A DNA stretch of 64,000 nt from Candidatus Latescibacterota bacterium (GTDB taxonomy: Bacteria > Latescibacterota > UBA2968 > SICM01). A program made the position numbers and the translations under genes. Under the pieces are notes generated by a model. That model worked only from the letters and a program-made list of their open reading frames with translations. It ran no database searches and was not told where the DNA came from. The first letter of the stretch is position 1. Each line of letters starts with the position of its first letter. Positions 1 to 64,000 of the stretch are shown here, one piece after another. The DNA is taken from the NCBI GenBank assembly GCA_965217865.1, contig CBDCJO010000002.1, positions 4,128,001 to 4,192,000 on the forward strand. The letters are read 5' to 3'.

Positions 1-35
1 GCACAGGATGCCAAACAAGAGGGAACGAGGAATCC

Positions 36-872
36 TTATACAAATTTTCTCAAGAAGTCCTTCCCTCGAATGAACCCCTCTTCACGCCCCTGTGTCTTAT
101 CCTCGTGTTCTATTGACAGCACTCCATCATATCCGATTCTTCGTAAGGCCGCTATAAATGGGCCCCACGCGATATCCCCGAACCCGGGAATGACATAACG
201 CCACCATCCCCGTTCCTGGTTGCCCAGGTACCTAAGTTTATGGACCAGGACCTCCGTGTCCTTTGCGTGTACGTGGAAAATTCGTCCGGCGAAGCGGTCC
301 ACGGCTTCTAGATGGTCAATTCCCTGCCAGTAGAGATGGGATGGGTCGAAATTAAGGCCGAAGCATTCGTCCGGGAGGATCTCGAAGAGGCGATCCCATT
401 CCTGCAGGTTTCTGATGTTGGTTGCAGTCCAGTTCTCCAGTGCGATTTTCACACCCTTTTTCGCTGCGCGGGGGAGTATCCTGGAGAAGACCCGTGGGAC
501 GACTTGCTCAATGGTCTCCAACCGGGTCATTCCGGGAAGCGGCAGCCCGGCAAGGGTACCGACCACATTCACTTCCATTGCGTTTGCAGCATCGATCGTT
601 TTGATCAGATGGTTCGCGACCGAACGCCGCGTTCGGGCATCCGGGTCAGTGGTGTTAATGTAACAACCTAGGCTGGAGATGCGAAGGCCTTTGTCCGACA
701 CTTTCTTCGCGATCTCCCTTGCCTGGCGGGCGGTCAGGGTCGCCGGATCCAGGTGTGGACTTCCAGGTGTGGCGAGGATTTCCAGGGCATCGAAACCGTG
801 ATCCAGAGCAAAATCGATCACGTGATCCAGACTTTTATCCCGGAAGGGTACTGTCAGGAGTCCGATTTCCAT
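36..872 (-). CDS. Sugar phosphate isomerase/epimerase (xylose-isomerase-like TIM barrel)
   Basis: Motifs IALENW, GLNFDPSH, HVHAKD, PGFGDI, LSIEHED. Start placed at MEIGLL (872) after a GGAGG RBS; the ORF track starts at 923. Confidence 0.9.
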   Translation of the reverse strand: MEIGLLTVPFRDKSLDHVIDFALDHGFDALEILATPGSPHLDPATLTARQAREIAKKVSDKGLRISSLGCYINTTDPDARTRRSVANHLIKTIDAANAMEVNVVGTLAGLPLPGMTRLETIEQVVPRVFSRILPRAAKKGVKIALENWTATNIRNLQEWDRLFEILPDECFGLNFDPSHLYWQGIDHLEAVDRFAGRIFHVHAKDTEVLVHKLRYLGNQERGWWRYVIPGFGDIAWGPFIAALRRIGYDGVLSIEHEDKTQGREEGFIRGKDFLRKFV

Positions 873-980
873 GTGCGGGGTTCCTCCTTTAAAAGAAAAA
901 ATCCCAGAACTTCCCTGGGACAAGGCTGTGAGAAAAAAGATATGTGGATTTGGTCTGGCAGCTAGGCGTGTTAATAGATG

Positions 981-1583
981 TTATCCGTACTTGATCCCGT
1001 CGATGAGTTCTTCCACCATCGGCAGCGGAGGATCCTCTTCTCGGATACGTCGAAAAGCCCGGATCTGGTCTACCTCGGCGGTAAGCCGGCTTATGGCCAG
1101 GGCGCGCCGTTCGTCGATTTGACCGGTCCAGACCGCTTCCTGGATCGAGGCCAGGAGGTTGTGTAGCCGTCGGCCGATGACAATTTCCTCCTCAGACATC
1201 GCGAAACGGTCAGCGGCCTCCGATGCGGAGATGTTGAATCCACCGATTCTGAGGAGGGCGTCGGCTTCTTCTAGGGCCATTAAAGGACTCCTTTGAAGAT
1301 TCTCCTGAAGCGCGACCTCCAGCGCCAGATCATCGGGGACACGGCGAACGATGGCGGGGATTTGAAAATGGCCGAGCCGACGGCAGGCCTCCACCCTGCG
1401 ACGACCGGAAATCAACAGATAACGTTCTTCCCGGGGGGACACCAACACAGGGATCAAGAGTCCGTAGCGCTCAATCGAGTGGGTGAGGTCCTCCAGCTCC
1501 AGGTCGCGTTTTCGGTGACGCAACGGAAGGTCATCATCGATTCGGTCGAGGGGGATATCGAAGAGCGTGTCTACCGAGGCCAT
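981..1583 (-). CDS. ParB/Spo0J-like N-terminal (CTP-binding) domain protein, short
   Basis: LTHSIERYGLLIPVLV, LISGRRRVEAC (GxxRxxA), ALQENLQRSPL and an HTH-like region. Only 200 aa, with no C-terminal dimerisation domain. Confidence 0.85.
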   Translation of the reverse strand: MASVDTLFDIPLDRIDDDLPLRHRKRDLELEDLTHSIERYGLLIPVLVSPREERYLLISGRRRVEACRRLGHFQIPAIVRRVPDDLALEVALQENLQRSPLMALEEADALLRIGGFNISASEAADRFAMSEEEIVIGRRLHNLLASIQEAVWTGQIDERRALAISRLTAEVDQIRAFRRIREEDPPLPMVEELIDGIKYG

Positions 1584-1622
1584 GGATTGGTGTCGGATAT
1601 TCCGGTCTGACAGGAGGCGGAC

Positions 1623-2492
1623 CTACAGATTTTCCCACTCCGTCTCGGGCATGTCTTGGGAAAGCTTGAGGGCTCCGAGCGCCCCACTGTAGATCGGGTC
1701 GTCGACGACTCGGACCCGAGAGGAACCGAATTCGGCGAGGTCATTCTCGATGATCTCCGGCAGCCCCTTGATCTGACTGCCTCCCCCGGCCAAGATGATG
1801 TGATTTCGGAGTTCCTCCTGGAATTCCGGTTCAAAGGTCGTAATCAGTTCCCGGATCGAGGCCAGGGCATCGGGGAGTATGCTTTCGCACGACTCCTTCT
1901 GGTCGATGTCATCCGGTATCGTTCCGTGCATCCGGCAGAGGTCCAAGGTGCCCGCGCCGATGTCCACGATTAGGGCGTTGTTGTATATGCCCAGGCCGTA
2001 TGCCACGAGAAAGGGTTCAGAGACAACCATAACAGCATCCACGAGCCCCTGAACACTGTCGATAATCGCCTGTTTGTCGCTGAGGGTCGCCAGGGCCGGT
2101 GAACCGATGATGGTCCGAACGGTTTGGTTCTCTTTGACCTCGGCCAGAGAGATGACGTGTCTTACGAGTTCATCTCCGGCGATGGCCTCCCGTTCGTTTG
2201 TATCCCCTCCGTTCGTGGTGCGGTACTTGAGGATACCGTTTTCAAGAGGATAGACCAGATCAAGGGCCATCCGATTACGGATGCACTCTTCCCCGAAAAC
2301 GATGGGTTTCTGAATAAATTTATACGAGATCAGGTCTTTCGGCCACCCCACGACAGAGGGAACCGTACGTTTGATGCTCGTACTCGTGGCAATGGAGGAA
2401 TTGGCGGTTCCGAGATCGATTCCCAGGTAAACTACATTGCTTTTCGATGACTCTTGTTGATAAGGCGCGCTTGCTCCCGTCTCCTCCGCCAT
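1623..2492 (-). CDS. mamK: MamK-family actin-like protein with an internal in-frame deletion
   Basis: YLGIDLGT, SVVGWPKD, LDLVYPLENG, VVSEPFLVAYGL, IVDIGAGTLDLC-HGTIP, FEPEFQ, AGGGSQIKGL and GALKLSQDMP-W all match MamK as recalled rather than MreB. The segment between DQ and K-CE is missing. Confidence 0.8.
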   Translation of the reverse strand: MAEETGASAPYQQESSKSNVVYLGIDLGTANSSIATSTSIKRTVPSVVGWPKDLISYKFIQKPIVFGEECIRNRMALDLVYPLENGILKYRTTNGGDTNEREAIAGDELVRHVISLAEVKENQTVRTIIGSPALATLSDKQAIIDSVQGLVDAVMVVSEPFLVAYGLGIYNNALIVDIGAGTLDLCRMHGTIPDDIDQKESCESILPDALASIRELITTFEPEFQEELRNHIILAGGGSQIKGLPEIIENDLAEFGSSRVRVVDDPIYSGALGALKLSQDMPETEWENL

Positions 2493-2584
2493 AGTTCGTT
2501 TACCTCCCTATAGACAAATTCGGGAAAGGGGCCCAAAAAAACAGGTGACAAGTGAAGAATGATCTCATCACCCAATCTGTCCGA

Positions 2585-2956
2585 CTAACTGTTTTCGGCG
2601 GGGCGAATTCTAAATTTTGAAGCCACCCCTCCGGGGATGGTTTGAATATCGGGTCTCGTCCTGTCGCGAAGACCGAGGGGATGACGTTCCTGTTGCGATG
2701 GGGGTGATGCGAGCTCATATTGTAGAACTTTTTCCTTCAATCCCGCCCGCCCCATCAGGGTGGAGAACGCAGCCGCAGATTGGCGGTCCTCAAAAGTTCG
2801 ACCGCCGAGGTCAAGGGTGGATATCTCCTCCGTTTGAGGTGAAAGCAATGCTTTCTCCTGGTCCATCCGGCGGCGAAGATATACGCTGTGCCGAATTGCC
2901 CGACCCTGTTCAAGGTCCTCGTCTCGGAGTATATTGATAAGATGATTAAGTCCCAA
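2585..2956 (-). CDS. Hypothetical protein between the MamA-like and MamK-like genes
   Basis: Co-oriented 123-aa ORF filling the gap, with a TTG start 22 bp after the TPR stop. No recognisable motif. Confidence 0.5.
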   Translation of the reverse strand: MGLNHLINILRDEDLEQGRAIRHSVYLRRRMDQEKALLSPQTEEISTLDLGGRTFEDRQSAAAFSTLMGRAGLKEKVLQYELASPPSQQERHPLGLRDRTRPDIQTIPGGVASKFRIRPAENS

Positions 2957-2978
2957 GCCTAAACCTTAATGCAGAACT

Positions 2979-3911
2979 TCAGTCCGATTTCTTGAAGAAT
3001 TCTATCGCTTTATCGTGTTCCCCCTTGGACTCATAAGCTAGACCGAGGCTCCGGTAGATGCCTTGAAAAGTGGGGGCGCGTTCCACGACGCGGAGGTAAG
3101 ATGCGACCGCTTCGTTGTAATTCTTGTTTTGAATGTGGACGGTCCCAAGGCGATAGTGGCTCTCCGCAATTTCAGGGGCCAGTTCGATGGCCTTCGTCAG
3201 ACAGCGCACAGCCTCGTCGTGGTTACCGTTTTTCGTGTAGATATCCGCAAGCTTGTAATATGCCTTCAGGTAGCTCGAGTCCAAGGAGATGGTTTTCCGA
3301 TAAGACTCGATGGCCTCACGGTGGTTCCCGGCATTATCGAAGGCCACGCCGAGTTTGAAGTTGGCCAAGGCATTCTTTTCGTCAAATTCGACGGTCTTAC
3401 TAAAGGATTCGATGGCCTTTTCATATTCTCCGTTGTTTCCGTTGTTGTTGTAGTTAATCCCGAGTCGGTCGTGTATGTAGGCCAGGTCTTCCTTTGACAG
3501 GCCGAATACATCCTCATAGAAGGAGACCGCCCGATCTGACAGACGCTTGGCGTGAAGGAGGAAGGAGTAGCAGGTGTTTTCAAAATCGCTTATCCGGTGC
3601 TCCAAACGATCAAGCCGAGCCTCGACATTTTTTAGCCTCCGGCCTTCCCCTTCATCTCCTTGCCAGGTCTCTTCACGAGCCCCCCAATCCTCAGTCAAGG
3701 TTTCTTTGGGGGATTTTTCTGCAGCGGGTTCTCCGGTCTCCTGACCCGTCTTGGATGGTATTTCTTCATCAGGAGAGGCGTACTCCTTCAGGACACTGGA
3801 CCTGGTCGATTCGGTGGAGGGGCGTCCCTTGAGCCCTACAGCTGGGGGTGGAATAAACAGCCGTTCCTTTCGTTTGCGCTTTGGGCCGGTGGGTCTCTGT
3901 TCTTGGTTCAA
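2979..3911 (-). CDS. MamA-like tetratricopeptide repeat protein with disordered/coiled-coil N-terminal extension
   Basis: Five TPRs (ANFKLGVAFDNAG, SHYRLG, IYRSLGLAYESKGEHDKAIEFFKK) preceded by HAKRLSDRAVSFYEDVFGLSKE, which resembles the MamA N-terminal helix. Confidence 0.7.
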   Translation of the reverse strand: MNQEQRPTGPKRKRKERLFIPPPAVGLKGRPSTESTRSSVLKEYASPDEEIPSKTGQETGEPAAEKSPKETLTEDWGAREETWQGDEGEGRRLKNVEARLDRLEHRISDFENTCYSFLLHAKRLSDRAVSFYEDVFGLSKEDLAYIHDRLGINYNNNGNNGEYEKAIESFSKTVEFDEKNALANFKLGVAFDNAGNHREAIESYRKTISLDSSYLKAYYKLADIYTKNGNHDEAVRCLTKAIELAPEIAESHYRLGTVHIQNKNYNEAVASYLRVVERAPTFQGIYRSLGLAYESKGEHDKAIEFFKKSD

Positions 3912-4134
3912 GGCGACCCCCCTTCAGAGGGAAGAATATTTTTGGGCGTGATCTTCGGGTATTCCCGAGAAGGAATGCTAAACCACTTACTTATGAGTGG
4001 GATAGGCATTGAAGAGAATGGCGGGGATATTCGGCGATGGCTCCCCCGAACGCTTCCCGGGCAACCGGGATGACCGACAATTTTATTCGGGATTATGGAA
4101 TATATAGGATTGAGATTAGTATAATACGCTATAT

Positions 4135-4242
4135 ATAGTTAAAAGCGGTTAAGAAGTCAAGCCCTTTTTTTCATAGTTATTTAGAGCATATCCACACAGT
4201 TAAATAGATAGTTAAAAGGGTGAGAGAAGTCAAGCCTTTTTT
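4135..4242 (-). promoter_or_regulatory. Two ~35-bp direct repeats, each a TTGACT-N17-TAT(A/C)TA promoter-like element facing the TPR operon
   Basis: atagttaaaag..gaagtcaagcc(c)tttttt at 4135-4170 and 4208-4242, within an AT-rich intergenic region. Confidence 0.5.
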
Positions 4243-4343
4243 AGTTCGCTTTTGATGGGGATTTGCCCCTTCTTACCGCAGTCAAATTTTGCCCCATCAA
4301 TGATTTACTTGACATGGGGTCGGCGGATTGCGTTTTTGAAGCG

Positions 4344-4958
4344 ATGGATGGATTTTTGCTTGCAGGGGGAGAGAGTCGGCGGATGGGGCGGAACAAAGCC
4401 CTGTTGCACGCCGGGGGCGTTCCGTTGATACGCCGGGTGGCAGACGCCCTCTCGATCGTGGCAGACCGGATGGTCGTAATTGCCAACGAACCTGAGGACT
4501 ATGGGTTCTTAGGCCTGCCGATCATCAAGGACCGGGTGATGGGCGCCGGGCCGTTGGGGGGTATTTACACCGCCCTGAAAGCGGCAGGTTCCGATCTGTG
4601 TTTTGTCCTGGCCTGTGACTTGCCTCTGATGCGCCCCGGTATGCTGAAAATCTTAGAGCAAAATGCACCGGGTTATGATGCCACAGTCCCTCGCACCTCT
4701 CGGGAGGATCACCCCCTGAGCGCGGTATACGCAACAACGGGACTGCGGTTCGCAGAGGCCCAGATCGAAAAAGGGGATTACAAGGTCACTCGGTTTCTGG
4801 ATCGAATCCGCACAAGGTGGGTCGGTCCCCAAGAGTGGGGAAAGGCGGATCCGGAAGGCCGGTCGTTCTTAAACGTGAATACCCCGGAGGATTATGACCG
4901 GATCCTCGAGTTCGTCGCTTGCGGAAAGAGGGAAAGAGATGATGGTTTTGGTTCATGA
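4344..4958 (+). CDS. mobA: Molybdenum cofactor guanylyltransferase
   Basis: LLAGGESRRMGRNKALL, GPLGGI, LACDLP, FLNVNTPEDY. Confidence 0.9.
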   Translation: MDGFLLAGGESRRMGRNKALLHAGGVPLIRRVADALSIVADRMVVIANEPEDYGFLGLPIIKDRVMGAGPLGGIYTALKAAGSDLCFVLACDLPLMRPGMLKILEQNAPGYDATVPRTSREDHPLSAVYATTGLRFAEAQIEKGDYKVTRFLDRIRTRWVGPQEWGKADPEGRSFLNVNTPEDYDRILEFVACGKRERDDGFGS

Positions 4959-4970
4959 CAATGCATTACA

Positions 4971-5000
4971 AAAATAGGACGCCTAACCGGGTAGGCATCC
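4971..5000 (-). terminator. Intrinsic terminator between convergent mobA and ferredoxin
   Basis: Hairpin GGACGCCTA-accggg-TAGGCATCC with an adjacent A-run (T-run on the minus strand). Confidence 0.55.
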
Positions 5001-5030
5001 CAAATCGTTGAGACAGTTCAGTGGCAATGG

Positions 5031-5348
5031 CTATAGGGTTCCTGCCGGGATTTCGTAGGCCTTCTCCACCTCGTCGGTGGAAACCATCTCGATGGCATCC
5101 CACGGACATTCGCGCACGCACTGGATGCAGCCGATACAGTCTTCGACACGGACTTCACAATAGGAACCGATGCCGTCGAGCCCCGCAGCCTGCACATCCT
5201 CTTCCTCGATGCAGTCTGTAGGACAGAACTCGATGCACATGTTGCAACCCGTACACATATCCGGGTTGATGATGGCTATGCTCCGGGGCCGTTTCTTCTT
5301 CGGCACGATTTTATCGGCAAGCCAGGCATGTTCCGTGATTCGTGCCAT
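5031..5348 (-). CDS. 2x[4Fe-4S] ferredoxin
   Basis: CTGCNMCIEFCP and CIGCIQCVRECP. Upstream TTGACA-N16-TACATT at about 5463-5490. Confidence 0.9.
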   Translation of the reverse strand: MARITEHAWLADKIVPKKKRPRSIAIINPDMCTGCNMCIEFCPTDCIEEEDVQAAGLDGIGSYCEVRVEDCIGCIQCVRECPWDAIEMVSTDEVEKAYEIPAGTL

Positions 5349-5357
5349 TTTTTGTGG

Positions 5358-5400
5358 TCCTTCGACTACGCGGCGCTGGTGCGCCGCTCCGCTCAGGATG
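5358..5400 (+). repeat. REP-like palindrome (CCTTCGAC...GCTCAGG family)
   Basis: TCCTTCGACT-ACGCGGCGC-tggt-GCGCCGC-TCCGCTCAGGATG. Related copies at 14425, 23344 and 37642. Confidence 0.7.
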
Positions 5401-5504
5401 TAATCCGGTGCTAGCGGGTATTCGTCACAGGTCTAACCTTGATCGTTCATTTCGACTGTCCAAATGTAAAACAAACCGGTTATTTGTCAAGTGAGACGCA
5501 GGCC

Positions 5505-6368
5505 CTATTCCGTAAGGTGGTGGGCGAAGGCGAAGAGGATATATCCGACCAGGATGGTCGGGAACAGGTTCAATGGGCCGATCAAGAGGCCTGATGCAAG
5601 AAAGAATCCTCCCGTGAAGCCGGCGGCGGCAAGAAAAGCCAACCCTCTTCCGAACCTCCCGACGCTGTGCGGGAGAACCGCGGTGAATTCTCCCGCGGGT
5701 GCGAATACAAGCTTACCGCGCTGGCGTTCCACCTCCAGCCGGTAAAGCTTCGTCATCACCTTTTCGTCCGGTCTGTCCTGATAGACCAGGAGGACGTTTT
5801 CATATTTCGTGGAGATGATCCTGGCGAGCTTCCCGTCGCGTCGGATGGTCACTCCTGGACAGAACGTTGTTCCGTCACCACTTGCCGGAGGGGCATCTTG
5901 CGGTGGCGTCGGTTGGGCACGGGCCTTTGCCTGTGCCTTTTTTGCGGCCATGGCCTCCGCACTGACGGAAGGCTCCCGCCCCGGTTTTGTCGCTGCTTTT
6001 GGAGCGGAAGGGGTTGGAGATTTTTTCCCGCCCGCCTTGGCGGCTCGCATGGCCTCGGCCTTGGCCTTTGCCCGGGCAACGCGGTCGGTGATGGCGTCGA
6101 GGCTGGATAGGTCGATCGATCCCTCGTCGGGTGGGCTCTCCGTTTGCGCCTGGGGGGGGGCCTCCGGCACAGGAGAGGCCTCTGCAGAAGGCGTCTGGGA
6201 AACGGGCGTTGGGGCCGGAGAAGCGGGCCCGGAAGAGGATGGTGTTCCCCCTTCCGTTCCTCCGCCCGCCTTGGCAGCCCGCATCGCTTCTGCTTTTGCT
6301 TTTGCCCGGGCGACACGATCCGAGATTCCGTCGAACGACGACAGGTCCACCTTTTTTTCTTCTGCCAT
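5505..6368 (-). CDS. Ala/Pro-rich membrane-anchored protein with two DLS..DRVARAKAKAEAMRAAK repeats
   Basis: Start MAEEKK at 6368. Repeats at about 6261-6350 and 6028-6116, then a small globular region and a C-terminal TM hairpin. Confidence 0.75.
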   Translation of the reverse strand: MAEEKKVDLSSFDGISDRVARAKAKAEAMRAAKAGGGTEGGTPSSSGPASPAPTPVSQTPSAEASPVPEAPPQAQTESPPDEGSIDLSSLDAITDRVARAKAKAEAMRAAKAGGKKSPTPSAPKAATKPGREPSVSAEAMAAKKAQAKARAQPTPPQDAPPASGDGTTFCPGVTIRRDGKLARIISTKYENVLLVYQDRPDEKVMTKLYRLEVERQRGKLVFAPAGEFTAVLPHSVGRFGRGLAFLAAAGFTGGFFLASGLLIGPLNLFPTILVGYILFAFAHHLTE

Positions 6369-6492
6369 TTTATGGATCCCAAAGGAAACGACTTTGGTTT
6401 GCGTGTATCGATGATCCCGCAAGTCGGAAAATTTATCTCTGTGACGATTCCCTGTCAATAGAAAAGTTGGAGAAATGCGGAAATGCGCCAAG

Positions 6493-6521
6493 TTGACAAC
6501 CCCTGGGAAAGTTGATATATT
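6493..6521 (+). promoter_or_regulatory. sigma70-type promoter of the HEAT gene
   Basis: TTGACA-N17-TATATT. Confidence 0.65.
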
Positions 6522-6574
6522 CGCGCGATTGATCCAGACGATCTCCCATCATCCTAATTGAACGACCTGAGGAA

Positions 6575-7498
6575 ATGGAAGAATCGAAAGACGAGGAATC
6601 CCCGTTAACCCCGGAAAGCCTGAGACGAATCTCAGAGGAGGCCGGCAAACCCGAGTCGACCGCTGAATCTCCGATGAAGATGGTCGGTCAGCTCGTTTTG
6701 TTTCCGTTGGCCATCGCCGGAGTCTGCGTGTCGATTTTTCTTCTCTACAGCTTGCTCGCGCAGGAGGAGCGTACTCCACGGGACTTACTGAACGACGTTC
6801 GAGTAGGCGGATCGAGCCGGAGGTGGCAGGCGGCCTATAGCCTCGCTGCTCTTCTCAGCAAGGCCGATGGGAAGGAAACCGGAGCTGCCCTGGTCCCAGA
6901 GATGATCCGCACTTTCGAGGAAGCAAAAAAAGACGATCCGAGGGTCCGGCAATATCTCGCCCTTTCGCTCGGTGAAATTGGCGACCGGAGGGCCACACCC
7001 GCGTTGATCCTTGCGCTGGAGGATGCAGATGATCGGACTCGAATTTTTGCGATCCGGTCCCTGGGATTTTTGCGGGATACGAGCAGCGTGACCGCGCTGT
7101 TAACTCAGGCGGAGTCGAGCGATCCGGGCATCAAAAAGGCGGTGTCCCACGCGTTGGGGCTGTTAGGTGACGACCGGGCGGTTCCCGCGCTCCGCGGGAT
7201 GCTCAACTCAGGTGATCCCAACGTACGATGGAATGCAGCGCTGGCGTTGTGTCGATTCAAGGATCGACCGGGATTGGGTGTGATCGAAGAGATGCTCGAC
7301 CGGGATTTTTTAAACCGGATATCGGCAATGAACGAGGAGCAGCGGGAAGAGGCCATGCTGAATGCCCTCCGGGGCGTCGTGCTGCTTCAAGAACGCTCGT
7401 TTGACCAGACGCTGAACAGGCTCAAAATGAAAGATCCCAGTCTCAAGGTGCGACAAGCCGCAATCGACGCGATCGAAGCCCTGGAACAACCGAGATGA
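6575..7498 (+). CDS. Membrane-anchored HEAT/PBS-lyase repeat protein
   Basis: N-terminal TM helix followed by repeats such as VRQYLALSLGEIGDRRATPALILAL and VRWNAALAL. Confidence 0.85.
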   Translation: MEESKDEESPLTPESLRRISEEAGKPESTAESPMKMVGQLVLFPLAIAGVCVSIFLLYSLLAQEERTPRDLLNDVRVGGSSRRWQAAYSLAALLSKADGKETGAALVPEMIRTFEEAKKDDPRVRQYLALSLGEIGDRRATPALILALEDADDRTRIFAIRSLGFLRDTSSVTALLTQAESSDPGIKKAVSHALGLLGDDRAVPALRGMLNSGDPNVRWNAALALCRFKDRPGLGVIEEMLDRDFLNRISAMNEEQREEAMLNALRGVVLLQERSFDQTLNRLKMKDPSLKVRQAAIDAIEALEQPR

Positions 7499-7530
7499 CG
7501 GATCGGCTTCAAACCCTTTCCTGTTTTTCC

Positions 7531-7559
7531 TTGACAGGTATGATTATCCTTTTTAATTT
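7531..7559 (+). promoter_or_regulatory. sigma70-type promoter of the bc-complex operon
   Basis: TTGACA-N17-TAATTT. Confidence 0.6.
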
Positions 7560-7625
7560 CAAAGTCTATACCTCGAAAACTCACTCCTTTTTATTAAGAA
7601 CGGCTGCTGTCTTTTTCAAAGCAGG

Positions 7626-8468
7626 ATGACAATGTCAGAAGAGGGCAAGGTCGACCTTTCCCAGTTCGACAGCATTCAGGATCGGGTGGCGAGGGCCAAA
7701 GCGAAGGCGGAGGCTATGCGCGCGGCCAAAGGCGGGGCCGCGGCCCCTGCTCCTGAACAAAAGGCCGAGACCTCGCCGGAGGCTGCACAAACGCAAGCTG
7801 AAGCTGCGCCGGCTGTCCCGGAGCCGAAGGCCGTGCCGGCTCCCCCTGAAACAGCACCGGAGCTCCCTGCACCCCCCCCCTTAAGTACCGTGGAGAAGGC
7901 GGCTGCGACCCGAAAGCAGCGGGCCGCGACGCTTTCCAAGGCGGCGAGGGCGACGAAGGCGTCGGAGCCGGCCGATGCGGCTGTGTCCCGCCGGGGATTT
8001 TTCTCGTGGCTGGCCGTGGCGTGGGTGGCCTTTTCCGCTGCGATGGCAGCCGGCGTCGCCGCGATGACCCGGTTCCTCTTCCCCAATGTGCTGTTCGAGC
8101 CTCCCCAGGCCTTCAAGGCCGGGCTGCCCGAAGACTACGATCGAGGGAAGGTGGACGAGCGGTGGAAGGAAAAATTTGGAGTTTGGATCGTCCGGAACGA
8201 GGAGGGAATATTCGCGCTTTCCACCGTCTGCACCCACCTGGGCTGCACTCCGAACTGGCTCGAGGGAGAGAACAAGTTTAAATGCCCCTGCCACGGAAGC
8301 GGGTTCTACAGGACGGGGATCAATTTTGAAGGTCCCGCCCCCCGTCCATTGGAGCGCTACCGGGTTGTCCTCGCAAGCGACGGACAGATCCTGGTGGACA
8401 AGAACAAAAAATACCAGCAGGAGAAGGGTCAGTGGAAAGACCCCGAGTCTTTCCTGAGACTGGCTTGA
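7626..8468 (+). CDS. qcrA: Rieske iron-sulfur subunit of quinol:cytochrome c reductase, with N-terminal extension
   Basis: CTHLGC and CPCHGS, Tat motif SRRGFF plus TM, GPAPRPL. Confidence 0.92.
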   Translation: MTMSEEGKVDLSQFDSIQDRVARAKAKAEAMRAAKGGAAAPAPEQKAETSPEAAQTQAEAAPAVPEPKAVPAPPETAPELPAPPPLSTVEKAAATRKQRAATLSKAARATKASEPADAAVSRRGFFSWLAVAWVAFSAAMAAGVAAMTRFLFPNVLFEPPQAFKAGLPEDYDRGKVDERWKEKFGVWIVRNEEGIFALSTVCTHLGCTPNWLEGENKFKCPCHGSGFYRTGINFEGPAPRPLERYRVVLASDGQILVDKNKKYQQEKGQWKDPESFLRLA

Positions 8469-8495
8469 GGAATTCGTCGAGGGAGATATAATAAG

Positions 8496-9281
8496 ATGCC
8501 CAAAGCGTCCAATTTGATGGACCCAATCAAACGTTCTCAGATCTGGAAGTCGATCTTCCGGCACGACATCCCGTCCGAAGACCGGGGACGGGCACAGGTC
8601 GTTCTGACCAATGTCTTTCTGCACCTCCATCCCGTCCGGACGCCCAAATCAGGGATCCGTGTCCGCTATACGTGGTGCATGGGGGGGCTTACGTTTTTCC
8701 TCTTCCTCGTGGAGACGGTAACGGGCATCCTGTTGATGTTCTATTACCGACCGACTCTGGAGTTCGCCTACACGGATATGATCGACCTCGGTGAGCAGGT
8801 GCCGCTGGGCATCTTGCGGGAGATCCACAGGTGGGGGGCGCACGCGATGGTGTTGAGCGTCTGGCTCCACATGCTTCGGGTGTTCATGACGGGAGCCTAC
8901 AAGCCGCCCAGGGAGTTCAACTGGGCCATCGGCGTTATCCTTCTCATAGTGACACTCTTCCTCAGTTTCACGGGCTACCTGCTTCCCTGGGATCAGCTGG
9001 CCATCTGGGCGGTGACGGTCGGAACGAATATGGCGCGCGCCACCCCCTTCATGGGACACGAGGGGCCCGGCGCGGCATTCTTGAAGTTCGGGGACATCAA
9101 TCTGGTTCACGCCGGGAGCGACGTCCGCTTCGCCTTGCTCGCCGGACGGTTCGTCGGGGAGGGGACGCTGCTCCGCTTCTATGTACTCCACTGCCTGGCC
9201 GTTCCGTTTCTTGCCGCGCTTTTGATGGCGGTACACTTCTGGCGGGTTCGGAAGGACGGCGGCATATCAGGACCGCTGTGA
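8496..9281 (+). CDS. qcrB: Cytochrome b6-like (cytochrome b N-terminal) subunit
   Basis: WCMGG (heme ci Cys), [37 protein letters not shown]. Confidence 0.92.
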
Positions 9282-9348
9282 TCCGGGACCGCCGATTTCA
9301 TCGCAATCCCACCTTTTTCATTCATTATCTCCCTGGTTATAAAGAATC

Positions 9349-10425
9349 GTGATGTTCCTTAAAGAGGCCATCAATTTCATTTGCACACCCGAATACCTTC
9401 TTCCCCTCTCCGCCGTTCTTTTCCTCCTGGCCCTCCGCACCCGATTGATCTGGACCAACAAGGTCGGGCTGATCGCCCTTATCGGGACGATCGGTTTTTT
9501 TGTTCTCAGCATGTGGGACCCCGATTTCGCGATCATCGTCAAGAAACCGGACAACGTACCGATCGTATCCCTGATCTTTTTGATGGGCTTTTTCATCTGG
9601 TTCAGCATGAAACAGGGATATGAGAACGACGATCGGATCGCAAGGGGGGAGGCGGTGGCTGAGAAGGGGGAATTCCAGGAGAAGATCTTCACCTGGCCTC
9701 ACCTGGTCTACATCGAGTTCATCGCGCTGATCCTGTGCACGGTCCTGCTGGTGGCCTGGTCCATCCTGATCAAAGCCCCGCTGGAAGAGCCCGCGAATCC
9801 CGCCAAGACGCCCAACCCTTCCAAAGCCCCCTGGTACTTTCTCGGCCTGCAGGAGATGCTGGTTTACTTCGACCCATGGATCGCGGGCGTCGTGCTTCCC
9901 GGCATCATCGTCGTGGGCCTGATGGCCATTCCGTACATCGACCGGAACGGCAGAGGATCGGGGTACTACACCTTCAAGCAGAGGCCGTTTGCCATCACGA
10001 TCTTCCTGTTGGGTTTTCTGATCCTGTGGGTGCAGATGGTGGTGCTTGGCACTTTTCTACGGGGGCCGAACTGGAACTTCTTCGGACCGTATGAGTTTTG
10101 GGATATTCACAAGCTTGTTCCTCTGTCGAACGTCAACCTCTCCGAGTACATCTACGTCAAGGGATTTGCGACAGGTCTCCCGAAGAACATCCTCCTGCGG
10201 GAGATGTGGGGGTTTCTGCTGATTTTTCTTTATTTTACAGCGCTTCCACCGATCCTCTCACGGACCTGGTTGAAGGACTTTTATAACCAACTGGGATTCG
10301 TCCGGTACAATGTGCTCGCCTTTCTGCTCTTGACGATGCTCTCGCTCCCCATCAAGATGGTATTAAGATGGGTATTCAACCTGAAATACCTCGTCGCGAT
10401 TCCCGAGTTCTTCTTTAACATATAG
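9349..10425 (+). CDS. Cytochrome b C-terminal / subunit IV-like membrane protein (planctomycete type)
   Basis: PLEEPANPAKTPNPSKAPWYFLGLQE (PEWY-equivalent APWY), PYID, FLRGPNWNFF. Confidence 0.85.
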   Translation: MMFLKEAINFICTPEYLLPLSAVLFLLALRTRLIWTNKVGLIALIGTIGFFVLSMWDPDFAIIVKKPDNVPIVSLIFLMGFFIWFSMKQGYENDDRIARGEAVAEKGEFQEKIFTWPHLVYIEFIALILCTVLLVAWSILIKAPLEEPANPAKTPNPSKAPWYFLGLQEMLVYFDPWIAGVVLPGIIVVGLMAIPYIDRNGRGSGYYTFKQRPFAITIFLLGFLILWVQMVVLGTFLRGPNWNFFGPYEFWDIHKLVPLSNVNLSEYIYVKGFATGLPKNILLREMWGFLLIFLYFTALPPILSRTWLKDFYNQLGFVRYNVLAFLLLTMLSLPIKMVLRWVFNLKYLVAIPEFFFNI

Positions 10426-10430
10426 GAGAA

Positions 10431-10475
10431 AAAACGTCAAACGTGAGACGTGAAAAGGCAGTGGCAGTGGCAGGA
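10431..10475 (+). repeat. Degenerate 6-7-bp tandem repeat tract
   Basis: aaacgtc aaacgtg agacgtg ... gcagtg gcagtg gcag. Similar tracts at 18168, 19968, 21828, 23259 and 28671. Confidence 0.6.
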
Positions 10476-10565
10476 AAAGTGCCAAGACTTGAGAATACAT
10501 TTTGACTTCTGTATCAATCCACTAAAACTTTAACATCTTAGGTATTCTACACAACGGAGCTTCGG

Positions 10566-13556
10566 TTGGAAGCGCCCCATTTCGTCGCTTACGTCTACCG
10601 GATCAACAGGGTCAACGCGATCTTCGCGCTCTCCAGCATCCTGCTCCTGGTCTTCCTGGTCTGGATGGTCTGGCAGGACTTTGACAGGGATTGGAAGCGG
10701 TTTCAGCGGGCGGCCAACCGGCTGGAGATCGCCAAGACGGAGGCCGAGCACGAGATGGCTGCGCAGGAGATCGACCGGGAGAGGCTGGGCCAGCTGGAGA
10801 ACGATCTGGGGGCTGCGCGCTCAAATCTTGCCCTTAGGGAGGGGGAGATCGAAGCCATTCAGGGGAAGGTTGACGACATCTCCGACAGGTTCTACAAGGC
10901 GGATATGGACTTCCGGTTTGCCAAGGCGGATTACGACGTGCTGCGTTTCGAGTATGAGGAGGCCGCCCTGCACTACGGAGAAGACGGGGCTGTGAAGGAG
11001 AAGGAGGAGCTGGACCGGCTCGGGGCCAGGATCAAGGGGGAACTCGCGATCGCGGTCGAGCAGGTCCAGGAGGAGGAGGCCGGGGAAACGAAGCGAATGA
11101 CAGACGCCACAGCGGATCGGGATGAGATCGAACGCCAGATCGCCGCAATGGAGAAGGCGACAAACCGGCTGGATCGGAAGCTGGCCGCCATTGGGGATAA
11201 CTTTTTCAACACCTTCTTCCGCAATCAACCGCTGCTGGATTTTCTGGCCCCGTCGGAGAAGGTCCTCCAGGTCGTGATTCCGGGCATTCTGGATGACGTG
11301 AACTTCGTTCAGGTTCCGAAGGTGGACCGGTGCCAGACGTGCCACCTGAACATCGACCGGCCCGGCTACGAGGTCGACGCTGAGACCGGCTTCTTCCAGG
11401 ATGATGCCCTCCGGGAACACATGGAGAAGGAACATGCGGACCTGTCGGAGCGGAAGGCCAATACCCGGGTGTTTGCGACCCACCCGAACCCGGACCTGGT
11501 TCTCGGGGGGGGGTCCCCACACCCGATCGAAAATTCGGGATGCACTATCTGTCACCTTGGCCGGGGGCGGGGGACCACGTTCACGAACACGGCGCACACC
11601 CCGAAGGATGTCGAAGAGGAAAATGCGTGGGAGGAACGTTACGGGTGGCATAAGATGCATTATTGGGAGCATCCGATGCTTCCGATGATCTACTCCGAGG
11701 CGATGTGCGCGAAGTGCCACAAGGGCGTGGTGGACATCCCGAAAGCGGACAGGCTGAATCGGGGGAGGCAGCTTGTTGAAACCCTGGGATGTTTCGGGTG
11801 TCACAAGATCGGGGGCTACGAAGGGCTGCGGAAGGTGGGGCCGGATCTGACGAGGATCAGGGGGAAGCTGGAACCGGAATGGGTTTCCAAATGGGTGAAC
11901 AACCCGAAGGACTTCCGGCCGACGACCAAGATGCCGCGCTTCTTCCATCTGTCGAACACAAGCGAACCCGAGGACCGGGCTCGAAGCATTGCGTTGATCA
12001 ATGGGATCACGGCTTATCTGTTCGAGAACTCGGAGGGGTCGTCCTATCCCCCGCCGCCTGTTCGGGGAAACCCGTCTCGAGGCCGAGAGCTGGTGGAGAA
12101 GGTGGGGTGCAAGGGCTGTCACGTGGTGGGTAGGGTGGATCAGACCGAGCGGTCGTACGACGACCGGAGCTTCGGTCCGAACCTGAACCAGATCGGGAGC
12201 AAGGTGAAGCTCGGGTGGCTGTTCGCGTGGCTGAAGGACCCTCACGACTACTTCCCGGAGACGCGCATGCCGGACCTCCGGTTGACGGATCAGGAAGCTT
12301 CGGACATCGCTGCGTATCTGATGATCTTCACGAATTCCGAATTCGAAGGAATGAGCCCGGAACGGACCGAGGACGCGGCCCGGGACGAGATGGCGTTTTT
12401 CTACTTGCGCGCCAAGATGACGGACAAACTGGCGCGAAAGAAACTTTCGGAGATGTCGGTCCGGGAAAAGGATCTGTTCCTGGGCGAACTGGCGATCTCC
12501 CGGCAGGGCTGCTACGGGTGCCACATCATCGGAGGATTCGAGAAGGCGCAGAAGATCGGGACCGAGCTGACGGTGGCGGGGGACAAGGCGATCGACAGGC
12601 TGGAATTCGGGTTCATCGACATCCCGAAAACACGGCACGATTGGTTCTTCCAGAAGCTGAAGGACCCCCGGGTCTTCGACGAAGGGAAGTTTAAGGCCTA
12701 CGACGAGAAGCTTCGGATGCCGAATTTCAATCTATCGGATGAAGACATCCATTCCATCACGATGGCGCTTCTGAGCTTCACGAAGGACGACGTCCCCCTG
12801 AGGAGCAAGAAGAATCTTTCTCCCTCTGAAATTGCGGTCGTGCGGGGACAACGCCTGGTCCGAGACCACAACTGCAGGGGGTGCCATATCATCGAGGATG
12901 CCGGGGGTGCGATCCGTCCATCAATCGCAGGGGCCTACGCGGAGGAGGGGCGTTCGGAGGCGGATGCCCTGGCCTTCAGCCCGCCTGTGCTTCACGGAGA
13001 AGGGGCGAAAGTCCAACCCGAATGGCTGTTTGAATTTTTGAAAAAGCCGACTCCGATCCGTCCCTGGCTGGAGGTGAGGATGCCGACGTTCGGGTTCTCC
13101 GACGGGGAAGCAACCGATATCGCCAAATATTTCTCCGCGCTCGACAACGAGGTCTTTCCTTACGAGACCATCCCGGAAAAAAGGATGAGGGGGAGGGAAA
13201 TGCGTGGGGCGCAGAAACTGTTCAGCAAGGAATATTTCGATTGCCTGAACTGCCACCAGGAGGGAGAGAAGAAACCCCTCGGGGATCCGTCGCGATGGGC
13301 CCCGGACCTGGCCAACGCGAGGGATCGGCTGAGGCCGAAGTGGATCGCGGATTGGTTGCGCGATCCGCAGAAGATCCAGCCCGGTACGAAGATGCCAAGC
13401 TTCTTCGACGAGATGATCTATTTGCCGGAGGAGATGAACCAATACCTGACCCTTCCGGAGGGCGTTGTTCCGGAGGACGGTCTGATTGAGATTCCGAGCC
13501 GGCCGGTGATCAATCTGGTGACCGATCACATTGTTTACGGGATGCATCAGAATTGA
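10566..13556 (+). CDS. Membrane-anchored octaheme cytochrome c (bc-complex cytochrome subunit)
   Basis: Eight CxxCH motifs (CQTCH, CTICH, CAKCH, CFGCH, CKGCH, CYGCH, CRGCH, CLNCH), an N-terminal TM helix and a coiled coil. Start uncertain. Confidence 0.9.
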   Translation: MEAPHFVAYVYRINRVNAIFALSSILLLVFLVWMVWQDFDRDWKRFQRAANRLEIAKTEAEHEMAAQEIDRERLGQLENDLGAARSNLALREGEIEAIQGKVDDISDRFYKADMDFRFAKADYDVLRFEYEEAALHYGEDGAVKEKEELDRLGARIKGELAIAVEQVQEEEAGETKRMTDATADRDEIERQIAAMEKATNRLDRKLAAIGDNFFNTFFRNQPLLDFLAPSEKVLQVVIPGILDDVNFVQVPKVDRCQTCHLNIDRPGYEVDAETGFFQDDALREHMEKEHADLSERKANTRVFATHPNPDLVLGGGSPHPIENSGCTICHLGRGRGTTFTNTAHTPKDVEEENAWEERYGWHKMHYWEHPMLPMIYSEAMCAKCHKGVVDIPKADRLNRGRQLVETLGCFGCHKIGGYEGLRKVGPDLTRIRGKLEPEWVSKWVNNPKDFRPTTKMPRFFHLSNTSEPEDRARSIALINGITAYLFENSEGSSYPPPPVRGNPSRGRELVEKVGCKGCHVVGRVDQTERSYDDRSFGPNLNQIGSKVKLGWLFAWLKDPHDYFPETRMPDLRLTDQEASDIAAYLMIFTNSEFEGMSPERTEDAARDEMAFFYLRAKMTDKLARKKLSEMSVREKDLFLGELAISRQGCYGCHIIGGFEKAQKIGTELTVAGDKAIDRLEFGFIDIPKTRHDWFFQKLKDPRVFDEGKFKAYDEKLRMPNFNLSDEDIHSITMALLSFTKDDVPLRSKKNLSPSEIAVVRGQRLVRDHNCRGCHIIEDAGGAIRPSIAGAYAEEGRSEADALAFSPPVLHGEGAKVQPEWLFEFLKKPTPIRPWLEVRMPTFGFSDGEATDIAKYFSALDNEVFPYETIPEKRMRGREMRGAQKLFSKEYFDCLNCHQEGEKKPLGDPSRWAPDLANARDRLRPKWIADWLRDPQKIQPGTKMPSFFDEMIYLPEEMNQYLTLPEGVVPEDGLIEIPSRPVINLVTDHIVYGMHQN

Positions 13557-13599
13557 TGGGCAAACTTAACGCAACCAACCTTTTACAGGGGGATGTTCG

Positions 13600-14328
13600 A
13601 TGAAGTACCGATATTTAACGGTGGTTATGGGGATATCAGCCCTGCTGGTTGTCCCGGATGTCCTCACGGCGGGGGGGACGGTTTCCGGTAAGATCGTCTA
13701 TGACGGAAAGGTGCCGGGCAGACGGAAAATCCAGATGGCGGCCGACCCGATCTGCGCGGCGAAGCATACCACGACCGTCCGCAGCGAGGCGATGATCGTG
13801 AATGAGAACGGGACGCTGAAGAATGTCTTCGTATACGTGAAGAAAGGGCTGGAGGGGAAGACGTTCGAGACGCCGACCGAACCGGTTGTCCTGGACCAGA
13901 ACGGCTGCATCTATAAGCCGCACGTGCTCGGCGTGCAGGCGGGGCAGCCGGTAAAGATCCTGAACAACGACGGGACGCTCCACAACATCCATCCCAAGCC
14001 GAAGGTGAACGAAGAGTTCAACCTGGCCATGCCGAAGTTCTTGAAGAAGAAGATCCGGACGTTCGAGAAGGCGGAGGTGATGATCCCGGTGAAGTGCGAC
14101 GTGCACCCGTGGATGCAGAGCTTCATCGGCGTCCTGGATCATCCTTTCTACAGCGTGAGTGGGGATGAAGGGGGATTTGAGTTCAAGGCATTGGGCGCCG
14201 GGACGTACACGATCGAGGCCTGGCACGAGATCTGCGGTTCGCAGACGCAGGAGGTCTCAGTGAAGGACGGCGAAGAAACGGCGGTCGAGTTCACGTTCAA
14301 GTTGCCCGCTCGGAAGAAGAAAAAATGA
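13600..14328 (+). CDS. Periplasmic cupredoxin-like / carboxypeptidase-regulatory-like domain protein
   Basis: Signal peptide; LDQNGCIYKPHV, HNIH, KCDVHPWM, GTYTIEAWHE. Confidence 0.8.
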   Translation: MKYRYLTVVMGISALLVVPDVLTAGGTVSGKIVYDGKVPGRRKIQMAADPICAAKHTTTVRSEAMIVNENGTLKNVFVYVKKGLEGKTFETPTEPVVLDQNGCIYKPHVLGVQAGQPVKILNNDGTLHNIHPKPKVNEEFNLAMPKFLKKKIRTFEKAEVMIPVKCDVHPWMQSFIGVLDHPFYSVSGDEGGFEFKALGAGTYTIEAWHEICGSQTQEVSVKDGEETAVEFTFKLPARKKKK

Positions 14329-14424
14329 AGGAACAATCGGGGAAGGTCATTCGGGGTTAGGTCAGACCCATAATTGAATCCTGGTTGTTCATCAAGAACA
14401 TTCTGCAGCAGATTTTTCTCGGGC

Positions 14425-14471
14425 GCCCTTCGACTCCGTTCCGCAAAAAACGCGGAACTCCGCTCAGGGTG
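14425..14471 (+). repeat. REP-like palindrome
   Basis: CCCTTCGACTCC-GTTCCGC-aaaaaac-GCGGAAC-TCCGCTCAGGG. Confidence 0.7.
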
Positions 14472-14598
14472 TTTTCATTATGGTTTATGATTCCCTTAAC
14501 TATCGCGGGGTTCAATTTGCTCAGCCGAAACCAAAAAAAATGTCCGCATCTTCCGTGACTGTTGTAATGTAAGACTCTAATAGAGGGAGGGGCCCTGG

Positions 14599-15363
14599 AT
14601 GGAGGAAAAGCTCTACGGATACTGGCTTCCGATAAACGTCTCGACTTACGGCGGTGAGGTCGATCGTCTGATTAACGTGACGCACTGGATTATGATTGCC
14701 CTGTTCGTCGGGTGGGGGATCTATTTCTTCTACTGCCTGATCCGGTTTCGGGAGCGTTCCGACCAGGGGGCGGTCTATCAGCCGATCCGGGCGAAGGCCT
14801 CAAAATATGTCGAGATCGCGGTGATCGTCGCGGAGGCGGTCCTGCTGATCGGTTTTTCGATGCCGGTCTGGGCGCACTTCAAGCACGATTTCCCGGCGGA
14901 GAAAGATGCGCTTGTCCTGCGTGTGGTCGCAGAACAGTTCGCGTGGAACATCCACTATCCCGGGAGAGACGGGATATTCGGGAGGGCCGCGTCGGAATTC
15001 ATCAGCCCGAACAATCTTCTCGGCCTGGACCCGGACGATCCAAACGGGGGGGATGACCTCAACGCGATCAACCAGCTCCATTTTCCCGTCGACAAGCCTG
15101 TCATCGTCGATCTGTCGTCCAAGGACGTCATCCACAGCTTCAAGATTCCGGTGATGAGATTGACTCAGGACGCGATTCCGGGGACCCCGATCCGAATCTG
15201 GTTTAAGGCCAACAAGACAGGCACGTTCGATCTTGCCTGTGCCCAGCTCTGCGGGCTGGGCCATTACCGGATGAAGGGGACGGTCAGCATCGATACCCCT
15301 GAGGCGTTTACGGAGTGGCTGGAAGGGCAGTATGCCGACCTTGAGGAGGAGTTCGCCTTTTAA
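14599..15363 (+). CDS. coxB: Cytochrome c oxidase subunit II
   Basis: Two TM helices, QFAW, DVIHSF, CuA motif CAQLCGLGHYRM. Confidence 0.93.
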   Translation: MEEKLYGYWLPINVSTYGGEVDRLINVTHWIMIALFVGWGIYFFYCLIRFRERSDQGAVYQPIRAKASKYVEIAVIVAEAVLLIGFSMPVWAHFKHDFPAEKDALVLRVVAEQFAWNIHYPGRDGIFGRAASEFISPNNLLGLDPDDPNGGDDLNAINQLHFPVDKPVIVDLSSKDVIHSFKIPVMRLTQDAIPGTPIRIWFKANKTGTFDLACAQLCGLGHYRMKGTVSIDTPEAFTEWLEGQYADLEEEFAF

Positions 15364-15375
15364 GGAGTCTTATCT

Positions 15376-17154
15376 ATGAGCACGGAACACGCTGAAGGTC
15401 ACGAGGAATTGGGATTCTGGCGAAATTACATCTTTTCCGTGGACCACAAGGTCATCGGGATCCAGTACACGATCACCGCGCTGGTGTTTCTTCTGATCGG
15501 GTTCAGCCTGATGATGCTGATGCGGTGGCAGCTGGCCTACCCGGGCCAGGCGCTTCCGTTCCTGGGCGGGCTTTTCGGGGAGCTCAACATGCCGGAGGGG
15601 GCGATGGTCCCGGAGTTCTACAACCAGCTCGGCGCGATGCACGGGACCATCATGGTCTTTTTGGGGGTCGTGCCCCTGGCGGTGGGCGGGTTCGGCAACT
15701 ATGTCCTTCCGCTTATGATCGGTGCCCCGGACATGGCGTTTCCCAAGATCAACATGGCGAGTTACTGGGCCCTGTTTGTGGGCGGTATCGTGATGCTCTA
15801 CAGTTTCTTCGTCCCGGGTGGGGCCGCGCAGTCCGGTTGGACGTCCTACACCCCGCTGGCCGACATCGCCCCGACGGGACAGACGTATTGGTTGATCGGG
15901 ATGATCTTTCTGATTACCTCATCGCTTCTGGGATCCCTGAATTTCATCGTCACGACGGTGCAGCTCAGGGCCGAGGGCCTGAGCTTCTTCAAGCTGCCGT
16001 TTTTCGTCTGGTCACAGTTTGTGACGGCTTTCCTGCTCCTCCTGGCGTTTCCGCCCCTGGAGGCCGCAGGCGTGCTCCAGTTGATGGACCGCCTGGCCGG
16101 AACGAGTTTCTTCCTCCCCAGCGGGCTGGTGGTGACGAACGAGCCCCTGGAGGTCAGCGGGGGCGGGAGCCCCCTGCTCTGGCAGCACCTGTTCTGGTTC
16201 CTCGCTCACCCCGAGGTCTATGTGTTGATCCTGCCCGGTATGGGGATCGTGGCCGAGGTGATCGCCAACAACACCCGGAAGCCGCTGTGGGGTTACCGGC
16301 CAATGGTCTACTCGCTGATCTTCCTGGGATTCATGTCGTTCATCGTCTGGGCGCATCACATGTTCATGACGGGTATGGGGACCACGATGAGCACGTTCTT
16401 CCAGACCACGACGATGATCATCTCGATTCCCTCGATCATCATTCTGACCGCTCTGGCCCTCAGCCTGCACGGCGGGTCCATCCGATTCACCGTCCCGATG
16501 CTCTTCGCACTGGCGTTTATCCCGATGTTCGCGATCGGCGGGCTCACGGGACTGCCCCTCGGGCTCACGACGGCCGACCTGCACCTTCACGACACCTACT
16601 ACGTGATCGGACACTTCCACTATATTGTGGCCCCGGGGACGATCTTCGCGCTGTTCTCCGGGATCTACTACTGGTTCCCGAAGGTCACGGGACGGATGAT
16701 GAATGCCACACTGGGGAAGATTCACTTCTGGCTATCGCTCATCTTCATGAACGGCGTCTTCATGCCGATGCTCTTCATCGGCATGACCGGGGTTTCCCGG
16801 CGGCTTTACGACCAGACGCAGTATGCATTCGGGGCCGAAGTGCAAGGCCTCACGGTGATGGGTTCGTGGTCGGCATGGCTTCTGGCGATTGCCCAGATTC
16901 CGTTCATCATCAACCTGATCGTGAGCCTTCGGAAGCGGGAGAAGGTTACGTCGGACAATCCGTGGGAGGCGACGACCCTGGAGTGGGCGACGCCCACCCC
17001 GCCCCCGCACGGAAACTTCCTCACGACCCCGAAGGTGTATCGCGGGCCCTACGAGTACAGCGTGCCGGGAAGGTCAACAGATTTCTGGCCGCAGAACCAG
17101 CCCGAGGAGGCTCCCCCGAAGCAACCCACGCAGCCGCAACCTGTATCGGGGTAA
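15376..17154 (+). CDS. coxA: Cytochrome c oxidase subunit I (A-family, Glu-type HPEVY)
   Basis: DHKVIG, HGTIM, WFLAHPEVY, WAHHM, HDTYYVIGHFHY. Confidence 0.95.
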   Translation: MSTEHAEGHEELGFWRNYIFSVDHKVIGIQYTITALVFLLIGFSLMMLMRWQLAYPGQALPFLGGLFGELNMPEGAMVPEFYNQLGAMHGTIMVFLGVVPLAVGGFGNYVLPLMIGAPDMAFPKINMASYWALFVGGIVMLYSFFVPGGAAQSGWTSYTPLADIAPTGQTYWLIGMIFLITSSLLGSLNFIVTTVQLRAEGLSFFKLPFFVWSQFVTAFLLLLAFPPLEAAGVLQLMDRLAGTSFFLPSGLVVTNEPLEVSGGGSPLLWQHLFWFLAHPEVYVLILPGMGIVAEVIANNTRKPLWGYRPMVYSLIFLGFMSFIVWAHHMFMTGMGTTMSTFFQTTTMIISIPSIIILTALALSLHGGSIRFTVPMLFALAFIPMFAIGGLTGLPLGLTTADLHLHDTYYVIGHFHYIVAPGTIFALFSGIYYWFPKVTGRMMNATLGKIHFWLSLIFMNGVFMPMLFIGMTGVSRRLYDQTQYAFGAEVQGLTVMGSWSAWLLAIAQIPFIINLIVSLRKREKVTSDNPWEATTLEWATPTPPPHGNFLTTPKVYRGPYEYSVPGRSTDFWPQNQPEEAPPKQPTQPQPVSG

Positions 17155-17200
17155 CGGTTGCTCTGCGCTCATGAACAGAAGGTGACAGGAGGCGTCGATC

Positions 17201-17803
17201 GTGTCTGCCGAGGTTGAGATTCCATACGCTGTGAAACCCCATCCCATCACGGGGATTCCCAACGGAAAGTTGGGTATCTGGTTGTTTCTGGCCTCTGAGG
17301 TCATGCTTTTCGGGGCCCTGTTCTCTACGTACGTGCTGCTTCGCGTGGGCGCCGATACCTGGCCCAACGGATGGGACCTGCTGAATGTCCCCCTGGCGAC
17401 CTTAAACACGATGGTGCTGATTCTGTCGAGCGTTACCATGGTGATGGCATGGGCGTCTCTGAAGATGGAGAATTTCGGAAAGTTCCGGTTCTATCTGGGG
17501 TCGACAATCGTGCTGGCGCTGGTCTTCCTGGTGGTGAAATACATCGAGTACACGGCCAAGTTCGACCACCACATCTATCCGTCCACGAGCACGTTCTACG
17601 CGATCTATTTCACGCTGACCGGTCTCCACGGCCTCCACATCATCGGCGGGGTGCTGGTGAACACCTACCTGCTGCTGCCGGGCAGCGCGTTATGGCGGAC
17701 GGATCCTGAGCGGTTCACGAACCGGATCGAGTACGCGGGACTCTACTGGCACTTTGTAGACCTTGTCTGGATCTTCCTTTTTCCGGTCCTTTATCTCCTG
17801 TGA
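17201..17803 (+). CDS. coxC: Cytochrome c oxidase subunit III
   Basis: WLFLASEVMLF, TGLHGLH, YWHFVDLVWIFLF. Confidence 0.93.
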   Translation: MSAEVEIPYAVKPHPITGIPNGKLGIWLFLASEVMLFGALFSTYVLLRVGADTWPNGWDLLNVPLATLNTMVLILSSVTMVMAWASLKMENFGKFRFYLGSTIVLALVFLVVKYIEYTAKFDHHIYPSTSTFYAIYFTLTGLHGLHIIGGVLVNTYLLLPGSALWRTDPERFTNRIEYAGLYWHFVDLVWIFLFPVLYLL

Positions 17804-17858
17804 TGTCAGCGGATCTTATCGAATATCGCGGGAGACCTCAAGATAAAGGAGCCTTTAT

Positions 17859-18158
17859 ATGGACACTGTGAACCAAGAAGAGATCAAGAAACACGTCAGG
17901 GTCTACCTGATGGTGTTCGTCGCCCTGGCGGCATTGACGGCGGTGACGGTGGGGGTGGCCACCATCAGGTTGCCGATTCACTTGGCGGTTGGCCTCGCGC
18001 TGATTATCGCCACGGTGAAAGGCTCGTTGGTCGCCTGCTATTTCATGCACCTGATCTCTGAGGTCAAGGTGATTTACTGGGTGCTGATCATTACGGTGGC
18101 GTTTTTCATCGTCTTGATGTTGGTTCCTTCTCTCACCATGTTCGAGGGAGCGGGGTAG
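17859..18158 (+). CDS. Cytochrome c oxidase subunit IV family
   Basis: Three TM helices; IATVKGSLVACYFMHL. Confidence 0.88.
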   Translation: MDTVNQEEIKKHVRVYLMVFVALAALTAVTVGVATIRLPIHLAVGLALIIATVKGSLVACYFMHLISEVKVIYWVLIITVAFFIVLMLVPSLTMFEGAG

Positions 18159-18167
18159 GGGCCTTGG

Positions 18168-18345
18168 AAATGCAAAATGCAAAATGGAAAGTCAGAAGTC
18201 GAAGTCAGATGTCAGAGGTCGGAGGTCAGGGGGAATGAAGATTGAAGATCGACGATTGAAGATTGAGAAAACGTAAGCGTCAGACGTGAAGAAGGCAAAA
18301 GGCAGTGGCAGGAAGAGCAAAGGCAGCAGTAGTGGCAGTAGCGAA
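18168..18345 (+). repeat. Mosaic of degenerate 6-7-bp tandem repeats
   Basis: aaatgca x3, gtcagag/gtcggag, aagattg, aaacgt/agacgt, gcagtg/gcagta. Confidence 0.65.
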
Positions 18346-18439
18346 GCCGGCGATCGTTAGGGAATCATAAACGTCGCGCCGAAAGCAATGGTTCAGGTTC
18401 TGACAATACAAATTGACGTTCGTGACAATCCATACCGAT

Positions 18440-18646
18440 ATGTCTCTTAAAGCGTTCCACGTGGTTTTTATCTTCGTATCGACCGCCCTGACGGTCGGTT
18501 TCGGTTTCTGGTCCATTCGGGATTATCTCCATTCCGGAAATCCGGCAAGCCTGGCGATGGCGATCGGGGCCTTTGTCGGGTTTGTCGTTCTGGTGTGGTA
18601 TGCGAGGTGGTTCCTGCGCAAGCTAAAACACCTGAGCTATCTATGA
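18440..18646 (+). CDS. Small two-TM protein
   Basis: MSLKAFHVVFI...; its stop overlaps the next ATG (ATGA). Confidence 0.7.
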   Translation: MSLKAFHVVFIFVSTALTVGFGFWSIRDYLHSGNPASLAMAIGAFVGFVVLVWYARWFLRKLKHLSYL

Positions 18647-18978
18647 TCCGCGTTTTTCGTCATCTTTCCGCCGTAGTCCTGGCGTGTTGGGGAACCCTTC
18701 TGTATTCCAGGACCGCTGCGGCGTGCGCTGTATGCTTCGGCTCACCGGACTCGGCGATGGCACAAGGCGCAAAAGCGGGCATCCTCATCCTGCTGGGCGT
18801 CATCGGCGCGGTGTTGACGTGGATCGTGGCGGTCACCGTGTTCTGGATCCGGAGGGCCCGCAGGCTCCAGGCGGATGCCGTACCCCGTGCTGAATTTGTA
18901 GCGTTCGAGCCAGATCGGTTACAGCCCGAGATCCCAGGACGAAACGGACGGGATGTCGTTGCGGACGTGGAAAGATAG
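18643..18978 (+). CDS. Small exported/membrane protein with CxxC motif
   Basis: Signal peptide, then ACAVCFG, then a TM helix. Translationally coupled to the previous gene. Confidence 0.7.
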   Translation: MIRVFRHLSAVVLACWGTLLYSRTAAACAVCFGSPDSAMAQGAKAGILILLGVIGAVLTWIVAVTVFWIRRARRLQADAVPRAEFVAFEPDRLQPEIPGRNGRDVVADVER

Positions 18979-18990
18979 AGAGGAAACCGG

Positions 18991-19968
18991 GTGCCCGCGT
19001 CCGACGTTGGTTCAGGTGAAATCTGGCTCCACCGGTTCGCAGTGTTGACTGCGGGTTCCACCTTCCTCCTGATCGTCGCAGGAGGGCTGGTGACGAGTAC
19101 AGGTTCGGGCCTTGCGGTTCCTGATTGGCCCCTTTCTTATGGAACCCTCTTTCCGCCCATGGTGGGCGGCATCGTTTACGAACACACGCACCGCGTTGTC
19201 GCCGCGTTCGTCGGCCTTCTGACGGCCGTTCTCGCGGCCTGGCTCTGGAAGTGTGAGCCGCGTCGCTGGGTCCGGAATCTCGGATTTGTGACCCTGGCCG
19301 CGGTGGTGCTTCAGGGAATCATGGGCGGACTGACCGTCCTGTATCTGCTTCCGACGCCGATCTCGGTTATCCACGCATGCCTGGCACAGACTTTTTTCTG
19401 TCTCACTGTGGGCATTGCGCTCTTCACTTCGGGGGGGTGGAAGAGACGGACTTTGCCTCTGGACGACGCGGGACGACTTCCACTAAGAGTTCTCTGCATT
19501 GTAACGGCGGCGGTGATATACCTGCAACTGGTCCTGGGCGCGGTCGTCAGGCACACGGAGTCCGGGCTGGTCATCCCTGATTTCCCCCTGTCCTTCGGAC
19601 ACCTCTTCCCGCCCCTGTCCTCCTTATCCGCGAATCCCGCAGCCCCCTTTCCGATATCCCTCGAGGAATATCGGAGCAGGGTGACCATCCACTTTGCCCA
19701 TCGGGCGTGGGCCGTTGCGGTAGTGATCTTTATCTTCTGGACAGCAGGTCTGATTCTCCGCCGATACCGGGATCGGAAGGAACTGGTTTATCCCGCGTTC
19801 CTTATGACAGGGCTTGTCTTCATCCAGTTTTGGCTGGGCGCGATGGTCGTCTGGCAACAGAAGCCGGTTCCGCTTACGACGGCTCACGTGGCTGTGGGGG
19901 CTTCTATTCTGGCAGCGAGCGTAGCTCTGACTCTCCGGGTTTTTCGGGTGACGTCGGTAAGGAAATGA
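18991..19968 (+). CDS. ctaA: Heme A synthase (COX15/CtaA)
   Basis: GGLVTSTGSGLAVPDWP, EHTHR, IHACLA, HFAHR, TAHV. Confidence 0.9.
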   Translation: MPASDVGSGEIWLHRFAVLTAGSTFLLIVAGGLVTSTGSGLAVPDWPLSYGTLFPPMVGGIVYEHTHRVVAAFVGLLTAVLAAWLWKCEPRRWVRNLGFVTLAAVVLQGIMGGLTVLYLLPTPISVIHACLAQTFFCLTVGIALFTSGGWKRRTLPLDDAGRLPLRVLCIVTAAVIYLQLVLGAVVRHTESGLVIPDFPLSFGHLFPPLSSLSANPAAPFPISLEEYRSRVTIHFAHRAWAVAVVIFIFWTAGLILRRYRDRKELVYPAFLMTGLVFIQFWLGAMVVWQQKPVPLTTAHVAVGASILAASVALTLRVFRVTSVRK

Positions 19969-20011
19969 AAAATGCAAAGTGCAAAATGGAAATTAAGGAG
20001 CAATCCCTGGC

Positions 20012-20917
20012 ATGAAATCACACGCAGATGCGATTGAGGCGGGTTTTCCGCTTACCTGGACGCGGGTTGCCGATTACGCGGCCTTGACGAAACCGCGCAT
20101 CGCAGGATTCGTATTGGTGAGCACGATGGTGGGTTTTATCATGGGATCGAGCGGGCACCTGGATCTGGAGTTGCTGCTCCACACCTTGATCGGGACGGCC
20201 ATGGTGGCGGGGGGGAGTGCGGCGCTGAATCAGTACCTGGAACGGGACCTGGATGCCAGGATGAAGCGGACATCGGAGCGGCCACTGCCTTCAGGTCGGC
20301 TTCATCCCGAGGAGGTCCACTGTTTCAGCACGCTCCTCTTGGCCTCCGGTCTCTTCTACCTCTGGCTTTCGGTCAACTTTGGAACCGGTCTGGTTGCAGC
20401 CTTAACGTCGTCGATCTACCTCTTTCTGTATACGCCGTTGAAGCGCAAGACAACTCTCAACACGGTCGTCGGCGCGGTTGCCGGGGCCCTGCCCCCCGTC
20501 GGGGGATGGGTTGCCGCTGCCGGAAGTCTCTCCCTTGCATCCTGGGCGCTTTTTGCGATCGTGTTTATCTGGCAATTTCCGCATTTCTTCGCGATCGCCT
20601 GGCTCTACCGGGAAGACTATGCTCGGGGCGGCTACCGGATGATCACGGCTGCCGATCCGGACGGGAGGAGAACCCGGAGACAGATTTTGGCCTACAGTCT
20701 TGTCCTCCTCCCTTGCAGCTTGATCCCAGCGCTCCTGGGCATGAGCGGGTTGCCGTATGGATTTGGCTCAGCCGTACTCAGCCTTGCCTTCCTGGTATTC
20801 GTCCTCCGTTTCTGTTTGTCGGGATCCAACGAACGTTCAAGGCTCCTGATGCTGGCCTCCCTCGTCTACTTGCCCATGCTGTGGACGGTCATGATATTCG
20901 ACCGGATTCTGTTGTAG
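20012..20917 (+). CDS. ctaB: Protoheme IX farnesyltransferase
   Basis: LTKPRI, NQYLERDLDARMKRT-ERPLPSG, YTPLKR, WQFPHF. Confidence 0.93.
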   Translation: MKSHADAIEAGFPLTWTRVADYAALTKPRIAGFVLVSTMVGFIMGSSGHLDLELLLHTLIGTAMVAGGSAALNQYLERDLDARMKRTSERPLPSGRLHPEEVHCFSTLLLASGLFYLWLSVNFGTGLVAALTSSIYLFLYTPLKRKTTLNTVVGAVAGALPPVGGWVAAAGSLSLASWALFAIVFIWQFPHFFAIAWLYREDYARGGYRMITAADPDGRRTRRQILAYSLVLLPCSLIPALLGMSGLPYGFGSAVLSLAFLVFVLRFCLSGSNERSRLLMLASLVYLPMLWTVMIFDRILL

Positions 20918-20918
20918 C

Positions 20919-21959
20919 GTGACACCTGCCATCCAAGCCAAGGGGCTATCCTACGCATACGGGGAACGGACCGCGCTCTCGGGGATCAACCTTCGGGTAA
21001 GCCCGGGAGAGATCTTCGGTCTGCTGGGGCCCAATGGCGGGGGCAAGACGACCCTCTTTAAGATCCTCGCGACACTGCTCTCCCCTTCCCAGGGATCTGT
21101 GAACGTCTTTGGAATGGATGTGGTCCGGGATGCCGATGCAATCAGAAGACGTATCGGTGTGGTTTTTCAGGACCCGGCACTGGATCCCCATTTGACGGTT
21201 TCGGAGAACCTTCACCACCAGGGACATCTTTACGGGATGCGTGGAAAGGGCCTGAAGAAGCGTATTGAGGCCGTGGTCGCCCGGCTGGGCTTATCCCCGC
21301 ACAAGGGTGATCTCGTCTCCCGGCTTTCGGGTGGGATGCGCAGAAGGGCGGATCTCGCCCGGGGTCTGCTTCACGAGCCTGAACTGCTGATCCTGGATGA
21401 ACCGTCGACAGGCCTGGATCCGTCCGCGAGAAAGGAATTTCGAGAGGACCTTGGCTTACTCAGGGAGCGAGAAGGGGTCACCGTTCTGCTGACCACCCAT
21501 CTTCTGGATGAGGCCGATGGCTGCGATCGAATCGGAATTCTGGACCGGGGCAAGCTGGTCGCTCTCGACAAACCCGAGATCCTTAAACGATCGGTCGGAG
21601 AAGAGGTGGTGAGCCTGCGGGTCAGATCGCCCGAGATTTTTCAGAAGGCGGTTCAGGAACGCTTGGGTCTTGAGACGATTGTGGTCGACGCAACGGTCCG
21701 TGTGGAGTGTCACGACGGACAAAAGGTAATGATAGAGTTGCTCAGAGCGTTTGACAATGAGATCGATTCGGTGACACTCGGCAAACCGAACCTCGAGGAT
21801 GTGTTTATCCATAAGACGGGTACTGCCTGGAGGTCGGAGGTCGGAGGCCAGGGAAAAGCAGAAGCAGTAGCAGTGGCAGCGGCAGGAAGAGCAAAAGCAG
21901 TGGCAGTAGCAAAGGAAAGGCAAAAGCAGGGTCAGAGGTCGGAGGTGAGGGGAAATTGA
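20919..21959 (+). CDS. ABC transporter ATP-binding protein
   Basis: GPNGGGKT, LSGGM, ILDEP, TTH. The C-terminus is encoded by a short-repeat tract. Confidence 0.92.
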   Translation: MTPAIQAKGLSYAYGERTALSGINLRVSPGEIFGLLGPNGGGKTTLFKILATLLSPSQGSVNVFGMDVVRDADAIRRRIGVVFQDPALDPHLTVSENLHHQGHLYGMRGKGLKKRIEAVVARLGLSPHKGDLVSRLSGGMRRRADLARGLLHEPELLILDEPSTGLDPSARKEFREDLGLLREREGVTVLLTTHLLDEADGCDRIGILDRGKLVALDKPEILKRSVGEEVVSLRVRSPEIFQKAVQERLGLETIVVDATVRVECHDGQKVMIELLRAFDNEIDSVTLGKPNLEDVFIHKTGTAWRSEVGGQGKAEAVAVAAAGRAKAVAVAKERQKQGQRSEVRGN

Positions 21960-21984
21960 AAATTGAAACGAGAGCGAGGCGGAT

Positions 21985-22761
21985 GTGGTTCTGGCTGTCT
22001 GGACGCTGTGGCTCCGTGAGATGGTCCGATTCTTTCGGGATCGACATCGGATGATCGGGGCTTTCGGCCAGCCCTTTATCATCTGGTTGTTGGTCGGTTC
22101 GGGGTTCGGCGAGTCTTTTCGTCCCCCTTCAGCATCCGTGTCCGGCAGCTACCTGGAGTACCTGTATCCGGGTACGCTGATGCTTGTCCTGCTTTTCACG
22201 GCTATCTTTTCTACGATTTCGATCGTCGAGGACAGACGCGAGGGGTTCTTGCAGGCGGTTTTGGTTTCCCCCATCTCAAGATCGAGTCTCGTGCTGGGGA
22301 AAATCCTGGGGGGGACAACGATGGCGCTTCTGCAGGGGGTTATCTTTCTTGTCCTGGCGGTCGTGATGGGTATGCCTTTCCGACCGACCGGGGCGGGCAT
22401 CGCCCTCGGACCCATCTTTCTGGTGGCCTTCGGGATGACGGGGCTGGGATTCAGCATTGCCTGGCGGATGCGATCGACCGCAGGCTTCCATGCCATTATG
22501 AACGTGTTTCTGATGCCGTTATGGCTCCTTTCAGGGGCCTTCTTTCCCAGGTCCGGAACCCCGGGCTGGTTGGGTCTGGTGATGGACTTTAATCCGCTGA
22601 CTTACGGGATGTCCTCACTGCGATACGCTCTTTACATCGAACATCCCTTCGCCCAAGAAGGATTGCCGCCGCTCCAGCTGTCCCTGGCCGTGACAGCCCT
22701 TTTCGGGGTCCTCATGTTTATCGTTTCAACCCTTTCGGTCAGGCGAGCCCCCTCAGGGTGA
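21985..22761 (+). CDS. ABC-2 type permease
   Basis: EDRREGFLQAVLVSP, LSGAFFP, NPLTY. Confidence 0.9.
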   Translation: MVLAVWTLWLREMVRFFRDRHRMIGAFGQPFIIWLLVGSGFGESFRPPSASVSGSYLEYLYPGTLMLVLLFTAIFSTISIVEDRREGFLQAVLVSPISRSSLVLGKILGGTTMALLQGVIFLVLAVVMGMPFRPTGAGIALGPIFLVAFGMTGLGFSIAWRMRSTAGFHAIMNVFLMPLWLLSGAFFPRSGTPGWLGLVMDFNPLTYGMSSLRYALYIEHPFAQEGLPPLQLSLAVTALFGVLMFIVSTLSVRRAPSG

Positions 22762-22788
22762 GGAGTTTGGATTCTGATACCGGTCTCC

Positions 22789-23190
22789 GTGTTACCGACA
22801 ATAAACGCGTTCCTGAACGGGATCAGCGCGAGTCTTCTTGCCGCGGGTTACCTGTGCATCCGAAAAGGGAGGGTGGGGGCCCATCGGGCGTTTATGGTCG
22901 CCGCCTTTGCGGTCTCGACCCTTTTTCTGTGTTCTTATGTTTATTACCACGTGAAGGCGGGTTCGATCCCATTCTCCGGCCAGGGCTGGATCCGGCCCGT
23001 CTATTTCACGATTCTGATATCGCATATTCTGCTGGCTTTCCTCCTGCTCCCCCTGGCGCTGACGACCCTGTTCCGGGCTTTCCGATCTGAGTTCGATCGC
23101 CACCGGAAGATTGCGCGATGGACCTTTCCGGTTTGGATGTATATCTCGTTGACCGGTGTGACGATTTACTGGATGCTCTATCGGATGTGA
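22789..23190 (+). CDS. DUF420 membrane protein (oxidase-cluster associated)
   Basis: LPTINAFLN, HRAFM, LISHI, HRKIARWTFPVWMYISLTG. Confidence 0.88.
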   Translation: MLPTINAFLNGISASLLAAGYLCIRKGRVGAHRAFMVAAFAVSTLFLCSYVYYHVKAGSIPFSGQGWIRPVYFTILISHILLAFLLLPLALTTLFRAFRSEFDRHRKIARWTFPVWMYISLTGVTIYWMLYRM

Positions 23191-23209
23191 GGGGGAAGCG
23201 GCTTATCGG

Positions 23210-23238
23210 TTGACATCGCGGGTCAAAGATGATATATT
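23210..23238 (+). promoter_or_regulatory. sigma70-type promoter upstream of nuoL
   Basis: TTGACA-N17-TATATT. Confidence 0.65.
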
Positions 23239-23343
23239 CCGCCCGTTTAAAAGCAGGGGCCGGAGGTCAGAGGTAAGGAGTAAGAAAAGCCGTGAAACGT
23301 CAAACGTGAAACGGGAAAAGCAGGATTGGAAGAGATGCTTTCG

Positions 23344-23386
23344 CATCCTTCGACTGCGGTCCGCAAGCGAACCTCCGCTCAGGATG
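23344..23386 (+). repeat. REP-like palindrome
   Basis: CATCCTTCGACT...CCGCTCAGGATG. Confidence 0.65.
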
Positions 23387-23436
23387 TTTTGATCAGTCAT
23401 TCCCTGTAAGCCGATGTAATCAGGAAAAAGGCCTTT

Positions 23437-25509
23437 ATGATCTCCTGTTCGATTGCGATCCTGTTCCTTCCACTGCTTGCTTTCATCGTGCAGATCTTCT
23501 TCGGCAAACGGATTCCGCGCGGAGGGGATTGGGTCTCGACGGGTGCGATATTTCTCGCGTTGCTTCTCTCCCTGATCGTCCTGTTCAACGCAATCGGTGA
23601 ACGAAACCCGGACTATTTCGAGCGGGTGACGTGGACCTGGATGGACTTCGGTACCTCGAAACTCTCTCTCGGAATCCAGCTCGACAATATCGCTGCGATC
23701 ATGCTGGTCGTGGTGACCCTGGTCAGCGCCCTTGTGCATCTCTATTCGATCGGTTACATGCACAACGACCCGCTGTACCACCAGTTCTTCGCCTTCCTCT
23801 CTCTCTTCTCCTTCTCCATGCTCGGCCTTGTGCTGAGCGATAACTTCCTGAGTCTCTATATCTTCTGGGAATTGGTGGGCATTAGCTCCTATTTGCTGAT
23901 CGGGTTCTGGTTCGAGAAGCCTTCGGCGGCCGATGCGTGCAAGAAGGCGTTCATCGTCAACCGGATTGGGGACTTCGGGATGTTTTCGGGGATCCTGCTG
24001 ATCGTCTGGCAGGTCGGTCCCCTGGGTTATCAGGAAGTTTTCCAGGCGGTGGGCGACGGGGGGTTCGGAGGCGGGCTCCTGACGCTTACGGGCATCTGCC
24101 TTTTCGCAGGGGCCGTTGGAAAGTCCGCACAGTTTCCGCTTCACGTCTGGCTGCCGGATGCCATGGAGGGCCCCACACCCGTGAGCGCGCTGATTCACGC
24201 GGCGACGATGGTGGCCGCGGGGGTCTACATGGTGACCCGGATGTTCCCGATCCTGACACCCGACGCCCTTCTCCTGATCGCTTATGTGGGTTCGATCACC
24301 GCACTCCTGGGTGCGACCATCGCGATCGCGCAGAACGATATCAAACGGGTCCTCGCTTATTCGACCGTCAGCCAACTCGGCTATATGATGATGGGGCTGG
24401 GGGTGGGGGCCTATGTGGCCGGGTTTTTCCACCTGATGACCCACGCCGCATTCAAGGCCTGCCTGTTTTTAGGGTCCGGAAGCGTGATCCACGCGATGCA
24501 CGATGTGGTTCACGGCTCGGACCGGGATCCCCAGGACCTCCGGAATATGGGCGACCTCAAGACCTACATGCCCACGACCTACCGGACTTTTCTGATCGCA
24601 ACGATCGCCCTTTCCGGCGTGCCGCTCACGTCCGGGTTTCTGAGCAAGGACTCGATCCTGGCCGGGACGCTTGGATTTTCACTGGCGAATCCGGCCCATT
24701 TCCTGATCCCGCTGATCGGGTTCGGGGCAGCAGGGCTCACCGCCTTCTATATGTTCCGGCTTGTGTTCCTGACATTTCACGGCGAAGCACGATGGAAGGG
24801 ATCTGGGAGCGGTCACGCTGAGCCGCACGAATCGCCGAAGGTGATGACGATCCCGCTGATTGTGCTGGCCGCCTTGAGCCTCTGGTTCTGGTACAGCCCG
24901 AATCCCCTCTCACCGACCGGCTGGTTCCACGACATAGTCGTGCAGCCGGTGAGCCTAGCGACCGGCGTACACGAGTCGCAGGGCGGGATGGCGGAGACCG
25001 ATGTACCCCCTGGTCCTGTCCTTGCCGAGCACGGTGACGAAGGAGCGTCTCACGTCGCTGCGATGGCCCTGTCAATCCTCGTCGCGGGCACGGGCATCTT
25101 CATTGCATACAAGCTGTATTTCCTCCAGGGGAAGAGGTCGCTGGAGAAAGAGGCGCGCGCTCGAGAGAAGAACGGGCTCTACAAAGCGGTACTGAACAAG
25201 TGGTATTTCGATGAATTTTACAGCGCTTCATTCGTCCGGGGTACGCTGGCTTTGAGGCGGGCGCTTGGGTGGTTCGATCAGCATATCATCGACGGGATCG
25301 TAGATTTTACCGGGACCTTGACCATAATGGTGGCGAAGGTGGAGGGGCTGTTCGACAACTGGGTGGTGGACGGCCTTGTCAACCTTACGGGTGCGCTCGT
25401 CCGGCGGCTGGGCGACGGGCTGCGGCGCGTGCAGACCGGGCGGATCCAGAGCTATTTGATCATGGCGATGGCCGGAATCGTGCTGATGATGATTCTGAGA
25501 ATTATGTAG
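23437..25509 (+). CDS. nuoL: NADH-quinone oxidoreductase subunit L
   Basis: GKSAQFPLHVWLPDAMEGPTPVSALIHAATMV, THAAFKA, SKDSIL, QTGRIQSY. Confidence 0.95.
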   Translation: MISCSIAILFLPLLAFIVQIFFGKRIPRGGDWVSTGAIFLALLLSLIVLFNAIGERNPDYFERVTWTWMDFGTSKLSLGIQLDNIAAIMLVVVTLVSALVHLYSIGYMHNDPLYHQFFAFLSLFSFSMLGLVLSDNFLSLYIFWELVGISSYLLIGFWFEKPSAADACKKAFIVNRIGDFGMFSGILLIVWQVGPLGYQEVFQAVGDGGFGGGLLTLTGICLFAGAVGKSAQFPLHVWLPDAMEGPTPVSALIHAATMVAAGVYMVTRMFPILTPDALLLIAYVGSITALLGATIAIAQNDIKRVLAYSTVSQLGYMMMGLGVGAYVAGFFHLMTHAAFKACLFLGSGSVIHAMHDVVHGSDRDPQDLRNMGDLKTYMPTTYRTFLIATIALSGVPLTSGFLSKDSILAGTLGFSLANPAHFLIPLIGFGAAGLTAFYMFRLVFLTFHGEARWKGSGSGHAEPHESPKVMTIPLIVLAALSLWFWYSPNPLSPTGWFHDIVVQPVSLATGVHESQGGMAETDVPPGPVLAEHGDEGASHVAAMALSILVAGTGIFIAYKLYFLQGKRSLEKEARAREKNGLYKAVLNKWYFDEFYSASFVRGTLALRRALGWFDQHIIDGIVDFTGTLTIMVAKVEGLFDNWVVDGLVNLTGALVRRLGDGLRRVQTGRIQSYLIMAMAGIVLMMILRIM

Positions 25510-25694
25510 GGGTCGGACCTAAGCCCCCTGCGCCCCCTTCCCTAATTGACATATTTGGTTTGAACTGTCTCATAGACGAATTGCGGCTGAGCAAAGCGAA
25601 GGCCGCGATTGTTAAATTGTCTTTAATGAATTTGTCGGTCTTTCACATAAAGTTGGCTGATCGCTGACCGCTTAAATCCGGGAGGTCTTCTTTC

Positions 25695-27179
25695 ATGGGT
25701 CCCCTAACCCTGATCACGTTTATTCCGCTGTTGGCAGCGATCGTCATCCTCTTTATCCCGAAGGAGCGGGAGACGGCTGTCAAGGTCGTGGCCCTGATCG
25801 CGACGGCGATCTGCCTGCTGATCACGGTCGAGATCTATATGGGGTTTGACAACAGCAAACCCGGCGCGCCCGACCCGGAAGGGATGCAGTTCGTGGAGGG
25901 GCCCTACCCCTGGATCCCGTCGTTCAACATCACCTACTACATGGGAGTCGACGGGCTGAGCGCCCCGATGGTGATGCTGACCACCCTGCTCTCCTTCATC
26001 TGCATCGTGGCATCCTGGAACATCAAGCAGAGCGTTCGGGGGTATTTCTCCCTCTTCCTCCTGCTGGACGCGGGGATGGTCGGGGTGTTCTGTTCCCTGG
26101 ACTTCTTCCTGTTCTACATCTTCTGGGAGGTCATGCTGCTTCCGATGTATTTCCTTATCGGGATCTGGGGGAGTTCGGAGGACCGGCGGGAGTACTCCGC
26201 GATCAAGTTCTTCCTCTACACCCTACTCGGGAGCGTCCTGCTATTGCTGGCGATGCTGGCCCTATACAATAAGACCGGCACGTTCAACATGCTGACGATC
26301 ATGCAACAGTCGGAGACCTTCGGACACAATTTCCAGTTCTACATCTACATGGCGATGTTCATCGGGTTCGCGATCAAGGTTCCCATATTCCCGTTTCACA
26401 CCTGGCTCCCGGACGCCCACGTGGCCGCCCCGACGGCGGTCAGCGTCATCCTGGCAGGCGTCCTGTTGAAGATGGGGACCTACGGCATCTTCCGGTTCAA
26501 CTATCCCATGCTTCCGTGGGCATCGCAGTACTTCGCGTGGATGCTGGCAATTCTGGGGGCGATCAACATCATCTACGGGGCGTTGTGCGCCATGGCCCAA
26601 ACGGACCTGAAGAAGCTGGTGGCTTATTCGAGCATCAGCCACATGGGGATCTCGATGCTGGGGATGGCGGCGTTGACCCAGAAGGGGATGGTGGGCGGCC
26701 TGCTGCAGATGTTCAATCACGGAACGATCACGGCGATGATGTTCCTTCTTGTCGGCGTGGTCTACGACCGGGTACATCACCGGCAGATCGATAATTTCGG
26801 CGGCCTGCGGAAAGTGGTCCCGATCTACTCGGGGATCTTCAGCCTGGCGTTTTTCGCAGCCCTGGGCCTGCCGGGTCTGAGCGGATTCATCGGAGAGGCC
26901 CTCTGCTTCCTGGGGGCATTTCCCGTATACCCAATCATCACGATCGTCTCGCTGTCGGGTGTGGTGCTGACGGCGGGCTACGTGCTCTGGATGTTTCAGC
27001 GGGTGATGCTGGGGCCCCTCAACCCCAAGTATGAGAATTTAGCGGAGATCAACGGTCGGGAGATCTTCACGCTGGTGCCTCTCGGGGCCATCGTTGTTCT
27101 GCTCGGCGTCTGGCCCGCGCCCGTGCTGGACATGATGACGAGTTCGATGAAAAACCTTGCCCAGATCTTTGGAAATTAA
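25695..27179 (+). CDS. nuoM: NADH-quinone oxidoreductase subunit M
   Basis: GVDGLS, FWEVMLLPMY, KVPIFPFHTWLPDAH, LKMGTYG, LGLPGLSGFIGE. Confidence 0.95.
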   Translation: MGPLTLITFIPLLAAIVILFIPKERETAVKVVALIATAICLLITVEIYMGFDNSKPGAPDPEGMQFVEGPYPWIPSFNITYYMGVDGLSAPMVMLTTLLSFICIVASWNIKQSVRGYFSLFLLLDAGMVGVFCSLDFFLFYIFWEVMLLPMYFLIGIWGSSEDRREYSAIKFFLYTLLGSVLLLLAMLALYNKTGTFNMLTIMQQSETFGHNFQFYIYMAMFIGFAIKVPIFPFHTWLPDAHVAAPTAVSVILAGVLLKMGTYGIFRFNYPMLPWASQYFAWMLAILGAINIIYGALCAMAQTDLKKLVAYSSISHMGISMLGMAALTQKGMVGGLLQMFNHGTITAMMFLLVGVVYDRVHHRQIDNFGGLRKVVPIYSGIFSLAFFAALGLPGLSGFIGEALCFLGAFPVYPIITIVSLSGVVLTAGYVLWMFQRVMLGPLNPKYENLAEINGREIFTLVPLGAIVVLLGVWPAPVLDMMTSSMKNLAQIFGN

Positions 27180-28670
27180 TTGGAGGAGCTGGAAGTGCCT
27201 CTGAACAATCTCGAAAGTTTGAACTACATCATGCCGGAGATCATTGTGACGATTTCCATCGTGGTGCTGGTGGTCCTGGATCTCGTGGTGGGGGGCGAGA
27301 AAAAGCGCTGGATGACAGGCCTGGTCCTGTTCATTCTTGCAGGAACGCTGTACGCCGTCGCGGATCTGTATGCCGCAGGGGAACGGCCGCTTTTTGGAGG
27401 CATGATTGCGCTTGACGGCTTCTCGCTTTTTTTCAAGATGATCTTCGTCGTTGCGACGATGATCGCGGCGATCTTCACACTGGAATCCTCGGATGTAGCG
27501 TCAAACCGGATCGGGGAGTTCTACGCCCTGATGTTGGCGATGGTTCTGGGCGGGTTCCTGATGTCCTCCGCGACGGATCTCCTGATGATCTACCTCGCCC
27601 TCGAGATGGTGAGCATCCCCTCCTACATCCTGTCGGGGTTTCAAAAAGGGGTCCGAAGATCGAGCGAGGCGGCCGTAAAGTATGTCATATACGGCGGGGT
27701 TTCTTCGGGTGTGATGATTTACGGTTTGTCCCTGCTTTACGGGGTGACGGGGACGACGAATATCTACCGGATGGGGGAGATCCTGGCCACATCTCAACCG
27801 TATCCGTTGACGCTGTTCGTGGGGATCGCGTTCGCGATGGCTGGCTTCGGGTATAAGGTGGCGACGGTCCCGTTTCATTTCTGGTGTCCCGATGTCTACG
27901 AAGGGGCTCCGACGCCCGTGACGGCCTTCCTGTCGATCGCGCCGAAGGCCGCGGGGTTTGCGATGCTGTCACGCTTTTTCTATTCCGGTTTCGCTCACCA
28001 GGAAGGTACGCAGCTGGTGTTCACGGGTGTGGATTGGCCGCTGCTGCTGGGGGTGATCTCCGCGTTCACGATGACACTGGGGAACACCGTTGCGATTTGG
28101 CAGGATAATCTGAAACGGCTTCTGGCCTACTCCAGCATCGCTCACGCGGGTTACATGATGCTGGGGGTGGTCACCCTGTCGGGAGCCGGGCTACGTGCCC
28201 TGATGTTCTATCTGATGGCATACCTGCTGATGAACCTGGGGGCTTTTCTGGTCGTGATCCTGATGGCCCCGAAGTTGAACGGAGAAGACATCCATTCGTA
28301 CCGGGGTCTTGGGAAGCGCTCGCCGTTCGTTGCGGTGGTCCTGACCATATTCCTACTCTCGTTGACGGGGCTGCCCCCTACGGCGGGGTTGATCGGGAAG
28401 GTCTATATTTTTGCCGCGCTGATCGAATACAAATGGTACTTGCTGGCGGTGGTGGGCGTGCTCAACAGCGTAGTGGCCCTTTTCTACTACGCTCGGATCA
28501 TCCGGGCGATGTTCATGGAAGAGCCGGCCACGACCGAAATGATCGTTTTGCCCCGACGCTCTCTGGCGATTCTTACCGCCATCGCCGCACCGACGGTCCT
28601 GTTCGGTCTCTACTGGGTGCCGTTGATAAATCTTGCGGACCGATCGATGCGGATGCTGTCGGGACCGTGA
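27180..28670 (+). CDS. nuoN: NADH-quinone oxidoreductase subunit N
   Basis: KVATVPFHFWCPDVYEGAPTP, KRLLAYSSIAHAGY, GLPPTAGLIGK. Confidence 0.95.
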   Translation: MEELEVPLNNLESLNYIMPEIIVTISIVVLVVLDLVVGGEKKRWMTGLVLFILAGTLYAVADLYAAGERPLFGGMIALDGFSLFFKMIFVVATMIAAIFTLESSDVASNRIGEFYALMLAMVLGGFLMSSATDLLMIYLALEMVSIPSYILSGFQKGVRRSSEAAVKYVIYGGVSSGVMIYGLSLLYGVTGTTNIYRMGEILATSQPYPLTLFVGIAFAMAGFGYKVATVPFHFWCPDVYEGAPTPVTAFLSIAPKAAGFAMLSRFFYSGFAHQEGTQLVFTGVDWPLLLGVISAFTMTLGNTVAIWQDNLKRLLAYSSIAHAGYMMLGVVTLSGAGLRALMFYLMAYLLMNLGAFLVVILMAPKLNGEDIHSYRGLGKRSPFVAVVLTIFLLSLTGLPPTAGLIGKVYIFAALIEYKWYLLAVVGVLNSVVALFYYARIIRAMFMEEPATTEMIVLPRRSLAILTAIAAPTVLFGLYWVPLINLADRSMRMLSGP

Positions 28671-28753
28671 ATGGAAATGTAAAATGTAAAATGCAAAATT
28701 AACGGCAGACCGGAATCGCTAAATATTATTGGTTAAAGGCAAACAACTCCATA

Positions 28754-28779
28754 GGGGCGATTTTAATGTCGCCCTTTTT
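28754..28779 (+). terminator. Intrinsic terminator-like hairpin after nuoN
   Basis: GGGCGA-ttttaatg-TCGCCC followed by TTTTT. Confidence 0.5.
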
Positions 28780-28818
28780 AGCGCATAAGAGAAAAGCAGA
28801 TAAAGGTCCAAGCAAGAT

Positions 28819-29850
28819 TCAGGCAGCCTTGTGGATGGTCTGGGATGTTCTTTGCCGATTGATTTCTATGCGGCGCTGCCGAGCCTCCTCCTTTCGACCT
28901 TGTCGGTGGTGAAGAATCTTTTGATGCTGGCCTTTATGCCTCTGAAGAGGCGTGACATACTGTATTGCCCCGTGATAGCGTTCGGCGTTGTAGCTGTGAA
29001 TGAAGGAATCAATCAGGCCTTCCAGTTGATGGAATGTGAAGATGTCCTGGAAGCGCAGCCAGTCGTATTTGAATGTCCGGAAAAAGGCTTCGATCCAGGC
29101 GTTGTCCGTGGGTGTTTGATATCGGGCAAACAGCTGCGAGATGCCCAGGTCCTTGAAGAATTGGGCCATCGATTTGGCCTTCATCTGAGATCCGTGATCT
29201 GAGAGGGCTGTCAAGCTTATGGGCCCAGTGTCCAGGTCCAGCAGTCCTTCGTTGGCAAGGGCTTGATCCCAGGCCTGTTTGACCTGCTCCACGGTCGCGT
29301 TGAAGGAGAGCTTCCATCCTACGATCTTCCTGGAATACACGTCGAGAATGGCGGTAAAATACAGGAACAAACCGAAAAATGGGATGTAGGTCAGGTCCCA
29401 GCTCCAGACCTGATTAGGACCTTCAGGTTTGACCTGGGGCTTGCTCTGCTTGACCGGCGTCCTCACCTGTTTCCTGCGTGCCAGACGTTCTTTCCTGGCC
29501 TGTCGGTAGAAGCTGGAGGCCGAGGCCTGCACTACCCCCTTCTCTGAGGCTACCACCGCCAGCTGATGGGGAGGCAGATCGGCATAGGTCTCATCCCTTA
29601 AGAGGGCCGGGATTTGCTCTTTCTCCTCCCTCAGCAATCCGTGTGGGGCCTCATCAGGGGCGGGCCCGGGCTTCCCATCCAAAAGCGGGTCCGACACCCC
29701 ATCCAGCTTCTCTTCTCGATCTCGCCGGCTCCAGGCACAATACCGCTGGAGGGGAAGCTGTAGGATCTCGCAAGAACGGGTGAGTTTCACCCCTTTCTCC
29801 TTGGCCCGATGGACCATTAAGAGGATCTCGCGTTTGACCTCAGCTTGCAC
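28819..29850 (-). CDS. IS3-family transposase OrfB (rve DDE)
   Basis: WSWDLTY, DVYSRKIVGW, SDHGSQM, NAWIEAFFRTFK. Confidence 0.9.
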   Translation of the reverse strand: MQAEVKREILLMVHRAKEKGVKLTRSCEILQLPLQRYCAWSRRDREEKLDGVSDPLLDGKPGPAPDEAPHGLLREEKEQIPALLRDETYADLPPHQLAVVASEKGVVQASASSFYRQARKERLARRKQVRTPVKQSKPQVKPEGPNQVWSWDLTYIPFFGLFLYFTAILDVYSRKIVGWKLSFNATVEQVKQAWDQALANEGLLDLDTGPISLTALSDHGSQMKAKSMAQFFKDLGISQLFARYQTPTDNAWIEAFFRTFKYDWLRFQDIFTFHQLEGLIDSFIHSYNAERYHGAIQYVTPLQRHKGQHQKILHHRQGRKEEARQRRIEINRQRTSQTIHKAA

Positions 29851-29873
29851 CCGGTGGCCCTTGATCGGGCCTG

Positions 29874-30209
29874 TCAGATCCCATTCACACTTTTTTTTAG
29901 CAGGGAAAGTTCCACAGATTGCTCAATGATCGTTTGCTCCAGGCGTGCCCGCTCTTTGCGCAGCTGCTCCACCTCCTCAGCCGATACCATCGGCTTGCGG
30001 CTCCGGCGACCCTTGAACTCCTTGAGGGCCCCGGACTTGACCGACTCACGAATACGCTTTAGATCCGAGGAATGAATGCCCCATTTCCGCAGCACCTGTG
30101 CAATGGGAACATCTCCCCGGCTGGCTTCAAGGAAAATCTCATACTTCTGTTCCGGGGACAAGCTCCTACGCTTCTTGACCGGGTCACTGTTTGAGGACAG
30201 TTGCTCCAT
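29874..30209 (-). CDS. IS3-family OrfA (HTH + coiled coil)
   Basis: RRSLSPEQKYEIFLE... followed by a leucine-zipper-like tail. Confidence 0.8.
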   Translation of the reverse strand: MEQLSSNSDPVKKRRSLSPEQKYEIFLEASRGDVPIAQVLRKWGIHSSDLKRIRESVKSGALKEFKGRRSRKPMVSAEEVEQLRKERARLEQTIIEQSVELSLLKKSVNGI

Positions 30210-30396
30210 CTTTACTCCTCCTGTGAGGTCAGGGATATCCCAAAATATGTATCCCTTCTCAACCCTACAGGCAACCAGGATCTTGCTTCGACCTTGCCCC
30301 CGTTTTTTCGGGCGATCTCAGACAAAAGATAGTACAACCCGCTCTCTCCAATGGGGCAGTGAATCAAGTATTCAGTATTTGAATACTTCAGGATCA

Positions 30397-31491
30397 TCAT
30401 TCGTCCAAACATTTGCGGTACCCAATCGCATGTTCTTTGTCAGCCAACCCGGTAGCAACCACACCCAGGGTGCCATCAGGCAGGATGTATGCTGCAGTTG
30501 CACCTGGCAAACTATATTCACGGTGGATGTTTTCCAACTCAGTCTGAAATCGGGACTTCAGAATCTGAGAGTTCGCCGAAACGGGCTGAAAGGTGGCTGT
30601 CACTGATATGAGACCGACCAGACCAAGCGAGAGAAATGCACCCTGACGTAGGCGAAACTCTCGAAGTCTTTCCGGATTGACCTGCATTTCTTTGCCAAAA
30701 CCAAATAAAATCGCGATGGACGCGGAGAACCAGGAAAAGGTATAAATGGTTTCACCCACTTCTGATAATTTCACGATTTCACCGGAAAAATTGAGCACCG
30801 CATGAAAAATCACCATCACCAGAATACTGCGATTCGTGTTGATATAAATCCAGGAAATTACGACACTCAAAAACACTATACCGCTAAAATGCAGCCAGGA
30901 TTCGAGCGTCCCGATGCCGAGATTCGCCTGATATGTACCAGGGATAAATGAGGCCGGTAGATGCCACAGTGACCAAACCCCGCCCAGAATCAAACTGGCA
31001 GTTACCGCACTGCATTTTGTCTGGAGGAGATCCTGGGCATAGCCCCGCCAGCCCAGTTCTTCGAAAAAAGGAACAAGGCTGATAATGGCGAGGGTCAGCA
31101 GATGATTCGATGGATCAGAGATAAAGGAAGCCGCCGATTCTCCCCAACCCAGACCGATGCCTCCGGTCATGCCGTCAATGGAGCCGGCCAGGACCTGCAG
31201 CAGAAATGGTAAACCAATGACGATGGCTAGCCAGACCAGGGACAGGCGCTTCACATCGATGATGCGATGCCAATAATCCTGGATTTCTTCCTTTGATTTG
31301 GTCAGATGGGTGAACAGAATTCCGGTTATGCCCGGACCCATCATAGCCAGCGTCAGCAAACCAAGCGATAGTGCCGGGTAGCTGCTCATATCCTTGACAA
31401 TCAAAATCCCGCACAAGCCCCAACTCAAGATAAAGGTCGTTAGGAAATAGATCCAGGGGCTTTTCATGTATGTTCTGTCACTTGAATTCAT
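30397..31491 (-). pseudogene. CPBP/Abi intramembrane protease fused to the N-terminus of a serine hydrolase, 3'-truncated by IS3
   Basis: EELGWRG, WSLWHLP, FHAVLN; then ...EYSLPGATAAY...GLAD (beta-lactamase-fold start) ending abruptly. Confidence 0.75.
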
Positions 31492-31524
31492 ACGTCATTT
31501 CCTTTCTTTATCTGGTTGTACCGA

Positions 31525-32404
31525 CTAAAAGTGATATAATGTTTGCATCATCATCGCGCGTTGAACTGTTTCGACCGTGAAGGGGCTATTTTTGGCATCT
31601 TCTAAAAGGATGTTGCTGACCCCGGTGAGTTGATAAGATCATAATCTTAGATATTTGGTACCTGATCTCCACGGCAACCATACTACTACGCAGGCCAGAG
31701 TCGGCCTTGAAAGCATTGAGCGATTTCGTCGCTCGATCAACTGTGTACCAGGTGTCGGCATAATTTTGATCCATAAAGTCAACACTGACCAGTCCCGATA
31801 CGGACAGTCGATCCGTGGCAGGTAATCCGATCATGTATTGGGCGGAATAAACACATCCATGTCGGGTCTCATCTTTTAAGCCCGCCTGGTTGTATTTCAC
31901 TGCTGTGGGATGGTAGGCAAGCGAGACGCCAAATAGCCCGACCGGAGAGGGATAAGCCAGCCTGACGTTAAGGGCCAGAGGGGTTTTCAAATTGGGCGAC
32001 CCTTCCAGTAATTTTCGTGTTTTGGCACTGTGTTTAACAGGAATTCCAAGCACAGAGTACTCTTCCGAGTGTCGGGTTTCACCAGCGTTGACATTCACAC
32101 TTGCGAGTAGACCCAAATTCGGACTGATGTAGGAGACTTCTATTCCCTCCAGCAGGGAAAGCGAGTATTTGAAGTTGTCTTGGGCGTATGATGCTTTCAA
32201 GATTGGTAAAGGCATTATATAATAGTCATCCGAGCCCACGTAGACATTTTCGCCACCAACACCTCCGCCCAGGGCAAAGTGCCAACCGGCTTCTTGTGCC
32301 GGCAGTGTTTGGGCGGCGAGCAAAACTGCGATTCCGATTAAGAGAATTTCAATGCGTTTCATCATGGTTCCCCTTCTTAATGAGTGGTTAATGGAGCAAT
32401 TCAA
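31525..32404 (-). pseudogene. MipA/OmpV-family outer membrane protein, frameshifted near the 3' end
   Basis: Signal peptide, YVGSDDY, YADTWY. The proper C-terminus LLEDAKNSPF...TLYHF* lies in another frame after about 31632. Confidence 0.75.
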
Positions 32405-33140
32405 CTTCGTTTCATTTTAACTGACACCATGCAGGAACACACATTGGGGAAATCTATCGACTTGTCCTATAAGCCCGAACGTACTGCAGCACAATTCAGG
32501 GTCTTAACCTATAGGATAGATCGTTCTTGTGAAAAAAAGATGTTTATAAACTGTTATAAATATATAAGATATTGGAATTGAAGATTTGAGCGAGGCAGAA
32601 CATGATAGGATTGAAAATATTCCCCAAAGGTGTGCTCAATTTGCAGAGTTTTATCGCGTCCCCCCACATTAGGCGGTACACATTCTATCGCAAGGCGTAT
32701 GCCATGGACTCCCAAGCGGTGAATCGGGTCTGTCACAAGTCGATAACATATTGATGTTTCATATGATATAGTTCTATCATCAACGAACCCTTTTCCCCGT
32801 GCAGCATAGCCGGGATGCTTGCCTGTAATTGCGCATCACTGCGTGAAATTGCACGGGACAGACAGGTTTGGACCTGTGGATGTCCAGGCGGTCCCGCGAG
32901 GTCGGGTATAAAAAATGTCTCCAGGTTTTCCTGAGCCATCGTCGGCAACCCGCCACCCGCTACAATCGCGGGACTGCCAAGATCAACTGTGGCGAGTAGA
33001 CCTCCACTCGAACTGGCGTTCCATTGGAGATGTGAAGCGCCGCAGATTTGCCGCAGAATCTCTGTGACCGTGCTTTAGCCGATAGTGGTTGAGACTTTGA
33101 TTTTAACTTGGAATTATTTTTTGAGCTTGAAGCAAACCCG

Positions 33141-33301
33141 TGCAATATCGCGCAGCTTTGCACAAAGGCAAACGCATTTCACAACTGAGATGAGGATATA
33201 AAAACAAAACGAAATTATAATATAACATATTGATATTTATAATCTTGAAGCAATTCAACCCTCTCAAATGGGTGTCCCCAGAGAAATGGCACACGCTTTG
33301 C
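33141..33301 (+). promoter_or_regulatory. sigma54 promoter with upstream activator site and AT-rich bend region (copy A)
   Basis: TGGCAC-ACGCT-TTGC at 33287-33301; putative UAS TGCAATATCGCGCAGCTTTGCACAA at 33141-33165. Confidence 0.8.
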
Positions 33302-33400
33302 GAAAGGGATTGAGCAGCAGATACTCAACCCTGCGAACGCTGAAATTCAACCGTAAACCAGAGGTCTCTTGCAACGGACATCCAACCTCGAGAGCGTTTT

Positions 33401-35716
33401 GTGAACCGCATAGCCAACATCATCGTCCGGTATCCAAAATCCATCATCCTGTGCTGTTCCCTCGTCACCCTGGTCATGGCCTTTGGAATGACGCGCCTGG
33501 AAACCCGTAACAACTACAAGGGTAACCTCCCGGCGAACGACCCGATCATCCGGACCAACGCACGTTTTGAGGAGGTCTTCGGCAACGAACAGATTATGAT
33601 GGTTGCCGTCGAAAGTGAAGCCCTCTTTTCGCCCGCAAGCCTGAAAAAGATCAAACGGATTTCGGACGCCCTGGCAACCGTCGAAGGTGTACCACAAGAC
33701 GGGGTGACCAGCCTCGCCACCCTCCCGGCGTCACAACTCGGCGGCTCACCTCCAGGGGCATCCTCGCTTCTAACAGCACTCCTGGAACATCCCGACGCAA
33801 GCGACACCTATCTTGAACAACTCCTGACCCGGGGTGTCCCCACAGGACGCCTGGTCTCTAAGGATGGGTCCACCGCCCTGATCCTGGTCCGGATCGCTCG
33901 AACCGCCGACCAGACCACAGTCGCTCGGCAGATCCGCGACATCGTCAAGACATTTGAAGGGCCGGAACGGATGTATACAATCGGCGACTTCATCGTGGCC
34001 CAGGAAATCGACGACGGCATCGAAGGCGACCTGCACACCCTCCTGCCCCTGGCGCTGATCCTTGTCGGCTTTTTTGCATCGTTCCGAAACCTGCAGGGCA
34101 TGGCGCTCCCGTTGCTCGTGATCCTGGGTAGCATCGTCTGGACCCTCGGCCTGATGGGCTATCTCGGATTCCACCTGAACGTCGTCACCTCAACCATCCC
34201 CATCCTTCTGGTCGCCACAGCCAGTTCCTATGGCATCCATGTGATCCATCGATACAACGGTGAACCTCATCACAGGGAAACCGCTACCCGCCGCATGCTG
34301 CAGCGGATTGGCCCGCCTGTTCTGTTAACGGGCATCACCTCCGCAATCGGTACGCTGACCCTGCTCCTGTTCCAGGTCACTTCGATCCGGGAATTCGGCA
34401 TCTTTGCGGCGGCAGGCATCTTCTTTGCCATGGTCCTGGCCATCGTTCTGGTCCCCGCCATTCTCACACTTCTAAAGCAACCCCAAAGACAGCGGAACCC
34501 GGATCAGCAAAGACGCTTTTCCGGGAGAGGCGCACTCCTGCACCTGGGCACCTTTTCTCTGAAACACAGACGTTTCGTGCTGGTGATGACGCTTTTGCTC
34601 ATCGCGGGATCGGGTGTCGGAGTGATGCGCATCCGGCTGGGCATCGATCCCGTCAAACTCTTCCCCAAACGACATCCGTTTCAGGAAGCGGCGCAGGTCT
34701 TCAACAACCGCTTTTCCGGATGGCGATATTTCAACATCATGGTCGAGAGATCCGAAGCCAATTCGGTGAAAACCCCGGCGTTTCTTAAGTCGATCCTGAA
34801 CTTTCAGTATGCCGCCGGCCGATTGCAGAAGGTAGGCGACACCCGATCCATTATCGACGCATTCCAGCACATCCATTCGATCGTGCATCCGGAAAAACCT
34901 CTCCCATTTTCGATTCCCGATTCACGGCAGGATATAGAGAACTCTTTTCGTCTCTACGCCGAGGCCAACAGTGGGCGCGGAGGCACCCCATGGATCGACA
35001 AGGACTTTCGGCGAGCGCGAATCACCGTCATGATAACCACGTCCGACCACGAAGAGCAACTGGACCTCTACCAGCGCTTACAGAATCTTGCCCGAACACA
35101 CTTTTCCGGGGACTACCGTGTTGCGTTCGGCGGTTCGGTGCTGCTCTGGATCGCCGGGAATCACTATGTGGCAATCGGCAAGATCTACAACATCGCAGCG
35201 GCCATTCTCTTTGTCTTTGTCTTTTGCGCACTCGCTTTCCGGTCCGCTTCAAACGGGCTCTTAAGTGTCATCCCCCTCGCCATCGCCACGCTGTGTACCT
35301 TTGGTGTGATGGGTTTTTGTGACATCCGCTTGAATATGGCCACGGCCATCATCACCTCGATTGGGGTGGGCGTCGGCGTAGACTTCGCCATTCACTTTTT
35401 GAGCCGGCTGCAGGAAGAGCGGGCAAGGGGACATACCCTGGATGAAGCAACCCGGCGTACCCTGCTTACCGCAGGCAAGGCGATCTGCTTTGACGTGGCC
35501 TCCAATATGTTGGGATTCATCGTTTTCGCCTTCTCCGGGTTCACACCCATTCAAAACTTGGGATGGCTGGTTTCGCTGACCATGGGAACCAGCGCCTTGG
35601 GGACCCTGGTGCTGCTCCCCCCCCTTGTGGCCATCTTCGGCGAAAAGAGAGACCGTCTTTCAGACAGGCCGATGGGGCACCTTGAACCCGAGGAACACCT
35701 CCATGCGGCAACCTGA
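33401..35716 (+). CDS. MMPL/RND-family lipid exporter
   Basis: Two MMPL halves; SSYGIHV, GVGVDFAIH, IREFG. Confidence 0.88.
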   Translation: MNRIANIIVRYPKSIILCCSLVTLVMAFGMTRLETRNNYKGNLPANDPIIRTNARFEEVFGNEQIMMVAVESEALFSPASLKKIKRISDALATVEGVPQDGVTSLATLPASQLGGSPPGASSLLTALLEHPDASDTYLEQLLTRGVPTGRLVSKDGSTALILVRIARTADQTTVARQIRDIVKTFEGPERMYTIGDFIVAQEIDDGIEGDLHTLLPLALILVGFFASFRNLQGMALPLLVILGSIVWTLGLMGYLGFHLNVVTSTIPILLVATASSYGIHVIHRYNGEPHHRETATRRMLQRIGPPVLLTGITSAIGTLTLLLFQVTSIREFGIFAAAGIFFAMVLAIVLVPAILTLLKQPQRQRNPDQQRRFSGRGALLHLGTFSLKHRRFVLVMTLLLIAGSGVGVMRIRLGIDPVKLFPKRHPFQEAAQVFNNRFSGWRYFNIMVERSEANSVKTPAFLKSILNFQYAAGRLQKVGDTRSIIDAFQHIHSIVHPEKPLPFSIPDSRQDIENSFRLYAEANSGRGGTPWIDKDFRRARITVMITTSDHEEQLDLYQRLQNLARTHFSGDYRVAFGGSVLLWIAGNHYVAIGKIYNIAAAILFVFVFCALAFRSASNGLLSVIPLAIATLCTFGVMGFCDIRLNMATAIITSIGVGVGVDFAIHFLSRLQEERARGHTLDEATRRTLLTAGKAICFDVASNMLGFIVFAFSGFTPIQNLGWLVSLTMGTSALGTLVLLPPLVAIFGEKRDRLSDRPMGHLEPEEHLHAAT

Positions 35717-37641
35717 GCTTCACAAAACAGAGAGATCGGGATCTCCGCCTGCTGCCTGCCTCTTACTTCCCGAAAACGCTTGGGAAGAAAAGACGGTTTT
35801 GCTATTTTGTTCCATAGTGGTTTTCCGCCCATCAAGTTATTCGATGGTTTTGATGTGGTTTTTTACGAATCATTCAGGATGATATCATGCAGATGACTTG
35901 GCCTCCATCGCATCACTTCGATCCAAGCAACGTTGGCGATCCGGAACGCTACGGTGGAATCGCGTGGACACAGTTCAACGAGCATTTCGAGGGCCTGTTG
36001 AACATCGAGTGGCGAAAGGTGAATGTGGGCACATCTTACCCGTGGTGGAGACGCCTGCTACGCAACGCCATCGTTCATCCAGTCTGGGATATCGTCACCC
36101 GATGGTCCTGGCGAGATGCCACTGAACGTTATATAACATGCGGCACAAAAGACAAGGCGGCCGTCCTGGCCGCCAAAAAAGTCTTCAGCCGGCTATTTGA
36201 GCTGAAGGAACCTTCTGAGATTGCAGAGAGACGCGAAGCGCTGGATGGAGACCTGGCGTGGAAGCAGGTGTTGGGGGAGCTGGGAGCGGCCTTTGGCACG
36301 GGCGGTCCCGTGCAATCCCACTTCGAACCCTATACTGCGCCAGCAGGTCCTGGGAAACGCGTACAGGGAGGTCGCGGGCGGGGCCACTGGCGCACCTACG
36401 ATGTAGCGGATGGGCTGGCGAACAACGATGTGCGGTCGATCTTTCAGGATCGTGAGGGGTATCTCTGGTTCGGCACGTCCGACGGCCTCAGCCGGTATGA
36501 CGGCCAGGAGTTTATCAATTTCACCACCGAAGACGGCTTAGCGGACAATATGATACGGTCGATCTTCCGGGATCGAGATGGGATTCTCTGGTTCGGCACC
36601 CGGGGTGGAGGTGTGAGTCGCTATGACGGTCGGGAATTCATCAACTTCACCACGGAAGATGGCCTGGCGGACAACAGAGTGTATTCAATCATTCAGGATC
36701 GAGAGGGGTATCTCTGGTTCGGCACCTGGGGTGGCGTCAGTCGCTATGATGGCCGGGAGTTTGTCAATTTCACTACGGAAGACGGCTTGGCGCACAACTG
36801 GGTGTGGGCGGCGCTTCAGGATCGAGAGGGGTATCTCTGGTTTGGCACCTATGGCGGCGGCGTCAGCCGGTATGATGGGCAGACGTTTACCACGTTCACG
36901 ACAGAAGATGGGCTGGTGGACAATCGAGTGGTTTCGATTTTTCAGGATCGTGAGGGGCTCCTCTGGTTTGGCATGGCAGCAGTCGAGGTGGGGGGTGCTG
37001 GGGGCGTGAGCCAGTATGATGGACAACACTTTACAACGTTTGTCACAGGAGATATACCCGGGAGCAATCAGGTGTGGTCGATTTTTCAGGATCGAGAGGG
37101 TGCTCTTTGGTTCGGCACCCTGGCCGGTGTATGCCGGTATGATGGGCAGGGGTTTACGACCTTCACCCCACAAGATGGTCTGGTAGCAAACCAGGTGCTC
37201 ACGATTTTTCAGGATCGAGAGGGTGCTCTCTGGTTCGGCACCCTGGGCGGTGTAAGTCGATATGATGTGCAGACCTGGACGATATTTACCACAGGAGATG
37301 GGCTGGGAGACAACACGGTGAGTTCGATTTTTCAGGATCGTAAGGGTGCTCTCTGGTTCGGGACCCCGGGTGGGGTCAGCCGATATGACGGGCAGAGCTG
37401 GACCACTTTCACCACAGAAGACGGGTTGGCGCATAATGCGGTGCAGTCAGTTTTTCAGGATCGAGAGGGTGCTCTCTGGTTCGGCACCCAGGTCGGTGTA
37501 AGCAGATATGATGGGCAGACCTGGATGGCATTTACCACCGCAGGCGGCCTGGCGGACAATTCTGTGCTCTCGATTTTTCAGGATAGGGAAGGAGATCTGT
37601 GGTTTGGCACTGAGGGCGGCGTCAGCCGATATGACGGACGG

Positions 37642-37666
37642 CCCCGTTCGACAAGCTCAGGGCAGG
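37642..37666 (+). repeat. REP-like element inserted in frame in a propeller blade
   Basis: CCCGTTCGACAAGCTCAGGGCAGG gives YDG-RPRSTSSGQA-WTT, versus YDG-QS-WTT in other blades. Confidence 0.7.
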
Positions 37667-38380
37667 CCTGGACAACGTTTACCACGGAAGATGGGCTGGT
37701 TACACGATAAGGTGCAGTCGATGGTACAGGACCGTGAGGGCGGTCTCTGGTTTGCAACAGCCGATGGCTTGAGCCGTTATGACGGTCGGGAGTTTACCAA
37801 CTTCACCACAGAAGACGGAATGGCAGACAACTGGGTATGGGCGGCGCTCCACGATCGGGAGGGTTATCTCTGGTGGGGGTGTGAGCCGGTATGATCCTCT
37901 GGCCCGTTCAGGAGAGACAGAGGGACAATTTATCAACTTCACCACAAAAGACGGGCTGGCGGACAATCAAGTGGTTTCGATTTCTCAAGATCTGCAGGGA
38001 CACATCTGGTTTGGCACCATGAGTGACGGCGTGAGTCGGTATGATGGGCGCTCCTTCCAGGCCATGAGCCGCCGGGACGGTCTTGCGAGCAATACGATAC
38101 GGTCGATTCTCCAGGACCGGGAGGGGAGTATCTGGTTCGGCACCCCGGGCTGCGGTGTGACCCGTTATCGTCCCCTGGCGCCTTCACCTCCTCCGGTTTC
38201 CATCCACACGGTGGTGGCCGACCGCCGCTACCAGGGGATGTCCGAACTGGCGCTTCCGTCTACGGTGGGGCTGATCGCTTTTGAGTTCGGAGCGCAAAGC
38301 TTCAAGACACGTCCGGAAGCGATGGTCTACCGGTATCGGCTGAGAGGCTACGGTGAGGACTGGAAGACCACACACACTAG

Positions 38381-40214
38381 TCCTAAAATAAGCGAATAGG
38401 CTTGTTGAGCGGTGTGTTATACAAGATTTCGGAGCATTTCAGACTTGTGACTTGGTGGAGATGATGTCTGGGCTGTTTTTGTGATTGTTTCGGCATGCGA
38501 TTGTCTAATTAACTGAGTTTGCGGACGTGTTTTAGCCGGGGTGGACGGACTTGTCCCTGTGATGTTACGACGACAGGTGCTGACATGGCAGTCAGGCCGG
38601 TTTGAGCCATCTGATTCTGTTCCAGGCCGGGAAGAAGTCAGTCATCCACCGGTTGTAGCCCAAGACACGATAGATGATCTGTCTTCCCCGGGTCACGATC
38701 TGGCAAGGGATCCAGATCAGATTCTGGAGGAAGGCGCGAAACTTCATTCTCAGAAGTTGATCGCGACGCTCACGCTTTCGGATCATCAACGCGAACCAGG
38801 CTTTGAGGTTCCACGCCAGGGCGGTCATGACCATGTAAGCCCAGTTGCTCATCAGGTTGTCGACGGGCATCCGCATGGCGTTGACCCCGTTCTTGAGTTG
38901 TTCAATCACGTTTTCCTGATCGCACCGTCGATTGGCCAGCCTCACGATTTCCGCGGCCGTAAGATCTTTTCGGGTGGTAATGTAGAAGAAATAGCGCTTG
39001 TCATCGAACAGGGCGTTTTCGCCGCGTTCGACGCTCAGGTTTTTTTCGAGGATCACGAGTCGACAGGTCTTCCTGCATCGAGCAGGACGATACGAAACCC
39101 CGGCAACACGTTCACTGGCAAGTCGGATGTTTTTGAAGCCGCGCTCCCGGATGATCCGGGCTTTCACGTTCTCGCGTTTCTGTCTCTGGGAGGTTTTGAC
39201 CTGGTATTTGGGTTGTCGTTCAAAGGGCTCCCAATCGCTCTGTGACAGGGATTTGGCGATCTTGACCAATCCCCGGTAAGCATCCATGCCGAAGACGAAG
39301 TCGACCTTTTCCGACCAACGATCGAAGTGCCGGGTGAGTGAGAAGCCGGTGTCTCCGCGCAGGCAGATGCGTTTGGCGAAAGGGGCGACCAGCGCGATGG
39401 CGCGATCGATCCACTTTACGGCACCGTCGTGGCTGGGCACATTGCCGGGTCGATTCACAAGAAACAACACCTCCCTGGTGTTCGCCAGAGAGACCACGAG
39501 AGGATGGTATCCCCAGATACCGTTGTATGACAGGGCCATGCCCTGCTTGCGTTCTCCGAGGGTGGTGGCCAGGGTGGCGTCGATGTCGATGAGGGCTTCT
39601 TTGAGTTCGCCCCTGGCGCGCTTTTTCCAGATCCGGGTGCGCACCCGGTTGATGCAATCCATCAACGTCTCGATATCCGATGGCCGGAAACGACGTGTAA
39701 AGTCGCCTGCTGTGGTCGGATCCGGGAGACGCTGAGCGCCCAAAGCGTTCAGGAACGTGGCATCCTGGCGGCGCAGCTCAATGTCTTCAAGGCGTTGACC
39801 ACCAACCAGCGCATTGTAGGCGATGTTCAGAACGTGGTCTGATTCGTGACAGGGCAAATGCACTTTCAAAAGATGAAGATGACGGTCAATCTCTTTCACC
39901 AGCCCAACCCTGCGGACCATGTGGTGAAACGCGCCGATCCCCCCACACGTGATCGCCTCGGCCTTCCCACTTATCTCGTAGTGGATGTTTCCCCCAGACA
40001 TCATAGGCTTGACCTGACTGCACCACTGCTTCCGACGCAAACGACGGACAATTCGTGCTTCCCTGTTCCGAAGAATCTTCCTATATTCTCTCATCTGAAA
40101 TGCCCCTTTTGATGGCCTCTTTTTGTCTTTCACACTACAACTATAGGCCTGAAAACTGGGGCATTTTCAACTTTTTTCTACTAAAACCAAGAAAAATTCA
40201 CGCTTGTATAGGGA
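38381..40214 (-). mobile_element. IS1380-family element with CTAG target duplication
   Basis: CTAG at 38377-80 and 40215-18; imperfect IRs TCCTAAAATAAGCG / TCCCTATACAAGCG. Confidence 0.9.
38592..40133 (-). CDS. IS1380-family transposase
   Basis: IDIDAT, GYHPL, LRGDTGF, RCDQENVIEQLKNG. Confidence 0.92.
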   Translation of the reverse strand: MKDKKRPSKGAFQMREYRKILRNREARIVRRLRRKQWCSQVKPMMSGGNIHYEISGKAEAITCGGIGAFHHMVRRVGLVKEIDRHLHLLKVHLPCHESDHVLNIAYNALVGGQRLEDIELRRQDATFLNALGAQRLPDPTTAGDFTRRFRPSDIETLMDCINRVRTRIWKKRARGELKEALIDIDATLATTLGERKQGMALSYNGIWGYHPLVVSLANTREVLFLVNRPGNVPSHDGAVKWIDRAIALVAPFAKRICLRGDTGFSLTRHFDRWSEKVDFVFGMDAYRGLVKIAKSLSQSDWEPFERQPKYQVKTSQRQKRENVKARIIRERGFKNIRLASERVAGVSYRPARCRKTCRLVILEKNLSVERGENALFDDKRYFFYITTRKDLTAAEIVRLANRRCDQENVIEQLKNGVNAMRMPVDNLMSNWAYMVMTALAWNLKAWFALMIRKRERRDQLLRMKFRAFLQNLIWIPCQIVTRGRQIIYRVLGYNRWMTDFFPAWNRIRWLKPA

Positions 40215-41180
40215 CTAGGCGTGTGGAGTACCAGGATCTCCCAAAAGGAAGCTATACGTTTGAGGTTGTTGCGGTGGACCGGGACCTGGCCTATTCGGAG
40301 GTGGCTGCTACGGTCGCGCTGACCGTGCGTCTGCCTTATGAGCGGATTGGGCTTCTGACAGCCCTGGGTATTGCAGTGGTGCTGATTGCCTGGCAGGCGG
40401 CCCGTATTGTACAGCGAGACCGGAGGCTCCAGGAATCGAATGAGGCCCTGTCTTCGGCCAACAAAGAACTCTTCCAGGCCAACCAGGCCCTCCAGAGAGA
40501 TCGTGCCGTGGAGCGGATCCGAAGGGAAGTACAGGCGATGGAGCAGTCCGCCGACTTCGAGAAAGTCCTCTCGGTGCTTTCTGAAGACTTGAAAGCAGTG
40601 GGCATGTCCTTTAATACCTGCAGCATCGACGTCTTAGATGAACTCGTGGACGACCCCTCGATGGCCTACTTTGAAGACCACGGTTTTCGCTACACCACCT
40701 TCAGCATCGATCCTGAAGGTACGGTCTCGCTGGAGGCCTACCACACCCCGGCGCCGTTTCCACCTGTGGTGCGAGAGACGGTTGAGCGTTTCATTGCGGG
40801 CGAGCCCTGGAGGGGACGCAGTGAACAGACGGTTATCCTGGAAGTGCCTACGGCCAGCTACGGCAGGCTGCGCATCACAGCCCTGGACCGACAAGACTTT
40901 ACCGAAGAAGAGGTGAAACCCTTGCAGGACTTCGCCACGGCCATCGCATTGGGCTATGCCCGGTTCCTGGACTTCAAGACGGTAGAAGCCGCCCAGCAGC
41001 GGGTGATCGAGGAGATGGAGAAGGAACTTCAGGTCGCCCACGATATGCAGATGAGCCTGCTGCCCGAAAGTGCCCCCTCCCTCGAAGGCATCGACCTGTC
41101 GGGCGTCTGCATCCCGGCCAATCACGTCGGCGGCGACTACTATTCCTATGTCTTCCTGGATGATGACAAGACGAAGCTAT

Positions 41181-42706
41181 CAGCCCGTTGAAGAACTACC
41201 TTTCAACGCACATAAACGGAAAAGACGCCTGGAGTGCGGGTCAGATAAATCAAGGTAAGGAGATTGAGCAGGAGACGCTGATAAGAGGTTAAAAAGGTGA
41301 CCGAGGGCAGCAAACGTGATTGTAGGACGAGCAGTAGACGCTGCAAGGCCTTGGCCAGGTCCTGGAGGGCCTTCGGAGTACCTACGCCCATCACTTTGCG
41401 CATGAGCAGAGCCAGGTTGCAGCCCCCGATGTGGATCAGCAAACGCTTGAGGATATTGCCGCGGTCTCTCAAGTGCAACCTGCGCATGCCACCGGTATCA
41501 TATGTGTGAGCGATGGTTCTTTCCACCCGTTCTGCACGACTTCGGCGCAAGGCCTTGCCGCGATCTCCCTTGATCCGGCGTCGATTCGCATATACCGCGG
41601 CCTGCTCATCTCGTCGGCCGTTCCACTTGCGGCGTCCCCGATCCGGTTCTGAAATGTAACTCCGGATGCCGCCTTGCTTCAGACTGGTCAATACATCGTT
41701 GCTATGATATCCTTTGTCCGCAACCACCTCCCGTATACGCTGTCTGTGCAAACGTTTGGCAGCTTTTTCGTCCTTCGCGACCTGCTTGAGATTGAGCTGC
41801 GCCTCGAGCAGCGTCCAGGGCAACGACCCGGTATCTCCTTCATCTGCTCCCGACAACGCCACTGCCACAATGGCATTGGTGTCCAGATCCACCGCGTGCT
41901 CCACCTTGTGCGCCATGTGCGTGCGACCGTCCTTCATCTTAGCGATCTTGGCATCCGGGTCGTGCGGGTGCTCCCAGTCCTGGTTCGATCCCTTCTTCGG
42001 TCGCTTCTTATCGATCTTGGACAAGTCCTCGCGGGTAGGCGTTTCAATGCCCGAGGCCTTGGCCAGATTCTCAAGGAATGCCTGGTAGCCTTCACCCGTG
42101 TCACGGCGTACAATGCTGCGCATCGCGGCGTTGGCCTCCAGTGTCGTAGCATCCACGCCCAACGTCTTCCCCTTCACCAGACCCGCTTTGCACAAGACCC
42201 TCAGGATCCACTTGAAAACCGCTTCGTGAACTTCCAAGGGAAGCCGATGCCGGATGCGAGACAGGCTGGAATGATCCGGGGTCTGTTCGTCAAGGGCATA
42301 CCCCAAAAACCGGCGCAACGTCAGCGAGTCAGATACACGCCATTCGATCCCACGTTCCGAATCAAGTCCCTCGAAATACCCAATCAAAAGCATCCGAAAA
42401 TAAACCCCGGGCGGAATGCCCTTGCGACCCATATGAGGAGCGTAATACCGCTGGCAAAGCCCCTCGACGAACTCGTCGAAGCCGTTCGCCCCCAATACCT
42501 GATTCAGCTTCTCGTAGAACGGATGACCCGGAGATTTCACCAAAGTGTTCGATGCGATGAACAGGTTTTCCTGTCTCTGTCGTCCTCGTTTTCCCATTGC
42601 CATTTGCTCGTCCTCCCTTCTCAGTTTGAACCTGATATATCATAGGACCAAACCACAAGGAAAGACAACAGTCATCTTGGCATAAACGCACTTTTTCAAC
42701 AGGCTG
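41181..42706 (-). mobile_element. IS1182/IS5-like element, copy 1 (1526 bp)
   Basis: IRs CAGCCCGTTGAAGAA / CAGCCTGTTGAAAAA; inserted at a CTAG site of the PP2C gene. Confidence 0.9.
41203..42603 (-). CDS. IS1182-family DDE transposase
   Basis: GRKGIPP, TPDHSSLSR, VDATTLEANAA, ADKGY, VER. Confidence 0.9.
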   Translation of the reverse strand: MAMGKRGRQRQENLFIASNTLVKSPGHPFYEKLNQVLGANGFDEFVEGLCQRYYAPHMGRKGIPPGVYFRMLLIGYFEGLDSERGIEWRVSDSLTLRRFLGYALDEQTPDHSSLSRIRHRLPLEVHEAVFKWILRVLCKAGLVKGKTLGVDATTLEANAAMRSIVRRDTGEGYQAFLENLAKASGIETPTREDLSKIDKKRPKKGSNQDWEHPHDPDAKIAKMKDGRTHMAHKVEHAVDLDTNAIVAVALSGADEGDTGSLPWTLLEAQLNLKQVAKDEKAAKRLHRQRIREVVADKGYHSNDVLTSLKQGGIRSYISEPDRGRRKWNGRRDEQAAVYANRRRIKGDRGKALRRSRAERVERTIAHTYDTGGMRRLHLRDRGNILKRLLIHIGGCNLALLMRKVMGVGTPKALQDLAKALQRLLLVLQSRLLPSVTFLTSYQRLLLNLLTLIYLTRTPGVFSVYVR

Positions 42707-43303
42707 CTAGGCATTGTCCTGGCTGACGTGTCGGGACACGCGATGCAGGCTGCCACGGTGGCGATGCGCTTCAACGAGATGTTGCGCTATGAAGTGAGGG
42801 AACGGTACAGTGCACAAGAGATCCTAAAAGGACTGGATCGCGCCTTGAAGGGACATATTCCTCCGGAGATGTTCGTGACCAGCGGCATCGGCGTGCTGGA
42901 TGTGTCTCAGAAATCTCTGGCCTTTGCCAGCGCCGGCAACCCGGAAATGTATCACCTTCGGCGCGAGACCGGTGAGGTTCAGACACTTGGTGTGACAGGT
43001 GTGCCGCTGGGGATGCCTTTGGACCTGGGTGGGATGGATGCATTTGGCAGCAAGGAAACGGCGTTGGGGTCCGGAGATGTGGTGGTATTTGTGTCGGATG
43101 GAATCGAGGAGGCGCAAGACAGCACAGGAGATTTTTACGGCCAGGAGCGTCTGATGTCGGTAATTGGTGAACATAGCCGGGAAAGTGCGTCTGCGGAATG
43201 GCTTCGGGATGCCATTGTAGCAGATGTCCGTCAGTTTCTGGGGGATGTGCCTCAGGGAGATGACTTGACTGTGGTCGTCCTGCGTGTCGGATAGGTTTCC
43301 AAG

Positions 43304-43421
43304 TGGGCTTTCAATCACGAAGCAGTTTGCAGAGCTGTTGGGCAGAACGATTGGCGTGAAGAGCGAGGTGGGGGAGGGATCGGTCTTTATCGTGCAGGTC
43401 CCTGTGGTCAACAAGAACTGA
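43304..43421 (+). pseudogene. C-terminal remnant of a histidine kinase HATPase domain
   Basis: Translates as GLSITKQFAELLGRTIGVKSEVGEGSVFIVQVP (G2 box to end), with no start. Confidence 0.75.
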
Positions 43422-43465
43422 GAAACATGAAAGAATATCCCCTCACCTCACCCGTGTTTCACGTC

Positions 43466-43566
43466 ACATAACACGAGCATCTGTGCTGCGCTCCACTTCG
43501 TTTCGCTTGGCTTCGCCCAACCCTCCCAAAAAACACGGGCGGGTTCACAGATGCCAATCGTTAACC
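43466..43566 (+). repeat. attC-like recombination site
   Basis: ACATAAC...GCATCTGTG...[CCCTCCC/GGGCGGG]...CACAGATGC...GTTAACC imperfect palindrome. Confidence 0.6.
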
Positions 43567-43639
43567 AAAAGTTGCTCCCCAACCATCCCGGAAAAGCGCA
43601 TAGCACACAAAAACGTCGCTCGCACGAAAGCTGATCAGA

Positions 43640-44346
43640 TGCCTCGATTTAACACGTCTGCAGATTTCTTTAATGTATGGGGTGAAGTTTTAACACAACG
43701 AGCCAACGATGCAATTGAGAAGTTATCCTCCCTGCCTGGTTCGTGGAAATGGACCTTTATTGGGGGCGCAGCGTTCATAAGTAGTTGGTGGCGGGTATGC
43801 GATTTACTTGCTTGTGGGAAAAGAGCGTAACATCGCTCTCGACCTCGTTGGTATTCTCAGGACCTTTGCTTGTCGCAGGCCTGCTGTTTTTGGTTCCGCT
43901 GCTGTTAAGGGACAAGACACAAGGGGACATTTTTGGGGTGGTTGTGAAAACCATGTACCGGCAGATCGGATTCGAGATAGTCGGTTTTATATGAAAAAAC
44001 CGGGTGGACTCCTGTGCGGGGTCAACTGGCCTCAACCTTCGACGTCCGTTTTCCGGCATGGCTAGAGTACCTGTGGTGTTATATCAATTTTCACATTCCG
44101 CACCATATTTCTCCAATTATTCCCTGGTATTATCTCAAGGAAGCCGGTCGCGCCATTCGTCAGGCCTATCCGGCCCACTATCAGGAACAAGGGTTCGCTC
44201 TACGCCACCTGACGTGGTTCTACAGAACACCATTCCTGAAAAAGATTGAAGACAAAGGGTACTATGTGTTCGATGCCTCCCACCTGAAAATAGCATCTGT
44301 TATTATAACCAGTCGTGAACCCACTTTGAACCGGGCGGAGCTGTGA
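43640..44346 (+). pseudogene. Degenerate fatty acid desaturase (C-terminal part)
   Basis: INFHIPHHISPIIPWYYL (third His box) in 44014-44346; the upstream hydrophobic segments are frameshifted. Confidence 0.65.
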
Positions 44347-45098
44347 ATCCAGGTGCGATCAAGGTTGTTAGCTGGGACGTCGACGGCACGCTCTATTCCG
44401 TCGGACGTATGACGTGGCAGGTCATCTGTCTGTTCATGCGGGAAGTCGCCTGTGGGCGAGGACTTGCGGCCTACAGGGAGCTGGCAGCGTTGCGGCGCTA
44501 CCGGGCGAGAATCGACGCTGCGCGATCGGCCGGCGGGGCCCTCGGCGTAGAGTTGCAGGAGACCTGCCGGCCGGCGCTGTTGAACGTGGAGCAACACTGG
44601 TATGGCCGTGCGATTCGGCAAACCGGCCCAAGGGCGGGTGTCACCGAGCTGCTCACCTTTTTTTCTGAGAGAGACATTCCCCAAGTCACACTCTCGGACT
44701 ATCAGGCGGGGTACAAGCTCGAGTCCCTAGGACTCGCAGATCGATTCGCCTCGACCTATGCAGGGGAGTGCCTGGGGTTCGTGAAGCCCAGTCCAGTGGG
44801 CTTTGAGCGTATCGCCACCGACTTTGGGATTCCCACGGACGGCCTTTTGCACATCGGCGACCGGGCTGACATGGACGGCGCCGGAGCGAGCGCAGCAGGG
44901 TGCCGGTGCCTGATTCTCGGGCGAGATTTTCGGAGCTTTGACGCGCTGCTGAGGGAATTCCAGTCCGCAGCGACTTGTCTTCCCGGTTTCCTGAATCGTA
45001 GACCACGGACCACAGCCAAACCGCTAAAGCCATCGTCCATCGTCATTTTGTTGTTCCAAACGACTCCCACGTGCGCTGATAAAGCGGCAGGAACTTGA
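44343..45098 (+). CDS. HAD-family hydrolase
   Basis: WDVDGTLY, LSD, KP, HIGDRADMDG. Confidence 0.88.
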   Translation: MNPGAIKVVSWDVDGTLYSVGRMTWQVICLFMREVACGRGLAAYRELAALRRYRARIDAARSAGGALGVELQETCRPALLNVEQHWYGRAIRQTGPRAGVTELLTFFSERDIPQVTLSDYQAGYKLESLGLADRFASTYAGECLGFVKPSPVGFERIATDFGIPTDGLLHIGDRADMDGAGASAAGCRCLILGRDFRSFDALLREFQSAATCLPGFLNRRPRTTAKPLKPSSIVILLFQTTPTCADKAAGT

Positions 45099-46635
45099 AC
45101 TGGGTCTCCCAGGTGTGACGATGTCGAGCGCCGCCTATCCGGTCGACGAAATCGGTGAGTGGCATACGCATGAACCCTACCGGTCCGAGTCGCCTGCTCT
45201 CACGCTTGTCTTTGTACTCGCGGTTCACCTCACCCAGCAGTACGTCGCAGCGCCTGGCCACCTCATCCCCTGAAATCTCAGCACCCCCGCAGGACCCGCC
45301 GATGAGGACGATCTTGTAATGGGGAACCGACTCGCCAGCAGGTTGAGACGGCACACAGGTCAAAAAATCCTCAGACCCAAGCCAGGAAAACGTCTCGCGG
45401 AGCTTCTGAAATACGCTACTCACATGCTCGGCCGTCAGCTTCTCGCCGGTAAAGGAATATTCAAGGCCGCGTCGGCGTTGAAAATGCAGATCGGGCAGTC
45501 CCGCAACATCCCCCCTGCACAGAAAGAGGTCGCCGGTCTGGTAGCGGCGCAATCCGTACGGATCGCTCACAACCATCGCGTATATCTTCCCCACCTGAAG
45601 CCGATCCGCGCTCAGCAGATTCTCAGGCCGGTCCGCCGCGTCCTCCTCGATAAACTCATAGAGCACGCCGCTCGCCAGCGGCAGAAACGCGACGGTATCA
45701 CCGCGAAAGTGGCTCACCGTCTCCACGGTCTCCGTCGACATAGAATACATGGGAATGAGCCGATAGCGCTCGGGCGGAAGATAGGACGCGAGTCGATCCA
45801 GGAACGGCTTGACATAGCCACCCGTCCAGCAGACATAGGCCTCCACCGCCGGCGCGCAAGCCTGCAAAGGAAGCGGCGAATGGCTGGTTGCGATGCGCAT
45901 GAGACGCTCGTTGCTGCCGCGCGAGGCAAGGCGGCGGGCGAGTGTGCGGACCGCAGCATCGAAAGTCTGGGGCTGCTTGCAAAAGTCTCTGACCAGCCTG
46001 GCGCTTTGTTGCCAGTTTGTGGCAAGCTCATCGAGGAAGGTTGAAAGCGTCGAAGGATTGGTGCTATAGAGAACGCCGGGATTTGCGATAGCCAGGATCC
46101 ACAACCGCACAGCCGTCGCTCCGTAAACAGACGCCAGGGCCTGAATTGCCGGATGGCCCTGCGCCCGATACGACGCCTGAAGCGTAGCCAGGTACGGCGG
46201 CAGACGGGTCTCGTCGAGCAGCATGGACGTGAGCGAATCGTCTTTGCTGAGTGAACTGAAAAGGTAGAGGCTCTTGCGCCGAATCGGCAGCGCCCAGTAG
46301 CAGCGGGCAAAAACGCTTAGATAAGTCCATCTGACCGAGCGCAGGCGCCTCTTAGTATAGAGAATGCGTTTGGGGCTGGTGGTCGAGCCCGAGGTCAGGC
46401 CGAACCTTGCGTCGGAACCGGCCCGAGAAGCCGCATTCTGAATGTGTTGCTCAAGCTCGAATCCATAGGACAGGACCGGCGTATCTGCGGTGATCTCGTA
46501 GCGCTGCCTGAGGCGTTTCTGGTTCCAGACAAAGGCGCGTATTTTGATCCGGTGGACGATTTCCAGCGCCAGCCCGAGCCCTGTGAGGCCAAACCCGATG
46601 AGCCAGCGCAGGCAGTCGTTGATTAGGCCTCTCAT
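45043..46635 (-). CDS. GH3-family acyl-adenylating ligase
   Basis: LTSGSTTSPK, YSMSTE, LYEFI, GLRRYQTGD, FTGEKL. Start MRGLIN overlaps the upstream stop. Confidence 0.8.
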   Translation of the reverse strand: MRGLINDCLRWLIGFGLTGLGLALEIVHRIKIRAFVWNQKRLRQRYEITADTPVLSYGFELEQHIQNAASRAGSDARFGLTSGSTTSPKRILYTKRRLRSVRWTYLSVFARCYWALPIRRKSLYLFSSLSKDDSLTSMLLDETRLPPYLATLQASYRAQGHPAIQALASVYGATAVRLWILAIANPGVLYSTNPSTLSTFLDELATNWQQSARLVRDFCKQPQTFDAAVRTLARRLASRGSNERLMRIATSHSPLPLQACAPAVEAYVCWTGGYVKPFLDRLASYLPPERYRLIPMYSMSTETVETVSHFRGDTVAFLPLASGVLYEFIEEDAADRPENLLSADRLQVGKIYAMVVSDPYGLRRYQTGDLFLCRGDVAGLPDLHFQRRRGLEYSFTGEKLTAEHVSSVFQKLRETFSWLGSEDFLTCVPSQPAGESVPHYKIVLIGGSCGGAEISGDEVARRCDVLLGEVNREYKDKRESRRLGPVGFMRMPLTDFVDRIGGARHRHTWETQFKFLPLYQRTWESFGTTK

Positions 46636-47891
46636 GTCAGTTCTCGCTGCGCCAGGGCGATCTGCTCTTGGTACATCTCCACCAGGCGCTGGATGTCCCC
46701 GGATGTGAGCAGACCCGGATCGTAGGTGAAGGTGACCCACGTCTGATCCCGAAGGGTCGTGGCGTTGATCGCCACTGCGTAGCGGGCGTGCAGCTGGCCG
46801 ATGAACTCGATCTTTTCCACATGCTGAAAAAGCCTGTCGTCCTGTCCGTCCCACCTTTCGGCGTGGGAAAACACGCCGGTGGTCACATCGACCCAGGGGC
46901 GATTGAGATAGCAGCGCAGGAGCGGAACGCTTGCCCACACGGGCAGGCGTGTAAGCGGGTGGCTCCGGGGAACGGCCCATTCCCCATGCTGCTTGGACCA
47001 AGCGACCTGCCGGCGGATCTCGCGGCACTTGTCGAGCAGCGAGGCGTTATCGGTATACCGGGCGTAGATGCGGATCCGACTGGCGCCATTACCAAACCCC
47101 TCAAACGGCTGCTGACGGATGTTGACCGGCAACAGGAGCCCCACCTTTTGCCTGTGGCTTGTATTGTGCGCGCAGTTCCAGCGGACGAAGACCTCGAGGG
47201 CACACGTGGCCAGCAGATCGTTGTAGGTAAACCCACCGATCTTGCGGGACCGCTCGCGCAAATCGACGGCCGGAACCTCGATGGTGTGCCACCGTCGTGC
47301 ACGCGAACTCCGAGCACGCGGGCTCCACAAATGGTGCGCAGGTCCGAGATAGGAGAACCGGCTCTTTTTCACGGGCGAGGGATGACGGCGCAAAGGGAGT
47401 TCCTGGAAGGGGGAAACCTCGGTCACCGGGCTTTGTTGGCCGTATGCTACCCTGAGCTGATGGCCCAGCCACATCGTTGCGCTCAAATAGTCGGCTACCG
47501 CGTGGTGAAAGCGCGTGACTAGTTTCGCACTGTCGTTGGCGCCGTCTATGATCACGAGCTGTTGCACGGGCACCTGTCGTCGCGGGTTAAAAGGGCCGTC
47601 TATGAAGGCTTCGATGGCCCCGGTGATCGTCTCATCGGAGGTCGCTTCTGCGGCCGCGACGCCAACGGCTGGCTCGGCAAAGTGGGCCCACTGCTTGCCA
47701 TCGATGTACGAGCCCGTCGCCGGATAGCGGTTTCTCGCGCTTCTCGCCCCGGCTTGCAAGGCCTCGATGTTTGGGGCCTTCTTGACGTGAAGCACCAGGG
47801 TGAAGTCGAGGGGGCGCTTGGGGCTGTCCATCACGCACAAGATGAGATCCAGGGGCGACAGACTGGCGGTGTCAGTTAATTGTGGACTCAT
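46632..47891 (-). CDS. Stand-alone condensation-domain-like CoA-dependent acyltransferase
   Basis: LSPLD, FHHAVAD (HHxxxD), TYNDLL, LPVNIR, FGN, FTYDP. Confidence 0.8.
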   Translation of the reverse strand: MSPQLTDTASLSPLDLILCVMDSPKRPLDFTLVLHVKKAPNIEALQAGARSARNRYPATGSYIDGKQWAHFAEPAVGVAAAEATSDETITGAIEAFIDGPFNPRRQVPVQQLVIIDGANDSAKLVTRFHHAVADYLSATMWLGHQLRVAYGQQSPVTEVSPFQELPLRRHPSPVKKSRFSYLGPAHHLWSPRARSSRARRWHTIEVPAVDLRERSRKIGGFTYNDLLATCALEVFVRWNCAHNTSHRQKVGLLLPVNIRQQPFEGFGNGASRIRIYARYTDNASLLDKCREIRRQVAWSKQHGEWAVPRSHPLTRLPVWASVPLLRCYLNRPWVDVTTGVFSHAERWDGQDDRLFQHVEKIEFIGQLHARYAVAINATTLRDQTWVTFTYDPGLLTSGDIQRLVEMYQEQIALAQRELT

Positions 47892-48786
47892 TGCTCTGAG
47901 AATCGGGCCGGATGTCCCGTTGGGGCAGGAATCGCTGCCACCAGCCGGTCGGCGTGTCCTCCACGTAATTCTTCAGTTCGATCCAGGTGAGCTTGGGCTG
48001 CAAGTGGTGTAGCCGGTGCATCGAGAGACCCAAAGAGAACCAGTACATGAGTCGGCCGTAGTAGTTGTGGGAACGCGATTCGGCACAACCGGTTGAAAAC
48101 CCCTCGTGGGTCTTGAAGGCGAAGGGGTACCACAGAAGGATTGAGACAAGGACCAGCGCGGGGACCATGCCCCAAAACAGGCGGGACGGGCCCACAAACG
48201 CCAGGATGATGCCATACACTGCGAAGATCCCGAGGTAGTTCAGCACCAGATCGACCACATCCTGTTTTTTGATGCGGCCACGCTTCATCAGCCAGAAGAA
48301 CCACTGATGGGGCATGGCAATGGCGCGCAATGGCAATTCCAGGACATGGCGCGGCTTCATAAAATGATCGGGATCCTTGCCCGGGATATTCGTGTTGGCG
48401 TGATGCAAGCGATGGGTCTTCCTGAAATTCGTGAAGGGAACCATGCTGGGGAGCAAGGCGAGGCGTCCCCACGAGAAGTTGGCCGCCTTCGTACGGCCCA
48501 GATGGCCGTGGGTACCTTCATGAGCCATGACGGTACCGATGAACATAATGTAGGTCCGGAACAGCACGTCGATGACGTATAGGAAGGGATTCGAGGGCTG
48601 TAAGAAGAGCGGGCCAAACGAGGCCACGACGACCGCGCAGATCACCAACCGACTGAGCAAGTAGACCTGAGAGCAGGTCCAACGGGTCCGAATGCTCGTG
48701 TCTTCCACGGTGCTAATAGAATCCCTCGTAAGTTGTCTCCTTCCACAGGTGGTCATAAACGACAACAACTGTCTTATGGATCTCAT
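47872..48786 (-). CDS. Membrane fatty acid desaturase
   Basis: His boxes HEGTH, HRLHH, HRLHH; DPD. Confidence 0.88.
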   Translation of the reverse strand: MRSIRQLLSFMTTCGRRQLTRDSISTVEDTSIRTRWTCSQVYLLSRLVICAVVVASFGPLFLQPSNPFLYVIDVLFRTYIMFIGTVMAHEGTHGHLGRTKAANFSWGRLALLPSMVPFTNFRKTHRLHHANTNIPGKDPDHFMKPRHVLELPLRAIAMPHQWFFWLMKRGRIKKQDVVDLVLNYLGIFAVYGIILAFVGPSRLFWGMVPALVLVSILLWYPFAFKTHEGFSTGCAESRSHNYYGRLMYWFSLGLSMHRLHHLQPKLTWIELKNYVEDTPTGWWQRFLPQRDIRPDSQSNESTIN

Positions 48787-48846
48787 GGCTTATCTCCTTC
48801 TTAACGTGGACATCTGTATGCGTCTTTTTTCTTGTTAACAGGAGAA

Positions 48847-49020
48847 TGCAAATCGTGAGCCATTTCCCTTAGGGCACCCATTTGAGAGGGTTGGTTTTGT
48901 TTTAAGCTTATAAAATTTAATATCTTATAATATAATTTCGTTTTGTTTTTATATTCTCATCCCTCCTGAGTCGCATCGTTGGGGGATTTTTGTTGTTGCG
49001 CAAAATTGCGCATTATTGCA
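48847..49020 (-). promoter_or_regulatory. sigma54 promoter/enhancer module (copy B)
   Basis: TGGCTC-ACGAT-TTGCA at 48862-48847; UAS TGCAATAATGCGCAATTTTGCGCAA at 49020-48996; homologous to 33141-33301. Confidence 0.8.
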
Positions 49021-49067
49021 TGATTGTTACGCAAGATCTCGTGAACGCTTGCACCTGGGGGGACACG

Positions 49068-51074
49068 ATGGCCAAACGGACCGCTTCTACTCAGAAGGTT
49101 GTCGAACCCGGTGTTCTGCAACGGCTTCGCAGGGCCGTACAAACCAGTGGTTTGACCGCTGATATTTCTTCCAAAGGCACGCTGACACAGCAGATTCTGG
49201 TGACCGGTCGAGTTGCACAAACCACGGTCAACTACCTGAGCTCTCTTAATCCGGCCGCAGGACAGAACCTGGCCGAAGAGCTTCAGGCGCTTGCCAGCTC
49301 CGAGGAATTCGAATTGCTCATGGAGGGCAGGGGATATACCTTCTTCCACGTTGTCCAGTTTCTCTATGAGTTTGCCAAACAGTATGCCGGTTTACCCGAC
49401 GTTCATGCTTTTTGTGTCGGCGTGGGAAGGGCCGGAGGGGGACTGCAAATAAGACCTGAAACAGACATCATCAGCCTCATCCGTCTGGTGGTTACGGCCA
49501 TGCCTGCCGCCGAGGATCAACACAGCATCGGGTTGTTGGTCCAGTCGCTGGCACCGTTGATGCTGGACAAGGTTTTCGTCACCGGCGACTTTCATATCGA
49601 GGTGCTTCAAGAGCAGGAGGACCGGCTCAGGGTCTCGCTTGAATACGCTGATGGAGGCCAGGTAGAAACCTATCTTAAAGCGTTCGGGCTGGAGAGAGAT
49701 ACCGGGACTTTCTTCTTAAATTCTGCGCTGCAGATTCAGGGGACCATAGAGGTGGGATTGCGCACGCTTGCGCAAAATATGAGGCGCTATATGAAGATGA
49801 AAGTCCTTGTTGAGGATAGACATAAGAAGGATCTGGAGGAGATCGAACAGACCTGTTCCTGTGCCTGGACGATTACCTGGAGGCCTGAGATTCGACTGCG
49901 CCGGCTAACCGGTCCAGACAAGATCCTGGCCCAGGGGCGCACGATCTACGAGACCCTGCATCGGAGGGATTTAGAGTATTTCCAGGAACGGATCAAAACC
50001 CTGGAGATGCGGGTGCAGGCCTTAGAGGAGGGAGATCACTTCCACGAGTTGATCGGCAAGAGTCTCGAGATGCGTCAGGTCTATCGGACGATCCAGCAGG
50101 TGGCGGCATCCGATCTGACGGTGTTGATCCGGGGGGAGACCGGGACGGGCAAGGATCTGGCGGCGGTGGCGATCCACGAGAGCAGTTCGCGCAGGGATCG
50201 GCCTTTTGTGGCGGTGAACTGTGCGGCGTTCCTCGAGACGCTTTTGGAGAGCGAACTCTTCGGATACGAGAAAGGGGCATTTACCGGGGCGGATAGGACG
50301 AAACCGGGGCGGTTCGAACTGGCCGATGGGGGCACGCTGTTCCTGGATGAGGTGGGCGATATTCCGATTACGACACAGGTCAAGCTGCTCCGGGTGCTGG
50401 AGACCCAGGCTTTTGAACGCGTGGGGGGAACAGAGACGATCCAGACCGATGTGCGTATCATTGGGGCAACCCATCGGGATCTAGAGGATATGATTCCCAG
50501 GGGAGAATTCCGTGAGGATTTTTATTTTCGCCTGAATGTGCTGCCTGTGAACATGCCCCCTTTAAGGGCGCATCGAGAGGATATTCCGATGCTTGCACAA
50601 CGCTTTCTGGAGCGGAGTGCAAGACGTTCCGGCAAAACGATCAAGGGATTTTCGCGCGGGGCAATGCAACGGCTTCTGAACCATTCGTGGCCGGGGAATC
50701 CCCGGGAGCTTCAGAATGTTATCGAACGGGCGGTTGTGGTTTATGCGACGGGGTCGACCATCACAGAACCCAATATCTCTCAAGCCCTGGGCATCCAGGA
50801 ACGCAGGGAGCCGTCGGCTGCGTTGAATCTAAGGCACCAGCAGGTTCTGGAGGCGATTGGTCAGGCGGAAGGATGTACGGTTGAGGACTTGATGGACCGC
50901 GTCGCATCTGCGGTGCGAGGGGGAGGCCGCCGTTCCCGGAGGACGCTTCAAAACGATCTGAGGAAGCTGACGGAAATGGGATACCTCACCTGGCATAAAC
51001 AGGGGAGCGCCCGGTATTATATGGTGACTTCAGAGGGACAGGAAGTGCTTCAAATATATTCGGATCGGTCGTAA
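49068..51074 (+). CDS. sigma54-dependent enhancer-binding activator with unknown N-terminal sensor and C-terminal winged HTH
   Basis: GETGTGKD, ESELFG, GAFTGA, FLDEVG, WPGNPRELQN; C-terminal SRRTLQNDLRKL. Confidence 0.93.
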   Translation: MAKRTASTQKVVEPGVLQRLRRAVQTSGLTADISSKGTLTQQILVTGRVAQTTVNYLSSLNPAAGQNLAEELQALASSEEFELLMEGRGYTFFHVVQFLYEFAKQYAGLPDVHAFCVGVGRAGGGLQIRPETDIISLIRLVVTAMPAAEDQHSIGLLVQSLAPLMLDKVFVTGDFHIEVLQEQEDRLRVSLEYADGGQVETYLKAFGLERDTGTFFLNSALQIQGTIEVGLRTLAQNMRRYMKMKVLVEDRHKKDLEEIEQTCSCAWTITWRPEIRLRRLTGPDKILAQGRTIYETLHRRDLEYFQERIKTLEMRVQALEEGDHFHELIGKSLEMRQVYRTIQQVAASDLTVLIRGETGTGKDLAAVAIHESSSRRDRPFVAVNCAAFLETLLESELFGYEKGAFTGADRTKPGRFELADGGTLFLDEVGDIPITTQVKLLRVLETQAFERVGGTETIQTDVRIIGATHRDLEDMIPRGEFREDFYFRLNVLPVNMPPLRAHREDIPMLAQRFLERSARRSGKTIKGFSRGAMQRLLNHSWPGNPRELQNVIERAVVVYATGSTITEPNISQALGIQERREPSAALNLRHQQVLEAIGQAEGCTVEDLMDRVASAVRGGGRRSRRTLQNDLRKLTEMGYLTWHKQGSARYYMVTSEGQEVLQIYSDRS

Positions 51075-51246
51075 CCAGCTTAGGCTTGTACAAAACGCCC
51101 GTTGGGGTTTTGCCCCACTATGTTGGTTTCTCGGAATCGTGCCAATGCCGCATAACGATTTCAGGCACTCCCGAACCTGCCGAAGGCAGGTTTCTGCGGA
51201 GTGTCAGCGAAGCTTGGGAGTACCGTGTTATAGGAAGTTGCGGGAT

Positions 51247-51665
51247 TTAATAACTTCGAGCTACATAAACAATATGTTCTGCTTCTTTCCTGCATACAAT
51301 ACAATCAGCTCCATCCACCTCGCTCTCGGAATCCCCAAAAGGGATACCTGAAACACAGCCCCCATTTGTTTTCTCCTTGAGTATGTCCGCACATTTCTTC
51401 CCTTCTAAGCCAATCGAGCAGAATGGGACCTTGACAAAGCCTCGCCCTTCGCTTGTCGTATCTTTTAGCTCCTTCAAATCAGTTGCGATACTTACCGCAT
51501 TGTCAAAATACCCTTGCGATTCCTTCAGCAATCTGGCCTTCTCTGATACAACTAAATCTTCTACCGTCTCCGTCAAATCGTCTTGCGAAACACTTTTTTT
51601 CTGACCGGTAACGCGAAGAGCTATGGTTACCTCTCGATGCTCCACTTCCTTTGGGCCGACTTCTC
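51247..51665 (-). pseudogene. proS: C-terminal fragment of archaeal/eukaryote-type prolyl-tRNA synthetase
   Basis: EVGPKEVE...VTIALR, VPFC, C...CIVC, terminal VARSY. The catalytic domain is absent. Confidence 0.75.
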
Positions 51666-51829
51666 GACGACGTCGTAGGTTGTGTCGGAGCGAACGCCGA
51701 GGGGATAGGCTTCAACTTGAAGATCGTTCACCTTGTCAGTTTTAGAGTGGAAGTGATAGGGGTAGGGGCAAGCCGCATTGCACAGGCGGAAGGTATGAGT
51801 GGATAAATCCAGTTCAGCCAGGGAGAAGC

Positions 51830-51900
51830 AAACAGACGTGCGTCCATCGTACCGGCTCACACCGCCGGCGGTTGTGCCGAACCAGAGATCCTCGCCCCGG
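51830..51900 (-). pseudogene. Single propeller-blade remnant
   Basis: GEDLWFGTTAGGVSRYDGRT. Confidence 0.55.
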
Positions 51901-52121
51901 GGCTGAACGATCGAACCCACAAAGTTGTCTGCATCTTAAACGGTAAAGTTGGTAGACGATGACCCCTGTGAGCGGCTCGAAGGATCGTACCGGCTCACAC
52001 CGGCCTGCCTGCCGAACCAGATGAACCTTTTCGATCTTCACCAACCGACTGCATCACATCATGTACCAGGGCATCCTTAGATGTAAAGGTCTTCCAGCCC
52101 AAAGCCAGGGCGATCCGGGCA

Positions 52122-54825
52122 TCACAGAGAATAATTCAACTTCAATATGCTCAGCCGGCCGATTTCGGGGCCCGCGGCATGTTCCTTATGCTTGTTGTTC
52201 AGTGAATTCTGCACAGACAATGTCAGGCTCAGGTTCCGATCAAACGGAAGCTGGTACCTGGCATTCAAGTCCAGCACCGAGTAGGTGTCGACAAAGTCAC
52301 CAAAAAATGATCTCACCGGATAGCCATCCAAATAGCGGAAGCGAAGCTGGGTACGCAGCCCCCATGCAGGATCTTCATATTCTACCCTCGCGCCGAATTG
52401 ATACTTGGGGGCGTTTAAAGCCTTGTCTCTGGCCAAAGGATTAGCCCCTTTCTTAAAAAAATTCCTGTTCCTGTAGGTATAGGTGCCGCCGAGTGTCCAG
52501 TTCTCGTTTGCGAAATATTCAAGACCCAATTCGGCGCCGTAATGTGAAATATTCCCTTCGTTGCGTTCCGCCAGCAGCAGATCGGCCGGGTCTGCCTCCT
52601 GAGGGGTCACCGTACCTACGGGAATCCCTGCAATCGTTTCTGCCAGTTTTGTCGCATCCTCGGCCGGCAGGAATTCGTTCAGGTAAGCCGCGAGGGAAGG
52701 GGTTTCAAAAAAGACATTGGGCGATTCCATAGAAATAGCCCCATAAAAATCGACGTCGTTTTCGTGGTAAACATTGGCTGTAAGAAGCAGGTTTTTCTTG
52801 ATGACACCTTTGTAACCGATTTCGTAGGTTGTGGTTCTCCGAGGTTTGAGCAGGGGTAAAATCGCTGACTCTTTGAGGGGAGACGGGATCGAATGCCCTT
52901 GTGAAAAGATTGAGAATTTTGAGCACAGTGGCCACCTGTTCCGGCTCCGGCGGCGGCAGGTCCGATAGGTCGACACCCCGGGCCTTCATGAGTGTCACAA
53001 CGGCGCCCCACATCCGCGTGGCGTCTGCCGGGATATCGGTGGACCGTCCGCCCGAACTTTCGGGGTTGAACGGAGACTGCATGTACAGTCCATCTATCCC
53101 GCCATTTGCATCCCGCCTGAAAGTCAAGGGGCTGTTGGGCGAAGACATGCGGACCCGGATCCCATAGGGAAGGCCTCCAAAGCTGCGGCTGATCAGAACA
53201 TCGCCGAAAAGATCAGCCGGTCTGGGGGTATCGAAGGCCCGATTGAACGTAAACCGGAAATTGTGATTGGCGCCCCGTCTAAAAATAAGGGCAGCACGGG
53301 GCGAAAACACCGGATCTGGCAAGTGGTTCTGATCGTCGAACCGAAGCGCCCCCACCAGTTTGAATTTTGAAGACAGCTCGGTTTCGGATTGCAAATAGTA
53401 CCCGGTCTCATTGACGTTGTCTTTATCCTCATTGCGGCCGTGAAGAGTGCCCTGAGTTTTGGGTCTGGTCAGCACCATATCCACGCCGTAGAGGAGGCGC
53501 TGGCGACCGCCCATCACCGTGAGCCCGTGCTGAATCTGGGAGACAAACTGAAAAGAATTGTCGACAAAGAGATCTCCGGTGCGCAATGCAAAGGTGTAAC
53601 CCGCATCGCTCTTGTTGAAAAATGCCTGGGCAAAAAGGTCCCTGTAAACAAACCGTCCCTGAACATAGCCAGTCGTCCAGTTTTCGGACTGCAGAGCGCC
53701 GGTTCCCGCTGCAAATATAAGGTTACTGACTCTGGAGAAACCGCCAGAAAGAATGGCAGTAGCGCCGGTGGACGCACGAAAGTCTACACGTGCGTCACCA
53801 CTGATTTTTTCAATATCAAAATCCCGTTCATTGGAAAGTTTGCCACCTTGGTCGAAACGACCGTTGGGGGTTTGAATGCCTTTCACAATAGAATCCGGCT
53901 CGGCCGGATCGAAAGATTCCCAGTCGTGCCCCCGATAATATCGAGCAGAAATCTTGTATCCAATTCGGTCATTTAAAGTACCCGCGTGGCGAAAAGAGCC
54001 CGTGAATAAATCGCGTTCGCCCATTCCCGCGCTTACCGTGGTACCTTTCGAATCAAACGGAGATTTGGTGATCATATGCATCACACCACCCGCGGCGTTC
54101 GGACCATATATGGCGGAGGCCGGGCCGTACAGAATTTCAATCCGCTCGATATCTTCGTTGGTAGAGGGGATAAATTGCATTAGACTCCCTCGGAGGCCGG
54201 GAAGATTGGCAATGCGATAATCGGTAAGTACTAAGAGCCGCCAGGTGAAGTCACCGTTAAATCCACGCACAACTGGCCGGTCCTGGTTGAGTCCTGTGCT
54301 GGCGATGTCGACTCCGGGCAGGCCTTTCAGGTGCTCGGCAGGAGACAGTACCGGCCTAGCCTCGATTTGTTCTTTTTCAAGCACACTCACGGCTGCGGGC
54401 GTCTCAATGAACCGCTCCGGACGGCGGGAAGCAGAGACGACAATCGGGTTCAGCCGGATCTCCGTCGACTGGAGGGAAATATCCAGCGATTGCGTTTCTC
54501 CAAAATGGAGTACAACGTCTCTGAAGACTTTTTCAGTGAACCCGACATAGGACACCATCACCATATAGGTACCCGGTCGCAGGCCTTTGATTTCGAATCT
54601 TCCCGTCAAAGAGGTGATAGCGCCGGTCTTGAATGCCCCCGATGTCACAACCACGTTCGCACTGGGCAGGATCTCACCGGATGCTGAATCGATGACCGTG
54701 CCCTTCAGAATAGCGGTTTGTGCGCTTACCAAAGCGGTCGCGGTAATCTCCTCTTGGGCAACGGCCCCGGCGGTCGGCATCAGCGCCAGAAGGCAGACAA
54801 AAGCGATCGATCTCTGGATCATCAT
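52122..54825 (-). pseudogene. TonB-dependent receptor, frameshifted at about 52860
   Basis: Signal peptide, carboxypeptidase-like N-domain, VVSASR, IERIEILYGPASAIYG, SPRAAL, YEIGYK. Split over two overlapping ORFs. Confidence 0.85.
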
Positions 54826-54939
54826 CACCCCTTCCGAAGGGCTTGCATGAACACCATGCCATTCCCTTCTGGTATCAATGCAACTTGGGCTCAGGTGTCG
54901 AAAATGGAAATTCCGTAACAAGGTCCTAACCTGGGTTGG

Positions 54940-56376
54940 CTACTTCGCCTTGGGTCGTTCGGTAACGGTCTTGAGGAACTGAAGGCTCTTCGAGTACCCT
55001 TCATTCTCGGGTTCCAGTTCAAGTGCCTTTTCCATATACCGGATTGCTGCCTCGTAGTTCTTCTTTGCTGCATTCGCATACCCAATCATGTAGTAGGCTT
55101 CTGCACCGAAATCCGTTGAGAGTAGAGTCATCAATAGGCCAATAGCGTCGTTATACGCCTCAGCTTCAATCCGGGTCTTCGCGAAATTCATTTGGCGAAG
55201 ATGGTCACCAGGATCCATCATCAAAGGTTCGATGTATTCTTTCTCAACGTATCTCTCCCTCATTGCTTGAAGACCACGGAAGCTCGCCTGGAAGTTCTGA
55301 TCAAACTGTTCTGCATCTGGATAGGTAAGCTCCCCCTCAGTCGTTGGTGTGGCATACGGGTAATCGGACCACACCTCTCTCACGTCAGTGATCTCGAGGG
55401 AACCCTCGGCGGCAAGCACAGCACAAGTCTTTGCACCCAGTTCCCACGCTTCCAGAAACGAACCTTCCCCCAATTTGGTGACTTCCACCGGAATCCAGTA
55501 GCGTCCGTTGCGATCAACATACAGGCTCGGGTCGAGACTGAACCCTAACTCCATTCGAAACGTCACACCTGAATCGAACATCATCAGAATGTGATCAGGG
55601 GCGTCAACAAACGCCGTCTCGATATTCAGATTCTCGAGAAGCGAGCAGTAGAGGACAGTGCAATCATCACAGTCCCCTCGGCGGCTCTTCAGGAGCTCAG
55701 AGGGGTACTGGATATAATCGATGGCGGACCGATCCGACCGAACCTTGGAATACGGTGTACTGGGGTCCTGCGCGTATCGGATGCCGTGACCATTCAAGGC
55801 CTCGAACATCAACATAGCGGCGGGGATGTTCCCGTCGACACGACGGCCTTTCATCTGTTGACGATAGGCGTCGTAGAGGCCTCGTGCGAAGCCTGCGACC
55901 CTTCTGTCTTCGGGAGTCACGAATGCTGCGGCCCGCCCCAAAGGTTCCCAGGTGAGGGCGCCCCGACCGTACACCTTGATATCTGTCGGCTCCGTGACAG
56001 AGATCCTCTGATCCCCGACCTCACTCGACAGCGACACTTCGGCTTGGACAGACTGGGTGCCCTCCAATTTCAGAATGGCTTCATCCAGAATCGCGTTGAG
56101 ATCCACTCGCTGTTCTGACTGACCCTCGAGCGTCAGTTTCTTTCCTGTGGGACGTGGCATCAACCCAGGGATATGGAAACTGACACGGGCATCCACCGGG
56201 TCTGGGGCATCGTTTGTGACAACGACCGAGCCAATCGAATGTTCGGCGTACGTCTTGTAGAACGACGCGAACACATCCTGGACCCGAACGTCTGCGATAC
56301 GGACGGTGGCGCTGATGGGCTGATAGAAGACATTGAGTTTGACGGTAGCGGGTTGCTCGGAGAGTGCTATACCTCT
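54940..56376 (-). pseudogene. Transglutaminase-like + TPR protein, apparently 5'-truncated
   Basis: GDCDD, HILMMF, WIPVE and a C-terminal TPR. The frame is open upstream of the GTG (56274) to a stop at 56377. Confidence 0.65.
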
Positions 56377-56502
56377 CTAAAGATAAATAACTCGTACCAT
56401 TTCGTAAATATCTTTTTACCACGGCAGGCCACGGTCGAATCCGTTGCCGAAGAAGAAGGTCAAAAGCTCGCAGACTTCTATGCCCAGCCTTGCTTTTCCC
56501 TG

Positions 56503-57516
56503 CTAATCTCCGCCCGCGGCGGCTGTCCCGCCAGCATCGAGCCGATCGAACAACGACTGATCCCAGTCCACCCATTCGCGAATCCCACTCGCCTCAACCG
56601 CCCGCAAGTAGCCGTTGGTGTAGGCCTCTGACAGTGGCGCCTGGGCCGGGAAATACGGCCCCGAATCCATTCCGAGCGCCTGGAGCCTGAGCCGCGATGT
56701 AGGCCCCTCGCCCATTCCCACCCAGCCCTGCTCCTCCGGATTGACGACTTTTATGAACGGTTCTATACTCGTCTTAATCTCCAGCTCGTCCAGCTCCTCG
56801 AACCGCCGCTCCTGAATGAGCTTCCACTTGTGCAGAGACGCTCTGGGCGCAACGTTGCACTGGAAGTCAATAAAGCCCTTCATTCCGAGACGGAAACCGA
56901 TCGACATGATCCCGCTGTTGTTGATGAAGTTGAACTTGTCCGCGAACAGCACAACCATGTTCGCATAGTGCTTGATGTCATACGATACCCACTTGACTCC
57001 CACCACGTTTTCAAGCTCGGTGAATCGTTCCAGCAGATCTTGAGAGTAATCGAAGCCGGGCTTAGGCATTGCCCAGGGTATGTTGTAGGCCATAATCCCG
57101 ATATCCGCCGCGTCGTTCACGCACTTGAAGTGCCCAAACGCCTCCTCCTCAGTGGGCACCAGGTAGTGCGGCGGCGCGAGCTGGAGGAAATCGACTCCGG
57201 CATCGGCCGCGTACTTCGCCTTCTTTGCGGCTCTCCTCGCGCTCAGCTCAAACAGGCCGATGCACGTGGGCACCCGGCCCTCCGCAGCCTGAACGACCGT
57301 ATCCGCCATTCCGCGCCATTCATCGTCGTCGAGAAAGTAGCCCTCGCCGAGGCCGCCTGCGATCATGATTACGGCGTTGCCCTCGGTCACGCCGTGGTCG
57401 ATCAACCATTTAATGTGAAACTTCGACTTGTCCAGCTCCAGGTTGTAGTTCTCGTCGTTGAACGTGGGCAGGGACACGACCACGCCTTGAAGTTTGTCCT
57501 TCCGTGAGTTCGGCAT
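56503..57516 (-). CDS. Dihydrodipicolinate synthase/NAL-family aldolase
   Basis: PTFND, GGLGEG, PPHY, MAYNIP, VGVKW. Confidence 0.88.
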   Translation of the reverse strand: MPNSRKDKLQGVVVSLPTFNDENYNLELDKSKFHIKWLIDHGVTEGNAVIMIAGGLGEGYFLDDDEWRGMADTVVQAAEGRVPTCIGLFELSARRAAKKAKYAADAGVDFLQLAPPHYLVPTEEEAFGHFKCVNDAADIGIMAYNIPWAMPKPGFDYSQDLLERFTELENVVGVKWVSYDIKHYANMVVLFADKFNFINNSGIMSIGFRLGMKGFIDFQCNVAPRASLHKWKLIQERRFEELDELEIKTSIEPFIKVVNPEEQGWVGMGEGPTSRLRLQALGMDSGPYFPAQAPLSEAYTNGYLRAVEASGIREWVDWDQSLFDRLDAGGTAAAGGD

Positions 57517-57555
57517 TCAGTTTCCTCCCTGTGTGGCAATTTTCGGTTAGAGATT

Positions 57556-57627
57556 TCCGGCGTCTGCGAACCCCGAAGGGGTTTGGGCGAAGGTGCGAAT
57601 GCGCAGCCGCAGCCGGTCGTGTTAGGC
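57556..57627 (-). repeat. attC-like site, R' end lost
   Basis: GCCTAAC-ACGACCGGC..TGCG..CCTTCGCCCAAACCCCTTCGGGGTTCGCAGACGCCGG; same family as 43466 and 62816. Confidence 0.55.
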
Positions 57628-57721
57628 GTCTGCCGCGGCCTGAAAACTTAACGGCCTTGCCAGGATGGCAAGGCCGATTTCTTTCTCATGAAGGATCAGT
57701 TGTAGGATTTTCACATCAGGG

Positions 57722-57937
57722 TCACACGTTCAAAGGTGTCATTCGAAAAACCCGGGCAAGTGCACTTGCCTTCCTGAGGTCTCCAGATTCGAGGGCTTGC
57801 TTTACGGAGTCCATTTTTTGGGCATCCTCCACAGAGAGATAGGGCGCCCATCCCTCGTCGCCTTCAATGAGTTCGACCTCTACTTCGGCGATGAACTCTC
57901 CTACATGGACGAGCCTTGTGCGGTCTCCAGTTTTCAC
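57722..57937 (-). CDS. Small hypothetical protein, putative antitoxin partner of DUF4258
   Basis: Overlaps the DUF4258 stop; WAPYLSVEDA-K-D-V-AL-GDL. Confidence 0.65.
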   Translation of the reverse strand: MKTGDRTRLVHVGEFIAEVEVELIEGDEGWAPYLSVEDAQKMDSVKQALESGDLRKASALARVFRMTPLNV

Positions 57938-58153
57938 GATGTTCTCCTCAGAAAGTCGTCACTCCAACGATCCTTGTCCGGCCGGTAGCCGCTGACGATG
58001 ACTGCGGGTCTCGAAGCTCCCTTTGGTATCCCCCACACGACGTGTATTGGTTGATTACTCCCATCCCTCTGCAGAGTCAGAACACACGGTCCTTTAGGAT
58101 AATCCGGGTAATCCTCCACAAGTTCGGCCTGTTTCACACCAGCAAGGACATTG
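57934..58153 (-). pseudogene. DUF4258 (putative toxin) C-terminal fragment
   Basis: VEDYPDYPKGPCVL, PIHVVWG, YRPD-RWSDDF. The 5' end is replaced by AT-rich DNA. Confidence 0.65.
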
Positions 58154-58600
58154 AGTAACGAGAAGGGTGGGAACCCAAAATGATGGTATCCAGTATGAGG
58201 CACCCATAAATGGCCCGATGTTGTGTAGTGCTCCCATAGAAATTGCGAATGCGAGGTCAATTGTGCCAACCACATTAAACACCCACATTGCTATTAGTTT
58301 GAATGGTTTATCTTGCTTAATTGCATACAAGGCAAACAGCGCCAGTAATGCTGCTATAAAGTCACCAATCGCAGCAGGGTATGAAAATTGTGTGGGCATA
58401 CCTTCATAGACCGCACCAGAGGTCATAAACATAAGACCAAGATGCCTTAGCGAATGTAAAATCAATATTGGAACAAATATAGTCGTTGCCGATATTTCTT
58501 TTAACTTTGGCATCAAATATATTTTTGCTGCCCAGTAAAAGGTAACCGTACTCATTGCCAAATTAAATGGCATGATTCTATCCAATAGTATCTGCTCCAT
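58153..58600 (-). pseudogene. AT-rich 4-TM membrane protein, 3'-truncated
   Basis: LHSLRHLGL, AIGD, FNVVGTIDL, WIPSFWVP. Runs into the DUF4258 fragment. Confidence 0.65.
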
Positions 58601-58620
58601 TATTATCTCCTCCGCTAATT

Positions 58621-58691
58621 GTTAACGCAAATAACCGGCCGGCTTTGGAGGGTAGCGGAAAAGCCAGTCCGTGTCGATTGGCTTGTTAGAT
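58621..58691 (-). repeat. attC-like site between two AT-rich genes
   Basis: TCTAAC-AAGCCAATCGAC...GGCTTT-tccgctaccctcc-AAAGCC...GGTTATTTGC-GTTAAC, beginning 10 bp after a stop codon. Confidence 0.6.
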
Positions 58692-58700
58692 TGATTGATA

Positions 58701-59036
58701 TTAAATCCATCGCCGAACTTCAGATTTATACCGCAAGTACTCATCACCAAATTTTTGCTCCAAATACTGTTCTTCACGTTTGATAACGCCCTGATCCACA
58801 ACCACAAGCACGGGTACTATGAGCAGTAGAATCCATAATGAGTTAACCCAACAGGCAATGCCCAAATAGACGAATGCTAAAGAAACATACATGGGATTTC
58901 GACTCAATCGGTAAATACCATTAGTCACAATAGCTGTCGTAGGCTTACGTACATCTACTGGTGTCTCAGCTCGCTTCAAAGCCAGCATCCCCAACAACGC
59001 TATGGGAATGGGCGCCAGAATCAACAGGACACCTAA
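58701..59036 (-). pseudogene. Isoprenylcysteine carboxyl methyltransferase-family protein, 5'-truncated by IS
   Basis: GIYRLSRNPMY, REEQYL, FGDEY..Y..VRRWI. Confidence 0.8.
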
Positions 59037-60562
59037 CAGCCTGTTGAAAAAGTGCGTTTATGCCAAGATGACTATTGTCTTTCCTTGTGGTTTGGTCCTA
59101 TGATATATCAGGTTCAAACTGAGAAGGGAGGACGAGCAAATGGCAATGGGAAAACGAGGACGACAGAGACAGGAAAACCTGTTCATCGCATCGAACACTT
59201 TGGTGAAATCTCCGGGTCATCCGTTCTACGAGAAGCTGAATCAGGTATTGGGGGCGAACGGCTTCGACGAGTTCGTCGAGGGGCTTTGCCAGCGGTATTA
59301 CGCTCCTCATATGGGTCGCAAGGGCATTCCGCCCGGGGTTTATTTTCGGATGCTTTTGATTGGGTATTTCGAGGGACTTGATTCGGAACGTGGGATCGAA
59401 TGGCGTGTATCTGACTCGCTGACGTTGCGCCGGTTTTTGGGGTATGCCCTTGACGAACAGACCCCGGATCATTCCAGCCTGTCTCGCATCCGGCATCGGC
59501 TTCCCTTGGAAGTTCACGAAGCGGTTTTCAAGTGGATCCTGAGGGTCTTGTGCAAAGCGGGTCTGGTGAAGGGGAAGACGTTGGGCGTGGATGCTACGAC
59601 ACTGGAGGCCAACGCCGCGATGCGCAGCATTGTACGCCGTGACACGGGTGAAGGCTACCAGGCATTCCTTGAGAATCTGGCCAAGGCCTCGGGCATTGAA
59701 ACGCCTACCCGCGAGGACTTGTCCAAGATCGATAAGAAGCGACCGAAGAAGGGATCGAACCAGGACTGGGAGCACCCGCACGACCCGGATGCCAAGATCG
59801 CTAAGATGAAGGACGGTCGCACGCACATGGCGCACAAGGTGGAGCACGCGGTGGATCTGGACACCAATGCCATTGTGGCAGTGGCGTTGTCGGGAGCAGA
59901 TGAAGGAGATACCGAGTCGTTGCCCTGGACGCTGCTCGAGGCGCCGCTCAATCTCAAGCAGGTCGCGAAGGACGAAAAAGCTGCCAAACGTTTGCACAGA
60001 CAGCGTATACGGGAGGTGGTTGCGGACAAAGGATATCATAGCAACGATGTATTGACCAGTCTGAAGCAAGGCGGCATCCGGAGTTACATTTCAGAACCGG
60101 ATCGGGGACGCCGCAAGTGGAACGGCCGACGAGATGAGCAGGCCGCGGTATATGCGAATCGACGCCGGATCAAGGGAGATCGCGGCAAGGCCTTGCGCCG
60201 AAGTCGTGCAGAACGGGTGGAAAGAACCATCGCTCACACATATGATACCGGTGGCATGCGCAGGTTGCACTTGAGAGACCGCGGCAATATCCTCAAGCGT
60301 TTGCTGATCCACATCGGGGGCTGCAACCTGGCTCTGCTCATGCGCAAAGTGATGGGCGTAGGTACTCCGAAGGCCCTCCAGGACCTGGCCAAGGCCTTGC
60401 AGCGTCTACTGCTCGTCCTACAATCACGTTTGCTGCCCTCGGTCACCTTTTTAACCTCTTATCAGCGTCTCCTGCTCAATCTCCTTACCTTGATTTATCT
60501 GACCCGCACTCCAGGCGTCTTTTCCGTTTATGTGCGTTGAAAGGTAGTTCTTCAACGGGCTG
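59037..60562 (+). mobile_element. IS1182/IS5-like element, copy 2 (1526 bp)
   Basis: Near-identical inverted copy of 41181-42706 with the same IRs; flanks CTAA / TTAG. Confidence 0.9.
59140..60540 (+). CDS. IS1182-family DDE transposase
   Basis: Differs from copy 1 at two residues (DTGS/DTES, EAQL/EAPL). Confidence 0.9.
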   Translation: MAMGKRGRQRQENLFIASNTLVKSPGHPFYEKLNQVLGANGFDEFVEGLCQRYYAPHMGRKGIPPGVYFRMLLIGYFEGLDSERGIEWRVSDSLTLRRFLGYALDEQTPDHSSLSRIRHRLPLEVHEAVFKWILRVLCKAGLVKGKTLGVDATTLEANAAMRSIVRRDTGEGYQAFLENLAKASGIETPTREDLSKIDKKRPKKGSNQDWEHPHDPDAKIAKMKDGRTHMAHKVEHAVDLDTNAIVAVALSGADEGDTESLPWTLLEAPLNLKQVAKDEKAAKRLHRQRIREVVADKGYHSNDVLTSLKQGGIRSYISEPDRGRRKWNGRRDEQAAVYANRRRIKGDRGKALRRSRAERVERTIAHTYDTGGMRRLHLRDRGNILKRLLIHIGGCNLALLMRKVMGVGTPKALQDLAKALQRLLLVLQSRLLPSVTFLTSYQRLLLNLLTLIYLTRTPGVFSVYVR

Positions 60563-60735
60563 TTAGCCGAGAAGTACAATATGGAGATAGTGGGACCTCC
60601 GCTGGATCTTTAGGCAGTGGAAGCATGCTGTGATTTGGGTGGGATGATGATGCGGATACCACCTCAAGCTGCGGTATAGTTCTGCCTGTTTTACCTGTGT
60701 GAGCGTGTTTATTTAAGCCCATCAGGGAGACACCT

Positions 60736-61842
60736 GTGCCAAAGGTCAGATTTCCGGGAAAGGCCAGTGACTTTCTGAAGATCGGTGTTGCGGCCGCAGC
60801 ACGCGGTGACGTAGAAGCTGTTCGCGCCATTCTCAGGGAGCGGCCCGAGTGGTTAATGCGTATAGGCTCGCACGGCCGGACCATTTTATGGGAGGCGTCG
60901 CACCGCGGCAAGTTCGAGATGGTCAGATACATCGTGAGGCGCGGCGCGGACATCGATGCCTGTGGGACACACTATACCCTCTACTTCGTCGAAATCAGCT
61001 GCTACTGCATAGCGCGGCATAAGAAACACGACGACGTGGCCGACCTTCTCCTCGAGAAAGGCGCAAAAATTGATCTCCACACCGTTGCCTTTCTCGGGGA
61101 CTGTGAAGGCGTAAAGCGTATTCTGAAACAGGACCCCAAATTACTGCACGAAGGCCACCCTCAGTCCGCTCCTGCGCCGTGGGCCACACCATTGTGCTAT
61201 GCGCTACGAGGCGGTGACGTGGAGACAGTCAAGGTTCTCATCGAGAGAGGCGCAAAGATTAAAGGCAACGAGAATCCGTTCTTCATTGCCGCAAACAACA
61301 ATGTTGATAAGGTCCGTTTGCTTCTTGAACACGGTGCGGATCCCCAGGAGTTGCCGTCGATATATAAGGATGAAGGCGAACTCTTTGAACTCGTGTCGTC
61401 CTACGGCGCCAAACCACGGGACGCAGCCAATTGTAGTGGAGACCTCGTGTATCTCTGTCGGGGAGACAGAGGGGGAAACCCTGGTGAAGTGAAGCGATTG
61501 TTGAGCGTGGGTGCCGACGTGGGCTTCCAGGATCGCAAAGGCAAGACTGCGCTTCATCGTGCAGCCAGAGCGGGCTTCGTAGAAACTATGGCCGTGTTGC
61601 TGGACCACGGAGCTTCAGTAGAGACGGAAGATCCCAGCGGGGAAACCCCTCTTTTCGACGTCATTCGATCCACGATCAAGAGCACCGAGAACAAGAATGC
61701 GGCCGTTCGACTTTTGCTTAAAGCGGGCGCCGATCCGCACCACGCTAATCCGCGAGGTGAGACCCCTTTAAGCATAGCCGAAAGTGCGAGACACCCGGCA
61801 GCGAAGGACCTCGCGAAAATGCTGCGGCGTCATTCGACTTGA
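60736..61842 (+). CDS. Ankyrin repeat protein
   Basis: GRTILWEA, TPLCYA, GKTALHRAA, GETPLF, GETPL. Confidence 0.88.
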   Translation: MPKVRFPGKASDFLKIGVAAAARGDVEAVRAILRERPEWLMRIGSHGRTILWEASHRGKFEMVRYIVRRGADIDACGTHYTLYFVEISCYCIARHKKHDDVADLLLEKGAKIDLHTVAFLGDCEGVKRILKQDPKLLHEGHPQSAPAPWATPLCYALRGGDVETVKVLIERGAKIKGNENPFFIAANNNVDKVRLLLEHGADPQELPSIYKDEGELFELVSSYGAKPRDAANCSGDLVYLCRGDRGGNPGEVKRLLSVGADVGFQDRKGKTALHRAARAGFVETMAVLLDHGASVETEDPSGETPLFDVIRSTIKSTENKNAAVRLLLKAGADPHHANPRGETPLSIAESARHPAAKDLAKMLRRHST

Positions 61843-62073
61843 CCGCAGAACAACGGAAGACCGGCAGTCAGATAGAAGTTGCCAATGGCAAACGGGTTCC
61901 GGTTACCTTCCCCCGACCCTTATCTCACTTAGGACGTATAAGGGCGGTGAACCTTTGCCCTAGGCAGACGCCTCGCTTCACCCAAATCCACATTGACGGC
62001 GAGAAAAACTGGCGTCGTCCTTGCGCCACCGAAGACAAAGGTTAATCTGAAATCTACTTTTTGGTTGTTTTTA

Positions 62074-62091
62074 GTTAACATATTCGTTAAC
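62074..62091 (+). promoter_or_regulatory. Putative TA operator palindrome
   Basis: GTTAAC-ATATTC-GTTAAC directly before the toxin ATG. Confidence 0.5.
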
Positions 62092-62100
62092 ATTTTAAAA

Positions 62101-62451
62101 ATGAGAGAGATCAGCTTTTACCGCACAGCATCAGGGCATTGTCCTGTCGAACAATTCTTAGATTCCCTTAGTGCGAGACAAGGTGCCAAAGTCACCTGGA
62201 CATTAGGGCTGATCGAGGAATTAGAGTTCATACCCCAACAATATTTTAAGAAACTGGTCAACACGGATGACATCTGGGAGGTTCGCGTCAACATCGGTAG
62301 AAATACGTTCAGACTCCTGGCCTTTTTCGACGGTCCAAGGTTGGTGGTCCTCAATCATGCATTTGCCAAGAAATCGCAGAAAACGCCAAGATCAGATATT
62401 CATCTGGCAGAACAGAGAAAACGAGATTATTTCAGGAGGAAAAACCGATGA
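62101..62451 (+). CDS. RelE/HigB-like (Gp49) type II toxin
   Basis: [31 protein letters not shown]; toxin-first order. Confidence 0.85.
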
Positions 62452-62723
62452 GCGACTTAAAAAAATATGTCGAGAAACGTAAGGCACGCGATCCCGAATT
62501 TGCGGAGAATTATGAAGTTGGCTACTTGGAATTCAAGATCGGTGTTCTCCTCCGACAAGCTCGAGAAGAAGCAGGTTTGACTCAAGAAGAGGTGGCCCAA
62601 AAGCTGAATACAAAGAAATCTGCCATCTCAAGAATGGAAAACCATGCAGAAGACATTCGCCTCTCGACCTTAGGAAAGTACGCAAAAGCGGTCGGAAAGA
62701 AATTACACTTTTCGGTGGGATAA
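62448..62723 (+). CDS. XRE-HTH antitoxin (HigA-like)
   Basis: [26 protein letters not shown]. Confidence 0.88.
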
Positions 62724-62815
62724 AGAGGTTCAATTATTCGCTATCTGTCTCATAACAAACACAGAACATTCCCCAAGCTTTGCTTCCTGCCACCCGGTGG
62801 TTGCGATTCGACTAC

Positions 62816-62908
62816 AGAAAACATGCCGGTCTTCAGTTGCGCTATGTGACGCCTCCCTTCACACAAATCGCCTTGACGGCGAGTTCGCACACCGGCCAGA
62901 CGTTATGG
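62816..62908 (+). repeat. attC-like site
   Basis: AAC-ATGCCGGT..TGCG..CCTTCACACAAATCGCC-ttga-CGGCGAGTTCGCAC-ACCGGC..CGTTATGG. Confidence 0.6.
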
Positions 62909-62949
62909 GAAATGACAAAGCTACTCCCGATTGGGAGGAACGGCGCTGA

Positions 62950-63702
62950 ATGGACGAGACATTGGACCCCAAACGCCGCCTGGAGATCGAAGGCGCGTAC
63001 AATGTGAGAGACCTGGGAGGATATTGCACGGGGAACGGGTGTCGCACGCGCTGGCAGCGGTTCCTGCGGGCTGATTCCCTGCACCAGCTGTCTCCCTCCG
63101 CCCAGACCGCCCTCCTTGACTACGGTGTACGCACAGTAATCGACCTGCGGCGAACGAATGAAACCCAGGCAGCACCCAATGTCTTTGCCGGTTCATCGGT
63201 GGTGGAGTACCACCATCTGAATATGATCGGCGACGAGGATCTGGGAATCGAACCCCTGCCGGAGGAAACGGAAAGACCGCTGCTGGTCGCCAACGACTAT
63301 TTCTGGTTTCTCGACAAGTGCCAGGTCCAGGTGGACCGAATCATGGGGACGCTGGCGGACGCGGGGAATCAGGCCGCTCTGTTCCACTGCGCCGGCGGCA
63401 AGGACCGCACGGGCTTGATTTCGGCCCTGCTCCTGGGCCTCGCAGGGGTGCCCAGGGAGACAATCGCCGCCGATTACAGCCTGACCGCTCGCTACATGGT
63501 GGTGCCCTATCTGACATTCCCAGATGCGGATCCGGAGATCCGTATCTGGGAGGACTACCAGCGCGTATACTGCCCGCCGGAGACCATGCTGCTGGTCCTG
63601 GACCATCTGGAGCGTAACTATGGTGGGGTCGAAGGCTATGTGCGGACGGTGGGGCTGTCAAAGGATCAGATCGCCCAATTGCGCGATACGCTGGTGGAAT
63701 AG
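62950..63702 (+). CDS. Protein-tyrosine/lipid phosphatase (Y_phosphatase3 family)
   Basis: NVRDLGGY, IDLR, HCAGGKDRTG, ADYSLT. Confidence 0.9.
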   Translation: MDETLDPKRRLEIEGAYNVRDLGGYCTGNGCRTRWQRFLRADSLHQLSPSAQTALLDYGVRTVIDLRRTNETQAAPNVFAGSSVVEYHHLNMIGDEDLGIEPLPEETERPLLVANDYFWFLDKCQVQVDRIMGTLADAGNQAALFHCAGGKDRTGLISALLLGLAGVPRETIAADYSLTARYMVVPYLTFPDADPEIRIWEDYQRVYCPPETMLLVLDHLERNYGGVEGYVRTVGLSKDQIAQLRDTLVE

Positions 63703-64000
63703 CCCGCATTCAGGAGGGATATGGAGATGAACATACCCCTCCACCCCGGCTGACACTTCCCATAACATCCGATCTCCGCTGCGCCACACGGTGTTGCCGG
63801 AGTTGGTCTGCACATCGAGAAAGGAATCGAAATACTGGAGCAGTACGGTTTTTGCATTTTTAGATTATTTTTTCTTCTTTAAATGAAAGTAGGGTGGATA
63901 AGTCATTAACCTTGGGTCTTCTATTGCTCCACCAACAGTAAAATGATACAGGCTTTGAAAGGTATTATCCATTAAGCCAATTACCTTATGAACTTCATCA

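What the first reader, a model, noticed from the sequence alone, without database searches (positions are those of the whole stretch)
981..3911. Stand-alone mamA-like / orphan / mamK-like / parB operon without the rest of a magnetosome cluster
Seen: four co-oriented, closely spaced genes. Known: MamA (TPR coat) and MamK (actin filament) organise magnetosome chains and normally sit with mamB/M/E/O/Q/I/L. The actin carries MamK-specific strings (SVVGWPKD, LDLVYPLENG, SEPFLVAYGL, HGTIP, LSQDMP-W). The TPR has MamA's N-helix plus five-TPR layout. None of the biomineralisation genes is in the window, and a ParB-type CTP-binding protein follows instead. Inference: either a satellite locus of a magnetotactic lineage, or an undescribed organelle/membrane-positioning module (TPR coat, actin, ParB adaptor) that repurposes the magnetosome scaffold. 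It sits next to a large respiratory supercluster.
Basis: partly seen in the sequence, partly recalled or inferred. Interest (0 to 1): 0.85.

Follow-up and report, generated by a model that had tools for sequence, protein, structure and literature searches.

The report
Magnetosome-type scaffold in non-magnetic flagellated bacteria
A four-gene set resembling the filament-and-coat machinery that lines up magnetic organelles is conserved in one class of uncultured bacteria that lack the magnet-making genes, occurs only in genomes that also carry flagellar genes, and likely serves as a positioning scaffold inside swimming cells, but in this strain its actin gene has lost 68 residues while its flagellar genes are also breaking down.

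Summary
The four genes are real. TPR-orphan-actin order is conserved in 12 of 12 carrier genomes, with the ParB-like gene next in 11 of 11 that can be read. All four are under purifying selection. No magnetosome biomineralisation genes were found in this 2-contig genome or in near-complete relatives. The actin is MamK-family (MamK tops the fold search), in a clade with KSB1 proteins and apart from the magnetosome-context sequences sampled. The TPR's pre-repeat helix alone matches only the MamA model. The ParB-like protein lacks both catalytic residues, the ParA peptide and the dimerisation domain, recalling PadC. All 30 carriers in the class lie among 54 flagellated genomes, none among 78 unflagellated. 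Best reading (0.45, inferred): a pole- or chromosome-linked positioning scaffold of motile cells. Stand-alone MamK-like actins are published (saltatorellin, Bbp, BeeR). I found no paper on this MamA-plus-dead-ParB operon. The scan noted the same operon earlier on another genome (e1-6711107).

The parts
2979..3911 (-). MamA-like TPR protein: variable, likely disordered N-terminus of about 90 aa, a long helix ending in the MamA-type pre-TPR segment, then five TPRs; no transmembrane segment
   Evidence: MamA best hit, model positions 9-199; model of a relative; MamA 3vty best natural fold match, rmsd 1.6 over 164 columns
3420..3581 (-). 54-aa pre-TPR segment that alone matches only the MamA model (positions 9-53, E 1.4e-4) among 18,950 models
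2585..2956 (-). Conserved low-complexity linker protein, in the position mamJ holds: N-terminal helix motif and PGG(I/V)xx(R/K)F motif; relatives in two other families add a C-terminal ITIEL(Q/K)S(H/N) tail that this family lacks
   Evidence: (dN/dS 0.13-0.33); no Pfam, NCBIfam or Atlas hit for relatives (58, 59, 82) or for the window copy in Pfam/NCBIfam (5, 6)
1623..2492 (-). MamK-family actin, here 289 aa because of an in-frame deletion; full-length relatives are 353-381 aa and score 389-407 bits against a cut-off of 400
1898..1899 (.). Junction of the 204-bp in-frame deletion (68 residues; removes subdomain IIB and the family-invariant G and K of alignment A2); polymorphic in public runs
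981..1583 (-). Truncated ParB-like protein: ParB_N plus degenerate HTH; QPR becomes PLR-like, GERR becomes GRRR; no N-terminal ParA peptide and no C-terminal dimerisation domain
   Evidence: the chromosomal parAB lies elsewhere
901..921 (-). Terminator-like hairpin with T-run just after the ParB-like gene (consensus match only; 8 sites found against 6.3 expected by chance)
3429..3437 (.). 9-bp in-frame duplication in TPR1, absent in runs X7 and X11 and in all aligned relatives

Best explanation
This is a conserved four-gene operon for a MamK-family actin, a MamA-like TPR protein, a linker and a catalytically stripped ParB-like protein, found without magnetosome genes and only in genomes with flagellar genes, and it likely builds a filament scaffold that positions pole-linked or chromosome-linked cargo in swimming cells. 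Proposed working (all inferred): the actin polymerises along the cell. The linker ties the filament to the self-assembling TPR coat, as MamJ and MamA do on magnetosomes. The ParB-like protein binds CTP without hydrolysing it and acts as a constitutive dimeric adaptor to the Par machinery or the nucleoid, as PadC does on bactofilin filaments in Myxococcus. The module becomes dispensable when motility is lost. This strain appears to be in that transition: its actin lacks 68 residues and is predicted to be non-functional, and its flagellar cluster is eroded by large deletions.
For: Shown: TPR-orphan-actin in 12 of 12 carrier loci and ParB-like next in 11 of 11 readable ones. TPR orthologue in 13 of 168 and ParB-like in 11 of 132 genomes, all but one (G100, fragmentary) being actin carriers. 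dN/dS 0.03-0.33 for all four genes in three genome pairs. Fold search of a full-length relative ranks MamK first (TM 0.84/0.95), then BeeR and MreB. The pre-TPR segment matches only MamA. In 10 of 10 aligned ParB-like proteins the positions of M. xanthus Q52 and E93 are replaced; these two residues are catalytic and absent from PadC (10.1101/2021.05.05.442810, passages). All 30 actin carriers are among 54 flagellin- and FliG-positive genomes, 0 among 78 negative ones; by genus 18 of 24 against 0 of 7. Among carriers with 5 contigs or fewer, module lesions go with broken or missing flhA in 3 of 3 and with intact flhA in 1 of 4. One locus of the sister clade has the actin followed, after one gene, by a ParA-family ATPase (L196).
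Against: No contact, filament or cargo was shown. 24 of 54 flagellated genomes lack the module, so flagella do not need it. The flagella link may only reflect general gene loss in host-associated lineages, and kin are not independent. The ParB-like protein lacks the N-terminal ParA-binding peptide and has an acidic recognition helix, so its partner may be neither ParA nor DNA. The 18 carriers of family f2 have the same actin clade with a coiled-coil partner and no TPR or ParB-like gene, so the ParB link is not universal. MamA coats membranes in magnetotactic bacteria, which points to a vesicle rather than a chromosome. G097 has a frameshifted actin with intact flagellar genes. Single-base lesions in few-contig assemblies may be sequencing errors. 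The TPR stays under the MamA cut-off (127-166 of 200 bits) and no MamA tree was built.
Confidence: 0.45

Rival explanations
1. The operon positions an undescribed non-magnetic membrane organelle: MamA-like protein coats vesicles or invaginations, perhaps rich in the respiratory complexes encoded next door, the linker ties them to the actin filament, and the ParB-like protein couples their partition to the cell cycle.
For: MamA-specific pre-TPR segment and MamA as best natural fold match; MamA coats the magnetosome membrane (PMC4482739, passages); linker sits where mamJ and a mamJ-like gene sit (PMC10653835 section 7); 8 of 12 loci abut the ferredoxin/HEAT/Rieske/cytochrome b cluster.
Against: The operon encodes no membrane protein. 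No organelle gene set was found to track it: microcompartment shells are in 126 of 132 genomes. Linkage to the respiratory cluster may be inherited synteny and is absent in G114 and G060. This reading does not explain the flagella link.
Confidence: 0.22
2. A general cell-shape or intracellular-transport filament, like saltatorellin or Bbp, with TPR, linker and ParB-like protein as regulators of assembly rather than cargo adaptors.
For: Published non-magnetotactic MamK-like actins are proposed to act in shape change or large cell size (10.1101/817700; PMC10580974; passages). The family recurs beside cell-wall amidase and SPOR genes in 20 of 79 loci.
Against: MreB is present separately. Those papers' passages name no MamA-like or ParB-like partner. 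The shape functions are hypotheses in those papers too.
Confidence: 0.18
3. A functionless remnant of a lost magnetosome gene cluster.
For: Two magnetosome-type genes side by side; lesions in several genomes.
Against: Strong purifying selection in genomes without mam genes; conserved across 3 families and 9 genera; the actin forms a class-wide clade sister to KSB1-like proteins (100/99), apart from the 8 magnetosome-context rows.
Confidence: 0.06
4. A dispersed locus of a magnetotactic lineage whose biomineralisation genes are unassembled or too divergent to detect.
For: Magnetotactic Latescibacteria are reported (PMC7449369, passages). A MamM-like protein from a magnetosome-context locus scores under its curated cut-off (281 of 350), so cut-offs alone are a weak test. 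The magnetochrome search had no positive control.
Against: No CDF transporter match at all in G000 or G042; the MamM-like query finds nothing in G000, G097 or G117 and 24% identity in G098; no LemA in 5 of 5; no Mad28 or Mad coiled-coil hits in G000. Four carriers have 1-2 contigs.
Confidence: 0.04

Closest known systems
MamK (NF040964; PDB 5ljv, 5ljw, 5jyg) with MamJ and MamA (NF040959; PDB 3vtx, 3vty): magnetosome chain scaffold
   Same: Actin closest in sequence and fold to MamK; low-complexity gene directly upstream as mamJ; TPR with MamA's pre-repeat segment and five repeats
   Different: No mamB/M/E/O/Q/P or mad genes found; TPR has an extra ~110-aa N-terminus and scores under the cut-off; a dead ParB-like gene follows; actin clade is separate from magnetosome-context sequences sampled
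Bactofilin BacNOP-PadC scaffold of Myxococcus xanthus (PadC, PDB 6RYK)
   Same: Cytoskeletal polymer with a ParB-like protein lacking Q52 and E93; scaffold role inferred by analogy
   Different: Actin instead of bactofilin; the protein keeps an HTH-like region and is closer to Noc and ParB than to PadC (PadC was not among the 11 PDB hits)
Saltatorellin (10.1101/817700), Bbp (PMC10580974), BeeR (NF053558, PDB 8r2n), Thiomargarita mamK-like (10.1101/2022.04.11.487978)
   Same: MamK-related actins in bacteria without magnetosomes
   Different: Other phyla; no MamA-like, linker or ParB-like partner in the passages read; BeeR model scores 196 against 407 bits for MamK. I had no named saltatorellin or Bbp sequence, so their place in my tree is untested
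MamK with Mad coiled-coil proteins of Desulfovibrio magneticus RS-1 (PMC12748827)
   Same: The sister module in family f2 pairs the actin with a 178-aa coiled-coil protein in 18 of 18 genomes
   Different: No clustering of that coiled coil with the Mad-like proteins of the fetched magnetosome loci; no magnetosome genes

Membership tests
MamK family actin (NF040964) | Model score at or above 400 bits, best hit MamK | tested here: inconclusive
   Window allele 307; full-length own-species P0002 397.6; four type-A proteins 389-407; 21 of 30 class carriers over cut-off; MamK always best
MamK family actin (NF040964) | MamK fold with complete four subdomains | tested here: met
   Met for a full-length relative. 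Not met for the window allele, which lacks 68 residues
MamK family actin (NF040964) | Forms double-helical filaments with ATPase activity | not testable with these tools
   Phosphate-loop motifs are present; needs biochemistry
Magnetosome MamK / magnetosome gene cluster | mamB, M, E, O, P, Q, I in the same genome | tested here: not met
   MamB/MamM, LemA/MamQ, magnetochrome and MamE-like queries negative or generic; MamI and MamL were not searched
Magnetosome MamK / magnetosome gene cluster | Actin nests among MamK from magnetosome clusters | tested here: not met
   Clade with KSB1-like proteins 100/99, apart from 8 magnetosome-context rows and the AMB-1/Nitrospinae group; base unresolved; no AU test; no named Nitrospirota or Desulfovibrio MamK included
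MamA (NF040959) | Five TPRs preceded by the MamA N-terminal segment | tested here: met
MamA (NF040959) | Model score at or above 200 bits | tested here: not met
   127.5, 145.3 and 165.7 bits; other TPRs in the five genomes searched reached at most 106 bits
MamA (NF040959) | Groups with MamA in a tree | not tested
   No usable MamA sequence was obtained
MamA (NF040959) | Oligomerises and coats a membrane organelle | not testable with these tools
   Needs experiment
ParB CTPase | Catalytic Q (QPR) and E (GERR) | tested here: not met
   Replaced in 10 of 10 aligned
ParB CTPase | N-terminal ParA peptide and C-terminal dimerisation domain; parA neighbour | tested here: not met
   Absent against the genome's own ParB
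ParB CTPase | CTP-binding arginine patch GxxRxxA | tested here: met
   G-x-R-R retained in 10 of 10; binding itself untested
PadC | Sequence closest to PadC; bactofilin-binding tail | tested here: not met
   PDB hits are Noc and ParB. It works like PadC at most
MamJ | Sequence similarity to MamJ termini | tested here: inconclusive
   No library hit; no direct comparison made; MamJ-like proteins are known to diverge strongly
BeeR (NF053558) | Model score at or above 530, BeeR clade | tested here: not met
   186-196 bits for full-length type-A proteins; separate clade

The most novel reading that the evidence does not exclude
This operon is a living form of the scaffold from which magnetosome chains were built: a MamA coat, linker and MamK filament that array and segregate a non-magnetic membrane organelle in motile bacteria, tied to the cell cycle by a dead ParB. 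Magnetotactic bacteria would then have recruited a ready-made organelle-positioning system rather than invented it.
Probability: 0.2. Interest if true: 0.9.

Novelty: new variant of a known kind. Interest (0 to 1): 0.62.

Why it matters
MamA and MamK are treated as magnetosome markers, and one survey recommends MamK for detecting magnetotactic bacteria (PMC7449369). Here both occur together, conserved and under selection, in genomes with no detectable biomineralisation genes, so the chain scaffold can be studied apart from the crystal. It offers a small soluble four-protein system to test what MamA does without magnetosomes and how a dead ParB attaches to an actin filament. It bears on where magnetosome chains came from. 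It also warns that mamK, even beside mamA, can misidentify magnetotactic bacteria. Strains that carry both the full and the deleted allele give a natural loss-of-function comparison.

Tried and rejected
Assembly artefact for the short actin: rejected. The deleted form is in contigs of X1 (may be this DNA's source), X2 and X4 (two studies); the full form is in X2, X7 and X11; X2 holds both. Chemoreceptor arrays as cargo: rejected, as 6 of 12 type-A carriers including G000 have no MCP match. Microcompartments as cargo: no signal, 126 of 132 genomes have shells and two carriers lack them. Amphipathic membrane anchor at the N-terminus of the linker or the coiled-coil partner: no support against shuffles. 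Plasmid carriage: no match in 72,556 plasmids. Atlas searches gave generic TPR clusters and nothing for the linker. Expression: short near-identical contigs over parts of all four genes in two sponge RNA libraries do not show transcription, and small shares do not establish habitat. Promoter and terminator scans were at chance level. Complex prediction of actin, TPR and linker was not available, so no contact was tested. A MamA tree could not be built. The first tree was the quick fallback; I rely. Fisher values are not used because kin are not independent.
Full report
Observation. Four minus-strand genes lie as described: TPR 2979-3911, orphan 2585-2956, actin 1623-2492, ParB-like 981-1583. 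Best curated hits are MamA, none, MamK and ParB/Noc. The window lies in a 6.43-Mb, 2-contig assembly, 96% complete and 9.3% contaminated. The lineage is inferred, not shown. The two nearest named loci (88% identity) are titled Candidatus Latescibacterota and uncultured Gemmatimonas, and homologues carry the labels Latescibacterota and Gemmatimonadota. I take Latescibacterota as likely.

The actin is shortened. It is 289 aa. PDB alignment shows MamK 184-250 missing. Against P0002 (357 aa) the first 198 and last 91 residues are identical and residues 199-266 are absent. The lost part includes a G and a K invariant in a 19-sequence family alignment. From general actin knowledge (recalled) this is subdomain IIB and a nucleotide-contacting helix, so the allele is predicted to be dead. 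The deletion is real and polymorphic: deleted in X1, X2 and X4, full-length in X2, X7 and X11 (X1 may be the source; X14 does not cover the site). The same strain has a 9-bp duplication in the TPR and lacks 12 bp upstream of the actin relative to X7 and X11.

Conservation. Of 168 genomes of the phylum, 30 have this actin, all in the window's class of 132; 21 pass the MamK cut-off. Twelve (families f1, f3, f4) carry TPR-orphan-actin in that order, and 11 of 11 with readable downstream DNA have the ParB-like gene next. The TPR orthologue is in 13 of 168 genomes and the ParB-like gene in 11 of 132, never in family f2. The other 18 carriers (f2) have the actin followed by a 178-aa coiled-coil gene in 18 of 18 (two on split contigs). 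Eight of the 12 type-A loci abut the ferredoxin/HEAT/Rieske/cytochrome b cluster; two contigs are too short to tell. dN/dS is 0.03-0.09 for the actin, 0.06-0.14 for the TPR, 0.08-0.16 for the ParB-like gene and 0.13-0.33 for the orphan in three genome pairs (dS is near saturation in two).

No magnetosome genes. The MamB model finds nothing at E 0.001 in G000, G039 or G042 and weak partial hits in G011 and G027, and nothing over cut-off in 168 genomes. Cut-offs alone are weak, since a MamM-like protein from a magnetosome-context locus scores 281 of 350. Using that protein as query gave nothing in G000, G097 and G117, 24% identity in G098 and broken weak hits in G099. LemA/MamQ is absent in 5 of 5 carriers while 6 of 14 controls rang. 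Magnetochrome: 0 of 132 over cut-off, one weak hit in a non-carrier, no positive control. 134 ORFs from 10 magnetosome-context loci gave only generic hits in G000 besides the actin. MamI and MamL were not searched.

What the parts are. A model of a full-length relative (pLDDT 89) matches MamK first, then BeeR, then MreB. A 65-row tree (33 of 79 metagenome sequences plus 32 of 40 database proteins; four long-branch and four other rows left out; rooted on BeeR) joins type A and B (100/99), makes them sister to KSB1-labelled proteins and their unlabelled kin (100/99), and places the 8 magnetosome-context rows in another clade (98/92) mixed with non-magnetosome contexts. The base is unresolved, context labels come from neighbouring genes, and named Nitrospirota, Desulfovibrio, Mad28, Bbp and saltatorellin sequences are missing, so direction of descent is open. 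The TPR aligns to MamA model positions 9-199 at 127-166 bits (cut-off 200); other TPRs in five genomes reach at most 106 bits and start at position 29 or later. The pre-repeat segment alone hits only MamA among 18,950 models (E 1.4e-4 for the window, 0.011 for a relative). MamA is the best natural fold match, behind designed repeats. The orphan is a low-complexity protein with short conserved motifs, placed as mamJ and a functional mamJ-like gene are (PMC10653835, section 7 read). In the ParB-like protein the positions of Q52 and E93 are replaced in 10 of 10 aligned copies, the arginine patch is kept, and the ParA peptide and C-terminal domain seen in the genome's own ParB are missing. Q52 and E93 are catalytic and absent from PadC (10.1101/2021.05.05.442810, passages), the adaptor that holds ParA on bactofilin filaments (PMC9178275, passages).

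Link to motility. Flagellin and FliG mark the same 54 of 132 genomes. All 30 carriers are among them, none among the other 78; by genus 18 of 24 against 0 of 7. Within genus g17, G097 has both and the single-contig G036 neither. Against it, 24 flagellated genomes lack the module, and the pattern may be part of general gene loss. G000's own flagellar cluster is eroded: fliI 1-183 abuts flgE 284-670, fliR 9-103 abuts a truncated, frameshifted flhA, and fliJ, flgD, flgF, flgI and flgK give no hit. Among carriers with 5 contigs or fewer, G000, G039 and G042 have both a module lesion and a broken or missing flhA; G011, G027 and G098 have both intact; G097 has a frameshifted actin with intact flhA. 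Single-base lesions were not checked against reads. Chemoreceptors (absent in 6 of 12 type-A carriers) and microcompartments do not track the module.

Mechanism. Shown: homology, synteny, selection, absence of detectable biomineralisation genes, lost ParB catalytic residues, nesting within flagellated genomes, and decay in this strain. Inferred: filament formation, linker-actin and linker-TPR contacts, CTP binding, and cargo. I commit to a pole- or chromosome-linked positioning scaffold of motile cells (0.45), ahead of an unknown membrane organelle (0.22), a shape or transport filament (0.18), a relic (0.06) and hidden magnetotaxis (0.04). One sister-clade locus with a ParA-receiver gene two genes after the actin (L196) fits but is a single case.

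Prior knowledge. MamK-like actins without magnetosomes are published: saltatorellin (10.1101/817700, passages), Bbp (PMC10580974, passages), BeeR (search listing and one passage) and Thiomargarita mamK (one passage). A survey filtered 2,798 MamK hits to 227 with other mam genes on the scaffold (PMC7449369, passages). A silent but whole cluster in a non-magnetotactic bacterium is a different case (PMC9938234, passages). Passages of PMC12748827 and PMC4482739 were read for the Mad network and MamA. Nine searches returned no paper describing a mamA-linker-mamK-parB operon in this lineage. The library lacks most subscription papers, and unread supplements may list these proteins. The scan itself noted the same operon on another genome (e1-6711107) and a KSB1-like relative (e1-1524684); these are not independent support.

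Verdict. A real, conserved, apparently undescribed variant of the MamK/MamA scaffold outside magnetotaxis, with a PadC-like twist and a link to motility, caught decaying in this strain. New variant of a known kind; interest 0.62.

Noticed in passing
G000:C2 about 2,182,000-2,207,000: Flagellar cluster eroded by large deletions that fuse fliI to flgE and fliR to flhA; several rod, ring and hook-junction genes give no hit, while 5 flagellin genes remain scattered.
   Followed up: yes
   Followed up: partly
L039:9243-13130, L040, L041 and other family f2 loci: Sister module: the same actin clade followed by a conserved 178-aa coiled-coil protein, usually then two Gfo/Idh/MocA-like genes; in G023 the actin is interrupted by a transposase-like ORF.
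   Followed up: partly
L172:8839-11005, L160:10938-12032 and 18 more loci: Recurring amidase - MamK-family actin arrangement in 20 of 79 metagenome loci, with a SPOR gene after the actin in 12; one clade that includes a Nitrospira-labelled protein; suggests a cell-wall role.
   Followed up: partly
L150:8294-11026, L124, L129, L152, L168 and others: MamK-family actin preceded by a family of unannotated proteins (some with GGDEF-like or tyrosine-kinase neighbours) in 23 of 79 loci; possibly the saltatorellin group, untested.
   Followed up: no
L196:1193-4680: Sister-clade actin followed by a lysine-rich repeat protein and a ParA/Soj ATPase fused to a receiver domain.
   Followed up: partly
window 5505-6491 (-) and 7626-8468 (+): A conserved peptide of about 28 residues occurs twice in an unannotated membrane protein and once at the N-terminus of the Rieske protein, in this genome and in relatives; function unexplained.
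   Followed up: no
window 7626-28670: Respiratory supercluster: Rieske, split cytochrome b (ExtP/ExtQ-like), 996-aa multi-haem cytochrome c, aa3-type oxidase, haem O/A synthesis, ABC transporter, nuoL/M/N.
   Followed up: no
P0134-P0149: MamK-family proteins of 520-1230 aa with long N-terminal extensions form one clade; possibly Bbp-related, untested.
   Followed up: no
window 28819-60540: At least four transposase or integrase ORFs, two of them 466-aa copies of one family, consistent with a genome under relaxed selection.
   Followed up: no
G000:C2 2236296: Only one match to a recalled parS consensus, about 830 kb from parAB.
   Followed up: no
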